In this document: in pieces, positions 1 through 54,932 of the stretch | Position numbering within the stretch: position 1 is the first letter of the stretch | How the letters are laid out: every line of letters begins with the position of its first letter | Source of the DNA: Sandaracinaceae bacterium | GTDB taxonomy: Bacteria; Myxococcota_A; Polyangia; Polyangiales; Sandaracinaceae | Reading direction: 5' to 3' | DNA length: 54,932 nucleotides | Assembly (NCBI GenBank): GCA_044220955.1 | Contig: JBGAQA010000040.1 | Span: forward strand, 1-54,932 | Notes under the pieces: model-generated | Database searches by the model: none | Seen by the model: only the letters and a program-made list of their open reading frames with translations | What the model was told of the DNA's origin: nothing | Position numbers and translations under genes: made by a program

Positions 1-83
1 CTCTCGCTCTCGCCCTCGCCCTCGCTCTCGCTCTCGCCCTCGCTCTCGCCCTCGCCCTCGCCCTCGCCCTCGCTCTCGCTCTC
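1..83. repeat. Hexanucleotide tandem repeat (CTCGC[C/T])n, running off the left edge
   Basis: 13 full units of CTCGCT/CTCGCC at 3-80, just downstream of the peptidase stop codon (94). Confidence 0.95.
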
Positions 84-93
84 AGTCCCGATG

Positions 94-2382
94 TCAGCGA
101 TACAGCTCGCGCAGGAAGAATTCCGCGATGCGCGACTGCAGGCGCCTGGTGATGATCGGCTCGGGCACCATGTGCGTGAGCCCCGCGAGCGGGAGCATCT
201 CGAACGGCCGATCCGCCCGGAACAGGGCGTCCGTGAGCTTGATCGAGTGCGAGAAGTACACGTTGTCGTCCGCCGTGCCGTGCACCACGAGCATCGGGCG
301 GCGCGTGCCCTCCTCGCGCGCCGCGTACGTGAGCACCGAGCTCACCTGGTAGGGCCCCGCCGTGCCCTCGGCCTCGGGCTGCCCGAGGTAGCGCTCCGTG
401 TAGTGCGTGTCGTAGTCGCGCCACTCGGTCACCGGCGCGCCCGCGACACCCGCGCGGAACACGTCGGGCTCGCGCAGCACCGCCATCGCCGAGAAGTAGC
501 CGCCGAACGACCAGCCGAAGATGCCCACCCGATCCATGTCGAGCTCGGCGTGCGCGGCGCCCAGCGCCCGCAGCGCGGCCACCTGATCCTCGAGCGGCAC
601 CGTGCCGAAGTCGCCGCGGATCGCCCGCTCCCAGTCGCGCCCCCTGCCCGGCGTGCCGCGGCCGTCGAAGCTCACGACGACGAAGCCGTGATCGGCGAAC
701 CACTGCGCGAGCAGCCAGCGCTCGCGCTCGGCCATCACCTGGCGGTGCCCGGGGCCACCGTACACGTTGACCAGCACGGCATAGCGGCGCGCCGGATCGA
801 AGTTGCGCGGACGGATCACGATCGCCCGGAACCCGCGCTCGCCGACCGTCTCGATCGTGGCGCTCGGCGCGAAGGCCGGCTCCTCCGCGTGGCTCTCGAT
901 CGCCGTCGTCGCCGCCGGGTCCGCGGTGCGCCGCAGCGTCGCCGCGCGCGACGAGGTGAGCGAGCGCGCGACGTCGACGAAGAGCGCGCAGGAGCGCGAG
1001 AACGCCGCCTCGTGCGTGCTCGCACCCTCGGTCAGCGCCGCAGGCGCGCCGCCGCCCGTGAGCGGCACCGAGAACACGTGCGCCTCGGTCGGATCCGCGC
1101 TCGCGATGACGTAGACGCGCCCGCCCGCCTCGTCGACGCCCGCGAGCGACGCGTACCCGAAGCCGCTCGCCGGCGTGAGCGCGGTGGGCGCGCTGCCGTC
1201 CATGCTGCGCAGCTCGAGCTGCCACTCGCCGCTCCGTTCGCTCGTCCAGAGGAAGCGCTGGCCGTCGGCGAGGAAACGCGGGGCGTCCTGGTCGAGGTTC
1301 AGCCACGCGTCGTCGTGCTCGCGGAAGATCTCGCGCGTCGTCCCGGTCGTGACGTCCACCGCGAGGAAGAGCTCCGTCTGCTGCGCGCGGTCCTGCACCA
1401 AGATCACGGGCACGCCGCCCGAGGGCCAGCGCACGGTCGCGAGGTAGGGGAAGGCCTCCGCGTCCCACGTCACGTAGCGGAGCGGCGTCGGCCGCGCGCT
1501 CGCCGCGCTCACGAGGCCGAGCCGGACGACCGCGTTCGGGTGCCCCGGCCGAGGATACGGCGGGGCGTCGGGCGTGTTCTCGGGGTGCATCGGGTCGAGG
1601 ATGTGCATCGTCTCGACGCCGCTCGTGTCGGACTCCTCGACCAGCAGCGTCGCGGAGTCGGGCGACCACCAGTAGCCCTCGAAGCGTCCCATCTCCTCCT
1701 GCGCGACGAACTCGGCGCTGCCGTACTCGACGTGCTCGTTCGGTCGCTGCGTCAGGCGACGCTCGACCCCGGACGCGACGTCGATCACGTAGAGGTCGCC
1801 GTCGCGCACGCAGGCGATGGAGCGCCCGTCGGGCGAGAAGCGCGGATCGGTCGGAGAGCCGGCGGCGGAGGTGAGCTCGCGGATGGCGCCGGTCTCGCCG
1901 ACGTGGGCGCGGTCGACGAGGAACAAGCGCCCGGACAGCGGCACGAGGATCGTCGCGCCATCGGGCGAGAGATCGAAGCTCGTGATGCCGCGCGCCGCGA
2001 GACGCATTCGCTCGCGCCGCGCGCGCTCCTCGGGGCTGAGCTCCTCGGTGCCGCCGCCGAGGATCGCGTCGGCCGTGAGCAGCACGCGCTCCTGCCCGCT
2101 CGCGACGTCGAGCGCGTAGAGGTCGTTCACGAACGTGCGCGGCCCCGAGCGGAGGAAGAGGACCGTCTGGTCGTCCGGCGTGATGCGGAACCCGTTCGGA
2201 GCGCCCTGCGCGAATCGATACGTCACGGCGAATTGCTCCAGGAAGTTCGGGTCGGACGCGTCCTCGGGCGCGGTCGTGGTCATCGTGGTCGGTTCCGTGG
2301 TGGAGGCGGGCGGTGCGTCGGACGAGCGCTCGCAGGCGGCGAGCGCCAGGGCGACACAGAGAAAGAGGTATGCCGTGCGCAT
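94..2382 (-). CDS. S9B family dipeptidyl-peptidase IV-like serine peptidase, lipoprotein
   Basis: Start re-set to ATG 2382 (MRTAYLFLCVALALAAC, lipobox). Beta-propeller-type N-terminus (WWSPDS, PRFSPDG), VYGGPG, nucleophile GWSFGG, WRDYDTHYTERYLG, HGTADDNV, and catalytic His in LTHMV. Confidence 0.93.
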   Translation of the reverse strand: MRTAYLFLCVALALAACERSSDAPPASTTEPTTMTTTAPEDASDPNFLEQFAVTYRFAQGAPNGFRITPDDQTVLFLRSGPRTFVNDLYALDVASGQERVLLTADAILGGGTEELSPEERARRERMRLAARGITSFDLSPDGATILVPLSGRLFLVDRAHVGETGAIRELTSAAGSPTDPRFSPDGRSIACVRDGDLYVIDVASGVERRLTQRPNEHVEYGSAEFVAQEEMGRFEGYWWSPDSATLLVEESDTSGVETMHILDPMHPENTPDAPPYPRPGHPNAVVRLGLVSAASARPTPLRYVTWDAEAFPYLATVRWPSGGVPVILVQDRAQQTELFLAVDVTTGTTREIFREHDDAWLNLDQDAPRFLADGQRFLWTSERSGEWQLELRSMDGSAPTALTPASGFGYASLAGVDEAGGRVYVIASADPTEAHVFSVPLTGGGAPAALTEGASTHEAAFSRSCALFVDVARSLTSSRAATLRRTADPAATTAIESHAEEPAFAPSATIETVGERGFRAIVIRPRNFDPARRYAVLVNVYGGPGHRQVMAERERWLLAQWFADHGFVVVSFDGRGTPGRGRDWERAIRGDFGTVPLEDQVAALRALGAAHAELDMDRVGIFGWSFGGYFSAMAVLREPDVFRAGVAGAPVTEWRDYDTHYTERYLGQPEAEGTAGPYQVSSVLTYAAREEGTRRPMLVVHGTADDNVYFSHSIKLTDALFRADRPFEMLPLAGLTHMVPEPIITRRLQSRIAEFFLRELYR

Positions 2383-2485
2383 GGGCGCCGGAGGATCCGG
2401 GGGCTCGGCCGGAGAGTCAACGGGGTCAACCTCACCCCGGGGAGGTGAGAGTGCACCCGACCCAGCGTGCAGCAGATGCTTGCGA

Positions 2486-2497
2486 TAGAATGCATTC
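2486..2497 (+). promoter_or_regulatory. -10 hexamer TAGAAT 6 nt before ATG 2498, overlapped by the perfect palindrome GAATGCATTC
   Basis: TAGAAT at 2486-2491, GAATGCATTC at 2488-2497, no Shine-Dalgarno. Confidence 0.55.
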
Positions 2498-3469
2498 ATG
2501 TCCGTCGACCTCGCACGCATGCTCGAGATGGCTCGCCGCGATCAGTGGCAGATCGATCGGGACCTCGACTGGTCCGTGAAGCCTCGAACGCTCTCGCGCG
2601 CCGACGAGATGGCCATCGTCCAGTACTTCACGGACATGGCGGGGATCGAGCAGCTCGCCGGCGCGCTCTTCGCCGTGCAGCGTGATCTGGCGACGGACCC
2701 GACGCTGCGCGCGATCTTCCAGACCTTCGTGATCGACGAGGAGCGGCACAGCCGCGTGGCGGAGCGCCTCGCCGAGCACTACGACGTCCACCGCTACAAG
2801 CGCTACGAGAGGAACCCGCACCTGGTCGCGTTCGCGCGGCACTTCGTGAAGGCGGCGAAGGAGCTCTCCCCCGACATCGCCAACGCGTACATCACGACGG
2901 GCGAGCTCCTGCTCGACATCGCGCTCCTGCGCTCGATCGACGACTTCGTCGACGACGAGATGAGCCACGCGGCGATGAAGCTCATCAACCGCGACGAGTC
3001 GCGGCACATCGCGGTCGACTACCACATGAGCGAGTACTACGCGTCGCCGCAGTACGACGCGTGGCTCGCCTCGCAGCCGAAGAAGGGACGGCGCGCCCGG
3101 GCGCGGGCGGCGGTCTCGCTCGGCGGCCTGCTCTGGCACGCGCAGCCCTTCTTTCGCGACGTGTTCTTCGGCCCGATGGAGCTGGTCGATCGCGACGGGC
3201 GGCGCCTGCGCGAGGCGTTCAAGCGCATCCAGCTCCTCGGCCTCAAGACCGGCAACCAGCGGCCGTTCGCGAAGTTCCTCCGCGCGATGTTCGACGCGTT
3301 CAACCACCCGCGCTACGGCCGCTTCACCGCGCCCTTGGTCACGCGGGTGATGGGCGTGCCCGAGCGGGTGCTCTCCCACCTCTACACCGACGAGGAGGAG
3401 CGCAACCTCGTCCACGTCAGCTACGAGCAGATGGCCGACGACGCGCTCGCGGCCAAGACGGCGAACTGA
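2498..3469 (+). CDS. Ferritin-like diiron-carboxylate protein (AurF/desaturase-like superfamily)
   Basis: Two E...DExRH half-sites: GIEQLA...DEERH and TGELLL...DESRH. N-terminal QW-x-ID-x-DLDW motif. Confidence 0.8.
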   Translation: MSVDLARMLEMARRDQWQIDRDLDWSVKPRTLSRADEMAIVQYFTDMAGIEQLAGALFAVQRDLATDPTLRAIFQTFVIDEERHSRVAERLAEHYDVHRYKRYERNPHLVAFARHFVKAAKELSPDIANAYITTGELLLDIALLRSIDDFVDDEMSHAAMKLINRDESRHIAVDYHMSEYYASPQYDAWLASQPKKGRRARARAAVSLGGLLWHAQPFFRDVFFGPMELVDRDGRRLREAFKRIQLLGLKTGNQRPFAKFLRAMFDAFNHPRYGRFTAPLVTRVMGVPERVLSHLYTDEEERNLVHVSYEQMADDALAAKTAN

Positions 3470-3479
3470 CGCTCTCCTC

Positions 3480-3500
3480 AGGGGCGCCGGGCGCGCCCCT
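3480..3500. terminator. GC-rich hairpin between convergent genes
   Basis: AGGGGCGC / GCGCCCCT 8-bp stem with 5-nt loop, and a second imperfect stem at about 3508-3535. No U-tract. Confidence 0.35.
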
Positions 3501-3540
3501 CGACGCACCGGCGGAGGCCCTGCGCGCCTCGCCGGGCGCT

Positions 3541-3939
3541 CTACTGGACGCCGACGCCGGGGATGTCCGGCAGCGCCGAGAGCCGCGCCGCGCAGTGGCC
3601 CCCCTGGCAAAGACAGCCGCCGCCGCAGTCGAGGGTGCCGAAGCGGCAGTCGGCGGTGCAGACGCTGTCGCCGCACGCGGGTGCGTGCTCGCGCGCCACG
3701 CACGCCGCGGCGTGACAGCAGGTGGCCGGGACGCAGTCCGCGTCGCTCGCGCACGCGTCGCTGCCGACGACGATGCGCGGCTCCGAGCTCGCCGCCGGGG
3801 GCGGATCGTCCTCTGGGGTCGCCGTCGTGTCCGCGCCCGTCGTCGCGGGCTCGGTCGTGCTGCGGGTCCCGCCGCTCCCGCCGTCGCTGCTCCCGCAGGC
3901 GCAGAGGAGGACGAACGAGAGGAAGAAGGCTGGTTTCAT
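3541..3939 (-). CDS. Small lipoprotein with a C-terminal Cys-rich domain
   Basis: MKPAFFLSFVLLCAC signal/lipobox, GAGGA SD upstream, Thr/Pro linker, then CASDADCVPATCCHAAAC...CTADCRFGTLDCGGGCLCQGGHC. Confidence 0.8.
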   Translation of the reverse strand: MKPAFFLSFVLLCACGSSDGGSGGTRSTTEPATTGADTTATPEDDPPPAASSEPRIVVGSDACASDADCVPATCCHAAACVAREHAPACGDSVCTADCRFGTLDCGGGCLCQGGHCAARLSALPDIPGVGVQ

Positions 3940-4009
3940 GAGGTTCCTCGCGGGATTGGACGCGCGCGAACGGGGGGGATTCACGCGGGAACTTTGTTAC
4001 CATGCGCGC

Positions 4010-5167
4010 GTGTCTTCCGACGTGAACGATCGCGACGACGAGCGGACCGATCCGCACATCGCAGCGCCCAAGAGCCCGCCCGCCTCCGCCGCACCGCCGC
4101 GCGCGGCCGGTCCTCCGCAGCGGCTGATGCCGGCCGCCCCTGCTCCGGGGACGCCCACGACGACCGGGACCGTCCCGCGCATGCCGGCGCGTCCCAGCGA
4201 TCCCGGACTGCGCATCACCGATCCCGCGCGCCCTCCGATCCTGCCCACGCGCACGGCGACTGCGGCGGCGCCACCGCCGAGCGAGCGTGCGTCCGACGTG
4301 CCGCCGACGAGCAGCCTCACCGCCGCGATGCTGATCCCCCGCCCGAGCCAGCCCCCGCCGCTCGCGGGGCGAGCGAGCGATCCGGGCCCGTCGGGGAGCG
4401 GCGATCCGCTCCGAGAGCGGCTGGCGCAGGTCGAGGTGCAGTCCGCGGCGACGCGATCGATCGCCTCGCGCGTCGAGGCGGAGGCGAGCCGGGCGCACGC
4501 ACGGCTCGACGCGATCGATCCGCGGGTCGGCGCGCTCGAGTCGTCGCTGCGCGACCGCGTCGCGCAGCTCGAGGCGTCGCTCGACGCCGCCCGGCGCACG
4601 CTGGAGTCGCGCGTCGAGCAGGTGCTCGCGGGCGCGCGCCCCGCGAGCTCCGAGGAGCCGGCCGACGCGGGCAGCCTGAAGACCGCGCTCGCCACGATGC
4701 GCCACACGCTCGCCGAGCACGAGCGGCTCTTCGAGGCGCGCCGCGCCCGGCTCGAGAGCCTCGACGCGCGCCTCGCGACCGTGGAAGGCGACGCGCGCCT
4801 CGTCGAGCTCCGCCGGGCGACCGAGAGCTTCGATCTGCGCCTCGTGGCGCTCGAGCGCGCGCAGGACGCGCTGCGCGGCGAGGTGGACGCGCGGCTTCGC
4901 GCGATCGAGGCGCGCCTGACCGAGGGCCCTGCCACGACCGGCGCAAAGAAGAGCGCGCCCGCCGAGGCCGAGCTCCGCCGCGTCAAGGGCCTCGGACCGA
5001 AGTACGAGAAGGCCTTGCGAGAGCTGGGGATCACCACGCTCGCCCAGGTCGCGGCGTGGACCGACGAGGACCTCGCCCGCGTGTCCGTCGCCCTCGCGGT
5101 CCCGACGGAGAAGCTGCGCAAGCTCGGCTGGCCCGAGATCGCACGAGCGCTGCTCGCCTCGGAGTGA
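4010..5167 (+). CDS. Pro-rich / coiled-coil protein with a C-terminal helix-hairpin-helix domain
   Basis: GTG 4010 is preceded by TGnTACCAT. Pro-rich N-terminus, long heptad region, C-terminal ELRRVKGLGPKYEKALRELGITTLAQVAAWT (HhH-type). Confidence 0.75.
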   Translation: MSSDVNDRDDERTDPHIAAPKSPPASAAPPRAAGPPQRLMPAAPAPGTPTTTGTVPRMPARPSDPGLRITDPARPPILPTRTATAAAPPPSERASDVPPTSSLTAAMLIPRPSQPPPLAGRASDPGPSGSGDPLRERLAQVEVQSAATRSIASRVEAEASRAHARLDAIDPRVGALESSLRDRVAQLEASLDAARRTLESRVEQVLAGARPASSEEPADAGSLKTALATMRHTLAEHERLFEARRARLESLDARLATVEGDARLVELRRATESFDLRLVALERAQDALRGEVDARLRAIEARLTEGPATTGAKKSAPAEAELRRVKGLGPKYEKALRELGITTLAQVAAWTDEDLARVSVALAVPTEKLRKLGWPEIARALLASE

Positions 5168-5171
5168 CGCC

Positions 5172-6329
5172 GTGAGCGCTCTCGATGCAGACGTCGTGGT
5201 CTGCGGCGCGGGCGCCGCGGGCCTCTCGATCGCGGTACGCCTCGCCCGCCTCCCGCTCACCGTGCGCGTGCTCGACCGGCGGGAGGGCTACGGCCGCGAT
5301 CGCACGTTCTCGTTCTTCCGCGGGCGCTCGCACCCGTTCGAGGACGCCGTCCTGCGTCGATATCGCGCGATCGAGGTCGTGGGTCGCGAGCGCCGCGTGG
5401 CGCGCAACGTCGAGGCCCGCCCCTACGAGACGCTCCCCTCCGACCGCTTCTACGAGACCGCGCTCCAGATCCTCGCGCGCCACGATCGCGTGCGGCTCGA
5501 CCTCGGCGTGGACGTCGGCGAGGTGCGCGACCTCGGCGGGCACGTCGAGATCGAGACCGGCCAGGGTGCGCTGCGGGCCAGGCTGGTGATCGATGCGCGC
5601 GGCGAGCCCCGCACCGCGCATGCCCAGCCCGGAGACGTGCGCTGGGTACAGCACTTCGGCGGCCTCGACGTCGAGGTCGAGCATCCGATCTTCGAGCCCG
5701 CCGTGGCGACGCTCATGGATCTGCGCGTGCCGCAGGGCGAGGGGCCGCACTTCGTGTACGTGCTCCCCGAGACGCCGCGGCGCGCGCTCGTCGAGGACAC
5801 CTACTTCGGGCCGGCGCCCTTCCCGGCCGAGCGCTACGAGGCGGGCGCGCGCGCGTGGCTCGAGGCGCGGGGCGCGGGGGCCGTGCGCGTGCTCCGGGCG
5901 GAGCGGGGTGTGCTCCCGATGACGAGCACCGAGGTGGATCGCGGCCGGGGCCGCGTCCTGCGCGCGGGGCTCGCGGGAGGCGCGGCGAAGCCGAGCACCG
6001 GGTACGCGTTCGCCTTCATCCAGCGCGACGCCGACGCGATCGAGGCCGCGCTCGTGGGCTGGGATCGTGCGCGCGCGCCCTCGTTTCCGCCGCTGCGCAG
6101 CCCCACGGCGCTCTTCTTCGACCGCGTGTTCCTCTCGTACCTCGCGGCGCACCCGGCGGACGCCGAGCGCGTCTTCGTCGGGCTCTTCGCGGGCACGAGC
6201 GGCCCGCAGATCGCGCGCTTCCTCTCCGAGGAAGGGACGGCCGGCGATCACGCCGCCGTGATCGCCGCCGTGCCGCGCCTCGGCGTGCTCGCGCAGGCCT
6301 TCCGCGCGCGCGGTCTCTGGATGCGCTGA
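5172..6329 (+). CDS. crtY: Lycopene cyclase family (CrtY-type) flavoprotein
   Basis: VVVCGAGAAGLS dinucleotide motif, DRTFSFF, LMDLRVPQ, FVYVLP, ALVEDTYF, ERGVLPM, GLAGGAAKPSTGYAF. Confidence 0.8.
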   Translation: MSALDADVVVCGAGAAGLSIAVRLARLPLTVRVLDRREGYGRDRTFSFFRGRSHPFEDAVLRRYRAIEVVGRERRVARNVEARPYETLPSDRFYETALQILARHDRVRLDLGVDVGEVRDLGGHVEIETGQGALRARLVIDARGEPRTAHAQPGDVRWVQHFGGLDVEVEHPIFEPAVATLMDLRVPQGEGPHFVYVLPETPRRALVEDTYFGPAPFPAERYEAGARAWLEARGAGAVRVLRAERGVLPMTSTEVDRGRGRVLRAGLAGGAAKPSTGYAFAFIQRDADAIEAALVGWDRARAPSFPPLRSPTALFFDRVFLSYLAAHPADAERVFVGLFAGTSGPQIARFLSEEGTAGDHAAVIAAVPRLGVLAQAFRARGLWMR

Positions 6330-6392
6330 GCCGCGGCCTCGGAGGCTGCACAGCTTCCCGCGCGAGGTCCGCCCGCTCCGCCCGCCGACGCT

Positions 6393-7565
6393 TCAGCAGG
6401 GCACGCACACGATCGCGCCGTCGAGCAGGATGCGATCGTAGGTCGTGTTCGCGCACGTCGGGAGGCACTCCCACGCGTCGGTCTCGAAGACGTACGTCCA
6501 CGACTGACCCGTCGGGCACGCCGTCGTCGGAGGCCGGCCCGCGCAGCGCGCCTGGCCGCCGAAGAGGCTGCCGTAGTGGATGATCAGGTCGCATGGCGGA
6601 TCGCAGCGCCACGCGCCCGACGCCACGTAGGTAGGGCTCTGCCCCGCCGGGCAGGGCGGCGGCGGCGGCACGCAGACGTCCGCGCCCGTGTTCTCGATCA
6701 CCCGGACCTGGCCGCTCGCGCACGGACCGGGCTCGCACGTCATGGGCATGATCGCGTCGCCGTCGCCGACCGCGATGTAGCTCCCGCCATAGCTCGCGGG
6801 CAGCGTGCGCTCGCGATAGGTCGGCGTCTGTCCGGGCGGGCAGGGTCCGGTCGCGCACGACGGATCGCCGTGGCAGTCGGTGTCGTCGCAGTCCGTCGTG
6901 CCGTCGCAGTCCTCGTCGTTGCCGCCCCAGCACAGCGTCTCGGTCGCGACGCAGCCGGGCGGACAGCCCGCCAGTCCGACGCACTGCGGGTCGTCGCAGT
7001 CGACGCGCGTGTCGCAGTCGTCGTCGCGGCCGTTCGCGCACTCGGCGCCGCCCTCGTCGTTCGAGAGCGGGACGCAGATGCCCCCCGGCTCGTCGATGCG
7101 ACCGTCGCAGTCGTCGTCCTGCCCGTTGGCCGCGATCTCGCGCGCGGGGATGACCTCGCCGTCGCAGTATCCCCACGAGGCGCTCGCGCCCGCCGAGTTG
7201 CAGTGCTGTACGCCTTCGTGGCACGCGCCGACGCCGCGCGCGTCGGGCGGCCCGAGCCAGCACGGCCGCTCGGTGCCCACGGCGCAGTCGCACCCATCGT
7301 CGATCATGCCGTTCGAGTCGTCGTCGAACAGGTTGCCGCAGATCTCCGTGCGCGCCGCGCCGCGGCTCGCCGCATCGAGATCGATCGCCGCGTCGATCGG
7401 CACGCCTGCGTCGTGCGGCGGCGGGCCCACGTCGGCCCCCGATGCGTCGACGCGTCCGCCGTCACGTGCCCCGACGTCGCGGGTGGATCCTCCCAGCGTC
7501 TGGTTGCACCCCGGCGCGAGCACGAGCAGCGAGACGAGCGGCGAGACGAGCAGCGTACGGCGCAT
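6393..7565 (-). CDS. Cys-rich lipoprotein with D(D/E)DCDG metal-binding-type repeats
   Basis: Lipobox LAPGC, DAG linker, EICGNLFDDDSNG, NGQDDDCDGRIDE, DDDCDTRVDCDDPQC, DEDCDGTTDCDDTDC. Confidence 0.8.
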   Translation of the reverse strand: MRRTLLVSPLVSLLVLAPGCNQTLGGSTRDVGARDGGRVDASGADVGPPPHDAGVPIDAAIDLDAASRGAARTEICGNLFDDDSNGMIDDGCDCAVGTERPCWLGPPDARGVGACHEGVQHCNSAGASASWGYCDGEVIPAREIAANGQDDDCDGRIDEPGGICVPLSNDEGGAECANGRDDDCDTRVDCDDPQCVGLAGCPPGCVATETLCWGGNDEDCDGTTDCDDTDCHGDPSCATGPCPPGQTPTYRERTLPASYGGSYIAVGDGDAIMPMTCEPGPCASGQVRVIENTGADVCVPPPPPCPAGQSPTYVASGAWRCDPPCDLIIHYGSLFGGQARCAGRPPTTACPTGQSWTYVFETDAWECLPTCANTTYDRILLDGAIVCVPC

Positions 7566-7583
7566 CGGATCCTCCTGGTGCGT

Positions 7584-8900
7584 TCAGTCGGGCGTGCAGG
7601 TGACGCTGTTGTTGAAGGAGCAGCCTGAGCCGCAGGAGAAATTGCAGGAGTAGCCGGTCGCGTGCCACCCGGCGGGGCACGAGCTGCCGCATGCGGTGAA
7701 GGTTCCGCTGTTCGGAGCGCAGCTGACGCTGTTGCTGAAGCTGCACCCCGAGCCGCACGAGAAGTCGCACGAGTAGGCCTGCGGGTGCCATCCGGCGGGG
7801 CAGCTCGACCCGCACGCGCTGAACGTGCCCGAGTCGACGGCGCACGTGACCGAGTTGCTGAAGCTGCAGCCAGAGCCGCACGAGAAATTGCAGGAGTAGG
7901 CGCTCGGGTGATAGCCGGAGGGACAGCTCGAGCCGCACGCCGTCCAGCTCGCGCCGCAGTCGGGCGTACAGGTGACCGAGTTGCTGAAGCTGCAGCCGGA
8001 GCCGCACGCGAAGTCGCAGGAGTAGGCGCTCGGGTGGTAGCCGGCGGGACAGCTCGAGCCGCAGCGCGACGACGCGGTGCACGTGCACGCGTCGCACGTC
8101 GTCGGCATCGCGCAGGTCGCGCTGCACGTCCGCGCGCGGCACGTGCCGCAACCGCTCGCGCTCGTGGTGCCGGCGGCGCACACCCCCTCCCCCGTGCACG
8201 GGCCGAACGCGCCCCAGCTGCAGCTCGGGCTGCACGTGCGCGACTGCGTTCCGCAGTTGCCGCACGCACGCGTCTCCGTCGCGCCGGCCGCGCACGTGCC
8301 CTCGCCGGTGCACGAGCCGAACGCGCCCCAGCCACAGGTCGCGTCGCACGTGCGGAACTGCATGCCGCAGCGGCCGCACGCGGCCATCTCGGTCGCGCCC
8401 GGCGAGCACGTGCCCGGCTCGCTGCCGCACGCGTGGCAGCTCCCGGCGCGACAGGTGAGCGTGCCGGTGCACGGGCGCGCGCCGGGACAGCACCCCTGGC
8501 CCGCGCCTCCGCACGCGGCGCAGGTGCCGCCGCCGCACGTGAGGCCCGAGTTGCATCCGTCGCCCGCGCAGCACGGCTCGCCGTCGCGGCCGCACGTGTG
8601 GCAGGTACCGCCGACGCAGACGAGAATGCCGGTGCACGCGGGGCCCCCCGTCGCGCAGCACGCCGCGCCGGCGGCACCACAGCCGCCCGGGCCCGAGTCG
8701 TTGCCGGGCGCATCGGCACCGGGCGCGTCGCTGCCGGGCGCATCACGCCCCGGCGCGTCGATCGGGGGCGCGTCGACCCGCGCGTCGGTCGACGTGCCGC
8801 CATCGCCGCCGCGGCGAATCACCTGATCGCCCTGCGCACAGCCCGCCACGCACGCCGCGAGCGCGTACGCGAGCGACCCACACGCGAGGCCCCGCAGCAC
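7584..8900 (-). CDS. Cys-rich lipoprotein with four C-terminal ~40-aa tandem repeats
   Basis: Start GTG 8900 (TATGCT 7 nt upstream; ATG 8912 is the alternative). Lipobox VAGC, DAPG linker, CG-x-x-G-x-x-CC repeats, WGAFGxC repeats, then 4x CGSSCP-x-G[YW]H-xxx-YSC-x-F-x-CGSGCSF-x-NSV-x-C. Confidence 0.8.
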   Translation of the reverse strand: MLRGLACGSLAYALAACVAGCAQGDQVIRRGGDGGTSTDARVDAPPIDAPGRDAPGSDAPGADAPGNDSGPGGCGAAGAACCATGGPACTGILVCVGGTCHTCGRDGEPCCAGDGCNSGLTCGGGTCAACGGAGQGCCPGARPCTGTLTCRAGSCHACGSEPGTCSPGATEMAACGRCGMQFRTCDATCGWGAFGSCTGEGTCAAGATETRACGNCGTQSRTCSPSCSWGAFGPCTGEGVCAAGTTSASGCGTCRARTCSATCAMPTTCDACTCTASSRCGSSCPAGYHPSAYSCDFACGSGCSFSNSVTCTPDCGASWTACGSSCPSGYHPSAYSCNFSCGSGCSFSNSVTCAVDSGTFSACGSSCPAGWHPQAYSCDFSCGSGCSFSNSVSCAPNSGTFTACGSSCPAGWHATGYSCNFSCGSGCSFNNSVTCTPD

Positions 8901-8983
8901 GTGCACGAGCATATCAAGGAACGGCCGGTCGCATCGCCGCGCTTCGAGACCGGCCGCGGATCGTCGTCTCCGACACCGAACGC

Positions 8984-10858
8984 TCAGAGCCCTTCGGCGA
9001 CGCACCACCAGCCCGGGTACGGGCAGTTGGTCCCGTCGCAGTACTCTCCGTCGCAGCTGCGCGCGCTGTAGCCGTCCGCGCACGAGCAGGTGCCGTCGGC
9101 GTTGCAGACGCTGAACGAGGGACACGTCCCCGCCGAGCAGTGGACCGTGAAGTTGGCGACGCCGCACACCGCGCACCAGTAGTCGGGGTAGCTGCACGCT
9201 CCCGCGCAGGGCCGTCCGTCGCAGGTGGCGACCTGCGTGCCCTCGGGGCAGCTGCAGCGGCCGCCCGCGACGCACTGACCGTCGTTCGGGCACGTGGTGC
9301 TGCCGCAGTCGGTGCCCCAGTTGCCGGCGCCGCACGCCGTCGGTGTGCACCAGAAGTCCGGATACGTGCAGCCGCCCCCGGGACACGCAGTGCCGTCGCA
9401 CGCGCTCGCCGTGAAGCCCATGTCGCACGTGCACACGCCCGCGGCGCAGGTCGAGTGCGCCGGGCAGAACGTCGAGCCGCACGCGGTCGTGAAGTTCGAG
9501 GGCCCGCACTGCGCGCCGCAGACGCCGCAGTCGTCGGGGCAGCTCGCGCAGCTCTCCATCATCGGCGCGTCGCACGTTCCGTCGCCGCAGCTCGCGGGCG
9601 GCGTCGGGCACGTCGCACAGGTCGTGTGCACGCCGAAGATCCAGTCGTGCCAGATGTCGCCCGACGCGGGCACCGGCAGCTCCGTCCCGCCGCCCGACGT
9701 CGCGACGTAGCCGTTCGGCGACGAGCGCAGGCGGAACACCGCGAACTGCCCCGGGATCATCGGCGCGCTGATCGACAGCATCTGCACCTGGCCGTCGTGG
9801 ATGCGCACGGTGTTGGTCGCGCCGAAGCTCGCGCCGAGGTCGCCCGCCCAGTTCGTGCGCATCACCGTGACGGACCAGTCGCCGCGCGGCCCGGTCGCCC
9901 ACCCGGTGATCGGGACCATCGTCGTGGTGCCGGCGTTGACGGTGATCCAGTCCGACGCCGCGGATGCGCTGTAGTAGGGCTCGGCGAGCGCGGGCACGCA
10001 GGGGTCGCCACCGGCCGCCGCGGCGGCGAGGCTCCAGCTGCGCTGGTAGACGAAGCCGCCCTCGTGGTAGCGCGAGCCCTCGCAGAGGTCCGCGTTCTCG
10101 ACGCTGCCTCCCTGGAAGTAGCTCCACGCGGAGATCGACCAGGGCGGCAGCCCGCCCGAGACCATCGTGTGCACGGAGGGCATCGCGTAGCCGGTCGGCG
10201 GGCGCGCGTCCGAGATCGTCTCGACGATCTCGTGGCTCGCGATCTCGGTGAGGTTGTCGAGCTCCGTGTCGCCCGACGCGAAGCCGCAGCGCTGGATGAA
10301 CGCGATGCCGTCGGTCGACACGCCGACCGGCGCGCCGGCCGAGAGCGCCCAGTGCTCGCCGACGAAGCCGCAGTCGTTCGGGAAGCTCGTCCCCGGCGGG
10401 TAGAACACGGCGTAGATCGTGTGTCCGTCGGGCGCGAGCTCCGGCTGCGCCGCGGCGAGGTCGGCCACGTACTGGCGCAGCGCGCCGAGGCCGACCGACG
10501 CGGGCATCGCCGGGCCCGTGACGTGCAGGCTCGTCGCGCTCGCGGGGGCCGCGAAGCCGTACTCGCTCGCCGTCTCGCCGAGCCAGGTGCTCGCGAGCAG
10601 CGCGTCGCCGAAGTCGAAGAGCGAGCTCGCGAGCGGCTCGCCGGTCGCGACGACGATGACGAGGCGCGGCGCGTCGATCTGCGAGCCGCCGCGACGCGGC
10701 AGGATCGGGAACGGCGGGTGGGGCGCGCCGACGTAGCCGGCGTCGCTGCCGCCTCCGCCGTCGTTGCCCCCACCCGCGTCGCCCGGCGGCGGCGGGTCGG
10801 AGCACGCCAGCGCGAACAGAGTGACGAACGCGACCGCCCCGAGCCCCCATGCGCGCAT
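8984..10858 (-). CDS. Lipoprotein with a putative HExxE metal-binding domain and three C-terminal EGF-like Cys repeats
   Basis: Lipobox ALAC, IASHEIVETISD...ENADLC...YQRSWS, and three repeats ending CxYPxxWC. TATCCT 7 nt upstream of the ATG. Confidence 0.8.
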   Translation of the reverse strand: MRAWGLGAVAFVTLFALACSDPPPPGDAGGGNDGGGGSDAGYVGAPHPPFPILPRRGGSQIDAPRLVIVVATGEPLASSLFDFGDALLASTWLGETASEYGFAAPASATSLHVTGPAMPASVGLGALRQYVADLAAAQPELAPDGHTIYAVFYPPGTSFPNDCGFVGEHWALSAGAPVGVSTDGIAFIQRCGFASGDTELDNLTEIASHEIVETISDARPPTGYAMPSVHTMVSGGLPPWSISAWSYFQGGSVENADLCEGSRYHEGGFVYQRSWSLAAAAAGGDPCVPALAEPYYSASAASDWITVNAGTTTMVPITGWATGPRGDWSVTVMRTNWAGDLGASFGATNTVRIHDGQVQMLSISAPMIPGQFAVFRLRSSPNGYVATSGGGTELPVPASGDIWHDWIFGVHTTCATCPTPPASCGDGTCDAPMMESCASCPDDCGVCGAQCGPSNFTTACGSTFCPAHSTCAAGVCTCDMGFTASACDGTACPGGGCTYPDFWCTPTACGAGNWGTDCGSTTCPNDGQCVAGGRCSCPEGTQVATCDGRPCAGACSYPDYWCAVCGVANFTVHCSAGTCPSFSVCNADGTCSCADGYSARSCDGEYCDGTNCPYPGWWCVAEGL

Positions 10859-10874
10859 GGGCGAGAGGATACCC

Positions 10875-12299
10875 CTACCCGAACATCCCCCGCATCACGG
10901 GCGCGCGGACCTCGTGGGTGCGCAGACCGCGCGCGCGCAGGAGCGCGTTCGCGGCGATCATCCCGCTCGTCGCGGCGCGCTCCATCAGCGCGGTCGCGAA
11001 GGGCAGGCGCACGAAGTCGCCCGCGAGCACGACCTCGGCGGCCTCGGTCACGGGCCGCGGGCGCGCCGCGTGGCTGCCGGGACGGAACGCCGGGCAGTCG
11101 CGCCGGAAGAGCCAGCGCTCCTCGAGGATCTTCGCGTCCCTCGTCTCGGGATAGACCGCGTGCATCCCGTCGAGGAGCGCGCGGCGCACGCCGGCCTCGG
11201 TCGCGTCCGGCGGGACGGCGTAGGCGTGAAGCTCCACGACGGAGCCACCGGTGCGCGTGGCCCACGCGAGGCTCTCGTCCTCGAGCTTCTCGAAGATCGA
11301 GACGTTGTCGATCGGCCCGAGCCCCGTCGTGCCGGCGAAGGGCGCACGGTCGCGCCGCGGCGGGCGATCGAGGAAGAGGCGCAGCACGGCGAAGGGCCAG
11401 GTGACGTCGAGCCCCTCGATCGCGCGCTCGAGCGAGCCGGGCAGTCCCGCGCTCCGCGACGCGACCTCCCGCAGCGCCGGGACCGCGAGCGCGAGCACCA
11501 CCGCGTCCGCGTGGCGGCTCCCCGCGTCCGTCTTCACCTGGACGCGACCGGGCTCGCGCGCGACCGACTCGACCGTCACGCCGCGCTCGATCGTCACCCC
11601 GCGCGCCTCGACGTACGCCGCCAGCGGCTCGAAGAGCGCAACACCGAAGGGCCGGCGCAACACGTCGAAGACGAGCCCCTCGGGGTTTCCGAGGAAGTAG
11701 AAGTGGAACATCGCGAGCAGCTCGGCCGCCGAGTACTCGTCCTCGGGGTTGAAGAACGAGTGCGCGAAGACATCGAAGAGCATGTGGCGCGCTTCGCTCG
11801 GGAAGCGGAGCGCGTCGAGGTACGCGCGCGCCGTCACGTCGTCCCAGCGCTCGTAGGTCGTCCGAGGATCGAACGCGAGCATCTCGAGCGCGCGGGCCAC
11901 GTCGACGCGCGCGAGATCGCGCAGCCCGAGCGTCGGCGTGCGCCGCACCAGCTCCAGCAGGTTGAGCGGCGTGCGCGTCGGCAGCGACGCGAAGCTCTCC
12001 GCGGCACCGTCCGGCCCGAGCAGCGGGTAGTCGTGCATCGGCGCGAGGCACGCGAGGTGCGGGTCCACCCGCCGCATCAGCGCGCGGAGGTTGTGGTACT
12101 GGCGGAAGAACGCATGGAAGCCGCGCTCCATCTCGAAGGGCGTGCCGTCCGCGAGGCGGTCGGCCCAGCTCCCGGCGCGGCCACCCAGGTAGCGCTCCTT
12201 CTCGAGGAGCGTCACGCGGACGCCGCGCTCGGCGAGCATCGTCGCGGCCGCGAGCCCGGCGATGCCGCCACCGCACACGATCACGTCGCTCGCGCTCAT
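10875..12299 (-). CDS. crtU: FAD-dependent carotenoid desaturase, isorenieratene synthase (CrtU)-like
   Basis: Start ATG 12299 (MSASDVIVCGGGIAGLAAA). LGGRAGSW, MERGFHAFFRQYHNLRALMRR, FAHSFF, FHFYFLGNPEGL, VVELHAYA, ALMERAATSG match actinobacterial CrtU-type signatures. Confidence 0.75.
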   Translation of the reverse strand: MSASDVIVCGGGIAGLAAATMLAERGVRVTLLEKERYLGGRAGSWADRLADGTPFEMERGFHAFFRQYHNLRALMRRVDPHLACLAPMHDYPLLGPDGAAESFASLPTRTPLNLLELVRRTPTLGLRDLARVDVARALEMLAFDPRTTYERWDDVTARAYLDALRFPSEARHMLFDVFAHSFFNPEDEYSAAELLAMFHFYFLGNPEGLVFDVLRRPFGVALFEPLAAYVEARGVTIERGVTVESVAREPGRVQVKTDAGSRHADAVVLALAVPALREVASRSAGLPGSLERAIEGLDVTWPFAVLRLFLDRPPRRDRAPFAGTTGLGPIDNVSIFEKLEDESLAWATRTGGSVVELHAYAVPPDATEAGVRRALLDGMHAVYPETRDAKILEERWLFRRDCPAFRPGSHAARPRPVTEAAEVVLAGDFVRLPFATALMERAATSGMIAANALLRARGLRTHEVRAPVMRGMFG

Positions 12300-12340
12300 C
12301 GTCGAGGCTCGTCTAGCGCGTCCCGTGGTAGATCGCGAGC

Positions 12341-12811
12341 GTGCGTGGCGTCGTCGCTCTCGCGGTCCTGTGCGGGCTCGTGGCCTGCGGCAACGGCAGC
12401 GGCGGCCGCTGCCTGTCGAGCGCGGAGTGCCAGGCCGGGCTCGTGTGCGTGACGACCAGCGCGCCCGGCCAGGACGGCGGCGGCGCCGACCGCGGCGTCC
12501 GCCTCTGCATGCGCCTGTGCGACTACGACGCGGGCGACGGGGTCGAGCAGCGGCTCTGCTCCGACGGCGCGGTCTGTCTCCCCATCGAGGGGATGCGCGT
12601 CTGCTACCTCGGCGGCAACCACCCCATCCACAGCGCCTGCGCCGACGACACGCAGTGCGAGCCGGGGACGGCCTGCGCCCCCGACACGCACCTCTGCACG
12701 CAGGCCTGCACCGTCGGGACCGACACCCCCTGCGCGTCGAACGAGACGTGCGACCTCGTCGGCGGCGGCCTGTGCCGCGCGAGCATGATCGTGATCGACG
12801 GCGGCACCTGA
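12341..12811 (+). CDS. Small Cys-rich lipoprotein
   Basis: MRGVVALAVLCGLVAC lipobox, CxxxxEC and CxxDxxC repeats, TGGTAGATC 6 nt before the GTG. Confidence 0.75.
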   Translation: MRGVVALAVLCGLVACGNGSGGRCLSSAECQAGLVCVTTSAPGQDGGGADRGVRLCMRLCDYDAGDGVEQRLCSDGAVCLPIEGMRVCYLGGNHPIHSACADDTQCEPGTACAPDTHLCTQACTVGTDTPCASNETCDLVGGGLCRASMIVIDGGT

Positions 12812-12824
12812 GCGCGCCCCAGGC

Positions 12825-12853
12825 TTGACCCCGCCGACCTCCGCGTGGACATT
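12825..12853 (+). promoter_or_regulatory. Sigma70-type promoter for the 12862 operon
   Basis: TTGACC (12825-12830), 17-nt spacer, GACATT (12848-12853), then 8 nt to ATG 12862. Confidence 0.5.
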
Positions 12854-12861
12854 CGGGCCCG

Positions 12862-13398
12862 ATGGGCATCGGCGCGATCGTCCTGGGCGTCTTCGCCTTC
12901 ATCTGCATGGTCGGCGGCGCGCTGCTCGCGTGGGTGCCCTTCCTCGGGACCCTGCTCTCGTTCCTCGCGCCGGTGCTCTCGCTCGCCGGCATCATCCTCG
13001 GCGGCGTCGCACTCTCCCGGGCGCGATCCGGGGGCGGCGAGAGCGAGGGGTTCGCCATCGGCGGGCTCGTGACGAGCATCGTCGCGTTCGTGCCCTCGAT
13101 GATCGTCGCCCTCACGTGTGGGCTCTGCAACACGTGCGCGACGGCCGTGTACCTCGACCCGAGCCTGGGCGCCTACGACGCCGGGCCGCGCGACGCGGGC
13201 GTGCTCTCGAACGGCGCGATCGCGCCCACGCCTGCGTTCCCCCAGGTGCAGACGCCCCCGCCCGCGCCTGCGCCCGCGCCTCCGCCGCTCAGCGCGCCTC
13301 CGCCCTCGCTGGCCCCCCTCCCCACGTCCGCCGGCATCCCCGGCGGCTCCCAAGGTGGCGCGCCGGCGCCCGCGGCCCCGAGCAGCGGGCCCCGCTGA
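12862..13398 (+). CDS. Membrane protein (DUF4190-like) with a Pro-rich C-terminus
   Basis: Three hydrophobic segments with the SLAGIILGGVAL and AIGGLVTSIV patterns, followed by a PAP-rich tail. Confidence 0.7.
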   Translation: MGIGAIVLGVFAFICMVGGALLAWVPFLGTLLSFLAPVLSLAGIILGGVALSRARSGGGESEGFAIGGLVTSIVAFVPSMIVALTCGLCNTCATAVYLDPSLGAYDAGPRDAGVLSNGAIAPTPAFPQVQTPPPAPAPAPPPLSAPPPSLAPLPTSAGIPGGSQGGAPAPAAPSSGPR

Positions 13399-13401
13399 GC
13401 G

Positions 13402-14166
13402 ATGCACCCGATCGTCACCGAGCTCGACCTCTTCGGCGTGCGGCGTCCGATCGGCGGCTACGGCCTCGCGGTCGCGATCGGCGTGTTCCTCTCCTGCGGC
13501 CTGATCGCGCGCGTGGCGCAGCGACAGCGGGCCGACGTGGGGGCCACGATCGCGACCCTCGGCTACTCCGCCGGCGCCGGGTTCGCGGGCTCGTACCTGA
13601 TGTTCGTCGCCGTCGAGTGGGCCCGCACCGGCGACCCGATGGCGGGCCTGCGCACGGGCGGCCTCGTCTTCTACGGCGCCGTGCCTGGCGTCGCGATCGC
13701 GTCCTACCTCTCCGCGCGCGCGTTCGAGCTGCCCTACTTGCGGATCCTCGATCAGTCCGCGCCCGCGATCGCGTTGGGCCACGCGCTCGGACGCATCGGC
13801 TGCTTCCTCGGCGGCTGCTGCTTCGGCGCGGAGTGGCACGGGCCCTGGGCCGTCACCTACGTGCACCCGATGGCGCCGGGCGCGCACCCCTCCGTCCCGC
13901 GCCATCCGAGCCCCCTCTACGAGTCGCTCGGCCTGCTCGTCCTGGCGTTCGTCTTCGCGCTCGTGCCGGCGCAGCGCGTCGGGACCGGTGAGCGGATCCT
14001 CGCGTACGGCGCCTCGTACGCCGTGCTCCGCTTCCTGGTGGAGACCACCCGCGGCGACGCGATCCGCGGCCTCTTCATCGGCCTCTCCACGTCGCAGCTG
14101 ACGTCCATCGCGCTCTTCACGTTCGCCGCGGTGATGCTCGCCCGCCTGCGTCGAACACCCGCATGA
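13402..14166 (+). CDS. lgt: Prolipoprotein diacylglyceryl transferase
   Basis: MHPI start, YGL, GGLVFYG, GHALGRIGCFLGGCCFG, HPSPLYES, RFLVETTRGD, LSTSQ. Confidence 0.9.
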   Translation: MHPIVTELDLFGVRRPIGGYGLAVAIGVFLSCGLIARVAQRQRADVGATIATLGYSAGAGFAGSYLMFVAVEWARTGDPMAGLRTGGLVFYGAVPGVAIASYLSARAFELPYLRILDQSAPAIALGHALGRIGCFLGGCCFGAEWHGPWAVTYVHPMAPGAHPSVPRHPSPLYESLGLLVLAFVFALVPAQRVGTGERILAYGASYAVLRFLVETTRGDAIRGLFIGLSTSQLTSIALFTFAAVMLARLRRTPA

Positions 14167-15011
14167 GGTCGCGCGCGCCGCTCCTGGCCGCGCTCGTGTG
14201 CGCGACGCTCCCGGCGCTCGCTCAGGATCGCGTGCAGCTCGAGGCGCCGCCCGTCGCGTGGATCGCCGGCGGCACGTTCACGATGGGCGCGAGCGACGCG
14301 GACCTCGCGTACGCGACGGCCCTCTGCGAGAGCGACCTCGAGGTGGAGGTCTCGCCGCTCGAGGTGGCCGGGTGCCGCGGGGATCGCTTCGCCGTCGAGG
14401 CGCCGCAGCGCCGCGTCTCCGTGCCGACGTTCGGCATCGATCGGACGGAGGTGACCAACACCGCGTACCGCCGCTGCGTGCTCGCGGGCGCGTGCGCTCC
14501 GTCCGCGACGCGCGAGGGCAGCGAGCTCGCGGCGAGCGCGTACCCGGTGGTCGGCGTGCGCTGGGCCGACGCGCGCGCGTTCTGCCGGCACGCGGGCGGC
14601 CGCTTGCCGACCGAGGCCGAGTGGGAGAAGGCGGCGCGAGGCGACGACGAGACGCGCCGCTTCCCGTGGGGCCGCGTCTACGACTCGGGCCTCTCGAACC
14701 ACGGCCGCGCGCCGGTGCGCACCGACCCGATCGACGGCTTCCTCGGCTCCGCACCGGTCGGCTCGTTCCCGGGCGGGGCGAGCCCCTACGGTGTCCTCGA
14801 CCTCGCGGGAAACGTCGCCGAGTGGACCGAGGACGCGCCCGTCGTGCCGATCGACCTCGGCCTCGATCTCTCGGCGTTCCGCGTCGTCCGCGGCGGCTCC
14901 TACGCCCAGGCGATCACCACGCTCCGCGTCAGCGCGCGCAGCTGGGCCACCGCCGACACCGCCGGCGCCGACCTCGGCTTCCGCTGCGCGTACGACCCCG
15001 CAGACCGATGA
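14163..15011 (+). CDS. Formylglycine-generating enzyme family (FGE-sulfatase/SUMF1) domain protein, secreted
   Basis: GGTFTMG, IDRTEVTN, YPVVGVRW, RLPTEAEWEKAARG, YGVLDLAGNVAEW, RVVRGGS, GFRC. ATGA overlap with lgt. Confidence 0.9.
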   Translation: MRSRAPLLAALVCATLPALAQDRVQLEAPPVAWIAGGTFTMGASDADLAYATALCESDLEVEVSPLEVAGCRGDRFAVEAPQRRVSVPTFGIDRTEVTNTAYRRCVLAGACAPSATREGSELAASAYPVVGVRWADARAFCRHAGGRLPTEAEWEKAARGDDETRRFPWGRVYDSGLSNHGRAPVRTDPIDGFLGSAPVGSFPGGASPYGVLDLAGNVAEWTEDAPVVPIDLGLDLSAFRVVRGGSYAQAITTLRVSARSWATADTAGADLGFRCAYDPADR

Positions 15012-15022
15012 CCCCTGGCGTC

Positions 15023-15451
15023 TCAGGCGGGCATCGTGCGCAGGCCTTCGGCGGCCGCGGCATCGCGGAGCGCCGCATCCGCGCACGCGAACATCACCGC
15101 GCTGCGTGACTCGAGAGCGAGACGGAGCGCCGACGCGAGGTGGACGGCGTCGTACGCGCGCAGCGGCCGTCGAGCGACCAGCTCGCCCGCGAGCTCGAGG
15201 GTGCGCCCGCGGGGCTCGATGATGGTCATCGTGGGCAGCGTGCGCTCGAGCCGAGCGAGCAGCCGACGCACCGCAGCGTCCTCGACTCGTCCCTCGCGCT
15301 CGAGGCGCGCGACCGCCGATCGGACCTCGACGGCCGCGAGCGCCGAGGTCGCGAGGTGGCGCTCGCCGCGCATCATCTCGCGCACGCGCGGCGAGCCCTG
15401 CTCGCGCACGAAGCGCTTCACCAGGGCGCTCGAGTCCAGGTAGTAGATCAA
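15023..15451 (-). CDS. vapC: VapC-family PIN-domain toxin
   Basis: YYLDSSALVKRFVREQGS, SALAAVEV, LRAYDAVHLASA, FACAD. Overlaps the antitoxin stop by 4 nt. Confidence 0.92.
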   Translation of the reverse strand: MIYYLDSSALVKRFVREQGSPRVREMMRGERHLATSALAAVEVRSAVARLEREGRVEDAAVRRLLARLERTLPTMTIIEPRGRTLELAGELVARRPLRAYDAVHLASALRLALESRSAVMFACADAALRDAAAAEGLRTMPA

Positions 15452-15765
15452 CCGCGGTCCTCGAGGATCACCGCGGAGGCCGTGAGCGCGCGACTGCGCG
15501 CCGAGCCGCGCTTGCTCGGGGCGCGACGAAGGATGATCGGCTCGAAGTCGTCCGGCGCGCGCGCGGACCGATCCCGCAGGATGAGGTCGCCGGCCTCGGC
15601 CATGCGCCGCAGGCGCTCATCCACCGAGAGCGCCGCGTCCGTGTCGGCGGGCGTGATCTGCGCGATCGGCCGTCCGCGCAGGGTGACCGTGAGCCGCTCG
15701 CCCCGACGCACCCGCGCGAGGTGCTCGCTCAGCGAGTTCTTCAGGTCGCGTACGGAGACGTGCAT
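15448..15765 (-). CDS. Phd/YefM-family (prevent-host-death) antitoxin
   Basis: MHVSVRDLKNSLSEHLARVRRGERLTVTLRGRPIAQITP, directly upstream of the PIN toxin. Confidence 0.9.
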   Translation of the reverse strand: MHVSVRDLKNSLSEHLARVRRGERLTVTLRGRPIAQITPADTDAALSVDERLRRMAEAGDLILRDRSARAPDDFEPIILRRAPSKRGSARSRALTASAVILEDRG

Positions 15766-15815
15766 CCATTGCAGCTACCATGGCTACATGGGCCGCGCGA
15801 GCGACGCTCGTAGGG

Positions 15816-15989
15816 TCAGATCGGGCCGAGCGTCAGCGGCGCGAACGCTTCGTCTGGAATCAGGGCGCCGAACGAGACGTGGACCCAGAAGTCGTTCCGC
15901 GAACGGTGCCGCGGCTCGCTCGCCCCCGGCGTGCACGCCACGAGGACACCGGCGAGCGCGATCGGTCCGACGTGCCAGGCGCCGCGCAC
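15816..15989 (-). CDS. 57-aa putative lipoprotein (not in the ORF track), possibly a deletion remnant
   Basis: GTG 15989 to TGA 15816: MRGAWHVGPIALAGVLVACTPGASEPRHRSRNDFWVHVSFGALIPDEAFAPLTLGPI. LVAC lipobox; TACGCT 7 nt upstream. Confidence 0.55.
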   Translation of the reverse strand: MRGAWHVGPIALAGVLVACTPGASEPRHRSRNDFWVHVSFGALIPDEAFAPLTLGPI

Positions 15990-16013
15990 GGCGCCCAGCG
16001 TATCAGCCCTCGC

Positions 16014-19000
16014 TCAGCGACACTCGCCGCTGGCGCGGCAGGTGAGGCCGGGCCCGATCTGGCTGCAGAACGCGTTGCCGCCGAGCGTCTGGCAGCGCGG
16101 TCCGCAGGCCCCGAGCAGGGAGTAGCAGACCGTGGAGTCGGGCCCGGTGCAGTCGGCGGAGCGGGCGCAGCTGCACCCGAACTCGTCGACGATGAGGTTG
16201 CCGTTGTCGTCGACGCCGTTGCAGCACTCCATGACCTGGGACTGGAAGGGCGCGCAGGAGGTGTCGGCGCAGTCGCTGATGCCGTCGCAGTCGTCGTCCT
16301 GGCCGTTGGTGCACTGCGCGATCGTGGACTCGTCCGGCATGCACATCGAGCACAGGGGCGTCATCCGGCACTGGAAGTCCGCGCAGTCGGTCAGGCCGTT
16401 GCAGTCGTCGTCCTGCCCGTTGCCGCAGATCTCCATCCGCGAGGTGGGCACGCAGCACGCGGGCGTGCCGGTGCAGGCCACGTCCGCGCAGTCGATCGCG
16501 CCGTTGCAGTCGTCGTCGACGCCGTCGTCGCAGATCTCGGGGCCCGTGAAGAAGCAGCACTCCGGCGTGGACGCGCACTCGGGGTCGCCGCAGTCGAAGA
16601 GCTGATCGCAGTCGTCGTCGAGCCCGTTCGAGCAGCGCTCCGGCCCGGTCGCGATGCAGCAGATCGGATCGAACTGGCAGTCGGGGTCGGCGCAGTCGGT
16701 GCGCGCGTCGCAGTCGTCGTCGAAGCCGTTCTGGCAGACGAACTCGCTGAACTGGCACGCCCCGCAGATCGGATCGAACTGGCAGTCGGGATCGTCGCAG
16801 TCGATGAGAGCGTCGCAGTCCTCGTCGAAGCCGGTGTTGCAGATCTCGCCGACGCAGAGGCGGCAGAGGGGGTTCGCCGCGCAGTCCGAGTCGAGGCAGT
16901 CGGTCTGCCCGTCGCAGTCGTTGTCCCGACCGTCACGGCAGCCCGCGCTCTCGTTGGGCAGGCAGCCCGACATGCAGACGGGGTTGCCCGTGCACGCGGG
17001 GTCGTCGCAGTTCACCAGGCCGTTGCAGTCGTCGTCGATGCTCGTCGAGCAGATCTCGAAGGGCAGGCACACGGTGCACGCCGGGCTCCCGGCGCAGTCG
17101 GTGTCGGCGCAGTCGACGATGCCGTCGCAGTCGTCGTCGTGACCGTTGCGGCAGATCTCGGAGGGGGCGCACACGACGCACGCCGGGTGGCGCGCACAGT
17201 CCGAGTCCGAGCAGTCGACGAGCATGTCGCAGTCGTCGTCGCGCCCGTTGGAGCAGGCCTCGCTCGTGCACGTCCGGCACGCCGGGTCGAACGCGCAGTC
17301 CGAGTCCGAGCAGTCCGTGCGGTTGTCGCAGTCCTCGTCGCTGCCGCCGGTGCAGATCTCGCTGGTACACACCCGGCAGCTCGGGTCGAGGGCGCAGTCG
17401 GTGTCGGCGCAGTCGACGATGCGGTCGCAGTCGTTGTCCGTTCCGTCGAAGCAGACCTCGGGCACGGGCACGCACATCGTGCACGTCGGCGTGCCGAAGC
17501 AGTCGGGGTCAGCGCAGTCGCGCACGCCGTCGCAGTCCTCGTCGCGGTTGCCCGTGCAGACCTCGGGCACGGGCGAGCAGACGACGCAGAGCGGGTCGCG
17601 GAAGCAGTCGGGGTCGGCGCAGTCGACGAGCGTGTCGCAGTCGTCGTCGAAGCGGTCGTTGCAGATCTCCGGGAAGCACATGATGCACGCCGGGTCGCTC
17701 CCGCAGCTCACGGTGTCGCTGCAGTCGCTCAGGCCGTCGCAGTCGTTGTCGCGGCCGTCGGTGCAGATCTCGCGCGAGGGCACGCAGCAGAGCGGGCTCG
17801 CCGTGCAGTCCGGGTCGACGCAGTCGAGGCGGCCGTCGCAGTCGTTGTCCCGCATGTCGCTGCACATCTCGACGCCCGTCGGGGTGCAGCAGAGCGTGCT
17901 CCCGGCGCAGTCGGGGTCGGCGCAGTCGGTGAGCGAGTCGCAGTCGTCGTCGCGGCCGTCGCTGCAGAACACCTCGCGTGTCCCGCACATCCGGCACGCC
18001 GGGTCCGTCGTGCAGTCGGAGTCGGCGCAGTCGGCGCGCCCGTCGCAGTCGTCGTCGCCCCCGTTCGCGCACAGGCCCGTCTCGCTCCGCGTGCACATCC
18101 GGCATGCCGGGTCCGCCGCGCAGTCGGGATCTGCACAGTCGAGCAGGCGGTCGCAGTCGTCGTCGCGCCCGTTCGCGCACAGACCCGCCTCCGTCGGCGT
18201 GCAGACGTTGCACGCAGGATCGGCGAGGCAGTCGAAGTCGTTGCAGTCGGCCTGGCGGTCGCAGTCGTCGTCGCGCATGTTCGTGCACAGGCCCGCCTCG
18301 GTCGGTGTGCAGGGCGAGCACCCGGGCTCGCCGGCGCAGTCGGGGTCCGCGCAGTCGGCCAGCGCGTCGCAGTCGTCGTCGCGCCCGTTCGCGCAGCTCT
18401 CCGGCAGGCACCCCGCGCAGGCGGGGCTCGTCGCGCAGGCCGGGTCGATGCAGTCCGTCAGGCCGTTGCAGTCGTTGTCGCGGTTGTCCGTGCAGAGCTC
18501 GGGCGCGCCGGGGTGGATCATCGCGTTCGTGTCGTCGCAGTCGCCTCCGAAGCACGCCTGGGCGACCACGCCGTCTGCGTCCTGATCGCGCTCGAAGAAC
18601 ACGCACGCCCGCGTCCGCTCGTCGCACGCGTCGCTCGTGCAGAGGTTCATGTCGTCGCACGTGACGGGCGCCCCGGCGCCGCAGCCGCGCGTGGCCGAGC
18701 ACACCTCGACGCCGTTGCAGAAGCGGCCGTCGTTGCAGCGGAAGTCGAGCGGCGTCGACGTGCACGCGCGGGCGGCCTCGGTGCACTCGTCGAGCGTGCA
18801 GTCGATCCCGTCGTCACAGCGGGGCGGGGTCCCGCCGGCGCAGACGCCGGCGACGCAGCGCTCGGCGCCGTTGCAGAAGAGTCGATCGTCGCACTGCGCG
18901 TCGGTGTCGCACACCCGCGTCGTGCAGCCCGAGCGCGGATCGCAGGTGCCGCCCGGGCAGCGTCCGTTGTCGGGGACGAATTCGCAGGCCCTCGTCGCCT

Positions 19001-19337
19001 CGAGGCAGCGGTCGTTCGTGCAGTCGACGCCGTCGTTGCAGACGACGTCCATGCCGAAGACGCAGCGGTTCTCGACGCAGCGCTCGGGGCCGTCGCAGAA
19101 GAGGCCGTTGTCGCACTCGGCGTCGCTGCGGCAGATGATCGCGGAGTCGCCGGCGTCGCGTCCGCCGTCCCCCGGGCCCGCGTCCCCGGCGTCCCCGGCG
19201 TCGAGCGCAGGACCGGCGTCGAGCCGCTGCGGGGCCCCATCTCGGAAGTCGTTCAGCGCCGTCCGGCCACAGCCCGCAGCGGCGAGGCCGAGGCCGAGCA
19301 TCGAGAGCGCCGCGAGGCGATGGGTGCGTGGTGACAT
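16014..19337 (-). CDS. Large Cys/Asp-rich repeat lipoprotein (1107 aa)
   Basis: Start ATG 19337 (MSPRTHRLAALSMLGLGLAAAGC). CDxGLFCxGxExC repeats, a DCDD...IHPGAPELC (MopE-related) motif, then 22 C-x4-D[DEN]DC[DN]-x3-[DN]C-x-D-x2/3-C units. Confidence 0.88.
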   Translation of the reverse strand: MSPRTHRLAALSMLGLGLAAAGCGRTALNDFRDGAPQRLDAGPALDAGDAGDAGPGDGGRDAGDSAIICRSDAECDNGLFCDGPERCVENRCVFGMDVVCNDGVDCTNDRCLEATRACEFVPDNGRCPGGTCDPRSGCTTRVCDTDAQCDDRLFCNGAERCVAGVCAGGTPPRCDDGIDCTLDECTEAARACTSTPLDFRCNDGRFCNGVEVCSATRGCGAGAPVTCDDMNLCTSDACDERTRACVFFERDQDADGVVAQACFGGDCDDTNAMIHPGAPELCTDNRDNDCNGLTDCIDPACATSPACAGCLPESCANGRDDDCDALADCADPDCAGEPGCSPCTPTEAGLCTNMRDDDCDRQADCNDFDCLADPACNVCTPTEAGLCANGRDDDCDRLLDCADPDCAADPACRMCTRSETGLCANGGDDDCDGRADCADSDCTTDPACRMCGTREVFCSDGRDDDCDSLTDCADPDCAGSTLCCTPTGVEMCSDMRDNDCDGRLDCVDPDCTASPLCCVPSREICTDGRDNDCDGLSDCSDTVSCGSDPACIMCFPEICNDRFDDDCDTLVDCADPDCFRDPLCVVCSPVPEVCTGNRDEDCDGVRDCADPDCFGTPTCTMCVPVPEVCFDGTDNDCDRIVDCADTDCALDPSCRVCTSEICTGGSDEDCDNRTDCSDSDCAFDPACRTCTSEACSNGRDDDCDMLVDCSDSDCARHPACVVCAPSEICRNGHDDDCDGIVDCADTDCAGSPACTVCLPFEICSTSIDDDCNGLVNCDDPACTGNPVCMSGCLPNESAGCRDGRDNDCDGQTDCLDSDCAANPLCRLCVGEICNTGFDEDCDALIDCDDPDCQFDPICGACQFSEFVCQNGFDDDCDARTDCADPDCQFDPICCIATGPERCSNGLDDDCDQLFDCGDPECASTPECCFFTGPEICDDGVDDDCNGAIDCADVACTGTPACCVPTSRMEICGNGQDDDCNGLTDCADFQCRMTPLCSMCMPDESTIAQCTNGQDDDCDGISDCADTSCAPFQSQVMECCNGVDDNGNLIVDEFGCSCARSADCTGPDSTVCYSLLGACGPRCQTLGGNAFCSQIGPGLTCRASGECR

Positions 19338-19453
19338 GGACAACCCCGGCGAGAAGAAGAAGAAGACGTGAACGGGACCGGCCGCCAGACGACCCAGAGC
19401 TCGGCCCCCGACCAGCCTACCGATGCCCGGGCGGTCGAGCACGTTCGTGGCAG

Positions 19454-19469
19454 AGCAAGCTCCGTTCCC
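19454..19469 (-). promoter_or_regulatory. Putative sigma54 (-24/-12) promoter for the 16014-19337 gene
   Basis: Minus strand reads GGGAACG-GAGC-TTGCT versus consensus TGGCACG-N4-TTGCW, with correct GG-N10-GC spacing. Confidence 0.55.
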
Positions 19470-19556
19470 GTGCCAGGCCGCGCCAGACCTGCACATCGGT
19501 CCAAGGGTCGGTCGCTTCCTGGACGCGCGGCACGGCGTCGGCCGACGATCGCGCCC

Positions 19557-20381
19557 ATGCGCATTCGCCCCGGAGTCTGGCCCGCCGCGGCGCTGGCCAC
19601 CGCGCTCGGGATCGCCGGATCGGCCGGCGCCGAGGGTCCGGACGCCGAGCCGCCCGGCGTCGGGGCCTGGGACGTCGACGAGGACTGCGGGCAGCTTCCC
19701 CCCCGGGAGCCGCGCTCCCCGCGGCCACTGCCGGCGGCGACGTCCGACGCGGCCGGCGCGCTCGACCCGGCGATCCCGCACGGACGGGCCGTCAGCCGGC
19801 TCACGGCGGCGCAGTGCGGGGCGCTCCTGCACACCCTCGGGGTCGCGTACGAGGACGCCAGCGCCGAGGGTGGAGCGGTCGGCGCCGTCGAGCAGCCGAT
19901 CCGACTGCTCGGACCGCTCGGCGAGCTCGGCGTCCGGCCTCACGGCGGCGACGCTCGCTCGATCCACGCGATCCTCGACTGCCGGCTGGCGGTCGCGCTC
20001 TACGCGTGGGCCCCGACGCTGCGCGCCGCGGGCTTCACCGGGATCGAGCACGTCTCGGTGTTCCGGCCGGGCGCGCGCGTGGCGCGGAGCGGGCACGTCA
20101 GCGGGCACGCGCACGCGCTCGCGATCGACGCGCTGCGCTTCGTGCGGCCGGACGGGACGACGTTCTCGGTGCTCGACGACTGGGTCGCGCGCGAGCGCGG
20201 CGCCGACCCCTGCGGCCGCTACGACGAGCCCGACGAGGCGCGCGCGCTGCGCGAGGCGATCTGCGCCGGCGCCGCAGCAGAGATTTTCGAGGTGATCGTG
20301 ACGCCGCACCACGACGACCTGCACGCGAACCACGTACACCTCGAGGTGGTGCCCGGCGTGGACTGGACGGCGCTCCGCTGA
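19557..20381 (+). CDS. Extensin-like C-terminal domain protein (putative Zn peptidase fold), secreted
   Basis: Signal peptide, VEQPIRL, LDCRLAVAL, SGHAHALAIDA, TFSVLDDW, VTPHHDDLHANHVHLE. Confidence 0.8.
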   Translation: MRIRPGVWPAAALATALGIAGSAGAEGPDAEPPGVGAWDVDEDCGQLPPREPRSPRPLPAATSDAAGALDPAIPHGRAVSRLTAAQCGALLHTLGVAYEDASAEGGAVGAVEQPIRLLGPLGELGVRPHGGDARSIHAILDCRLAVALYAWAPTLRAAGFTGIEHVSVFRPGARVARSGHVSGHAHALAIDALRFVRPDGTTFSVLDDWVARERGADPCGRYDEPDEARALREAICAGAAAEIFEVIVTPHHDDLHANHVHLEVVPGVDWTALR

Positions 20382-20403
20382 CGGCCGGTGCTATACGTGG
20401 CGC

Positions 20404-20970
20404 ATGAAGCGCGCACTGCTCACCCTCGTGCTGCCGGCGCTGGCGCTCGTCGCGCTGGCGCCGACGTCCACGGCCCGAGCCGACCACAGCTGGTACGCCG
20501 GCGCGGGCGCCGGGTTCTACAACGACTTCGATTGCTGCCACATCCACGGGCGGGTCCAGGGCGAGATCGGCTGGCACTTCGGAGGGGACCAGACGGGCTT
20601 CTTCCTCGAGGTCGACGGGATCTTCACGTTCGGCCCCGAGTACTGGGGCTTCCTCGGCGGCGCGCGCCTCGGCGGCGACATCTCGGTGCACCACGACGCC
20701 CACTTCGACGTGCTGCTGCGCCCCAACGGCCTCGTCGGCTTCGGGGCGCGCGACTTCGACCGCGACGGCATCGGACCCTACGGCATGCTGACGCTCCAGC
20801 CCGCGTTCGACGTCCGCTTCGTCCTCGCCGACGGCTTCATCGCGCTCTGGCTCAGGCCGATCTCGTTCGACTTCCACTTCTGGTGGGAGAACATCGACCG
20901 CGCGCACCCGCGCGACTGGTACGTCAGCGCCGCCTACCAGCTGCTCGGCGGGATCGACTTCCAGTTCTGA
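20404..20970 (+). CDS. Small outer-membrane beta-barrel-like protein
   Basis: Signal peptide ending ARA, alternating amphipathic Gly/aromatic strands, C-terminal GGIDFQF. Confidence 0.7.
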   Translation: MKRALLTLVLPALALVALAPTSTARADHSWYAGAGAGFYNDFDCCHIHGRVQGEIGWHFGGDQTGFFLEVDGIFTFGPEYWGFLGGARLGGDISVHHDAHFDVLLRPNGLVGFGARDFDRDGIGPYGMLTLQPAFDVRFVLADGFIALWLRPISFDFHFWWENIDRAHPRDWYVSAAYQLLGGIDFQF

Positions 20971-20985
20971 AGCGCGGAGCCGGCC

Positions 20986-22131
20986 TCAGGGACAGGCGGG
21001 CAGCACCATCGGGTCGGGCGAGGCCCACTCGACGCTGTTCTGCCAGAAGCGAGGGATCGGGGGCATCGAGGCCCACTCGCTGTCGAACTCGATCCACTCG
21101 TCGCCGAAGAGCAGCGCACGACCCGAGCCGATCGGCCCGGCAGCGCCCACGACGTCGGCGCCGATCGTCGCCATCGGCAGGAAGGTGCCCGCCATCGACG
21201 CAGGGATCGTGACGCGCAGGCCGCCGTTGAAGGTGACCGGCGGGAGCGTCCCCCCGGCCCCGTCGTCGGTGGTCGGGTGCGAGAGGAGCGTCGCCGGGCC
21301 GTCGATCGGGCCGGCGGCGAGGTCGTAGCTCGGTCCGAGCGAGGCGAGCAGCGAGACGTGCCGGTCCGCCGTCGCGCCCGAGTCGTGGCCGGTCATCGCG
21401 ATCAGGGCGCCGCCCCCGTTCACCCACGCCGCGAGCACGTCGGCCTCTTCGGCGGTGTAGAGGCGCTGCAGCCAGTCGACCACCACGAGGTCGAACGTCT
21501 CGAGCTCCTCGACGTGGAGCGTGCCGGCGCCTGCCGCGGTGTGGAAGCGCGTGACGATCGCGCCCTGCATCTCGAGCCACGCCTGGAAGTCCGACGACGC
21601 CAGAGCGCCGGGCGCGCCCATGATGCCGATCCGCCGGCAGCCGTAGAGCGTCATGCCGGCGTCGCCCGTCCCACCGCCGGTGCAGGCGCCCCACGCGCCG
21701 AACTCGCTCACGCCCTCGCACGTCATCTCGCCCCACGCGCAGCGCGGTGTGCTGGGGTCGGGCCGGCCGGGGAGGCAGCGCGCCGTGGAGCCGGGTACGC
21801 AGGTGCAGCTCTCGTCGACGTGTCCGTCGCAGTCGTCGTCCACGCCGTCGAAGCACGCCTCCGTGGCCGCGCACGTGACCGGGATGCAATTCGCGTCCAC
21901 CTGCGCGGCGTCGCGCGGCGTGATCGGCGCGTCCGGCAGGTCGCCGTCCGCGGGCGGGAGCACGGGCGCGTCGACGGCGGCGTCGATCGGAGCCGAGCAG
22001 CGCCCGTCGATGCAGACCCTTCCCCGCGTGCACTCGCTCGTCGCGCGGCAGGTAGACCCCGCGGGCGCGGGCGAGCACTCGCAGCCGAGCCCGAGCGCGG
22101 CGAACGAGAAGAGCAGGATCGCGCGTCTCAC
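20986..22131 (-). CDS. Lipoprotein with a DDDCDG repeat and a C-terminal alpha/beta (GATase/DUF4350-like) domain
   Basis: GTG 22131 overlaps the upstream stop (GTGA). Lipobox GLGC, CFDGVDDDCDGHVDE, LETFDLVVV, WVNGGGALIAMTG, GRALLFGDEWI, FWQNSVEW. Confidence 0.75.
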   Translation of the reverse strand: MRRAILLFSFAALGLGCECSPAPAGSTCRATSECTRGRVCIDGRCSAPIDAAVDAPVLPPADGDLPDAPITPRDAAQVDANCIPVTCAATEACFDGVDDDCDGHVDESCTCVPGSTARCLPGRPDPSTPRCAWGEMTCEGVSEFGAWGACTGGGTGDAGMTLYGCRRIGIMGAPGALASSDFQAWLEMQGAIVTRFHTAAGAGTLHVEELETFDLVVVDWLQRLYTAEEADVLAAWVNGGGALIAMTGHDSGATADRHVSLLASLGPSYDLAAGPIDGPATLLSHPTTDDGAGGTLPPVTFNGGLRVTIPASMAGTFLPMATIGADVVGAAGPIGSGRALLFGDEWIEFDSEWASMPPIPRFWQNSVEWASPDPMVLPACP

Positions 22132-23966
22132 GGCCGCGCCTCGATCGCGAGGGCCAGCTGGTGGCGCGCGGCCATGAGATCGTCGCCGATGCGATCGCGC
22201 AGGCCGTCCACGTCGGCGACGAGCCCGCTCGCGATGCGCATCGCGTCGGCCTCGCCGCCGCGCATCGCGAGCAGGTGCAGGTACTCGTAGTCCTCCAGGC
22301 CCTCGCGCACGAGCGCCATGCGGATCGACGCGAGGGGGACGTCGTGCGTACCGCCGATCCGGTCCGTGCGCCCCGGGTAGAACATGGTCCCGTCGCCGGC
22401 GCCGCCGAACGAGCAGGGGTCGTCCCACGCGCGATCGAGCGCGTAAGCAGTGTCGAAGTAGAGCTCGCCCGTGATGCCGTGCGTGAACGAGAGCCACTCC
22501 ATGCCGCGCGCCTGGATCGCGGAGGCGTCGATCACGTACGAGGGATACCCGCGCACGTCCTCGGTGGCGCTGCCGCACTCCGGCTCCGGGCCGCAGCCGT
22601 GCGACATACACGACTGGTACCACCAGAGCTGGTTCAGGGGGTCCGCAGCGAGCCAGGGCTCGTAGTCGCTCACGGGCTGGTAGCTCGGGAACGTGGGGTT
22701 GGCCGCGCGAGTGTAGTTCACGATCGGTACGAGGATCTGCACGTCGTCCGCGAAGCCGTAGGGCTCCGCGTAGCGGAGCTGCGCCGTGACCAAGGCGCGT
22801 GCGCCGCCCGCGCTCACCAGGGCGGCCCGGTCCGTGATCGCGGGGCAGGAGCCCACCGTGGGGCACACCCCGTTCGACTCGGGCTCGTCGACCGTGTAGT
22901 CGAAGACGAGCGCGTCCCAGCCCCTCGAGGCGACGTGATCGACCAGCAGCCGCGTTCGCGCCGTGTCGGGCGGGCCGTTGTACTGGACCTGCAGCGTCGT
23001 GAGGTGCGAGCCCCGCAGGTGCCGCGTGGCCGTCCCGTCGAGCAGCCCGCCGTAGATCGCGTCGAAGTGAGCGAGCTGCGCGGCGTCGCGCGGACCGACG
23101 TAGGTGCTGCCCCCGAGGCTGATCCGGTACTCGAGCGCGAGCTGCATGTACTCGGTGCGGTACTGCTCGGTGAGCCGGTCACCGTCGTGGTCCGGGTCCG
23201 TGTCCGCACACGCGTCCCACGCGCCGCCCGTCCACGCGCCCCGGTGGTGCGCGACGCAGGGCGCGTCGCCCACGCCACCGAAGAGCGTGCGCAGCGTCGG
23301 CGTCGAGGGGAGCCCGAAGTCGAAGACGTGCAGCCGCACCGGGACGTCGAACTCGCCCTCGCTGCTCGTCACGTGCACGCTCCCCGCGTAGTCGCCGGCA
23401 GGGGCGTCGTCGGGCACCAGCACGTCGACCCACACGACTCGCAGCTCGAAGCGCGGCACCACGAGCGGAAAGACGGTGCGCGCCTCGTCGTGGATCATGT
23501 CCTGGGCGGGAACGAGGGCGTCGGGCCAGGGCCCGGTCGCACCCTCGATGCTCGAGGGCATCGGGACGTCGATCAGCGACTCGACGTGCACGAACGAGCG
23601 CGCAGCGGGGATCGTGGTGGGGCCGACGAGATCGCTCGCCGTGACGCCCGTGACCGTCCGGCCCGCGGTGCCGCCGCTGAACGCGATCTGGTACGGCTCC
23701 CACTCGTTGCGCGCGGCCTCGATGGCCACCACGCGGCTCACGGGCAGATCGGCCGAGGGACGGAGCTTGACCGTGCCGTGGGTCGCGCCGACCCAGGTCG
23801 GGACGGCACCGCCCGCGTCGGTCCGGGGGACGAGCGCGTCCGGCGCCTGACCGTCCGCGAGCGCGCCTGCGTCGTGAGGCCCGCCGTCCGGCACGGGCGC
23901 GGGGGTGCCGGGGCATCCCGAGCAGAGGACGCAGAACGCGAGTGCGGGAAGCAGAGCCGAGCGCAT
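22128..23966 (-). CDS. DUF4091 / GH123-like glycoside hydrolase lipoprotein
   Basis: Start ATG 23966 (lipobox CSGC). AARNEWEPYQI, WPDALVP, VWVDVLVP..APAGDYAG, VFDFGLP, YTVDEP, GDGTMFYPG, SIRMALVREGLEDYEYL. Confidence 0.82.
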   Translation of the reverse strand: MRSALLPALAFCVLCSGCPGTPAPVPDGGPHDAGALADGQAPDALVPRTDAGGAVPTWVGATHGTVKLRPSADLPVSRVVAIEAARNEWEPYQIAFSGGTAGRTVTGVTASDLVGPTTIPAARSFVHVESLIDVPMPSSIEGATGPWPDALVPAQDMIHDEARTVFPLVVPRFELRVVWVDVLVPDDAPAGDYAGSVHVTSSEGEFDVPVRLHVFDFGLPSTPTLRTLFGGVGDAPCVAHHRGAWTGGAWDACADTDPDHDGDRLTEQYRTEYMQLALEYRISLGGSTYVGPRDAAQLAHFDAIYGGLLDGTATRHLRGSHLTTLQVQYNGPPDTARTRLLVDHVASRGWDALVFDYTVDEPESNGVCPTVGSCPAITDRAALVSAGGARALVTAQLRYAEPYGFADDVQILVPIVNYTRAANPTFPSYQPVSDYEPWLAADPLNQLWWYQSCMSHGCGPEPECGSATEDVRGYPSYVIDASAIQARGMEWLSFTHGITGELYFDTAYALDRAWDDPCSFGGAGDGTMFYPGRTDRIGGTHDVPLASIRMALVREGLEDYEYLHLLAMRGGEADAMRIASGLVADVDGLRDRIGDDLMAARHQLALAIEARP

Positions 23967-24074
23967 CCAGCGATGCTCGGCCTGCCCGGCTGCGCAGGCA
24001 AGAGGCCCGTGCACGTCGCGGCGCCACGCCTCGCGGCGCGGCCCCGAGTCGCGCACTCTGGTACCGTCGCGCGC

Positions 24075-24929
24075 ATGGAGACTCGGCCCTTCGGCCCCAC
24101 GGGGCGCTCTCTCTCGGTGATCGGGCTGGGCGGCATGCCGATGTCGATCGAAGGAAGGCCCGACGAGGCGCAGAGCCTGCGGACGATCCACGCGGCGCTC
24201 GACGCCGGGATGACCTTGATCGACACGGCGAACGTCTACTGCCTCGACGACGCCGACCTCGGCCACAACGAGCGGCTGATCGCCAAGGGGCTCTCGTCCT
24301 GGTCCGGCGCGCGCGACTCGATCTTCGTCGCGACCAAGGGGGGCCTCGCGCGGCCCGGCGGGGCGTGGCGCTCTTCGGCGCGGCCCGAGGCGCTCCGCGC
24401 GGCCTGCGAGCAGAGCTCGAGGGCGCTCGGGACCGAGCGCATCTGGCTCTATCAGCTCCACGCGCCCGATCCGAGCGTGCCGCTCGAGGCGAGCGTCGAG
24501 GCGCTCGCGAGGCTCCGCGACGAGGGTAGGATCGAGCACGTCGGGCTCTCGAACGTGAGCGTGCAGGAGATCGTGCGCGCGAGCGCGATCGTCCCGATCG
24601 TGAGCGTGCAGAACCGCATGAACCCGCACGACAAGCGTTCGATCGCGAACGGCGTGCTCGCGCACTGCGAGTCGCACGGCATCGCGTTCCTGCCCTACAG
24701 CCCCGTCGGCGGCGGGCGGGGGCGCGCGAAGATCGCCGGCGACGCGACGCTCGGTCGCATCGCCGCCAAGCACGGCGCGACCCCGCCGGAGATCGCCATC
24801 GCCTTCTGCGCGCGTATCTCCACGGTCTGCTTCCCGATCCCCGGCGCGAGTCGGCCCGAGAGCGCCCTCTCGAGCGCGCGCGCGGCGGCGATCCGGCTCG
24901 ACGCGAGTGACCTCGCGGCGCTCGCGTGA
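24075..24929 (+). CDS. Aldo/keto reductase
   Basis: SVIGLGGM, IDTANVY, VATKGG, LYQLH, IEHVGLSN, SVQN, FLPYSP, PIPG. Confidence 0.93.
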   Translation: METRPFGPTGRSLSVIGLGGMPMSIEGRPDEAQSLRTIHAALDAGMTLIDTANVYCLDDADLGHNERLIAKGLSSWSGARDSIFVATKGGLARPGGAWRSSARPEALRAACEQSSRALGTERIWLYQLHAPDPSVPLEASVEALARLRDEGRIEHVGLSNVSVQEIVRASAIVPIVSVQNRMNPHDKRSIANGVLAHCESHGIAFLPYSPVGGGRGRAKIAGDATLGRIAAKHGATPPEIAIAFCARISTVCFPIPGASRPESALSSARAAAIRLDASDLAALA

Positions 24930-24942
24930 GCGCGACGCCACC

Positions 24943-26862
24943 ATGCCGACCGAGCGCAGCGACGAGGCGACGACCGAGCAGACGCCGAGGCTCGCCCCGG
25001 AGATGACGCCCGCCGAGGCGCCCACGCTCGTCGCGCCAGGCACGCCCGAGGGCGCGCGCGTCGGGGCGGCCGACGTCGCGATCCACGTGCCCGGGCGCTA
25101 CATCGGCGGCCGCGAGCTCGGGCGCGGCGGCATGGGCGTCGTGCACGCGTGGAGCGATCCCCAGATCGGCCGCGAGATCGCGGCGAAGGTGCTCCTCAAG
25201 GACGATGCGGTGTCGCGCCGGCGTTTCATGCACGAGGCGCGCACGCAGGGCTCCCTCGCGCACCCGGCGATCGTGCCCGTGTACGACCTCGCGATGCTCG
25301 AGGACGGGCGGCCCTTCTTCACCATGCAGCGCGTGAAGGGCCAGACGCTCGCGTCCATCTTCACGAGCGAGGGCGGGCGCTTCTCCACGCGCAAGCTGCT
25401 CGAGGCGCTGGCGCGCATGGCGCTCGCTGTCGAGTTCTCGCACGAGCGCGGCGTCGTGCACCGGGACCTCAAGCCCGCCAACCTGATGCTCGGCGACTTC
25501 GGCGAGGTGTACGTGCTCGACTGGGGCATCGCGCGGCGCATCGAGGAGCGCGCGTCGGTCGTGCCCGGCGTCAGCGGCACCGAGCCCTCGACCGACGAGG
25601 TGCTCGGCCTCACCGCCACCGGGACGCTGCTGGGAACACCGGGCTACATGTCGCCGGAGCAGGCGCGCGGGGCGATCGACGAGGTGGACGCGCGCTCGGA
25701 CGTGTACGCCCTCGGCTGCGTGCTCTTCGAGATCCTGGCCGGCGAGCCGCTCCACAAGGGCACGCGCGTCACCGAGCTGGTGATGAGCACGCTCGGCGGC
25801 ATGGTCGATCGCAGCCCCGCACGCCGTGCTCCCGGCAAGGACGTCCCTCCCGAGCTCGACGCGCTCTGCCTCTCCGCGACCGAGGCCGACAAGAGCGCAC
25901 GCCTCGAGTCGGTGCGCGCGCTGGCCGAGAGCCTCGAGCGCTACCTCGAGGGCGATCGCGACGTCGAGCTGCGCATGAAGGCGGCGCAGGAGCACGCGCG
26001 CAGCGCCGCCGGCCTGGCGAACGCGGCGCTGGGCAAGTCGCGGAGCAGCGCGCCGAAGACCGACGCCGAGATGCTCGACGCCCGGCAGAGGGCCCTCGCC
26101 GAGATCGGACGCGCGGTCGCGCTCGTGCCCGAGCACCCGGTCGCGCTGGCCGCGCTGGTCGCGCTGCTCACCGAGCCTCCCAAGCGGACCCCCGACGAGG
26201 TCCGCATCGAGCTCGAAGACCTGCGTCACTCCCACGTCAGGGTGGGCGGCCGCACCGGCGCTGCGGCGTATGGGGCCGCTGCCGCGCTGCTCGCGACGCT
26301 GCTCGCGGTGGATCGCGTCCCCTTCGGCGCCACGTCGATCGTCTCGGAGGTGCTGCTGATCGGCGCGGCGCTCACCAGCTTCGGCTTGTCACGCGTCGCG
26401 CGGCCCGCGCGCTATGCCTCTCTTTCGATGCTCGTGATCAGCACCCTCGCGCTCGCCTCGCTCACGACGCTCTTCGGTCCGTTCATCGCGACGCCGACCG
26501 CCCTCGCGGTGAACGCGCTCGTCTTCCTGGTGTCGAACGAGCGCGCGCTGCGCGGCCCCATCTTCGCGCTCGGCGCCGCGGGCGTCGTGCTGCCGATGGC
26601 GCTCGAGGCGAGCGGGATCGTCGCCCCGTCGTTCCGGTTCGAGGGCGGCAACATGGTCCTCTTGCCGCGCGCCCTGCCCTTCGAGCCCTCGTCGCTGATC
26701 GTGCTCGCGGTCGTCTTCGTCGCCACCGTCGTCCTGGGCGCCGCGACGCTCGGACCCTTCCGCGACGACCTCGATCGAGCGCTGCTCGAGAGCCGCGTGC
26801 TCGCGTGGCAGCTTCGCCAGTTCGTGCCGACCCGATCGCGCACTCCCAAGGACCCAGGATGA
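24943..26862 (+). CDS. Hanks-type Ser/Thr protein kinase with a C-terminal multi-pass membrane domain
   Basis: LGRGGMG, AAK, HRDLKPANLM, VLDWGIA, GTPGYMSPEQ, DVYALG, then about 6 TM segments. Confidence 0.93.
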   Translation: MPTERSDEATTEQTPRLAPEMTPAEAPTLVAPGTPEGARVGAADVAIHVPGRYIGGRELGRGGMGVVHAWSDPQIGREIAAKVLLKDDAVSRRRFMHEARTQGSLAHPAIVPVYDLAMLEDGRPFFTMQRVKGQTLASIFTSEGGRFSTRKLLEALARMALAVEFSHERGVVHRDLKPANLMLGDFGEVYVLDWGIARRIEERASVVPGVSGTEPSTDEVLGLTATGTLLGTPGYMSPEQARGAIDEVDARSDVYALGCVLFEILAGEPLHKGTRVTELVMSTLGGMVDRSPARRAPGKDVPPELDALCLSATEADKSARLESVRALAESLERYLEGDRDVELRMKAAQEHARSAAGLANAALGKSRSSAPKTDAEMLDARQRALAEIGRAVALVPEHPVALAALVALLTEPPKRTPDEVRIELEDLRHSHVRVGGRTGAAAYGAAAALLATLLAVDRVPFGATSIVSEVLLIGAALTSFGLSRVARPARYASLSMLVISTLALASLTTLFGPFIATPTALAVNALVFLVSNERALRGPIFALGAAGVVLPMALEASGIVAPSFRFEGGNMVLLPRALPFEPSSLIVLAVVFVATVVLGAATLGPFRDDLDRALLESRVLAWQLRQFVPTRSRTPKDPG

Positions 26863-28187
26863 GCCAGCCCTCGATGCCCCCCTCCTCGTCCGGCGCCCTC
26901 GCGGCGCCGCAGCGGCGTCCGCGCGATCGGCCGGCGAACGTGAAGCTGGTGCTCGTGATGGTCGGGCTGCCCGCGCGGGGCAAGACGCACATCGCGCGGC
27001 GCGCGGCGCGCTACCTCACCTGGCTCGGCTACAAGACGCGCGTGTTCAACGTCGGGAACTACCGGCGCGAGCGCCTCGGCAGCCAGAAGGACCACTCGTT
27101 CTTCGATCACGAGAACGTCGACGCGAGGGCGGCGCGCCGCACGGTCGCCATGGAGTGCCTCGACGATCTCGTCACGTGGATGGGCGAGGGAGGCGAGATC
27201 GCGCTCTACGACGCGACGAACTCGCAGGTCGAGCGGCGCAGCGTGGTGGCGGAGCGCTGTCGATCGGCGGGATTCCAGGTCGTGTTCGTCGAGTCGGTGT
27301 GCGAGGACCCGAGCATCATCGAGAGCAACATCCGGCAGACCAAGCTCCACATGCCCGACTACGCCGGGATGGACCCGGACGCCGCCGTGCAGGACTTCCG
27401 CGAGCGCATCGCGCACTACGCGGCGGTGTACGAGCCGGTCGGCGAGAGCGAGGGCAGCTTCGTCCGCATCATCGACGTGGGCCGCAAGCTGGAGATCCAC
27501 CGCATCCAGGGCTACCTCGCCTCGCGCCTCGTCTACTTCTTGATGAACAACCACCCCATCCCTCGGCCCATCTACCTGACGAGGCACGGCGAGAGCCTGT
27601 TCAACGTCGAGGGACGGATCGGCGGCGACGCGGGGCTCGCGCCCAGGGGTGAGGCCTTCGCGTCGCGCCTGGCGCGCTGGTTCGAGACGGAGCGGCCGAC
27701 CCCGGACCTCGTGGTGTTCACGAGCACGCTCGTGCGGACCGTCGACACGGCGCGCTGGCTCGGCCGTCCGACGGTCGAGTGGCGGGCGCTGGACGAGATC
27801 TACGCGGGCGACTGCGACTCGATGACGTACGACGAGATCCGCGAGCAGTACCCCGGCGTCGTCGAGGCACGCTCGCACGACAAGCTGAGCTACCGGTATC
27901 CTCGGGGCGAGAGCTATCTCGATGATCACCGGCTCGAGCCGGTGATCATCGAGATCGAGCGCGAGCGCTCCCCGGTCCTCGTCATCGCGCACCAGGCGGT
28001 GCTGCGCGCGCTCTACGCGTACCTGATGGACAAGCCGCCGCGCGAGTGCCCGTTCCTTCCGATGCCGCTGCACACCGTCATCCAGCTCACGCCGACGACC
28101 TACGGCTGCGACGAGGCGCGCTTCGAGCTCGGCCCGGCCGCGGACACGCGCGACAGCAAGAGCCCACCCGCGCCGCCCGCGGCATGA
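26859..28187 (+). CDS. Bifunctional 6-phosphofructo-2-kinase / fructose-2,6-bisphosphatase (PFKFB-like)
   Basis: Kinase half: VMVGLPARGKT, VFNVGNYRR, YDATNS, FVESVCED, PDY, DFRERIAHY. Phosphatase half: IYLTRHGES, TSTLVRT, WRALDEIYAG, YRYPRGESY, RLEPVIIEIER, VIAHQAVLRALYAY, PLHT. The ATG overlaps the kinase stop (ATGA). Confidence 0.92.
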   Translation: MSQPSMPPSSSGALAAPQRRPRDRPANVKLVLVMVGLPARGKTHIARRAARYLTWLGYKTRVFNVGNYRRERLGSQKDHSFFDHENVDARAARRTVAMECLDDLVTWMGEGGEIALYDATNSQVERRSVVAERCRSAGFQVVFVESVCEDPSIIESNIRQTKLHMPDYAGMDPDAAVQDFRERIAHYAAVYEPVGESEGSFVRIIDVGRKLEIHRIQGYLASRLVYFLMNNHPIPRPIYLTRHGESLFNVEGRIGGDAGLAPRGEAFASRLARWFETERPTPDLVVFTSTLVRTVDTARWLGRPTVEWRALDEIYAGDCDSMTYDEIREQYPGVVEARSHDKLSYRYPRGESYLDDHRLEPVIIEIERERSPVLVIAHQAVLRALYAYLMDKPPRECPFLPMPLHTVIQLTPTTYGCDEARFELGPAADTRDSKSPPAPPAA

Positions 28188-28855
28188 GGCGGCGAGTCGT
28201 CGAGAGCGCGCTCCTCTCGCTCGCCTGGCTCGGGCCGCTCCTGGTCGCGCCCGGCGCGCTCTCGTCCGCGCGCGTCTGGGGGGGCGCGCTCGCGCCGGCG
28301 CTGCTGCTCGTCGCGGGCGTGTTCGTCGGCGCTCGGCGCGGCCCGCGACGCGGCGTCGTCCCGCTCTTCGCCACGGCTGGCGTGGCGCAGCTCTGGGCGT
28401 GGCTCGCGGGCGACGCCGCCGGCGCGGCCGCCATCTACACGCTCTCGCTGCTCGGCTGCTGGCTCCTCGTCTGTCCGCTCGCCCGCACGCTCGAGCCCGC
28501 CGACGCGCTGCAGTCACGCTTCCTCGTCACCCTCGTGGCCGATGCGACGGCGATCCTGGGGTCCGTCTCGCTCGCCGTGGTGTTCGACCTCCGGGTCGCG
28601 CTCGGCGGCGCGGTGGCGGTGGTGTTCGCGCTGGTGGGGGTGCGCTACCCGGTGGCTCGCGTCCGCGCGGGCATCACCGTGCTGGCGGGCGGCTTGCTCC
28701 ACGCGTGGCTGGGCCTGCCCGGGCTGATGGAGCTCGCCCGCGATCCCGCCTCGGCCGCGATGGCGCTCGACGAGCTCCTCCGGAGGTCGGCGGTGCTGGC
28801 GAGCGCGGCCGTGCTCGCCGCGATCGTGCTGAGCGCCGGCGACGAGCGAAGATGA
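28184..28855 (+). CDS. Integral membrane protein of unknown function
   Basis: ATGA overlap with the PFKFB stop; about 7-8 hydrophobic segments. Confidence 0.7.
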   Translation: MRRRVVESALLSLAWLGPLLVAPGALSSARVWGGALAPALLLVAGVFVGARRGPRRGVVPLFATAGVAQLWAWLAGDAAGAAAIYTLSLLGCWLLVCPLARTLEPADALQSRFLVTLVADATAILGSVSLAVVFDLRVALGGAVAVVFALVGVRYPVARVRAGITVLAGGLLHAWLGLPGLMELARDPASAAMALDELLRRSAVLASAAVLAAIVLSAGDERR

Positions 28856-28926
28856 GCACGATGAACGAGATCAGACACCGCACGACGAACCTCGCGTAAC
28901 GGAAGTTTCGCGGGTAAGCTGCTTGC

Positions 28927-29349
28927 GTGGGCGCAACCGACGAAACCCTCGACCTCTTCACGCGCAGCATGGAGCGATGCCTGCTCGCCCCGTCGTTCCT
29001 CGACCGCTTCTACGCGCGCTTTCTGCTCTCGAGCGACGTGGCCGCGCGCCGGTTCGAGAACGTGGATCTCAAGCGGCAGGCGGCGGTTCTCCGGGCGTCG
29101 CTCTATCACGTGATGCGCGCGGCGCGGGGCGCGAGCGACGGCATGCAGCACCTCGAGGAGATCGCGGCCAAGCACTCCAAGCGTGGGCTCGACATCCGCC
29201 CGGCCGAGTACAAGCACTGGCTCGAGTGCTTGATCGCCGTCGCGCGGGAGACGGACCCTACGTTCGACGCGCCGACCGAGGCGGCGTGGCGGCTCCACAT
29301 CGGCAACGCCATCGGCGTCATGCTCGCGCGATACGAGCAAGCCGGCTGA
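28927..29349 (+). CDS. Single-domain globin
   Basis: FLDRFYARF (B10 Tyr), RRFENVD (CD1 Phe), KRQ (E7 Gln), IAAKH (F8 His), LDIRPAEYKHW, EAAW. TAAGCT 6 nt before the GTG. Confidence 0.88.
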   Translation: MGATDETLDLFTRSMERCLLAPSFLDRFYARFLLSSDVAARRFENVDLKRQAAVLRASLYHVMRAARGASDGMQHLEEIAAKHSKRGLDIRPAEYKHWLECLIAVARETDPTFDAPTEAAWRLHIGNAIGVMLARYEQAG

Positions 29350-29479
29350 CGGGCCCCGGCGGGCCCGATCGACAGCGTTAGCTAGCGCTGGATTTCGCTC
29401 GAGCGAGATCGCACCGGATCCTCGCCCGAGCGCTCAAGCCTCCGCGTCGAACGCCCGATGGTCCGTGGGAGGTGAGGCC

Positions 29480-31282
29480 ATGGACCTGACGGGGCTTCGA
29501 GGTGCGCGCCCGGCCGCGGTGATGCTCGCGTGGCTGGCGGTCGCGGGGTGCGGCGCGGACGCCCCCGCCGCGCAGGGCCCGGTCCAGCAGGTCGACGCCG
29601 GCCACGCGGACGCCCCCGCTCCGGGCCTCGACGCAGGCCCCCTCGCGAGGAGGGACTGCGCGGGCGGATGCGTCGTGGCTGGCGAGTGCCTGGCCGACGG
29701 TGCGAGCCCTGCGGGGCAGCCGTGCGTGGTGTGCGACGCAGGCGCCGCCCCCGCCGCGCTCGTCCCCGCCGACGGCCGGCACTGCGACGACGGTGCGTTC
29801 TGCACGGTCGCCGACGCTTGCCGAGGCGGCGCGTGCGTCGGCCAGCCGCGGGACTGCTCGGACGAGCTCGCGTGCACGACGGGGGACGTCTGCGACGAGG
29901 CCCGAGACAGCTGTGCTCCTGGGACGTCGAGCTGCGCGGCCGAGCAGCTCTGCGGGGCGAGCGGCTGCGTCACGAGCTGCGCCGGCTGCGTGGTCGGCGG
30001 CGTCTGCGTGCCGGCCGGCGCGCGCTCGACCTCGGGCTGCTCCGTGTGCGACCCGACGTGGTCGACGACCGCGCTGCGCCCGGTGGACGGCCTGCCCTGC
30101 GACGACGGCGCCTTCTGCACGACGAGCGACGCTTGCGCGGCCGACGTGTGCACCGGCGTGGCGCGCGACTGCTCGGACTCGGTCTCGTGCAGCGGCGTCG
30201 AGACGTGTGACGAGTCCGTCGACGCGTGCGTGGCCGGGGTCTCGAGCTGCCCGCCAGAGCAGGTCTGCGACGCGGCGACCGACCGGTGCGCGCCGAGCTG
30301 CGCAGGCTGCCTGATCGGCGGTGTGTGCGTCGCCGACGGCGAGCAGAGCCCGGCGACGCCCTGCGAGATCTGCGACGTCGCCCGGGCGACCGACCGCTAC
30401 AGCCCGAACGACGGGGGGCCCTGCGACGACGGCTGGTACTGCACGCTCGGCGACGTCTGCGCTGGCGGCGTCTGCCGCGGGCTCGAGCGCGACTGCTCCG
30501 ACCGCATCGCGTGCGATGGCGTCGAGACCTGCGACGAGACCCACAGGACGTGCGCGCCGGGCGAGCCGACGTGCGCCAGCGGCGACACCTGCGACGTCGT
30601 GGCCGACGCGTGCGTCGCGACCTGCGACGGCTGCGTCGTCGACGGGCGCTGCGTGCCCGCCGGCGCGGAGATGCCGGACGTGCCCTGCTGGGTGTGCGAC
30701 CCGGCGCGAGCCGTCGATCGCTTCAGCCCGAATGACGGCCACGACTGCGACGACGAGCGCTACTGCACCGTGGGGGACGTGTGTGCGGCCGGCGTGTGCG
30801 TGGGCGCGCCGCGCGCGTGCGACGACGGCGTCGCGTGCGACGGATCCGAAGCGTGCGACGAGGGCGCGCGCGCGTGCGTCGGCGGCACCTCGACGTGTGA
30901 CCCGGGGACCGTCTGCGACGCGAGCGCGGACGCCTGCGTCGCGACGTGCGCGGGCTGCGAGATCGACGGCGTGTGCTTCCCGGACCACACCGCCGCCCCC
31001 GGCCAGCCCTGCTCGATGTGCGACGTCGCGCTCGACGCCCACCACTGGACCGCCGCGACGGATGTCGAGTGCGACGACGGCCTCTTCTGCACGGAGAGCG
31101 ACCGCTGCGTGGCGGGCACCTGCGTGGGCACCCCCCGCGCCTGCGGCGACGACGTCTCGTGCAACGGCGTCGACGCGTGTGACGAGGAAGGACGCGCGTG
31201 CATCTCGAGCGTGTCCCCCTGCGCCGAGGGCGTCGAGCTCTGCGACCCGGTCGCCGACGCGTGCGTGCCCGTCGGGGGCTGA
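29480..31282 (+). CDS. Cys-rich lipoprotein made of five ~108-aa tandem repeats
   Basis: SD GGAGGTGAGG, lipobox VAGC, 5x (CxGC[VLE][VI]xGxC...CxxCD...CDDGx[FY]CTxxDxCxxGxCxGxxRxCxDxxxCxGx[ED]xCDE...C). Confidence 0.85.
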   Translation: MDLTGLRGARPAAVMLAWLAVAGCGADAPAAQGPVQQVDAGHADAPAPGLDAGPLARRDCAGGCVVAGECLADGASPAGQPCVVCDAGAAPAALVPADGRHCDDGAFCTVADACRGGACVGQPRDCSDELACTTGDVCDEARDSCAPGTSSCAAEQLCGASGCVTSCAGCVVGGVCVPAGARSTSGCSVCDPTWSTTALRPVDGLPCDDGAFCTTSDACAADVCTGVARDCSDSVSCSGVETCDESVDACVAGVSSCPPEQVCDAATDRCAPSCAGCLIGGVCVADGEQSPATPCEICDVARATDRYSPNDGGPCDDGWYCTLGDVCAGGVCRGLERDCSDRIACDGVETCDETHRTCAPGEPTCASGDTCDVVADACVATCDGCVVDGRCVPAGAEMPDVPCWVCDPARAVDRFSPNDGHDCDDERYCTVGDVCAAGVCVGAPRACDDGVACDGSEACDEGARACVGGTSTCDPGTVCDASADACVATCAGCEIDGVCFPDHTAAPGQPCSMCDVALDAHHWTAATDVECDDGLFCTESDRCVAGTCVGTPRACGDDVSCNGVDACDEEGRACISSVSPCAEGVELCDPVADACVPVGG

Positions 31283-31329
31283 GCGCGGAGGTCGACCCGT
31301 CTGCTCGGCCCCTCTGCACGGCCCATCGC

Positions 31330-32181
31330 TCAGCGCATCGCCTCGCGAAACCTCTCGACGTACCAGCGGGGATCCGCCGGCCCCGACTCGGCGAACGCGC
31401 CCGGCGTCTCGCGCGTCTTGAGCCCGTACGCGCGCCCGCCCGCGACGCCCACGACCTCGCCGTTCACCTCGCTCGCGAGGGACGAGAGCAGGTAGCCCAC
31501 CATGGCCGCGACGTGCGCGGGCGACATCGCGCCCTCGGGGATCGCCGCGAACGTCGGCAGCTCCTCGTTCGCTCGCGTGCGCGCCGTCGGCACGATCGCG
31601 TTCACGCGCACCGCGTGCCGCCGGAGCTCCAGCGCGGCCGATCGGGCCAGCGCGATCAGGGCCGCGTGTGCAGCCCCGAGCGCCGCCTGCCCCCGCGCGC
31701 CGAAGTACGCCGCCGGGCCCGACGTGAGCACGATCGAGCCTCCCTCGTTCTGCTCGATCATCAGCGCGCCCGCCGCGCGCACGAGCGCGAAGGGCGCTCG
31801 CACGTGCAGGTCGAGCACGCGCGCGAGCAGCGCGTCGTCGGTCTTCAGGACGCTGCGATCGACGAGCGCGCCGGCGCACGAGGCCACCGCATCGAGCCGG
31901 CCGAAGCGGTCCCTCGCGAGCGCGACGAGCGCTTGAGGCGCGCCGGGGGCGGCGACGTCGCTCGCGTCGGTCACGACCTCCGCGCCGCTCGCGCGGAGCT
32001 CGGCCCCCAGGCGCGCGACCGAGGTCGCGTCCGCGCCCTGCCCCTCGCGGTCGGTGCCGAGGTCGTTCAGGACCAGGCGCGCTCGCTCGCGCGCGCAGAG
32101 CTCGACGACGGCGCGTCCGATCCCGCCCGCGGCGCCCGTCACGAGCACGACTCGCCCGGCGAAGAGCCCCGCCTCGCTCAT
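31330..32181 (-). CDS. SDR-family protein with a degenerate catalytic motif
   Basis: VVLVTGAAGGIGR, VLNDLG, FGRLDAV, GGSIVLTS, VRVNAIVP. The position expected to be YxxxK reads LGAAH. ATGA overlap with the upstream gene. Confidence 0.85.
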   Translation of the reverse strand: MSEAGLFAGRVVLVTGAAGGIGRAVVELCARERARLVLNDLGTDREGQGADATSVARLGAELRASGAEVVTDASDVAAPGAPQALVALARDRFGRLDAVASCAGALVDRSVLKTDDALLARVLDLHVRAPFALVRAAGALMIEQNEGGSIVLTSGPAAYFGARGQAALGAAHAALIALARSAALELRRHAVRVNAIVPTARTRANEELPTFAAIPEGAMSPAHVAAMVGYLLSSLASEVNGEVVGVAGGRAYGLKTRETPGAFAESGPADPRWYVERFREAMR

Positions 32182-34112
32182 CGCGTCAGCGGGTTGAGGC
32201 GCTCGATGTAGCCCTGGTGCGCGCTCAGGTTCCAGTTCGAGCCCAGCACCACGAAGTGCATCAGGTTCGACGAGTCGCCGTAGGCGGTGTCCGCGATCAC
32301 GTCGGTACCGCCGAAGGGGACGCACATGTTGGTCGCCGACGGGACCTCGCCGGCGCCGCAGGGCCGGCCGTTCTCCGTCGTGTGGAAGAGACCGAGGAAG
32401 TGGCCGACCTCGTGCGCGGCCACGTGCCCCGCCAGATCCCCGCCGCTCGCGCCCGGCCCGACCACGCCGGGATCGAACGCGATCACGACGCCGCTGTGGC
32501 TCGAGCCGTGGATGCGCGGCGGCCCGGGGATGCCGCCGGCGATCCCGAGCGTGTTGAACTCCCCCGAGTCGCCCGCGCGCACCTCCTGCACGAGAAACAG
32601 GTTCAGCACGCTCTCGGTCGTGCCCGTGCTCATCCGGAAGAGCTGAGAGAGCTCGCTGGCCTCGCCGTCGGCGGTGTCGATGATCGCGAGCGAGGGGGCG
32701 TTGACGTCCACGAACGTGACGCTGCCGACCGCGATGCTCGCCATCGCCATGATGGCCGTGAAGCGGCTCAAGAACGCCGAGACGCGCGTGCTCGAGGCCG
32801 CGCTCGCCGCCGTGACGCCGACGCCGACGAGGTGGACGCGCACGTCGAGCGTGCCCGTGGCCGGCGGCGCGGCGCCGAGCACCTCGATCGCGTCGACGTG
32901 CATGTTCACGCTGCCGCCCGACGTCGGAGTCGCCCCGTACGCCGCCATCGTGAAGCGCACGAAGCCTGGCCGGTACACGTAGCTTCCCGTCGTGTTCGGG
33001 ATGAGCATGGCGACGGCGCTCGTGGCGTCGAACGGATACCAGCGGATCGGCTGGTCGACGTACGTCGACATCTCGGCCAGCGAGTAGATGCGACCGCCGG
33101 CGTCGTAGACCTCGTAGAAGAACATGTCGAGCGGGTCACCCCCGGTCTGGCGCGCGCGGAGCGTGACGCTGAGCGTCTCGGGGGGCGTCGCGAAGAGGAG
33201 GTCCGGCGTGCCGCTGTTCGCGGCGACCGTGTAGTCACCCAGATCGACGATCCGCACCTCGGTGCCGCTCGCGGGGCCTGGGTCGTAGCCGCACCCCATG
33301 AAGGGGCCGCCGCCCGGGTAGCTCACGCTCGTGCAGCGCTGCCCACGCAGGCACTGCGCGTCGGCGTCGCAGACGGCGCGGCACTGCCCCTGGACGCAGG
33401 TGGCGTTGTCGCAGCCGGCGGCGTCGGTGCAGAACGAGCCGTTCGTGCCCACGCCCGGCTGGTAGGGCACGCAGAACGTGCCGAACGTGCCGTTGATCGT
33501 CGAGACGCCGCACGAGGCCGACCAGGGCTCGAAGAAACAGGGGTCGGCGTTCGCGCACGCGATCGTGCACACGCCGCCGCCCGAGGCCGGCAGGCACAGG
33601 CCGCTGGCGCAGTCGGCACTCGCCGTGCACGGCGTCCCGTTCGCGAGGCCCATCCCGCCGCCGTCGGTCGGCATCACGCAGTGCCCGCCGCTGCAGAGCA
33701 TCCCCGGCGCGCACTCCGCGGCCGTCGTGCACTCGGGGCCGCGGCAGCGACCCCCCATGCACGTCGCACCGCTGCCTCCGCACGCCGTGTCGTCGCCGCA
33801 GGGCGGCTGGCAGAGGCCGCTCCAGCACTGCTGGCCGGCGCGGCAGTCCGCGTCGCCCGCGCACATCCCGAAGCAGACCGAGGCGCCGAACGCGGAATTG
33901 CACGAGGTGCCGCTCGGACACGACGCGCCGTCGCAGGTGCTCGTGCAGTAGCCCGCCGAGTCCGCGGTGGGCAAGCACGCCAGACCGGCGGTGCAGCTGC
34001 CGGCGCAGGGCGCGCCGTAGTCCGGCAGCTCGTGGGTCTCGCCGCCGCCGCAGCTCGCGAGCACGGCGAGCGCCGAGAAGATGAAGAGCCCCGAGCCGAC
34101 GCCGCGCTTCAT
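32178..34112 (-). CDS. Cys-rich lipoprotein with a C-terminal metzincin (M43/pappalysin-like) metalloprotease domain
   Basis: Lipobox LASC, Cys repeats, LGIAGGIPGP, HEVGHFLGLFHT zinc motif, NLM Met-turn. Confidence 0.85.
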   Translation of the reverse strand: MKRGVGSGLFIFSALAVLASCGGGETHELPDYGAPCAGSCTAGLACLPTADSAGYCTSTCDGASCPSGTSCNSAFGASVCFGMCAGDADCRAGQQCWSGLCQPPCGDDTACGGSGATCMGGRCRGPECTTAAECAPGMLCSGGHCVMPTDGGGMGLANGTPCTASADCASGLCLPASGGGVCTIACANADPCFFEPWSASCGVSTINGTFGTFCVPYQPGVGTNGSFCTDAAGCDNATCVQGQCRAVCDADAQCLRGQRCTSVSYPGGGPFMGCGYDPGPASGTEVRIVDLGDYTVAANSGTPDLLFATPPETLSVTLRARQTGGDPLDMFFYEVYDAGGRIYSLAEMSTYVDQPIRWYPFDATSAVAMLIPNTTGSYVYRPGFVRFTMAAYGATPTSGGSVNMHVDAIEVLGAAPPATGTLDVRVHLVGVGVTAASAASSTRVSAFLSRFTAIMAMASIAVGSVTFVDVNAPSLAIIDTADGEASELSQLFRMSTGTTESVLNLFLVQEVRAGDSGEFNTLGIAGGIPGPPRIHGSSHSGVVIAFDPGVVGPGASGGDLAGHVAAHEVGHFLGLFHTTENGRPCGAGEVPSATNMCVPFGGTDVIADTAYGDSSNLMHFVVLGSNWNLSAHQGYIERLNPLTR

Positions 34113-34200
34113 GAAAAGCCTCGCTGCGAGTATACGTGTTCTCCCGCGTGCGACGCCGGTAGACTCGGCCCAGCGGTCCTGACCGCGCACTTCCGCCCCG

Positions 34201-35643
34201 ATGTCGAACCTCCCCCGTCTCGGTCGCTACGAGCTCATCCGCAAGATCGCGGCCGGGGGCATGGCCGAGATCTTCCTCGCGCGGCAGTGGGGCGCCGGCG
34301 GCTTCTTCCGCGACGTCGTCGTCAAGCGCCTCTTCCGGCACCTGGCCGAGCACCCGACGCAGCTCCGGATGTTCCAGGACGAGGGGCGCCTCCTGAGCGA
34401 GCTCTCGCACCCGAACATCCCGCAGGTCTACGACGTCGCGTTCTCGGACGGCTACTGGTACATCGCGATGGAGCACGTCGACGGGCCGACGCTCGCCGAC
34501 CTCTGGCACCGCGGCGCCCGCAACGGCCACCCGATGCCGCTGGCGGTCGCGATCGCCGTGGTGCTGCAGATCTGCGAGGCGCTGCACCACGCGCACGAGC
34601 GAGCGGACCGCGGGCACACGCCGCTGCGCATCGTGCACCGCGACGTCACGCCGCAGAACATGATGCTCACGCGTGACGGCGTGATGAAGCTGATGGACTT
34701 CGGCGTCGCCCTCACGGCCGCGCGCCGCGAGACCGAGAACACCGGCGCCGTGCGCGGCACCGTCGCCTACATGGCGCCCGAGCAGGTCCGAGCGCGCCCG
34801 CTCGACAAGCGCGCCGACGTCTTCGCGCTCGGCGTGGTCCTCTACGAGCTCACCACGGGCACGCGCCTGTACCGCGGGAGCGACATCCAGATCATGACGC
34901 AGGTCGTCGAGCAGGACGCGCCGCCGCCGTCGAGCAAGGCGCCCGACTACCCGGCCGATCTCGAGCAGGTCGTGCTCGAGGCGCTGAGCCGGGACCGCGG
35001 CCGGCGAACACCCAGCGCCGCGCACCTCGCCTGGAAGCTGGAGGAGCTGGCGATCCGACGCGGCATGCTCGTCGGCCCGCGCACCGTCGCGCGCTACGTG
35101 AGCCAGACGATGCCCGCCGAGCGCGTGCAGGAGCATGCCCTCGCGATGGTGGCGACGTCGCAGTCGATGGAGGCCGCCGCGCGGCAGGCGGAGGCGTCAC
35201 CTTCGGAGTACGACGATCCCGGGCTCATGGACGACCTGCAGCTGCTCTCGCTTCCGCCCGAGCAGGCGGGCGGTGAGGGCGCGCTCGACCCGCTCGATCT
35301 CCCGATCGAGCCCGACGCGCAGGACCGGATCTCCGCACCCCTGCCGCTCGTCACGAAGTCCTGGCCAGGTCGCCCCGTGCCGCCGGAGCCCATGATCGAG
35401 GATGGCGACGAGGCGCTCGACGAGCTGCTCCGCTCGGAGCCCCCGCCGAGGATGGACGGCGAGCCGGCGGGCCCGAGCGAAGATCTGGTGCTGGACGCGT
35501 TCGACGAGGACCCGCGTGGGCAGCGGCCCGTGGTGCTCCTGGGGGATCGGCAGCGCAAGACGGGACGGCCGCCCCCCGTCGACACGGGCGAGTACATGAG
35601 CGACCTCGAGCGCCGGCTCGAGGGGGACGAAGAGGACCGCTGA
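34201..35643 (+). CDS. Cytoplasmic Ser/Thr protein kinase with an acidic/Pro-rich tail
   Basis: IAAGGMAEIF, VVVK, HRDVTPQN, DFGVA, GTVAYMAPEQ, DVFALG. No TM segment. Confidence 0.93.
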   Translation: MSNLPRLGRYELIRKIAAGGMAEIFLARQWGAGGFFRDVVVKRLFRHLAEHPTQLRMFQDEGRLLSELSHPNIPQVYDVAFSDGYWYIAMEHVDGPTLADLWHRGARNGHPMPLAVAIAVVLQICEALHHAHERADRGHTPLRIVHRDVTPQNMMLTRDGVMKLMDFGVALTAARRETENTGAVRGTVAYMAPEQVRARPLDKRADVFALGVVLYELTTGTRLYRGSDIQIMTQVVEQDAPPPSSKAPDYPADLEQVVLEALSRDRGRRTPSAAHLAWKLEELAIRRGMLVGPRTVARYVSQTMPAERVQEHALAMVATSQSMEAAARQAEASPSEYDDPGLMDDLQLLSLPPEQAGGEGALDPLDLPIEPDAQDRISAPLPLVTKSWPGRPVPPEPMIEDGDEALDELLRSEPPPRMDGEPAGPSEDLVLDAFDEDPRGQRPVVLLGDRQRKTGRPPPVDTGEYMSDLERRLEGDEEDR

Positions 35644-35676
35644 GCGCCGGCTCGGGCCCACGACCTCGATCTGGAG

Positions 35677-36345
35677 ATGCAGGCGACCAGCTCGTTCCGG
35701 ATCTCCCCGATGGCGCTGGCGGCGCACCGCTCGCGCATGCGGACTCTGGCCCTCTCGCTCGTCGTGATCTCGACCGCGGTGGCGGTGGGGGCACCGCTCT
35801 TGAGCACCGCGCTCGGCGTGTTCGTCCCGGTGGCGATCGCGGCTTGGGTGGTGGCCGTCCCGATGTGGCGTCGGGCGCGTCCGGACGCGCGCGCGCGTCT
35901 CGTGACGTTCGAGGGCCGCACCGTCCGCGAAGAGGGCGGCGACGACGTCGTCGGCCCCCAGCCGGTCCTGCACGCGCGCGCGTTCCGGGACCACCTCGAG
36001 GTCGTCGCGGGGACGTATACGCCTCGCCCGGCGCTGCACCAGATCGAGCTGCCCTGGACCCCGGAGGACCGCGAGCGCGTGCTCGACACGCTGCGCTCCG
36101 AGCACGGCCTCGCGATCGCCGAGGCAGGCCCGTACGGAAGACACCTCGCGCTGGCGTTCACCATCGTGCCCGCGGTCGTGGTGGCGGCCTTCGTCGCGTA
36201 TCGCGTCATCCTCCTCGCGCTCGCCGTCGGAGTCGTGAACGTCCTCGGGCGGCTCGATCCCGCGACGGCGTTCGGCGCGCTCCTCGCGCTCGTGGTGGGC
36301 GCCGCCGGGTGGGTCGTGCTGCGATCGACGCGCCCGGGTCCGTGA
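35677..36345 (+). CDS. Hypothetical membrane protein
   Basis: GGAG SD, about 4-5 hydrophobic segments, fills the gap between genes. Confidence 0.6.
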   Translation: MQATSSFRISPMALAAHRSRMRTLALSLVVISTAVAVGAPLLSTALGVFVPVAIAAWVVAVPMWRRARPDARARLVTFEGRTVREEGGDDVVGPQPVLHARAFRDHLEVVAGTYTPRPALHQIELPWTPEDRERVLDTLRSEHGLAIAEAGPYGRHLALAFTIVPAVVVAAFVAYRVILLALAVGVVNVLGRLDPATAFGALLALVVGAAGWVVLRSTRPGP

Positions 36346-36423
36346 TCCGGCTCGGCCGGTCTCGCCAGGGGCGCGCCCAGCCTCGGGATTGATCGCGTCT
36401 CTCGCGCTCCGGGCCCCTGGAAC

Positions 36424-37503
36424 TCAACCGCGGGGGTGCGCGTCGAAGAACGCGATCACGGCCTCGCCCCAGACCACGGGGGAGGCGTCCGCGCAGGCGA
36501 AGCCCGTCGTGCCGAAGCGATCGGTGCCGACGTCGGTGCTGCCCGGAAAGCAGTGCCCCGCGAGGATGCGCGAGTACGCGTCGTAGTCGTGCTCGACGAG
36601 CTCGAACGGGTTGCCGGTCGGGCTCCGCCAGCGCGTCCAGGCGTGCGCGCCGTCCATCGAGACGATGGTGTCGAGCGCCATCGACCAGCCCGCGACCACG
36701 CGGTCTCGCTGCATCGCCCCGTAGGTCCAGTTGACGATCCGGTCGTGGTGACCGTGCAGGTAGAGCACCGGCACCTCGACGCTGGGCCGCTCCGTCGCGC
36801 TGAACGAACACGCCTCGAAGAGCGTCCCCGTCGCCGCGGCGCCCGGCGCGACCGAACCGAAGAGCTCCGCGTGGTGGCAGAGCATCCGCCACGTCATGTA
36901 CCCGCCCTGCGAGAACCCGGTGAAGTGCACCCGATCCGGATCGATGCGCAGCGCGCGGAGGGTGAGAAGGAGGAAGTCGAGGATCTTCGGGTCGTCGCGC
37001 GCCGGGTCCCACGACGGGCCGAGGGTCCCGTCGGGCGCCGTCGGCTGCACCACGACGTATCCGTGCGCCGGGCCGAGCGCGCGCAGGCCCGTGTTCCGGT
37101 CCTCGTCGTCGGCGCTCATGGTCGCGCCGTGCACGTCGAAGATCACGCCGCAGCCGCCCATCGCGCACGCGGGCGAGATCTCGACGTCGTAGGTGATGCC
37201 GTCGCAGGGCAGGACGTGGTGCCCCGCGCCGACGTCGGTCAGGCAGCCCTCGGCCATCGGCGGTCCGGCGTCGCCGAAGCTCGTGTCCGGCAGGGCGATC
37301 GCGTCCCGACCGGCGTCGGCGGCGGGAACCGCCGCGTCGTCCGGGGCGGCCGCGTCCATCCCCTGGCCGGCGTCGCGCGCGTCCCCGGCATCGCTCGCGG
37401 GCGCGCCCCCGTCGGAGCCTCGGGCGTCGGGGTCGCCGGCGGCGGGCTCGCTGGCACACCCGGCGAAGAAGAAGCACGACCCGAGCACGACGAGGAAGCG
37501 CAT
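36424..37503 (-). CDS. Alpha/beta-hydrolase (PHB-depolymerase/LpqP-like esterase) lipoprotein
   Basis: Lipobox FAGC, DVHG, GYVVVQP, IDPDRVHFTGFSQGG nucleophile, LYLHGHHD, GHC. TACCCT 7 nt upstream. Confidence 0.85.
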   Translation of the reverse strand: MRFLVVLGSCFFFAGCASEPAAGDPDARGSDGGAPASDAGDARDAGQGMDAAAPDDAAVPAADAGRDAIALPDTSFGDAGPPMAEGCLTDVGAGHHVLPCDGITYDVEISPACAMGGCGVIFDVHGATMSADDEDRNTGLRALGPAHGYVVVQPTAPDGTLGPSWDPARDDPKILDFLLLTLRALRIDPDRVHFTGFSQGGYMTWRMLCHHAELFGSVAPGAAATGTLFEACSFSATERPSVEVPVLYLHGHHDRIVNWTYGAMQRDRVVAGWSMALDTIVSMDGAHAWTRWRSPTGNPFELVEHDYDAYSRILAGHCFPGSTDVGTDRFGTTGFACADASPVVWGEAVIAFFDAHPRG

Positions 37504-37561
37504 TGCGCCGAGGGTAACGCGTCCTCGCCCCACCCCGCGCCCTCGTGTAGCGTGTCTGTCG

Positions 37562-39955
37562 ATGCCGTCGTGCCGCTGGGTCGTCGCGTTCGCGTGGGTA
37601 GGAGCCGTGTCGGCGTTCGCGAGCGGCTGCGCGGCGCCGATCGCCCCGCGCGACGGCGGCTCCGACGCCGGCTTCGATGCGACGAACGACGCCGGCTCCG
37701 ACGGCGGGCCCGACGCGGGGCACGACGCCGGCCCGCGCACCTGCGGGACGGACGCCGAGTGCGGACCCGGGGGGCTCTGCCTGGGGCGCCTCTGTCAGCG
37801 CGATCCCTGCCTCTCTCACAGCCCCTGCCGCCTCGGCCTCGAGCGCTGCCACGCGGGGTGCGTGTCGCTCGTCGACCCGTGCGACGGCGTGACGTGCGCG
37901 GCGGACCAGACGTGCCTCGACGGTCGCTGCTTCGCGGGCTGTCTGCCGGTGGCCTGCGAGGGCATCACCTGCCCCGCCGGCGAGTACTGCAGCGCCGCCA
38001 CCGGCGGGTGCGTGCCGATCGTCCCCTGCGAGGCGAGCTGCGGCGCGGACGCCGCGTGCAACTTCACGTGCACGCCCCGCTCGGCGTGCGACGGCGTCAC
38101 GTGCTCCGACGGGCAGTTCTGCCGCGCGGGGGCCTGCATCGCGAACCCCTGCTTCGGCGTTCGATGCGACGCGGGGCAGGTCTGCAACGACGGCACGTGC
38201 GTCGAGACGTGCGCGTGCAGCCCGGCCTGCGCCCCGCCCGAGCGCTGCATCGGCAACCGCTGCGTGTGCGTGCGGCACTGCCCCGCCGGCTCCGCGTGCG
38301 GCGCGGACGACGGCTGCGGCGGCTTCTGCGACGGCGCCTGCCCCGGTCCCCACGACGCCTGCAACCCCGACGCCGGCCGCTGCGAGTGCGTGCCCTCCTG
38401 TCCGGCGGGCGTCGCGTGCGGCGCCGACGACGGCTGCGGCGGGCGCTGCCAGGGTCCGTGCACGGGCGGCCTGTCGTGCGTCGCAGGCACATGCACGTGC
38501 ACCGCGACCTGCGTCGCGCCCGACATGGTCGACTGCGGCGCCGCGATCCCCCCGACCTGCATGGGGAGTAGCCCATGCACGGGAACGGGCACGCGCTGCG
38601 CAGGCACGGCCACCTGCGATGCCGCGGGCGCGTGCTGCCCCGCGTGCCCCGCCGACGCGTCGGTGCTCTGCGGCGTGCCGGTCCCGAGCCCGCGCGACAC
38701 GCTCGGCGGCGTGTGCCGCACGTGTACGGGCGTCGGGACGATGTGCGCGACGGGGACCTGCGTGAGCCCTCCCGGTACCACGCAGCCCACCGAGCGCACC
38801 TGCTGCGGCGACTGCGCGAGCCCGAGCTCGGTGCCCTGCGGCATGCGCATCCCGGACGTGCTCGACGCGGCCGGCCACGTGTGCCGCACGTGCACCGGGT
38901 ACGGAACCGGGACGTGCACGGCGGGAACGACGTGCACCGGCGGCGCGACGGGCGTGTGCTGCGCGAGCTGCACCACGCCGAGCAGCCTGCCCTGCGGAGA
39001 TCCGATCCCCTCGCTGACCTGCCGGCCCTGCTCGGGCGTCGGCTCGATGTGCGCCGCAGGAACGACGTGCGTGAGCCCTCCGGGCACGACCGATCCGCTC
39101 GCGCGCGAGTGCTGCGGCGACTGCGCGGGCGCGAGCACCGTCGCTTGCGGCGTGCCGCTGCCCGACGTGCACGCAGCGGACGGATCGGTGTGCCGCACCT
39201 GCGGCACCGGAACCTCGTGCCCGGTCGGGAGCACGTGCTCGGGCGGCGCGTGCTGTCCCGCATGTCCTCCCGCCACGGACTTCCCTTGCGGGACCAGCAT
39301 CCCCGATCAGCGCGACACCACTGGCGCGGTGTGCCGCACGTGCGGCGTCGGCCAGGCGTGTGGCGCAGGGAGCACGTGCAGCAGCGGCATGTGCTGTCCC
39401 GCGTGCGCCTCGCCGAGCACGCTCGCGTGCGGCGCCAACCCGACCGAGCCGGCGGGCTGTCCGATGTGCCCGAACGGGACCATGTGCCCGAGCGGCGAGC
39501 GCTGCACCGGCACGACGTGCTGCGCGCCGACCTGCACGCCCCCGTCGACGCGCCCCTGCGGCAGCGCGCCGAGCGACGGCTGCGGGGGAACGTGCAGCGT
39601 CGGGACGCAGTGCGCCGCCATGGGCGAGACGTGCGGCGGCTCGCCGCCCCACTGCGCGTGCACGCCGTCCTGCGTGGGACGCCGCTGCGGCGAGTCGAAC
39701 GGCTGCGGCGGGCAGTGCCGCGGCACCTGCGATCCGGGCCTGCAGTGCTCGGAGCACACCCCCGCGACGTCCCCGCCGAGCTACGAGTGCACGCTGAGCG
39801 CTTGCTCGCCGGCGTGCGGCCTCTGCGAGTCGTGCGTGCTCGGCTCGTGCGAGCCGCTCGCGTGCGCGCCCGGGGAGACGGCGTGCATCTTCACGTGCGA
39901 GTGCTGCGCGCCGGGCGAGACCTGCGGCGTGCTCGGCTGCTCGACGGTCGGCTGA
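37562..39955 (+). CDS. Very Cys-rich repeat lipoprotein (797 aa)
   Basis: Lipobox ASGC, DAG linker, DPCDGVTC and CGADDGCGG repeats, and CCxxC...CGxx[IVL]P...CRTC repeats. Confidence 0.85.
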   Translation: MPSCRWVVAFAWVGAVSAFASGCAAPIAPRDGGSDAGFDATNDAGSDGGPDAGHDAGPRTCGTDAECGPGGLCLGRLCQRDPCLSHSPCRLGLERCHAGCVSLVDPCDGVTCAADQTCLDGRCFAGCLPVACEGITCPAGEYCSAATGGCVPIVPCEASCGADAACNFTCTPRSACDGVTCSDGQFCRAGACIANPCFGVRCDAGQVCNDGTCVETCACSPACAPPERCIGNRCVCVRHCPAGSACGADDGCGGFCDGACPGPHDACNPDAGRCECVPSCPAGVACGADDGCGGRCQGPCTGGLSCVAGTCTCTATCVAPDMVDCGAAIPPTCMGSSPCTGTGTRCAGTATCDAAGACCPACPADASVLCGVPVPSPRDTLGGVCRTCTGVGTMCATGTCVSPPGTTQPTERTCCGDCASPSSVPCGMRIPDVLDAAGHVCRTCTGYGTGTCTAGTTCTGGATGVCCASCTTPSSLPCGDPIPSLTCRPCSGVGSMCAAGTTCVSPPGTTDPLARECCGDCAGASTVACGVPLPDVHAADGSVCRTCGTGTSCPVGSTCSGGACCPACPPATDFPCGTSIPDQRDTTGAVCRTCGVGQACGAGSTCSSGMCCPACASPSTLACGANPTEPAGCPMCPNGTMCPSGERCTGTTCCAPTCTPPSTRPCGSAPSDGCGGTCSVGTQCAAMGETCGGSPPHCACTPSCVGRRCGESNGCGGQCRGTCDPGLQCSEHTPATSPPSYECTLSACSPACGLCESCVLGSCEPLACAPGETACIFTCECCAPGETCGVLGCSTVG

Positions 39956-39980
39956 GAGCCGTCTCTGGGCTCTGCGCTCC

Positions 39981-40004
39981 GTCGGCGTCTGGTGCGACGC
40001 CGAC
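39981..40004. terminator. Hairpin downstream of the Cys-rich gene
   Basis: GTCGGCGTC / GACGCCGAC 9-bp stem with 6-nt loop, extendable by GCTC/GAGC. Confidence 0.35.
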
Positions 40005-40076
40005 CCGAGCGTCTTGCGCGAGGCGCCCGGGCAGTGGTCGGAGTGGTGATCCGCTGACTCGCCCGGTACGCTGCAC

Positions 40077-40979
40077 GTGTTGAACGAGCCGAGCACCACG
40101 GACTTCGGTGCGCTGTTCGAGCCCCACCGGCGCGAGCTCAGGGCGCACTGCTACCGCATGCTCGGCTCGCTCGCCGACGCCGACGACGCCACGCAGGACA
40201 CGATGCTGCGCGCGTTCCGCGCGTCGGGCAGCCTCGAGAGCACGAAGGCCGCGCGCGCGTGGCTCTATCAGATCGCGACGAACGTCTGCCTCGATCGCCT
40301 CGCGCGCCGGCCCGCGGTGCTCGACCCGGGCGCGCTCGTCGACCCGTGCCCGGACTCCATCTGGGAGAGCACGGAGGCGGGCCCGGAGGCGCGCATCTCG
40401 GCGCGCGAGAGCGTGGCGCTCGCGTTCATGGTCGCGCTCTCGGAGCTGCCACCGCTGCAGCGCGCGGTGCTCCTCTTGCGCGACGTGCTCGGCTGGTCGG
40501 CGAGCGAGGCGGCCAGCCTCCTCGATCACTCCGAGGCGTCGGTGAACAGCGCCCTGCAGCGAGCGAGGGAGCGCTGCCCGGCGCCGGCGCGCGCTCGCCC
40601 GACGTCGCTCGACCCCTCGATCGAGAGCCTGCTCGGACGCTACGTGCGCGCCTGGGAGTCGGGCGACGCGGGCGCGCTCACCTCGCTCTTGCGCGACGAC
40701 GCGCGACTCACGATGCCGCCGGGGCCGATCGTCACGGGCCGCGACGAGATCTCGGCGTTCCTGGCCGGCATCTACGCGCAGCTGGGTCCGATGCGCGTGT
40801 TGCCCGTGCCCGTCGCGGGCGGCGTCGGCTTCGCCGCCTACCAGCGAGCGGCGGGCGACACGAGGTTCCGCCCGCTCGTGCTCCAGCACGTCGAGGTCGG
40901 CTCGGACGGGATCGCGGCGCTGCACTCGTACATGCGGCCCGCCCTCTTCCCGCTCTTCGGTCTGCCGGACAGCCTCTGA
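40077..40979 (+). CDS. ECF sigma factor with a SnoaL-like C-terminal extension (SigG/ECF56-like)
   Basis: ELRAHCYRMLGS..DADD, WLYQIATNVCLD, RESVALAF..AL..LPPLQRAVLLLRDVLGW, SVNSALQRAR, then YVRAWESGD...LTMPP. Confidence 0.9.
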   Translation: MLNEPSTTDFGALFEPHRRELRAHCYRMLGSLADADDATQDTMLRAFRASGSLESTKAARAWLYQIATNVCLDRLARRPAVLDPGALVDPCPDSIWESTEAGPEARISARESVALAFMVALSELPPLQRAVLLLRDVLGWSASEAASLLDHSEASVNSALQRARERCPAPARARPTSLDPSIESLLGRYVRAWESGDAGALTSLLRDDARLTMPPGPIVTGRDEISAFLAGIYAQLGPMRVLPVPVAGGVGFAAYQRAAGDTRFRPLVLQHVEVGSDGIAALHSYMRPALFPLFGLPDSL

Positions 40980-41049
40980 TCCGCTCCGGCGGCGAGGCGG
41001 AGCCCCTTGGCCCCTCTCGCCCCGCCTGCTTTTTCGCTATCCTCGCGCC

Positions 41050-43473
41050 GTGTCCGAGCCCGACGCCGCCGAGGTCGCCACGCGCGTCGCGCTCTCGCTC
41101 GGCGTCGCCGCCCCGGGCGACGACGCGCGGATCGCGCTCTGGCTCGGACAGATCGGACGCGCGCGCGAGCTCGCCGAGGCGGCCCTCTCGCGGGCCGAGG
41201 TGGCGGCGGACGAGGTGGCCCGCTCGAGCGCGCTCGGCGCGCTGGCGGGCGTCGATGCGCGCGAGGGACACCTCGAGCGCGCGATCGCGCGCTGGGACGA
41301 GGCCGCCGGGGTCCTGCGCGCTCACGCGCGGCCCGACGGCGAAGCGAGCGCGAAGCTCGACGCGGCCGACGCGCTGCTCGAGCGCGACGGTCCCGCCGAC
41401 GTGTCGGCCGCGGCGAGCCGCCTCGCCGACGCTCGGTCCGTGATCACCGAGCACGCGCTCGACGGGCTCCGGCCGCGCCTGCGGCTCTTGCTCGCGAGCG
41501 CCCGCGGCGCCACGGGCGACGTCGAGGGCGCGCTGGCCGATCTCGCGACCCTCGAGGCCGAGCTGCGGGGACCGGCGTCGCGCGAGCTGGGGTGGAGGCT
41601 CCAGGCGGCCACTGCGCGCCTCTCCACTCTCGCGGGCGCGGAGGTGAAGGCTCGGAAGGCGACCGAGCGCGCGCTCGAGATCCTCGAAGATCTCGCGACG
41701 GCGCTCCCCAAGACGGCGCGCGACACGTTCTGGTCGGTCCCGGCGCGCGCGGCGACGCGCGCCACGGCGAGCGGACGCGGCGAGCGCTCCGCCACGAGCT
41801 CGGACCTGGCGCTCGGCGGCCGCTGGGCGCGCCTGCTCGAGATCACCAAGCGCCTGGCGAGCGAGCGAGACCTCTCGCGCCTGCTCGCGCGCATCAACGA
41901 GAGCGCCGTGGATCTCTCGGGGGCCGAGCGCGGCTTCGTGCTGCTCGTCGGGGCCGACGGCAAGCTCGAGCCGCACGCCATCCGGGACGCGGCGAGCCCC
42001 GACGATCCGCACGTGGCCTTCAGCCAGTCGATCGCGGAGGCGGTCCTCATCGACGGCGAGCCCATCGTGACGGTCGACGCGCAGGTCGACCGCCGCCTCT
42101 CGGAGTACGTGTCCGTCCACCGGCTGATGCTCCAGTCCGTGGCCTGCGTGCCCATCCGCGCCGCGGCCATGGAGGGCGGATCCGGCACCCTGGGCGTGCT
42201 CTACGTCGAGCACCGCGTGCGGCGCGCGCGCTTCGGACACTCGGACGTCGAGCTGCTGCTCGCGTTCGCCGACCAGGCGGCCATCGCGCTCGCCAACGCC
42301 AGGCTCTACCGAGACCTGGACGCGCAGCGGCAGAAGCTCGCCGAGGCCAACGAGGCGCTCGAGAAGGCCAAGGAGGACATCGAGCGCCTGCTCGACGCGC
42401 GCACGGCCGAGCTCGACGAGGCCAAGAGCGAGCTGGTCCGGACGCGCGACGCGCTGCGCGCCCAGTACGAGCGCCACGGGATCGTCGGGCGCAGCGACGG
42501 GATCCGGCGCGTGCTCGCGATCGTGGACCGCGTCGCCCCGCTCTCGGTGCCGGTCGTCATCCAGGGCGAGAGCGGGACCGGCAAGGAGCTCGTCGCCCGC
42601 GCGATCCACTTCGGCGGGACGCGCAGCAAGAAGCCCTTCGTCGCGCTGAACTGCGCGGCCGTCCCCGAGACGCTCCTCGAGAGCGAGCTCTTCGGGCACA
42701 AGCGTGGTGCGTTCACCGGCGCGGACCGGGACCGCAACGGCGTGTTCGTGCAGGCGCACGGCGGCACGCTCTTCCTCGACGAGATCGGGGACATGCCGGC
42801 CAAGATGCAGGTCGAGCTCCTGCGCGTCCTCGCCGACGGGCGCGTGAAGCCGATCGGCGGCGAGGAAGAGACGCAGGTGGACGTGCGGATCGTCGCCGCG
42901 TCGAACAAGTCGCTGAAGGAACAGGTCGAGAAGGGCCTGTTCCGTGAGGATCTCTACTACCGCCTCGCGGTCGTCGAGATGCGGCTGCCGCCGCTGCGCG
43001 AGCGAACCGGCGACATCCCGCTGCTCGCCGAGCACTTCCTGACGGAGCAGGCCAAGCGCGAGGGCCTGCCCAAGAAGCGGATCAGCAAGGACGCGCTCGC
43101 CGTGCTCGCCGGACACCCGCTCCCGGGCAACGTGCGACAGCTCGAGCACGTGCTCATGAGCGCCTCGATCCTGAGCGCCGGCGACACGATCACCTCGGCG
43201 GACCTCGCGGTGCTGACGGGGGGAGAGCCGCCACCGATCGCCTCGGGTGCCGTCGAAGAAGAGGCGGCGCCTCCGCTCGCGCCGCCACGAGAGGCGCCGC
43301 CGCCGGGGAACCTCGAGGAGTGGAAGGCCCACGAGCGCCGGAAGATCCTCGAAGCGCTCGAGTCGGCGGGATGGAACCGCGTGCGGGCGGCCGGCAAGCT
43401 CGGGATGCCGCGCCGCACCTTCTACCGGCGACTGCGCGAGTACGGGATCCTCGAGGGCCGCGACGCCGACTGA
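41050..43473 (+). CDS. Sigma54-dependent enhancer-binding protein (helical/TPR-like - GAF - coiled coil - AAA+ - HTH)
   Basis: GAERGF and LGVLYVE (GAF), GESGTGKEL, ESELFGH, GAFTGA, FLDEIG, REDLYYRL, PGNVRQL, C-terminal HTH. TATCCT 6 nt before the GTG. Confidence 0.92.
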   Translation: MSEPDAAEVATRVALSLGVAAPGDDARIALWLGQIGRARELAEAALSRAEVAADEVARSSALGALAGVDAREGHLERAIARWDEAAGVLRAHARPDGEASAKLDAADALLERDGPADVSAAASRLADARSVITEHALDGLRPRLRLLLASARGATGDVEGALADLATLEAELRGPASRELGWRLQAATARLSTLAGAEVKARKATERALEILEDLATALPKTARDTFWSVPARAATRATASGRGERSATSSDLALGGRWARLLEITKRLASERDLSRLLARINESAVDLSGAERGFVLLVGADGKLEPHAIRDAASPDDPHVAFSQSIAEAVLIDGEPIVTVDAQVDRRLSEYVSVHRLMLQSVACVPIRAAAMEGGSGTLGVLYVEHRVRRARFGHSDVELLLAFADQAAIALANARLYRDLDAQRQKLAEANEALEKAKEDIERLLDARTAELDEAKSELVRTRDALRAQYERHGIVGRSDGIRRVLAIVDRVAPLSVPVVIQGESGTGKELVARAIHFGGTRSKKPFVALNCAAVPETLLESELFGHKRGAFTGADRDRNGVFVQAHGGTLFLDEIGDMPAKMQVELLRVLADGRVKPIGGEEETQVDVRIVAASNKSLKEQVEKGLFREDLYYRLAVVEMRLPPLRERTGDIPLLAEHFLTEQAKREGLPKKRISKDALAVLAGHPLPGNVRQLEHVLMSASILSAGDTITSADLAVLTGGEPPPIASGAVEEEAAPPLAPPREAPPPGNLEEWKAHERRKILEALESAGWNRVRAAGKLGMPRRTFYRRLREYGILEGRDAD

Positions 43474-43495
43474 GGCGCGGCCGCGACGCTCGCCC

Positions 43496-43912
43496 TCAGG
43501 GCGCGTCGGTGCCCGCGTCGCTCGAAGCGGCGTCGAGATCCGCGTCGTCGGCGCCCGCGTCGTCGGCGGCGTCGAGCCCGGCATCGGCCGCTCCCGCGTC
43601 GGTGCCGGCGTCGCTGCCGGCGTCGGAGCCTGCGTCGGAACCGGAGTCGATCCCCGCGTCCATCGCGGCGTCGTGCCCGGCGTCACGGCCCGCGTCGCTG
43701 CCACCGTCGGGGCCGGACGCGTCGAAGAGCACGCAGATGCCCACCGCGCCGGCGTCGCTGCCGTCGCCCGCGTCGATGGGCTGGCAGTAGTAGCCCTGCC
43801 CCACGAGGCAATCGAGGTAGCTGCGACACGTGCGCCCCTCGAGCGAGACGGGCTCGAGGGTGCATCCGCCCGCGACGACCAGGATCGCGACCAGGAGCGC
43901 GCGCGACGTCAT
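43496..43912 (-). CDS. Small lipoprotein with a mini Cys domain and an Asp-Ala-Gly tail
   Basis: MTSRALLVAILVVAGGC; CRSYLDC..YYC..GIC; about 12 DAG/DSG units. TGATG overlap with the upstream gene. Confidence 0.72.
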   Translation of the reverse strand: MTSRALLVAILVVAGGCTLEPVSLEGRTCRSYLDCLVGQGYYCQPIDAGDGSDAGAVGICVLFDASGPDGGSDAGRDAGHDAAMDAGIDSGSDAGSDAGSDAGTDAGAADAGLDAADDAGADDADLDAASSDAGTDAP

Positions 43913-44403
43913 CAGAACACGCCCTCGAGCGTGACGCCGAGCGGCGTCACGCGCAGCGACGCCGAGGGTGCGCTCGCGGCCGCAGGGGCCGCCGAGGGCG
44001 CGGGGGTCGAGAAGCACAGGACGATCACCCACGTGAGGCCGATCCCGGCGAGCGAGGCGCCGACCGTCCAGAGCACCTCGGCGGCGAGCAGGAAGTCGCG
44101 GGCGCTGTTCACGGACGCGGCCGCGTCGGCCTGCGTCGTGGTCGTCGCGCGCGCGTGGTCGTTGAGGTCGACCGCGTAGCGCTGCATGCCGGTGCCGATC
44201 GCGACGGTCGCCGCGCCGAGCGCGAGGCCGAGCCCCGCCGCGAGCCAGTGCTCGGTGCGCGTGCCCCAGGGGGTGCCGGTGCTCGCCGCCGACGAGGACG
44301 AGGACGAGGACGACGACTGCGCCGAAGCCGCGGGCGGGGCCAGCACCAGAAAGAGGTGAGCGATCGCGACGGCGAGCGCGGATGCGAGGCGAGGCCTGAG
44401 CAC
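43912..44403 (-). CDS. Secreted/membrane hypothetical protein
   Basis: Signal peptide (ASA), poly-Ser, two hydrophobic helices, C-terminal VTPLGVTLEGVF. Start uncertain (44403 or 44442). Confidence 0.65.
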   Translation of the reverse strand: MLRPRLASALAVAIAHLFLVLAPPAASAQSSSSSSSSSAASTGTPWGTRTEHWLAAGLGLALGAATVAIGTGMQRYAVDLNDHARATTTTQADAAASVNSARDFLLAAEVLWTVGASLAGIGLTWVIVLCFSTPAPSAAPAAASAPSASLRVTPLGVTLEGVF

Positions 44404-44492
44404 GGCGGGCCGGAGACTAGTCGATCCCCCCGGACGCGCCACAAGCGCGCTGCTTTCTGCCGGCGCCCGCGCGCGTCTGCTATTCGTGCCGC

Positions 44493-45920
44493 ATGCACGT
44501 TCACCTCGTCGGCGTGGCCGGGACCGGCATGGGCGCGCTCGCGGGCCTCTTGAGGGCCGCGGGTCACCGCGTGAGCGGCAGCGACACCGCGTTCCACCCG
44601 CCGATGGGAGAGGCGCTCGCGCGCTGGGGCATCGAGACGAAGAAGGGCTGGGACGGCAAGAACCTCGAGCCGCGCCCCGACCTCGTCGTCGTCGGCAACG
44701 TCTGCCGCAAGGACAACCCCGAGGCCCGCGCGGCGATCGAGCTGGGCATCCCCTACGACTCGATGCCCGGCGCGCTCGAGAAGCTCTTCCTCCACGACCG
44801 GCCCGGCTGGGTCGTGGCCGGCACGCACGGCAAGACGACGACCACGACGCTGCTCGCGTTCCTCGCGCTCCGGGCCGGCCTCGATCCCGGCATGCTCGTG
44901 GGCGGGATCCCGAAGGACTTCGGCGAGTCGTTCCGAGTCGGGGGCGCGGGAGCCCCCTTCGTGATCGAGGGCGACGAGTACGACTCCGCGTTCTTCGAGA
45001 AGTCGCCCAAGTTCCTCCGCTACAACCCGCGCGCCGTGATCCTCGGCTCCATCGAGCACGATCACGTGGACATCTACCCGGACGAGGGGAGCTACCTCGC
45101 CGCCTTCGACGCGCTCGTCACGCGCATCCCCGAGGCGGGTGTGCTGGTCGCGTGGGCGGGCGATCCGCTCGTCCGGCGCGTGGCGTCGGGGGCGCGCTGC
45201 CGCGTGGTCTGGTTCGCGCTCTCGACGGACGACGTGGCGGATCTCTCGCCCGCCTGGGTCGCCGCGCCGATCGCCGCGCAGGGCGGCGTGCAGCCCTTCG
45301 ACCTCTTCGTCGGCGGCTCCTCGGCCGGGCCGGTGCTCTCGCCGCTGCCGGGCGCGCACAACGTCAAGAACGCGCTCGCCGCGATCGCGCTCGTGAGCGA
45401 GGCGACGGGCGGCACGATCCCGCTGACGACGCTCACGCACGCGCTGCGATCGTTCTCGGGCGTGAAGAGGCGGCAGGAGCTCCTCGCGGAGGCGGGCGGA
45501 GTGCTCGTGTACGACGACTTCGCGCACCACCCGACGGCCGTACGCGAGACGCTCGCCGCCATCCGCGCGCGCCACCCCGAGGGGAGGCTGATCGCGGTGT
45601 TCGAGCCGCGCAGCGCGACGGCCTGCCGCAAGATCCACGAGCCCGAGTACGAGCACGCGTTCGCGAGCGCCGACGTCACGCTCCTGGCGCCGCTCGGCCG
45701 GAGCAACGTGCCGGAGGGCGAGCGCCTCGACGTCGCGCACGTGGCGGCGGCGATCCGCGCGCGCGGCGGCGACGCGGAGGCACCCGAGAGCCACGACGCG
45801 ATCCTGGCGCGCGTCGACGAGAAGGCCCGGCGCGGCGACGTGGTCGTGCTGATGTCGAACGGCGACATGGCGGGGCTGCACGACCGGGCGATCGCGATGC
45901 TGGCCTCCCGCGCGCGCTGA
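44493..45920 (+). CDS. mpl: Murein peptide ligase Mpl (MurC-like)
   Basis: GVAGTGMGALA, SGSD..FHPPM, AGTHGKTTT, EGDEYDSAFFEK, DHVDIY, GVKRRQE, DDFAHHPTA, FEPRSAT, MSNG. Confidence 0.88.
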   Translation: MHVHLVGVAGTGMGALAGLLRAAGHRVSGSDTAFHPPMGEALARWGIETKKGWDGKNLEPRPDLVVVGNVCRKDNPEARAAIELGIPYDSMPGALEKLFLHDRPGWVVAGTHGKTTTTTLLAFLALRAGLDPGMLVGGIPKDFGESFRVGGAGAPFVIEGDEYDSAFFEKSPKFLRYNPRAVILGSIEHDHVDIYPDEGSYLAAFDALVTRIPEAGVLVAWAGDPLVRRVASGARCRVVWFALSTDDVADLSPAWVAAPIAAQGGVQPFDLFVGGSSAGPVLSPLPGAHNVKNALAAIALVSEATGGTIPLTTLTHALRSFSGVKRRQELLAEAGGVLVYDDFAHHPTAVRETLAAIRARHPEGRLIAVFEPRSATACRKIHEPEYEHAFASADVTLLAPLGRSNVPEGERLDVAHVAAAIRARGGDAEAPESHDAILARVDEKARRGDVVVLMSNGDMAGLHDRAIAMLASRAR

Positions 45921-46011
45921 TCTTCCGGGGGCGCTCGCGCCTCGGAATCGACCACACGTCGGGGTGCGCTGCTCCGCGCGCTCGTGGCAGGGCGCCGCGG
46001 TGACGGCGAGA

Positions 46012-46452
46012 TCAGCGCTTGGCGCGCGCCGCGGGCTTCTTCCCCGCCAGCTTCACGACGGGCGCCGACTTCGCCTTGCTCCCGGGCGTCGCCTTCGAAT
46101 TCGCCGGGACGAAGAGCGCGTGGCTCTCGTCGATCCAGCGCTCGAGGATCGGTCGCGGGCCCGGCTCCCCGCGCGGGAAGGTGATCTTGGCCCAGCCGGT
46201 GGCGCCGATCGCGAAGCGGTCCGGGCTCTTGGACGAGAGGCGGCTCGCCTCCGCCTTGGACACGCCGAGCTTGAGGCGCAGCTCGTACATCCCGTCCTTG
46301 CTCGCGACGAAGAGAAACGCCTTCCCGCCGGCCGTGTACGTGCTCGCCTCGCTCGGCGTGCCTGCCCCGGTCGTCGACTCGTCGACGTCGGCATAGCGGC
46401 TCGCCCGCCCGCGCAGCCAGCTCGCCAGATCCTCGCTCGTTCGTTTCGCCAT
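46012..46452 (-). CDS. MmcQ/YjbR-like small protein with a Lys-rich tail
   Basis: MAKRTSEDL...GGKAFLF...LRLKL...GATGWAKI...LERWIDESHAL; C-terminal basic tail. Confidence 0.65.
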   Translation of the reverse strand: MAKRTSEDLASWLRGRASRYADVDESTTGAGTPSEASTYTAGGKAFLFVASKDGMYELRLKLGVSKAEASRLSSKSPDRFAIGATGWAKITFPRGEPGPRPILERWIDESHALFVPANSKATPGSKAKSAPVVKLAGKKPAARAKR

Positions 46453-46569
46453 CGTGGCGCATCGTCCGCGGCCTCGGGGCCACGCGCAAGAGCCGAATGG
46501 ATCGGCCCCAGGGCGACGACGAGCGCGTCGGGCCTCGGCGCCAGGAGCGAAATCGGGCACGCTCGCCCC

Positions 46570-47925
46570 GTGACGACGACGTCCGATCACCCCGAGGACC
46601 AGCTCACCACCGCGACGTGGACGATCAGCGAGCCCTCCGGCGAGACGGCCCACGTCCGCTCGTGCAGGCTCGACGTCGTCGCCGGCGCGGACGCGGGCCT
46701 GTCGCGCACGTTCGCCACGCCCCGGATCCGGATCGGCCGCGCCGGGACCGACCTCGTGCTGAACGACAAGCTCGTGTCTTCGCAGCACTGCGAGCTCGCC
46801 CTCGAGGAGGACGGCTACCGCCTGCGCGACCTCGGCTCCACGAACGGCACCTACGTCCGCGGCTTGCGCGTGGTCGACGCGTTCCTCGAGCCGGGCACCG
46901 AGCTGACGCTGGGCGACTCCCTCGTGCGCTTCACGGCCCTCGGCGGCTCGGCGCGCGTGCCTCTGTGGAGCGAGACCACGTTCGAGGGGATGGTCGGGCG
47001 CAGCACGGGGATGCGGCGCCTCTTCGCCGAGATCGATCGCGTGGCCGGGACCGACGCCACGGTCCTGGTCACCGGAGAGACCGGCGTCGGCAAGGAGCGC
47101 GTGGCCGCCGCGCTGCACGCGCGCTCGCCGCGAGCGGCAGGGCCCTTCGTCACGCTCGACTGCGGCGCGGTGCCCCGTCAGCTCTTCGAGGCGCAGCTCT
47201 TCGGCTACGAGCAGGGCGCCTTCACGGGCGCGCACCGCGCGACCGCGGGCGTCTTCGAGATGGCGACGGGAGGGACGCTCTTCCTCGACGAGATCGGCGA
47301 GCTGCCGCTCGAGCTGCAGTCGCGCCTGCTCCGCGCGGTCGAGACGCGGACGGTGCGCCGGCTGGGATCGAGCCTCCCGATCGAGTGCGACGTCCGGCTG
47401 ATCGCGGCGACCAACCGAGATCTCGGCGGCGAGGTGAACCGCGGCGCGTTCCGCTCGGACCTGTACTACCGGCTCGCGGTCGTGCACCTGCGCGTGCCCT
47501 CGCTGCGCGAGCGACCCGGCGATCTCGACCCGCTCGTCGAGCACTTCTTCGCGCGTCTGCCGCCGCACGAGCGGGCCCCGCTGCCCGAGGCGTTCCTCGA
47601 CTGGGTCCGCGCGCGGAGCTGGCCGGGCAACGTCCGCGAACTGGAGAACGCAGTGTCGCGCGCCGCGCTGCTCGGGGCCTGGGAGGAGCCTGCGCCCCCG
47701 ACCGACGCGGGTCTCGACGCGTCGGGCGCGGAGATCGACCTCGCGGTGCCCTTCCGCATCGCCAAGCAGCGCGTCGTCGACACGTTCGAGCGGCGGTACC
47801 TGACCGCGCTCTTCGACGCGCACGGCGGCAACCTCTCGGCGGCCGCGCGCGCCGCCGGGCTGGATCGCATGTCGATCTACAAGGCGATGTCTCGCCTCGG
47901 GCTCGGCGGGCGCGCCGAGGACTGA
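46570..47925 (+). CDS. FHA-domain sigma54 enhancer-binding protein
   Basis: IRIGR, VSSQH, DLGSTNGT (FHA); GETGVGKE, GAFTGA, FLDEIGE, RSDLYYRL, WPGNVREL; GNLSAAARAAG HTH. Confidence 0.92.
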   Translation: MTTTSDHPEDQLTTATWTISEPSGETAHVRSCRLDVVAGADAGLSRTFATPRIRIGRAGTDLVLNDKLVSSQHCELALEEDGYRLRDLGSTNGTYVRGLRVVDAFLEPGTELTLGDSLVRFTALGGSARVPLWSETTFEGMVGRSTGMRRLFAEIDRVAGTDATVLVTGETGVGKERVAAALHARSPRAAGPFVTLDCGAVPRQLFEAQLFGYEQGAFTGAHRATAGVFEMATGGTLFLDEIGELPLELQSRLLRAVETRTVRRLGSSLPIECDVRLIAATNRDLGGEVNRGAFRSDLYYRLAVVHLRVPSLRERPGDLDPLVEHFFARLPPHERAPLPEAFLDWVRARSWPGNVRELENAVSRAALLGAWEEPAPPTDAGLDASGAEIDLAVPFRIAKQRVVDTFERRYLTALFDAHGGNLSAAARAAGLDRMSIYKAMSRLGLGGRAED

Positions 47926-48018
47926 ATAGCCCGAGTCACCCCGGCCCACAGCCCATCCCCCGCGCAGAGCGAGGGTTGGTGAGAGGGAGCACGCGCTCCG
48001 GGGGTAAGCTGCGTCGAG

Positions 48019-50604
48019 ATGGCGACGAGCGAGCCGGCCGTGATCGAGACCGCGGACGCCGCCGTCTCGCTCCCGTCGGAGCCCGAGAAGGTCGTCTCCC
48101 GGGCGCGCGCGTACGCGGCGCTCGCGCTCGGCATGCTCGGCGCGACCGGCGTCGTCGCGCTCATGGCGCGGCCTCCCGCGACGCCGTGGCCCGCGATCGC
48201 GGCGCTGCTCGGGCAGAGCGTCCTGCTCGGGCTGGCCTCGGGGGCGATGCGCCTGCCGCAGACGCCGCCCGCGATCGCGCTCCGCGCGGGGCTCCTCGCG
48301 TGCGTGGGGCTGCTCGCGGCGCCGTCCGCGTGGTTCTGGGGGCCGAACGGTCCCTTCGCGGCGTCCATCGTGCTCGTGCTGCTCTTCACGGGCGTGCTCT
48401 CGGAGCCGGGGGCACGCGGCCGCATCGGGCTCGCCGTGTACCTCGCGCTGGCGATCGGACAGGCCGCGCCCGTCGTGCTCGTGCTCGCAGGCGCGATCGA
48501 GGACCGCTCGCTCGTGCCGCTGCTCCTGCCGAACCACGTCCCCTGGCACCACGCGGCCGGCCACGCGGCGATCCAGGCGGTGTACCTCGCGGCGTTCCTC
48601 GCGGGACGCGCGCTGCAGGACCGATACGCGGCGGTCGCCGCCGCCATCGAGGCGTCCGTCCGGGCGACCTCGCTGCGCGACGCGCTCCTCGAGGAAGCGC
48701 GAGCCGAGTACCGGCGCGCCGTGGCGGCGAGCCGCGCGCGGGCGGCGACGCCCATCGCTCGCCCCTCGACTCCGCCTCCGACGCCCGGCCTGGACGAGAC
48801 GGACGTCGCGCCCCGCCGGAGCAGCGCGGCCCCACCCGCGCCCGCGGTGTCCCCGTCGACCACCGCCGCGGGCGCGACGCCGACGCCCATGCCGACGTCC
48901 CCGTCGGGTGAGCCGCCGCGGGGGCGCGCGCCCGTGGAGGCCCCGGCGCCCCACGCCGACACCAGCGCCGCGTGGCGCGCCGCCTACGCCTCGCGCACGC
49001 GCGGCGAGCAGATGCTGCTCTTCTCGATGGGCATCGTCGGCGCGGCGCTGCTCGGCGTCGTCGGCCCGGGCGCGCTGCCGGTCGCGATCGGCTGCGCCGG
49101 CATCCTGGCGATCGCGCTGCTCGCTTCCTACGCGCGGGCCCGCGAGACCGCGCGCGCCTGGGCGTGGACGCTCGTCGGGGCGCTCTCGGCGCTCCCCGCG
49201 TACACGGTGGGTCTGCACTCGGGCTTCGCGTGCGTGGTCGCGTGCGTCCTCTTCTTCGGCAGCGCGTTCGACGCCAGCGAGAGCGCCCCGAGCGCGGCGA
49301 GCCGCTGGCTGCGCACGTACGGGACGTGGACGGCCTGCGCGCTCTCGCACCTCGCGCTCTTCTCGCTGATCGTCACGGGCGTGGTCCCCGACGCCGGGAA
49401 CGCGCCGACGCTGGTCCCGGGGCGGACGCCGATCGAGCCCTACGCGATGCACGGCTTCGTGCAGTTCCTCTATCTCGCCGCCTTCGGCCTCGGGCTCGCG
49501 ATCGACCGACGCTACCGGGCGCTCGTGGTCGGCTCGCGGCTCGCCGCCCGCGAGGCGGCCCGCCGCGAGGCCCAGCTGCGGGCGGCGAACGCGGACGTCG
49601 CGCGCGCGCTCTCGAGCCACGAGGCGCTCTTCGTGGGCGAGACGATGGGCCGCTACCGCCTCGACGCGCTCCTCGCGAGCGGCGGCATGGGCGAGGTCTA
49701 CGCGGCGAGCCCCGTCGACGGCGCCGGCGAGCGGGTCGCCGTGAAGGTCCTGCGCCGCGACCGCGCGTCCGAGCCCCTGTCCCTGGTCCTGTTCGAGGAG
49801 GAGGCCGCCGTGCTCGGCCGCGTGGCCAGCCCCCACGTCGCCAAGGTGCTCGAGGTCAGTCCGCCCGACGCGGAGCTGCCGTATCTGGTGATGGAGTTGA
49901 TCGAGGGCGCCACGCTCGCGACCCTGCTCCGCGCACGGCACCACCTCTCTCTCGAAGAGGTACGCGTGCTGGTGCGCGACGTCGCCGAGGGCCTGCGCGC
50001 GGTGCACGCGGCGGGCGTCATCCACCGCGACCTCAAGCCGCACAACGTCATGCTCACGACGAGCCGCGAGGGCGCGCGGTGGAAGATCGTCGACTTCGGC
50101 GTCGCGCAGCTGCACGACCTCGTGAGCGCGGGCGCCGCGCTCGTCGCCGGCACGCCCTCGTACATGGCCCCCGAGCAGGCGCTCGGAGAGCGCGTCGACT
50201 CGCGCGCCGACCTCTACGCGCTCGGGCTCGTGGCGTACCGGTCGCTCGCCGGCCGCCCGGCGTTCTTCGGCGACGACGCCATCGCGATCGCCACGGCCGC
50301 GCGCAGCGCGGGGCCGCCCGACCCGAAGCTCTGGGTCACGCTCTCTCCGGAGCTCGAGCGGGTCCTGCGCCTCGCGCTCGCCGCGCGCCCCGAGGATCGC
50401 CTGGCCACCGCGGCCGAGACGAAGAAGGCGTTCGAGGGCGCCTTCGCGGGCAAGCTGGACGCGCGCTTGCGCGAGCGCGCCGAGCGCCTGCTCGAGCGCG
50501 AGCCCTGGTCGCTCCCGCGCGCGACGACCGACACCGACTCGCCGACGAAGCGACCGATGACGCCGACGCGCGTGACCACGGGCTCGTCGCGCGCGAAGCC
50601 TTGA
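48019..50604 (+). CDS. Ser/Thr protein kinase with two tandem N-terminal membrane modules
   Basis: Two homologous multi-TM + coiled-coil blocks, then LASGGMGEVY, VAVK, HRDLKPHN, DFGVA, GTPSYMAPEQ, DLYALG. Confidence 0.9.
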   Translation: MATSEPAVIETADAAVSLPSEPEKVVSRARAYAALALGMLGATGVVALMARPPATPWPAIAALLGQSVLLGLASGAMRLPQTPPAIALRAGLLACVGLLAAPSAWFWGPNGPFAASIVLVLLFTGVLSEPGARGRIGLAVYLALAIGQAAPVVLVLAGAIEDRSLVPLLLPNHVPWHHAAGHAAIQAVYLAAFLAGRALQDRYAAVAAAIEASVRATSLRDALLEEARAEYRRAVAASRARAATPIARPSTPPPTPGLDETDVAPRRSSAAPPAPAVSPSTTAAGATPTPMPTSPSGEPPRGRAPVEAPAPHADTSAAWRAAYASRTRGEQMLLFSMGIVGAALLGVVGPGALPVAIGCAGILAIALLASYARARETARAWAWTLVGALSALPAYTVGLHSGFACVVACVLFFGSAFDASESAPSAASRWLRTYGTWTACALSHLALFSLIVTGVVPDAGNAPTLVPGRTPIEPYAMHGFVQFLYLAAFGLGLAIDRRYRALVVGSRLAAREAARREAQLRAANADVARALSSHEALFVGETMGRYRLDALLASGGMGEVYAASPVDGAGERVAVKVLRRDRASEPLSLVLFEEEAAVLGRVASPHVAKVLEVSPPDAELPYLVMELIEGATLATLLRARHHLSLEEVRVLVRDVAEGLRAVHAAGVIHRDLKPHNVMLTTSREGARWKIVDFGVAQLHDLVSAGAALVAGTPSYMAPEQALGERVDSRADLYALGLVAYRSLAGRPAFFGDDAIAIATAARSAGPPDPKLWVTLSPELERVLRLALAARPEDRLATAAETKKAFEGAFAGKLDARLRERAERLLEREPWSLPRATTDTDSPTKRPMTPTRVTTGSSRAKP

Positions 50605-50608
50605 CGCC

Positions 50609-51568
50609 TCACCCCGGCGTCGGATCGTAGGGCCGCGTCCCCTGCTCCTCGACGTCCGCGATCGGCCCCTTCGCGAGCGCCAGGGCGAACGGGACGACCG
50701 CCTTCACGAGCCGGTCCCGCTCGCGGCCCGTCCGGTGGAGCTTCTCCTCGACGTGCCGCGCGATCGCCGCCTCGTCCACGAGCTTGCGCTCCTCGATCCC
50801 GATCACGAGCGCGCCCGCGTGGGCGGTGTCGTCCGGCTGGTCGAGCACGATCACCCGCTCGTGGAAGATCTTGAACCACGTCCTCTGGGTGTCGTAGCGC
50901 GCGGCCCGCATCGGATCGGGGATGAAGAAGAACGTGTGGAACGAGCGCAGCACCTCGCGCGCCGTCTCGTGGATGGGCACGTCGAGCTGCTCCGGGTCCC
51001 CGAGGATCGCGCGCACACGCTCCGCCATCAGCTGCGAGAACGGCGGCTCGTCGCCGGTCATCAGCAGGTAGCCCTTCTTCCCGCGCTTCTCGAGGCAGTC
51101 CATCTTCGTGTGCCGCGACGCGAAGCGCATCGCGAGGTCGTACGACTCGCCGAGCGCGCCGCCGCCGCCCTCGAGGTGGATCCGCGAGAGCCACTGATCG
51201 ATCAGCCCCGCCTCGCTCTCGAACTGCCCGACCTGCAGCGGCGAGCGGTCCGCGTGCGCGTTGCCGAGCGCCATGAACATCACCTGCGCGGAGGGCAGGA
51301 TCTCCAGCACGCTCGTCATGAAGTGCGGCAGCGTCCTCTTGGCCAGCCCGACGGGGATGTCGCCCATCGATCCGGTGACGTCGAGCGCGAAGATCACGCC
51401 GACCGAGTCGGGATGGGCCTCGCTGTCCCGGCTCTCGCGGAACTTCACGCCGAAGGGGCGCATGGTGGAGTGGCACTCGCGCCCGGCGAAGAGCGCGTCC
51501 TGCGCGACGTTCGCCCGCGCCTTGGTGATCTCGAGGTGCGCCGCCGCGCTGTAGCTGCCGTAGCCCAT
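50609..51568 (-). CDS. vWA-domain protein
   Basis: MGYGSYS N-terminus, RESRDS..HP, MIDAS DVTGSMG, PLQVGQFE, EGGGG..GESYDLA, KKGYLLMTGDE. Confidence 0.85.
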   Translation of the reverse strand: MGYGSYSAAAHLEITKARANVAQDALFAGRECHSTMRPFGVKFRESRDSEAHPDSVGVIFALDVTGSMGDIPVGLAKRTLPHFMTSVLEILPSAQVMFMALGNAHADRSPLQVGQFESEAGLIDQWLSRIHLEGGGGALGESYDLAMRFASRHTKMDCLEKRGKKGYLLMTGDEPPFSQLMAERVRAILGDPEQLDVPIHETAREVLRSFHTFFFIPDPMRAARYDTQRTWFKIFHERVIVLDQPDDTAHAGALVIGIEERKLVDEAAIARHVEEKLHRTGRERDRLVKAVVPFALALAKGPIADVEEQGTRPYDPTPG

Positions 51569-51586
51569 GACCGCGAGGCTACCCTC

Positions 51587-52996
51587 TCAGGCGGGCGTGC
51601 GCGCGAGGATCGTGAAGCGCGCGCCGCCGCCCTCGACGTTGTCCACGCTCAGCTTTCCACCGAAGCCCTCCACCAGCGAGAGGCAGACCGCGAGGCCGAG
51701 CCCCGTGCCGCTGCCGGGCGGCTTGGTCGTGACGAACGGCTCGAAGAGGCGGTCCCGGACCTCGGGCGCGATGCCCGGGCCGGTGTCGCTGACGGTCAGC
51801 ACGAGCGAGCCCGGCTCGCCTCCCTCGTCGAGCGCGATCGAGATGGTCCCGTCGCCCTCGATCGCGTCGGCCGCGTTGAGGAGCAGGTTCAGGAGCACCT
51901 GCGTCCAGCGGTCCTCGCTCCCGCGCACGCGCGGCAGATCGGCGGCGACGCGGCGCTCGATCGCGATGCGGCGCAGATCCTTCTGCGGCGCGACGAGCGT
52001 GACGGCGCGGTCGATCACGGCGGCGAGGTCGGTGCTCGCGCGCGCGTCCTCTCCCTGATCGGGCTGCGCCCGCGCGAAGTCGAGCAGGTCCCGGATGATC
52101 CGGTGGATGCGCTCGGTCTCGCCCTGGATGCGCTTCAGGAACTCGGCCTGCTCCGCCGGCTCGAGCCCGCCCTCGCGCAGGAGCTCGACCAGCCCGAGGA
52201 TCGAGGTGAGCGGGTTGCCGATCTCGTGCGCGATGCCCGCCGAGAGGCGCCCGACCGAGGCGAGCTTCTCGCTGCGGACCAGCGAGCTCTGCGCCGCGCG
52301 CAGATCGCGCGTGGTCTTCTCCAGCTCTGCCACCCGCGCATCGAGGGCGGCGCGCTCCCGGCGCAGGTCGCTCCCCATCGCGTTGAACGCCACCGAGAGC
52401 CGCGCCACCTCGGCGGCGCCGCCGATCGGCGCGCGCGCGTCGAGCTTGACCGCCGCGAGGCGCTCGGAGGCACGGGTGAGCGCCTCGACCGGCTGCACGA
52501 TGAGCCGCGTGAGCAGGACGTAGGTGAGGAAGAGGATCGCGAGCGCGGCGAGGCTCGCGTAGAGCACGAGCAGCGCCACGAGCGAGTGCCCGGCGTCCTC
52601 GCTCGGGCTCTGGATCCACACGCGTACCTCGCCGCCGGCGATCGCGCTGGTGCCGTAGACGCCCACGCCCGTGATGCCGCGCCGCTCGACGGCGCTCCCC
52701 TCCTCGAGGACGTCGAAGCCGAGCACGCCGCCCTCGCCCACGAACTCCTCGAGCGCCCGGTCGAGCAGGAGCGGCGGCGCGCTGGTGCGAACGATCGCCC
52801 GTCCGACGTCTCCCGCGACGACGTGCGCGAGCTGCTCGCGCTCGCGCTCGAGCGCGCGGGTCGCGAGCCGGTCGGCGCTCAGGGCCGTCATCAGCACGAA
52901 GAGGCCGAGCCCGAGCACGAGCGCCAGCGTGATCTGCCCCCGCAAGCCGAGGCCGACCGTGGCCGGCTCGCGGCGAAGCTCGTCTCGCTCGCTCAT
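51587..52996 (-). CDS. HAMP-domain sensor histidine kinase
   Basis: Two TM segments, HAMP, SEKLASVGRLSAGIAHEIGNPL (H box), QVLLNLLLNA, DTGPGI, FEPFVTTK, GTGLGL. Confidence 0.93.
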   Translation of the reverse strand: MSERDELRREPATVGLGLRGQITLALVLGLGLFVLMTALSADRLATRALEREREQLAHVVAGDVGRAIVRTSAPPLLLDRALEEFVGEGGVLGFDVLEEGSAVERRGITGVGVYGTSAIAGGEVRVWIQSPSEDAGHSLVALLVLYASLAALAILFLTYVLLTRLIVQPVEALTRASERLAAVKLDARAPIGGAAEVARLSVAFNAMGSDLRRERAALDARVAELEKTTRDLRAAQSSLVRSEKLASVGRLSAGIAHEIGNPLTSILGLVELLREGGLEPAEQAEFLKRIQGETERIHRIIRDLLDFARAQPDQGEDARASTDLAAVIDRAVTLVAPQKDLRRIAIERRVAADLPRVRGSEDRWTQVLLNLLLNAADAIEGDGTISIALDEGGEPGSLVLTVSDTGPGIAPEVRDRLFEPFVTTKPPGSGTGLGLAVCLSLVEGFGGKLSVDNVEGGGARFTILARTPA

Positions 52997-53064
52997 GCGC
53001 CGCGCGAGGATAGCGCACGTGTGCCCTCGACATCCGGGCATCGCCGGAGCCACGCTGGCCCCTC

Positions 53065-54618
53065 ATGTTGATCCTCGACCGACGGCGTGCCGGCGTGATG
53101 GTGCCTCTGTTCTCGCTCCGCAGCGGGACCGGCTGGGGCGTCGGCGAGTACACCGACCTGCCGCGCTTCGCCGCGTGGGCGATGCGGGGCGGCTTCTCGT
53201 GCGTGCTGACGCTGCCGCTCCTCGAGCCCTCGCCCGGACAGGACAGCCCCTACGCGTCGTGCTCGTTCTTCGCCCTCGACCCGCTCTACCTCGCGATCGA
53301 CGCCCTGCCGGACTTCGCGGGCCGAGGCTCGCTGACGCCGGCCGAGGCCGCGCTGCTCGAGGACGTGGAGGGCGCGCCGCGTGTCTCGCACGACAAGGTG
53401 CGCCGCCTGAAGACGGGCGTGCTGCGGCGGGCGTTCGAGGCCTTCACGACCAGCGTCGACGCGGGCTCCGAGCGCGCCCGCGATCTCGCACGCTTCGAGG
53501 AGGAGCACGCGCACTGGCTCCCGGCGTACGCGCTCTTCCGCACGCTCAAGAACGAGCGCCCGGGCAGCTGGCGCGAGTGGCCGGCCGCGCTCCGCGACGC
53601 CGCGCCGCACGCGCTCGCCGACGCGCGCGCCACGCACGCGCGCGAGATCCGCTTCCGCACGTACCTGCAGTGGCTCGCGTTCCGTCAGCTCGAGGCGGCG
53701 CGCCGCGCCACGAACGCGCTCGGCGTCGGGCTGATCGGCGACGAGCCCTTCCTCGTCGCCGACGACGCGGCGGACGTGTGGGCGCGCCAGGCGCTCTACC
53801 GCACGGACGCGACGGTCGGCGCGCCGCCCGACGCCTTCAGCGCGGAGGGACAGGAGTGGGGCCTGCCGCCCTATCGCTGGGAGGCGCTGAAGGAAGAGAA
53901 GTACGCGCTCTTCCACGCGCGCGGCGCGCACACCGCCAAGCTCTACGACGCGATCCGCATCGACCACGTCGTCGGCCTCTATCGCACGTACCTGCGCCCG
54001 CGCGACAAGGCGCAGAAGCACCACTTCGATCCCCCGGACCAGCCGGCGCAGCTCGCGCAGGGCGAGGCGGTGCTGAAGGCGCTCGGCGCGAGCGGCACGG
54101 AGCTGATCGCGGAGGACCTGGGCGTCATCCCGGACTTCGTGCGCCTCTCCCTCGAGACGCTCGGCATCCCCGGCCACCGCGTGCTGCGCTGGGAGCAGGA
54201 GCAGGGCCGCTACCGCGAGACCAAGACGTACCCCGAGCTCTCGCTCGCGACGACCGGCACGCACGACACCGAGACGAGCGCCGACTGGTGGGACGCGCTC
54301 GGCGAGTGGGAGCGCGCCGCGTTCACCTCGCTCGACGGCATGAAGCACCTCGCGAAGAAGGACTTCGAGCGCTGGGACGACCCGGTGTGGGCCGCGCTGC
54401 TCTGGAAGACCCTGAGCGCGCCCAGCCGGCTCGCGATCTTCCCGATCCAGGACGTGCTCTCGCTGCGCGCGCGCATCAACACGCCCAACACGATGGGGCC
54501 GGCGAACTGGTCGCTGCGCCTGCCCTGGACGCTGCCCGCGCTCGAGTCGGACGCGATCGTGGGCGCACGGCTGCGGCTGCTGAAGAAGCTGAGCACCGAT
54601 CAGGGCCGCGCGGGCTGA
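53065..54618 (+). CDS. malQ: 4-alpha-glucanotransferase (amylomaltase, GH77)
   Basis: AGVMVPLFSL, GVGE, DSPY, LIGD, GAPPDAFS..GQEWG, IRIDHVVG, AEDLG, TGTHDT, RINTP, NW. Confidence 0.93.
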   Translation: MLILDRRRAGVMVPLFSLRSGTGWGVGEYTDLPRFAAWAMRGGFSCVLTLPLLEPSPGQDSPYASCSFFALDPLYLAIDALPDFAGRGSLTPAEAALLEDVEGAPRVSHDKVRRLKTGVLRRAFEAFTTSVDAGSERARDLARFEEEHAHWLPAYALFRTLKNERPGSWREWPAALRDAAPHALADARATHAREIRFRTYLQWLAFRQLEAARRATNALGVGLIGDEPFLVADDAADVWARQALYRTDATVGAPPDAFSAEGQEWGLPPYRWEALKEEKYALFHARGAHTAKLYDAIRIDHVVGLYRTYLRPRDKAQKHHFDPPDQPAQLAQGEAVLKALGASGTELIAEDLGVIPDFVRLSLETLGIPGHRVLRWEQEQGRYRETKTYPELSLATTGTHDTETSADWWDALGEWERAAFTSLDGMKHLAKKDFERWDDPVWAALLWKTLSAPSRLAIFPIQDVLSLRARINTPNTMGPANWSLRLPWTLPALESDAIVGARLRLLKKLSTDQGRAG

Positions 54619-54722
54619 TCCTCGCAAGCAACGAGGTCCCGCGGGCCGCGACTGCATGGCTCGCGGCGTTCCGGCCGACCGATGGCCTCGCCTCCGGTAG
54701 CAACGCCGCCGACGGAACGCGC

Positions 54723-54932
54723 TCAGGCCTTGGCCGCCGCGCGGTACCCCTCGACGGTCTTGGCGATGCCTTCGACGTAGGGCGTCTTCTTCACCGTCGG
54801 GAGTTGGGCGCGGAGCTTCCGGTCGTCGAGCAGCACGGGCGTCTCCTGCAGGTACTGCATCTCCACGAGCTCACGCATCACGGGCGAGAAGAGCCCGAGG
54901 AAGCGCACCCACGTCTTGCCCGCGATCCTCAG
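54723..54932 (-). CDS. C-terminal fragment, probably NAD-dependent epimerase/dehydratase family (partial, runs off the right edge)
   Basis: Open frame ...LRIAGKTWVRFLGLFSPVMRELVEMQYLQETPVLLDDRKL...KTPYVEGI..., a typical C-terminus of that extended-SDR group. Confidence 0.6.
   Translation of the reverse strand: MRIAGKTWVRFLGLFSPVMRELVEMQYLQETPVLLDDRKLRAQLPTVKKTPYVEGIAKTVEGYRAAAKA

Follow-up and report, generated by a model that had tools for sequence, protein, structure and literature searches.

The window analysed here is a stretch of 54,932 nucleotides (contig JBGAQA010000040.1) from a Sandaracinaceae bacterium, a sludge myxobacterium. On its forward strand, at positions 26859-28187, lies an open reading frame with a stop-free translation of 442 amino acids, which translation, Pfam, a PDB search and a GC3 frame plot identify as a PFKFB-like gene encoding 6-phosphofructo-2-kinase/fructose-2,6-bisphosphatase (PFK-2/FBPase-2). 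The kinase domain (residues 26-234, positions 26934-27560; Pfam PF01591), with the Walker A motif GLPARGKT and DATN, is followed by the fructose-2,6-bisphosphatase domain of the histidine phosphatase type (residues 238-418, positions 27570-28112; Pfam PF00300), with RHGE, LVRT, LDEI and AHQA; inside the latter, protein and DNA alignments place a lesion of this allele at 27919-27930. Upstream on the same strand there are an aldo/keto reductase gene (23973-24929, start approximate, with 23973, 24009 and 24075 as candidates; frame plot and Pfam Aldo_ket_red, E 1e-58 over nt ~24120-24926) and a gene for a Ser/Thr protein kinase of 651 amino acids (24907-26862; Pfam Pkinase, E 5.5e-35), whose C-terminal half is hydrophobic and multi-segmented and whose stop overlaps the PFKFB start (ATGA). 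Downstream, the stop of the PFKFB gene overlaps in the same way the start of a hydrophobic ORF of 223 amino acids (28184-28855, forward strand) with several membrane segments predicted from hydropathy and no Pfam or NCBIfam match.

The first-pass annotation of this DNA had described an intact eukaryote-type bifunctional PFK-2/FBPase-2, and the domain searches bear out the bifunctional architecture. The 6PF2K model matched over profile positions 10-222 of 223 (E 7.1e-75; 251.6 bits, cut-off 27), a search of the own genome placed this domain at the same position, and His_Phos_1 followed on the same chain (E 8.3e-33; 114.1 bits, cut-off 21.7). No NCBIfam model scored this protein at or above its cut-off, with TIGR03162 highest at 74 bits (vs 162.9). 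A sequence search of the PDB returned 16 distinct chains at E <= 1e-10, headed by PFKFB3 (6.8e-121, query residues 25-419) and then by PFKFB2, the liver enzyme and the testis enzyme, and chains of the isolated FBPase-2 domain (1c7z/1fbt) matched at E 1e-56. Because identity to solved structures is 50%, the fold can be regarded as settled. All the motifs listed in the annotation were found, namely GLPARGKT (36-43), FNVGNYRR (63-70) and DATN (118-121) in the kinase, and RHGE (242-245), LVRT (291-294), LDEI (311-314) and AHQA (377-380) in the phosphatase. H243, H378 and E313 align to identical residues of PFKFB3; the RHG histidine, the second histidine in HQA and the glutamate in DEI are what we take to be the catalytic triad of the phosphatase.

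Compared with animal PFKFB1-4 (PDB 6IBX, 2AXN, 5HTK, 1K6M and 1BIF), the protein has an identical domain order, is colinear over residues 25-419 (E 1e-116 to 7e-121) and shares the Walker A, DATN, RHG, DEI and HQA motifs; its identity to representatives of eukaryotic clusters is 40-53%. One difference concerns the LxRT arginine, a position that presumably tunes phosphatase strength: it is present here, whereas the aligned PFKFB3 chain has a serine. In addition, the protein is confined to the catalytic core, with none of the long regulatory tails at the N and C termini of the eukaryotic enzymes, many of whose representatives are longer (range 358-1093 aa), and its host is a bacterium without a duplicated eukaryote-type PFK-1. 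The PFK26/27 and FBP26 types of yeast, among unicellular eukaryotes, belong to the same family. These monofunctional relatives, as Michels and Rigden are said to have described in 2006, lost the catalytic residues of one domain, whereas the window protein keeps both catalytic sets.

Conservation of both active sites, also claimed previously, extends well beyond this single sequence. All 49 rows of the myxobacterial cluster share, without variation, the kinase residues K42, R69, R70, D118, T120, N121, K162 and Y168, the phosphatase residues R242, H243, R293 and E313, and the GxxxxGKT Walker A and DATN-type Walker B motifs; the HQA histidine H378 is present in 48, the remaining row having a gap. 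R69, R70, R93, R126, R127, K162, Y168, R183, Y187, Y191, R293, Y324, R338, K342, R346, Y353 and R383 also agree with the residue that most of 110 eukaryotic rows show at the column in question; these basic and aromatic residues surround the sugar-phosphate sites, with substrate contacts presumably among them. Since none of the catalytic columns of either domain varies among the 49 sequences, the kinase and phosphatase activities are probably both kept.

The gene is far from isolated among bacteria. Of 24 other Sandaracinaceae genomes (the family as named in the records), 22 proved to have it, as did 28 of the 41 relatives and 82 of the 401 Myxococcota genomes sampled, so that the homologs previously called sporadic are in fact lineage-wide in parts of this phylum. 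At least 591 relatives exist, given that 591 of the 600 pattern matches listed from species genomes encode one, and the best 80 of the listed matches are all of the myxobacterial type, including complete Sorangium genomes. Orthologues of the same length and architecture, at 57-72% identity, occur in Sorangium cellulosum So ce56 and other Sorangium, Sandaracinus amylolyticus, Chondromyces, Minicystis and Polyangium, and NCBI records already name several of them, in Sorangium and Sandaracinus, '6-phosphofructo-2-kinase/fructose-2,6-bisphosphatase'. The window gene thus adds another orthologue to a set for which relatives already have annotations and, taken alone, is ordinary. What sets this genome apart from those annotated homologues is a Ser/Thr kinase gene inserted downstream of the aldo/keto reductase gene and overlapping the PFKFB start, together with the lesion at 27919-27930. 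Within the phylum identity falls to 48%, a divergence as great as that from the eukaryotic sequences. A search for stand-alone 6PF2K-domain proteins as possible ancestors (proteins < 243 aa, query residues 26-234) gave 190 matches among 394 candidates; most of those listed were partial records or came from short contigs, so we regard them as fragments that prove nothing, and this origin was set aside.

The overlap between the Ser/Thr kinase and PFKFB genes, taken previously as translational coupling, is real in this genome and is not kept even within the genus. In three genomes of the same genus (G002, G004 and G005) the aldo/keto reductase gene lies directly upstream of the PFKFB gene and the kinase gene is missing from that position, on which ground the kinase was rejected as a conserved regulator. 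In a fourth genome of the genus (G001) the PFKFB gene has neither neighbour; the best homologue of the kinase (61%) is encoded there on another contig, and the remaining homologues are ~41% identical. The kinase gene is a recent arrival, peculiar to this genome and outside the conserved system, although it may add phospho-control here. The downstream hydrophobic ORF is kept next to the PFKFB gene in G002, G004 and G005 (71-76% identity) and in G001 (42%). Among genera the context of the PFKFB gene varies.

Because the enzyme is full-length, native and bifunctional, with conserved active sites, a circuit based on fructose-2,6-bisphosphate (Fru-2,6-P2), as proposed in the first-pass annotation, is plausible; no eukaryote- or plant-type sensor PFK was found in the genome. 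We infer the product of the enzyme, its signal role and its target as follows. The N-terminal P-loop kinase domain would transfer a phosphate of ATP to C-2 of fructose-6-phosphate, yielding Fru-2,6-P2, and the C-terminal domain would strip the C-2 phosphate via a phospho-histidine intermediate on the RHG histidine, so that the ratio of the two activities would set the level of a dedicated signal metabolite. Acting as a substrate analogue, Fru-2,6-P2 would then inhibit class I fructose-1,6-bisphosphatase (FBPase), and carbon flow would in this way be redirected between the gluconeogenic and the glycolytic route. On balance we favour a bifunctional enzyme that sets the level of a Fru-2,6-P2 signal with class I FBPase as the likely receiver, and hold it to be somewhat probable.

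Class I FBPase is the most plausible candidate target. The host has one such enzyme (NF006778, 480.8 bits vs a cut-off of 368; PF00316, E 2.2e-70), and GlpX was not found in its genome. Among the sampled genomes, which are related and hence not independent, class I FBPase occurs in 75 of the 82 that bear the PFKFB gene, compared with 140 of the 319 without it. Bacterial class I FBPase is presumably inhibited by Fru-2,6-P2; a literature search pairing this metabolite with the FBPase of E. coli came back empty. The PFK enzymes known to sense Fru-2,6-P2 are eukaryotic PFK-1 and the plant PPi-dependent PFK. Three PFK-family genes are present in the host, two of which fit bacterial ATP-PFK models, and the best host scores were 222.8 bits against a cut-off of 708.4 for the eukaryotic PFK-1 model (TIGR02478, 6PF1K_euk) and about 55.8-77.3 bits against 588 for the plant-type model (TIGR02477, PFKA_PPi), leaving class I FBPase as the only textbook-type target in the genome. 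An effect of Fru-2,6-P2 on one of the three PFK-family enzymes is at best possible. The long ATP-PFK (NF005301) was also considered as a partner and rejected, since a comparison by hand showed no association with the gene (8 of 82 gene-bearing genomes vs 65 of 319 without it).

Other readings of the locus have to be weighed against a Fru-2,6-P2 circuit. The same fold and chemistry could serve another sugar phosphate or bisphosphate, or the enzyme could have a plain metabolic or repair role, as would befit a genome without eukaryote-type sensor PFK. The neighbours kept in the genus, an aldo/keto reductase and a membrane protein, are likewise not glycolytic genes, and because context differs between genera the gene is not tied to glycolysis by position. 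However, the arginine, lysine and tyrosine columns near both active sites that are invariant in eukaryotic PFKFBs are equally invariant in bacteria, and 50% identity to enzymes of known specificity usually means the same substrate, so that we consider a different substrate or role distinctly unlikely. Far less credible still, to the point of being negligible, is that the gene stems from contaminating eukaryotic DNA, from misassembly into a chimera or from very recent acquisition out of a eukaryotic genome. Such an origin has in its favour the high similarity of the protein to those of eukaryotes; the DNA itself argues for a native gene, as had been claimed, with GC1/2/3 of 0.67/0.47/0.95 next to GC3 values of 0.915-0.956 in six neighbouring genes, 68-79% GC in every 1-kb window of the 54.9-kb contig and ATGA overlaps at both gene ends. 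The upstream junction at 26859 is moreover bridged by contigs of X1 (25639-27486), X3 (25642-27376) and X2 (26507-29494), runs from three studies of which X1 may be the source sample of the window itself, giving no indication of a chimera, and orthologues that are 55-88% identical are spread over the family and the phylum. Contamination, chimerism and a very recent transfer are refuted by these data taken together.

A further alternative concerns this strain alone, in which the enzyme could be kinase-only or phosphatase-impaired through a real mutation at a conserved helix start, just as yeast and protist isoforms lost one activity. The lesion at 27919-27930 comprises three substitutions, a 2-base deletion and a 1-base deletion (net -3 nt), and replaces R-D-V-I-R by L-D-(gap)-D-H at residues 354-357, after GESY: the window allele reads SYLD-DHRLEP, whereas 9 of 9 close relatives aligned, including the 99%-identical P0002, read SYRDVIRRLEP. 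At the column in which the window has an aspartate, 47 of the 49 rows of the myxobacterial cluster have I, V or L, and 97 of the 110 eukaryotic rows have one of the two commonest letters of this hydrophobic column. Judged from the alignment, an aspartate at a hydrophobic helix position may weaken the phosphatase half, and the earlier description of the gene as intact holds for the full-length frame and all motifs and needs qualifying at this site. The window form recurs in Logan contigs of X1 (depth 11-15), but X1, which may be the source sample, is not independent support, and the canonical form is found in contigs of three other studies (X2, X3 and X4) as well as in P0002. Five differences within 12 bases of a gene otherwise ~99% identical resemble a local fault of sequencing or assembly, the X1 contigs end exactly at the lesion (27926-27945), as fits a mixed site, and every catalytic residue is still present. 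A true loss of phosphatase function in this strain therefore appears unlikely to us, while deserving to be kept in mind.

Regulation by Fru-2,6-P2 is still called eukaryote-specific in a recent text (PMC12873801), and another (PMC9721465) does likewise with one bacterial exception, Desulfovibrio desulfuricans. No relevant paper appeared among the matches listed for PFK-2 and myxobacteria, which dealt with myxoid tumours, myxothiazol and other unrelated subjects, and the role of the gene in bacteria seems to be experimentally unexplored so far. The conserved synthase/phosphatase is found in cultivable Sorangium and Sandaracinus, making the bacterial use of the signal and its target enzyme testable in the laboratory, and the origin of the eukaryotic Fru-2,6-P2 system is opened to laboratory testing in the same way.

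With regard to that origin, trees were built after 38 of 197 rows had been dropped, either as fragments or on account of insertions splitting the match. A FastTree analysis (159 rows) and a quick LG+C20 tree (78 rows) both have a weak backbone, with supports of 77-93, none of them starred, and the named tree neighbours span several eukaryotic supergroups (Rhodelphis, Volvox, Acytostelium, Phytophthora, Cantina and Diphylleia). One bacterial row, L126, stands apart from the rest in both quick trees. In an AU test under LG+G4 with 53 rows, holding the 24 Myxococcota rows together was not rejected (p-AU 0.634, lnL 11.66 above the free tree). A single Myxococcota clade is thus allowed, and on this backbone the transfer between bacteria and eukaryotes may have run in either direction. 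In the LG+C20 quick tree the branch that joins the bacterial clade to the backbone of eukaryotes is very short (0.05). That a working Fru-2,6-P2 circuit might date from early in Myxococcota, and that a single ancient transfer with the myxobacterial side as donor might link the bacterial and eukaryotic enzymes, is an improbable proposal, compatible with these trees and with the deep divergence within the phylum. If true, the 'eukaryote-specific' regulator of glycolysis would be another trait taken from a myxobacterium-like partner, a source from which eukaryotes have also been proposed to have obtained sterol synthesis.

The PFKFB gene of the window (26859-28187, + strand) is an uninterrupted open reading frame of 442 residues, and its translation carries all the motifs listed in the first-pass annotation, with the kinase preceding the phosphatase. 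The Pfam check proposed there matched both domains, 6PF2K at residues 26-234 (E 7.1e-75, almost the full profile) and His_Phos_1 at residues 238-418 (E 8.3e-33); in the NCBIfam search of this protein no model was reached. The closest sequence of solved structure is human PFKFB3 (E 6.8e-121, query 25-419, a single colinear stretch), followed by PFKFB2, the liver enzyme and the rat testis enzyme. The eukaryotic PFKFB core stops short of the C-terminal tail of the window protein (residues 431-442, window 28148-28184), where R-D-S-K-(S/T)-P-P is found in 10/10 genus-level sequences aligned; that this Ser-Pro tail, encoded beside a kinase gene, is a candidate phosphorylation site is pure conjecture.

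The codon-position plot places the gene in a row of + strand genes that includes an aldo/keto reductase (about 23973-24929), a Ser/Thr kinase (24907-26862), a hydrophobic ORF, here called the membrane ORF (28184-28855), and, as the last gene, a 605-aa ORF. GC is 68-79% in every 1-kb stretch of the window, the GC3 of the PFKFB gene is 0.95 against 0.915-0.956 across six neighbours, its lower overall GC being due to codon position 2, that is, to amino-acid content, and an ATGA overlap joins it to the adjacent gene at each end. In addition, Logan contigs cover the region in four public runs from four studies of activated sludge and bioreactor metagenomes (X1-X4, of which X1 is possibly the source sample of the window). 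Contigs of X1 (25639-27486), X3 (25642-27376) and X2 (26507-29494) span the junction between kinase and PFKFB, and those of X1 and X3 also span the junction between reductase and kinase. The PFKFB gene is therefore native to the bacterial genome, and contamination or chimerism is excluded for practical purposes, as had been argued earlier from codon style and is now borne out by GC3 and by the spanned junctions.

Three congeneric genomes (G002, G004 and G005) have the aldo/keto reductase, PFKFB and the membrane ORF in that order, without the intervening kinase; in a fourth (G001) the membrane ORF alone of the neighbours is retained (42%), and in other genera none of the window's PFKFB neighbours is kept. 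Because the kinase is absent at the locus in G002, G004 and G005 and its top genus homologue (61%, G001) lies on a separate contig, the others being about 41% identical, its overlap with PFKFB is a recent trait of the window's lineage, outside the conserved system. Thus the translational coupling claimed in the first-pass annotation is present at both ends as ATGA overlaps, but on the kinase side it is not conserved in the genus. The overlap invites an analogy with animal PFKFBs, which are under phospho-control. This kinase has several hydrophobic segments in its C-terminal half, from about residue 450, and so is probably membrane-embedded; it has at least 15 matches in the source genome at E <= 1e-40. 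A second Ser/Thr kinase of 480 aa lies at 34201-35643 (+, Pkinase E 1.5e-37), a globin-like ORF of 140 aa (28927-29349, +, Pfam Globin E 1.5e-6, above the 22-bit cut-off) lies directly 3' of the PFKFB-membrane ORF pair, and two large - strand ORFs (16014-19334 and 20986-22101) carry putative metal-binding motifs of the MopE type (Pfam PF11617, one over the cut-off and the other under).

The source genome (7.5 Mb, 301 contigs, 87.9% complete) has one PFKFB copy, and the names borne by close homologues assign it to Sandaracinaceae in Myxococcota. The 6PF2K domain was detected in 28 of 41 related genomes, including 22/24 other genomes of the same family and 5/16 single genomes from other families of the order, and over the Pfam cut-off in 82 of the 401 genomes of an even sample of the phylum, where presence is strongly family-wise (26/26 in one family, just weak P-loop matches in 3/34 of another). 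When one genome per prokaryotic species was scanned, at least 600 pattern matches were obtained, and 591 of the 600 listed encode a relative. Myxobacterial-type records account for every one of the best 80 of these at least 591 relatives, and they include complete genomes of Sorangium cellulosum So ce56, further Sorangium strains and Minicystis rosea as well as drafts of Chondromyces apiculatus and Polyangium. Several homologues are already named '6-phosphofructo-2-kinase/fructose-2,6-bisphosphatase' by NCBI; the window gene is one more member of a known, annotated bacterial PFKFB branch and is not new to databases. In Sorangium (L047-L062) the gene has a fixed position close to the start of the chromosome record, about 46-55 kb from it in 15/15 complete chromosomes listed.

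At 50% clustering, the best 150 representatives share 40-53% identity with the window protein, and those with names are eukaryotes of many supergroups (duck PFKFB3, Diptera, Podila, Acytostelium, Volvox, Phytophthora, Cantina, Ectocarpus, Rhodelphis, Diphylleia, Pygsuia, Amoebidium and one more ichthyosporean-type entry). After prior removal of 38 of 197 rows, a FastTree of 159 rows placed 46/46 Myxococcota rows inside a single 50-row group, whose remaining four rows are unnamed, one being identical to a myxobacterial ORF. Under LG+C20 (78 rows), 29 of 30 Myxococcota rows and two unnamed rows formed one group (SH-aLRT 91), attached to an unresolved backbone by a branch of 0.05, with a single long bacterial row placed apart. 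Constraining all 24 bacterial rows together gave a likelihood above that of the free tree (p-AU 0.634; LG+G4, 53 rows). Since the Myxococcota group together and the constraint is not rejected, the data fit one transfer, in either direction, and largely vertical inheritance inside families thereafter, on an unrooted tree. Two Myxococcota copies, L126 (G291:C33) and L127/P0152 (G107:C3), are divergent (48-49% identity to the window protein); in both quick trees L126 stands separate from the rest of the bacterial rows, and G291 has a second, weak hit. A marine eukaryote MMETSP transcript (P0121, 1069 aa) carries a tandem pair of complete PFK-2/FBPase-2 units within a single chain (profile 9-415 at residues 68-485 and 6-411 at residues 597-1037).

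Across the myxobacterial cluster (49 rows, 46 from named genomes or proteins and three unnamed), the Walker A lysine, both YRR arginines, the DATN aspartate, threonine and asparagine, K162 and Y168 on the kinase side, and the RHG arginine and histidine, R293 and the DEI glutamate on the phosphatase side, are present in 49/49 rows, and the HQA histidine in 48, the remaining row being gapped. The same catalytic columns hold the majority residues across 110 eukaryotic rows, and the roles of these residues in the window protein are presumably those assigned in the PFKFB literature. Conservation of both sites despite divergence of the Myxococcota sequences to 48-72% identity argues that both activities are probably under selection, and the earlier suggestion of a Fru-2,6-P2 circuit in this organism is, as judged from sequence, reasonable. 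Recent papers (PMC12873801, PMC9721465) cite a 2006 bioinformatic review in support of a eukaryote-specific origin. A signal enzyme supposed to be eukaryote-only is conserved across a large bacterial clade. At residue 93, where arginine occupies 107/110 eukaryotic rows and is retained in the window, 9/49 rows of the myxobacterial cluster have Leu; substrate binding on the kinase side may be altered in a sub-lineage.

The window allele itself carries a small lesion in the phosphatase domain (27919-27930), consisting of three substitutions and two deletions, of 2 bases and of 1 base, so that after the conserved GESY it reads L-D-(gap)-D-H, whereas 9/9 close relatives aligned, one of them a 99%-identical protein from other contigs, have R-D-V-I-R. 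The column of the window Asp is Ile, Val or Leu in 47/49 rows of the bacterial cluster and Ile or Val in 97/110 eukaryotic rows. The change is either a strain variant that could weaken the phosphatase half of the enzyme or a sequencing fault confined to this spot. The window form recurs in X1 contigs, which end exactly at the lesion, and X2, X3 and X4 contigs carry the canonical form. In samples from elsewhere the species shows the normal sequence at this site.

Regarding candidate targets, the source genome encodes three PFK-family genes, one in the bacterial ATP-PFK subfamily (296.7 bits, cut-off 253), one matching the long ATP-PFK equivalog NF005301 (587 bits, cut-off 400) and a third under every cut-off; none of the three approached the eukaryotic PFK-1 or PPi-PFK models. 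It also encodes a single class I FBPase (480.8 bits, cut-off 368); a GlpX-type enzyme was looked for in this genome and not found. By hand count, long PFK occurs in 8 of the 82 genomes of the phylum sample with a PFKFB gene versus 65/319 without. Class I FBPase is found in 75/82 and 140/319, respectively, a co-occurrence among related, non-independent genomes that is a lead and no test. In eukaryotes Fru-2,6-P2 inhibits class I FBPase at the active site; on this analogy and the co-occurrence, class I FBPase is, as a lead, the most economical putative target of Fru-2,6-P2.
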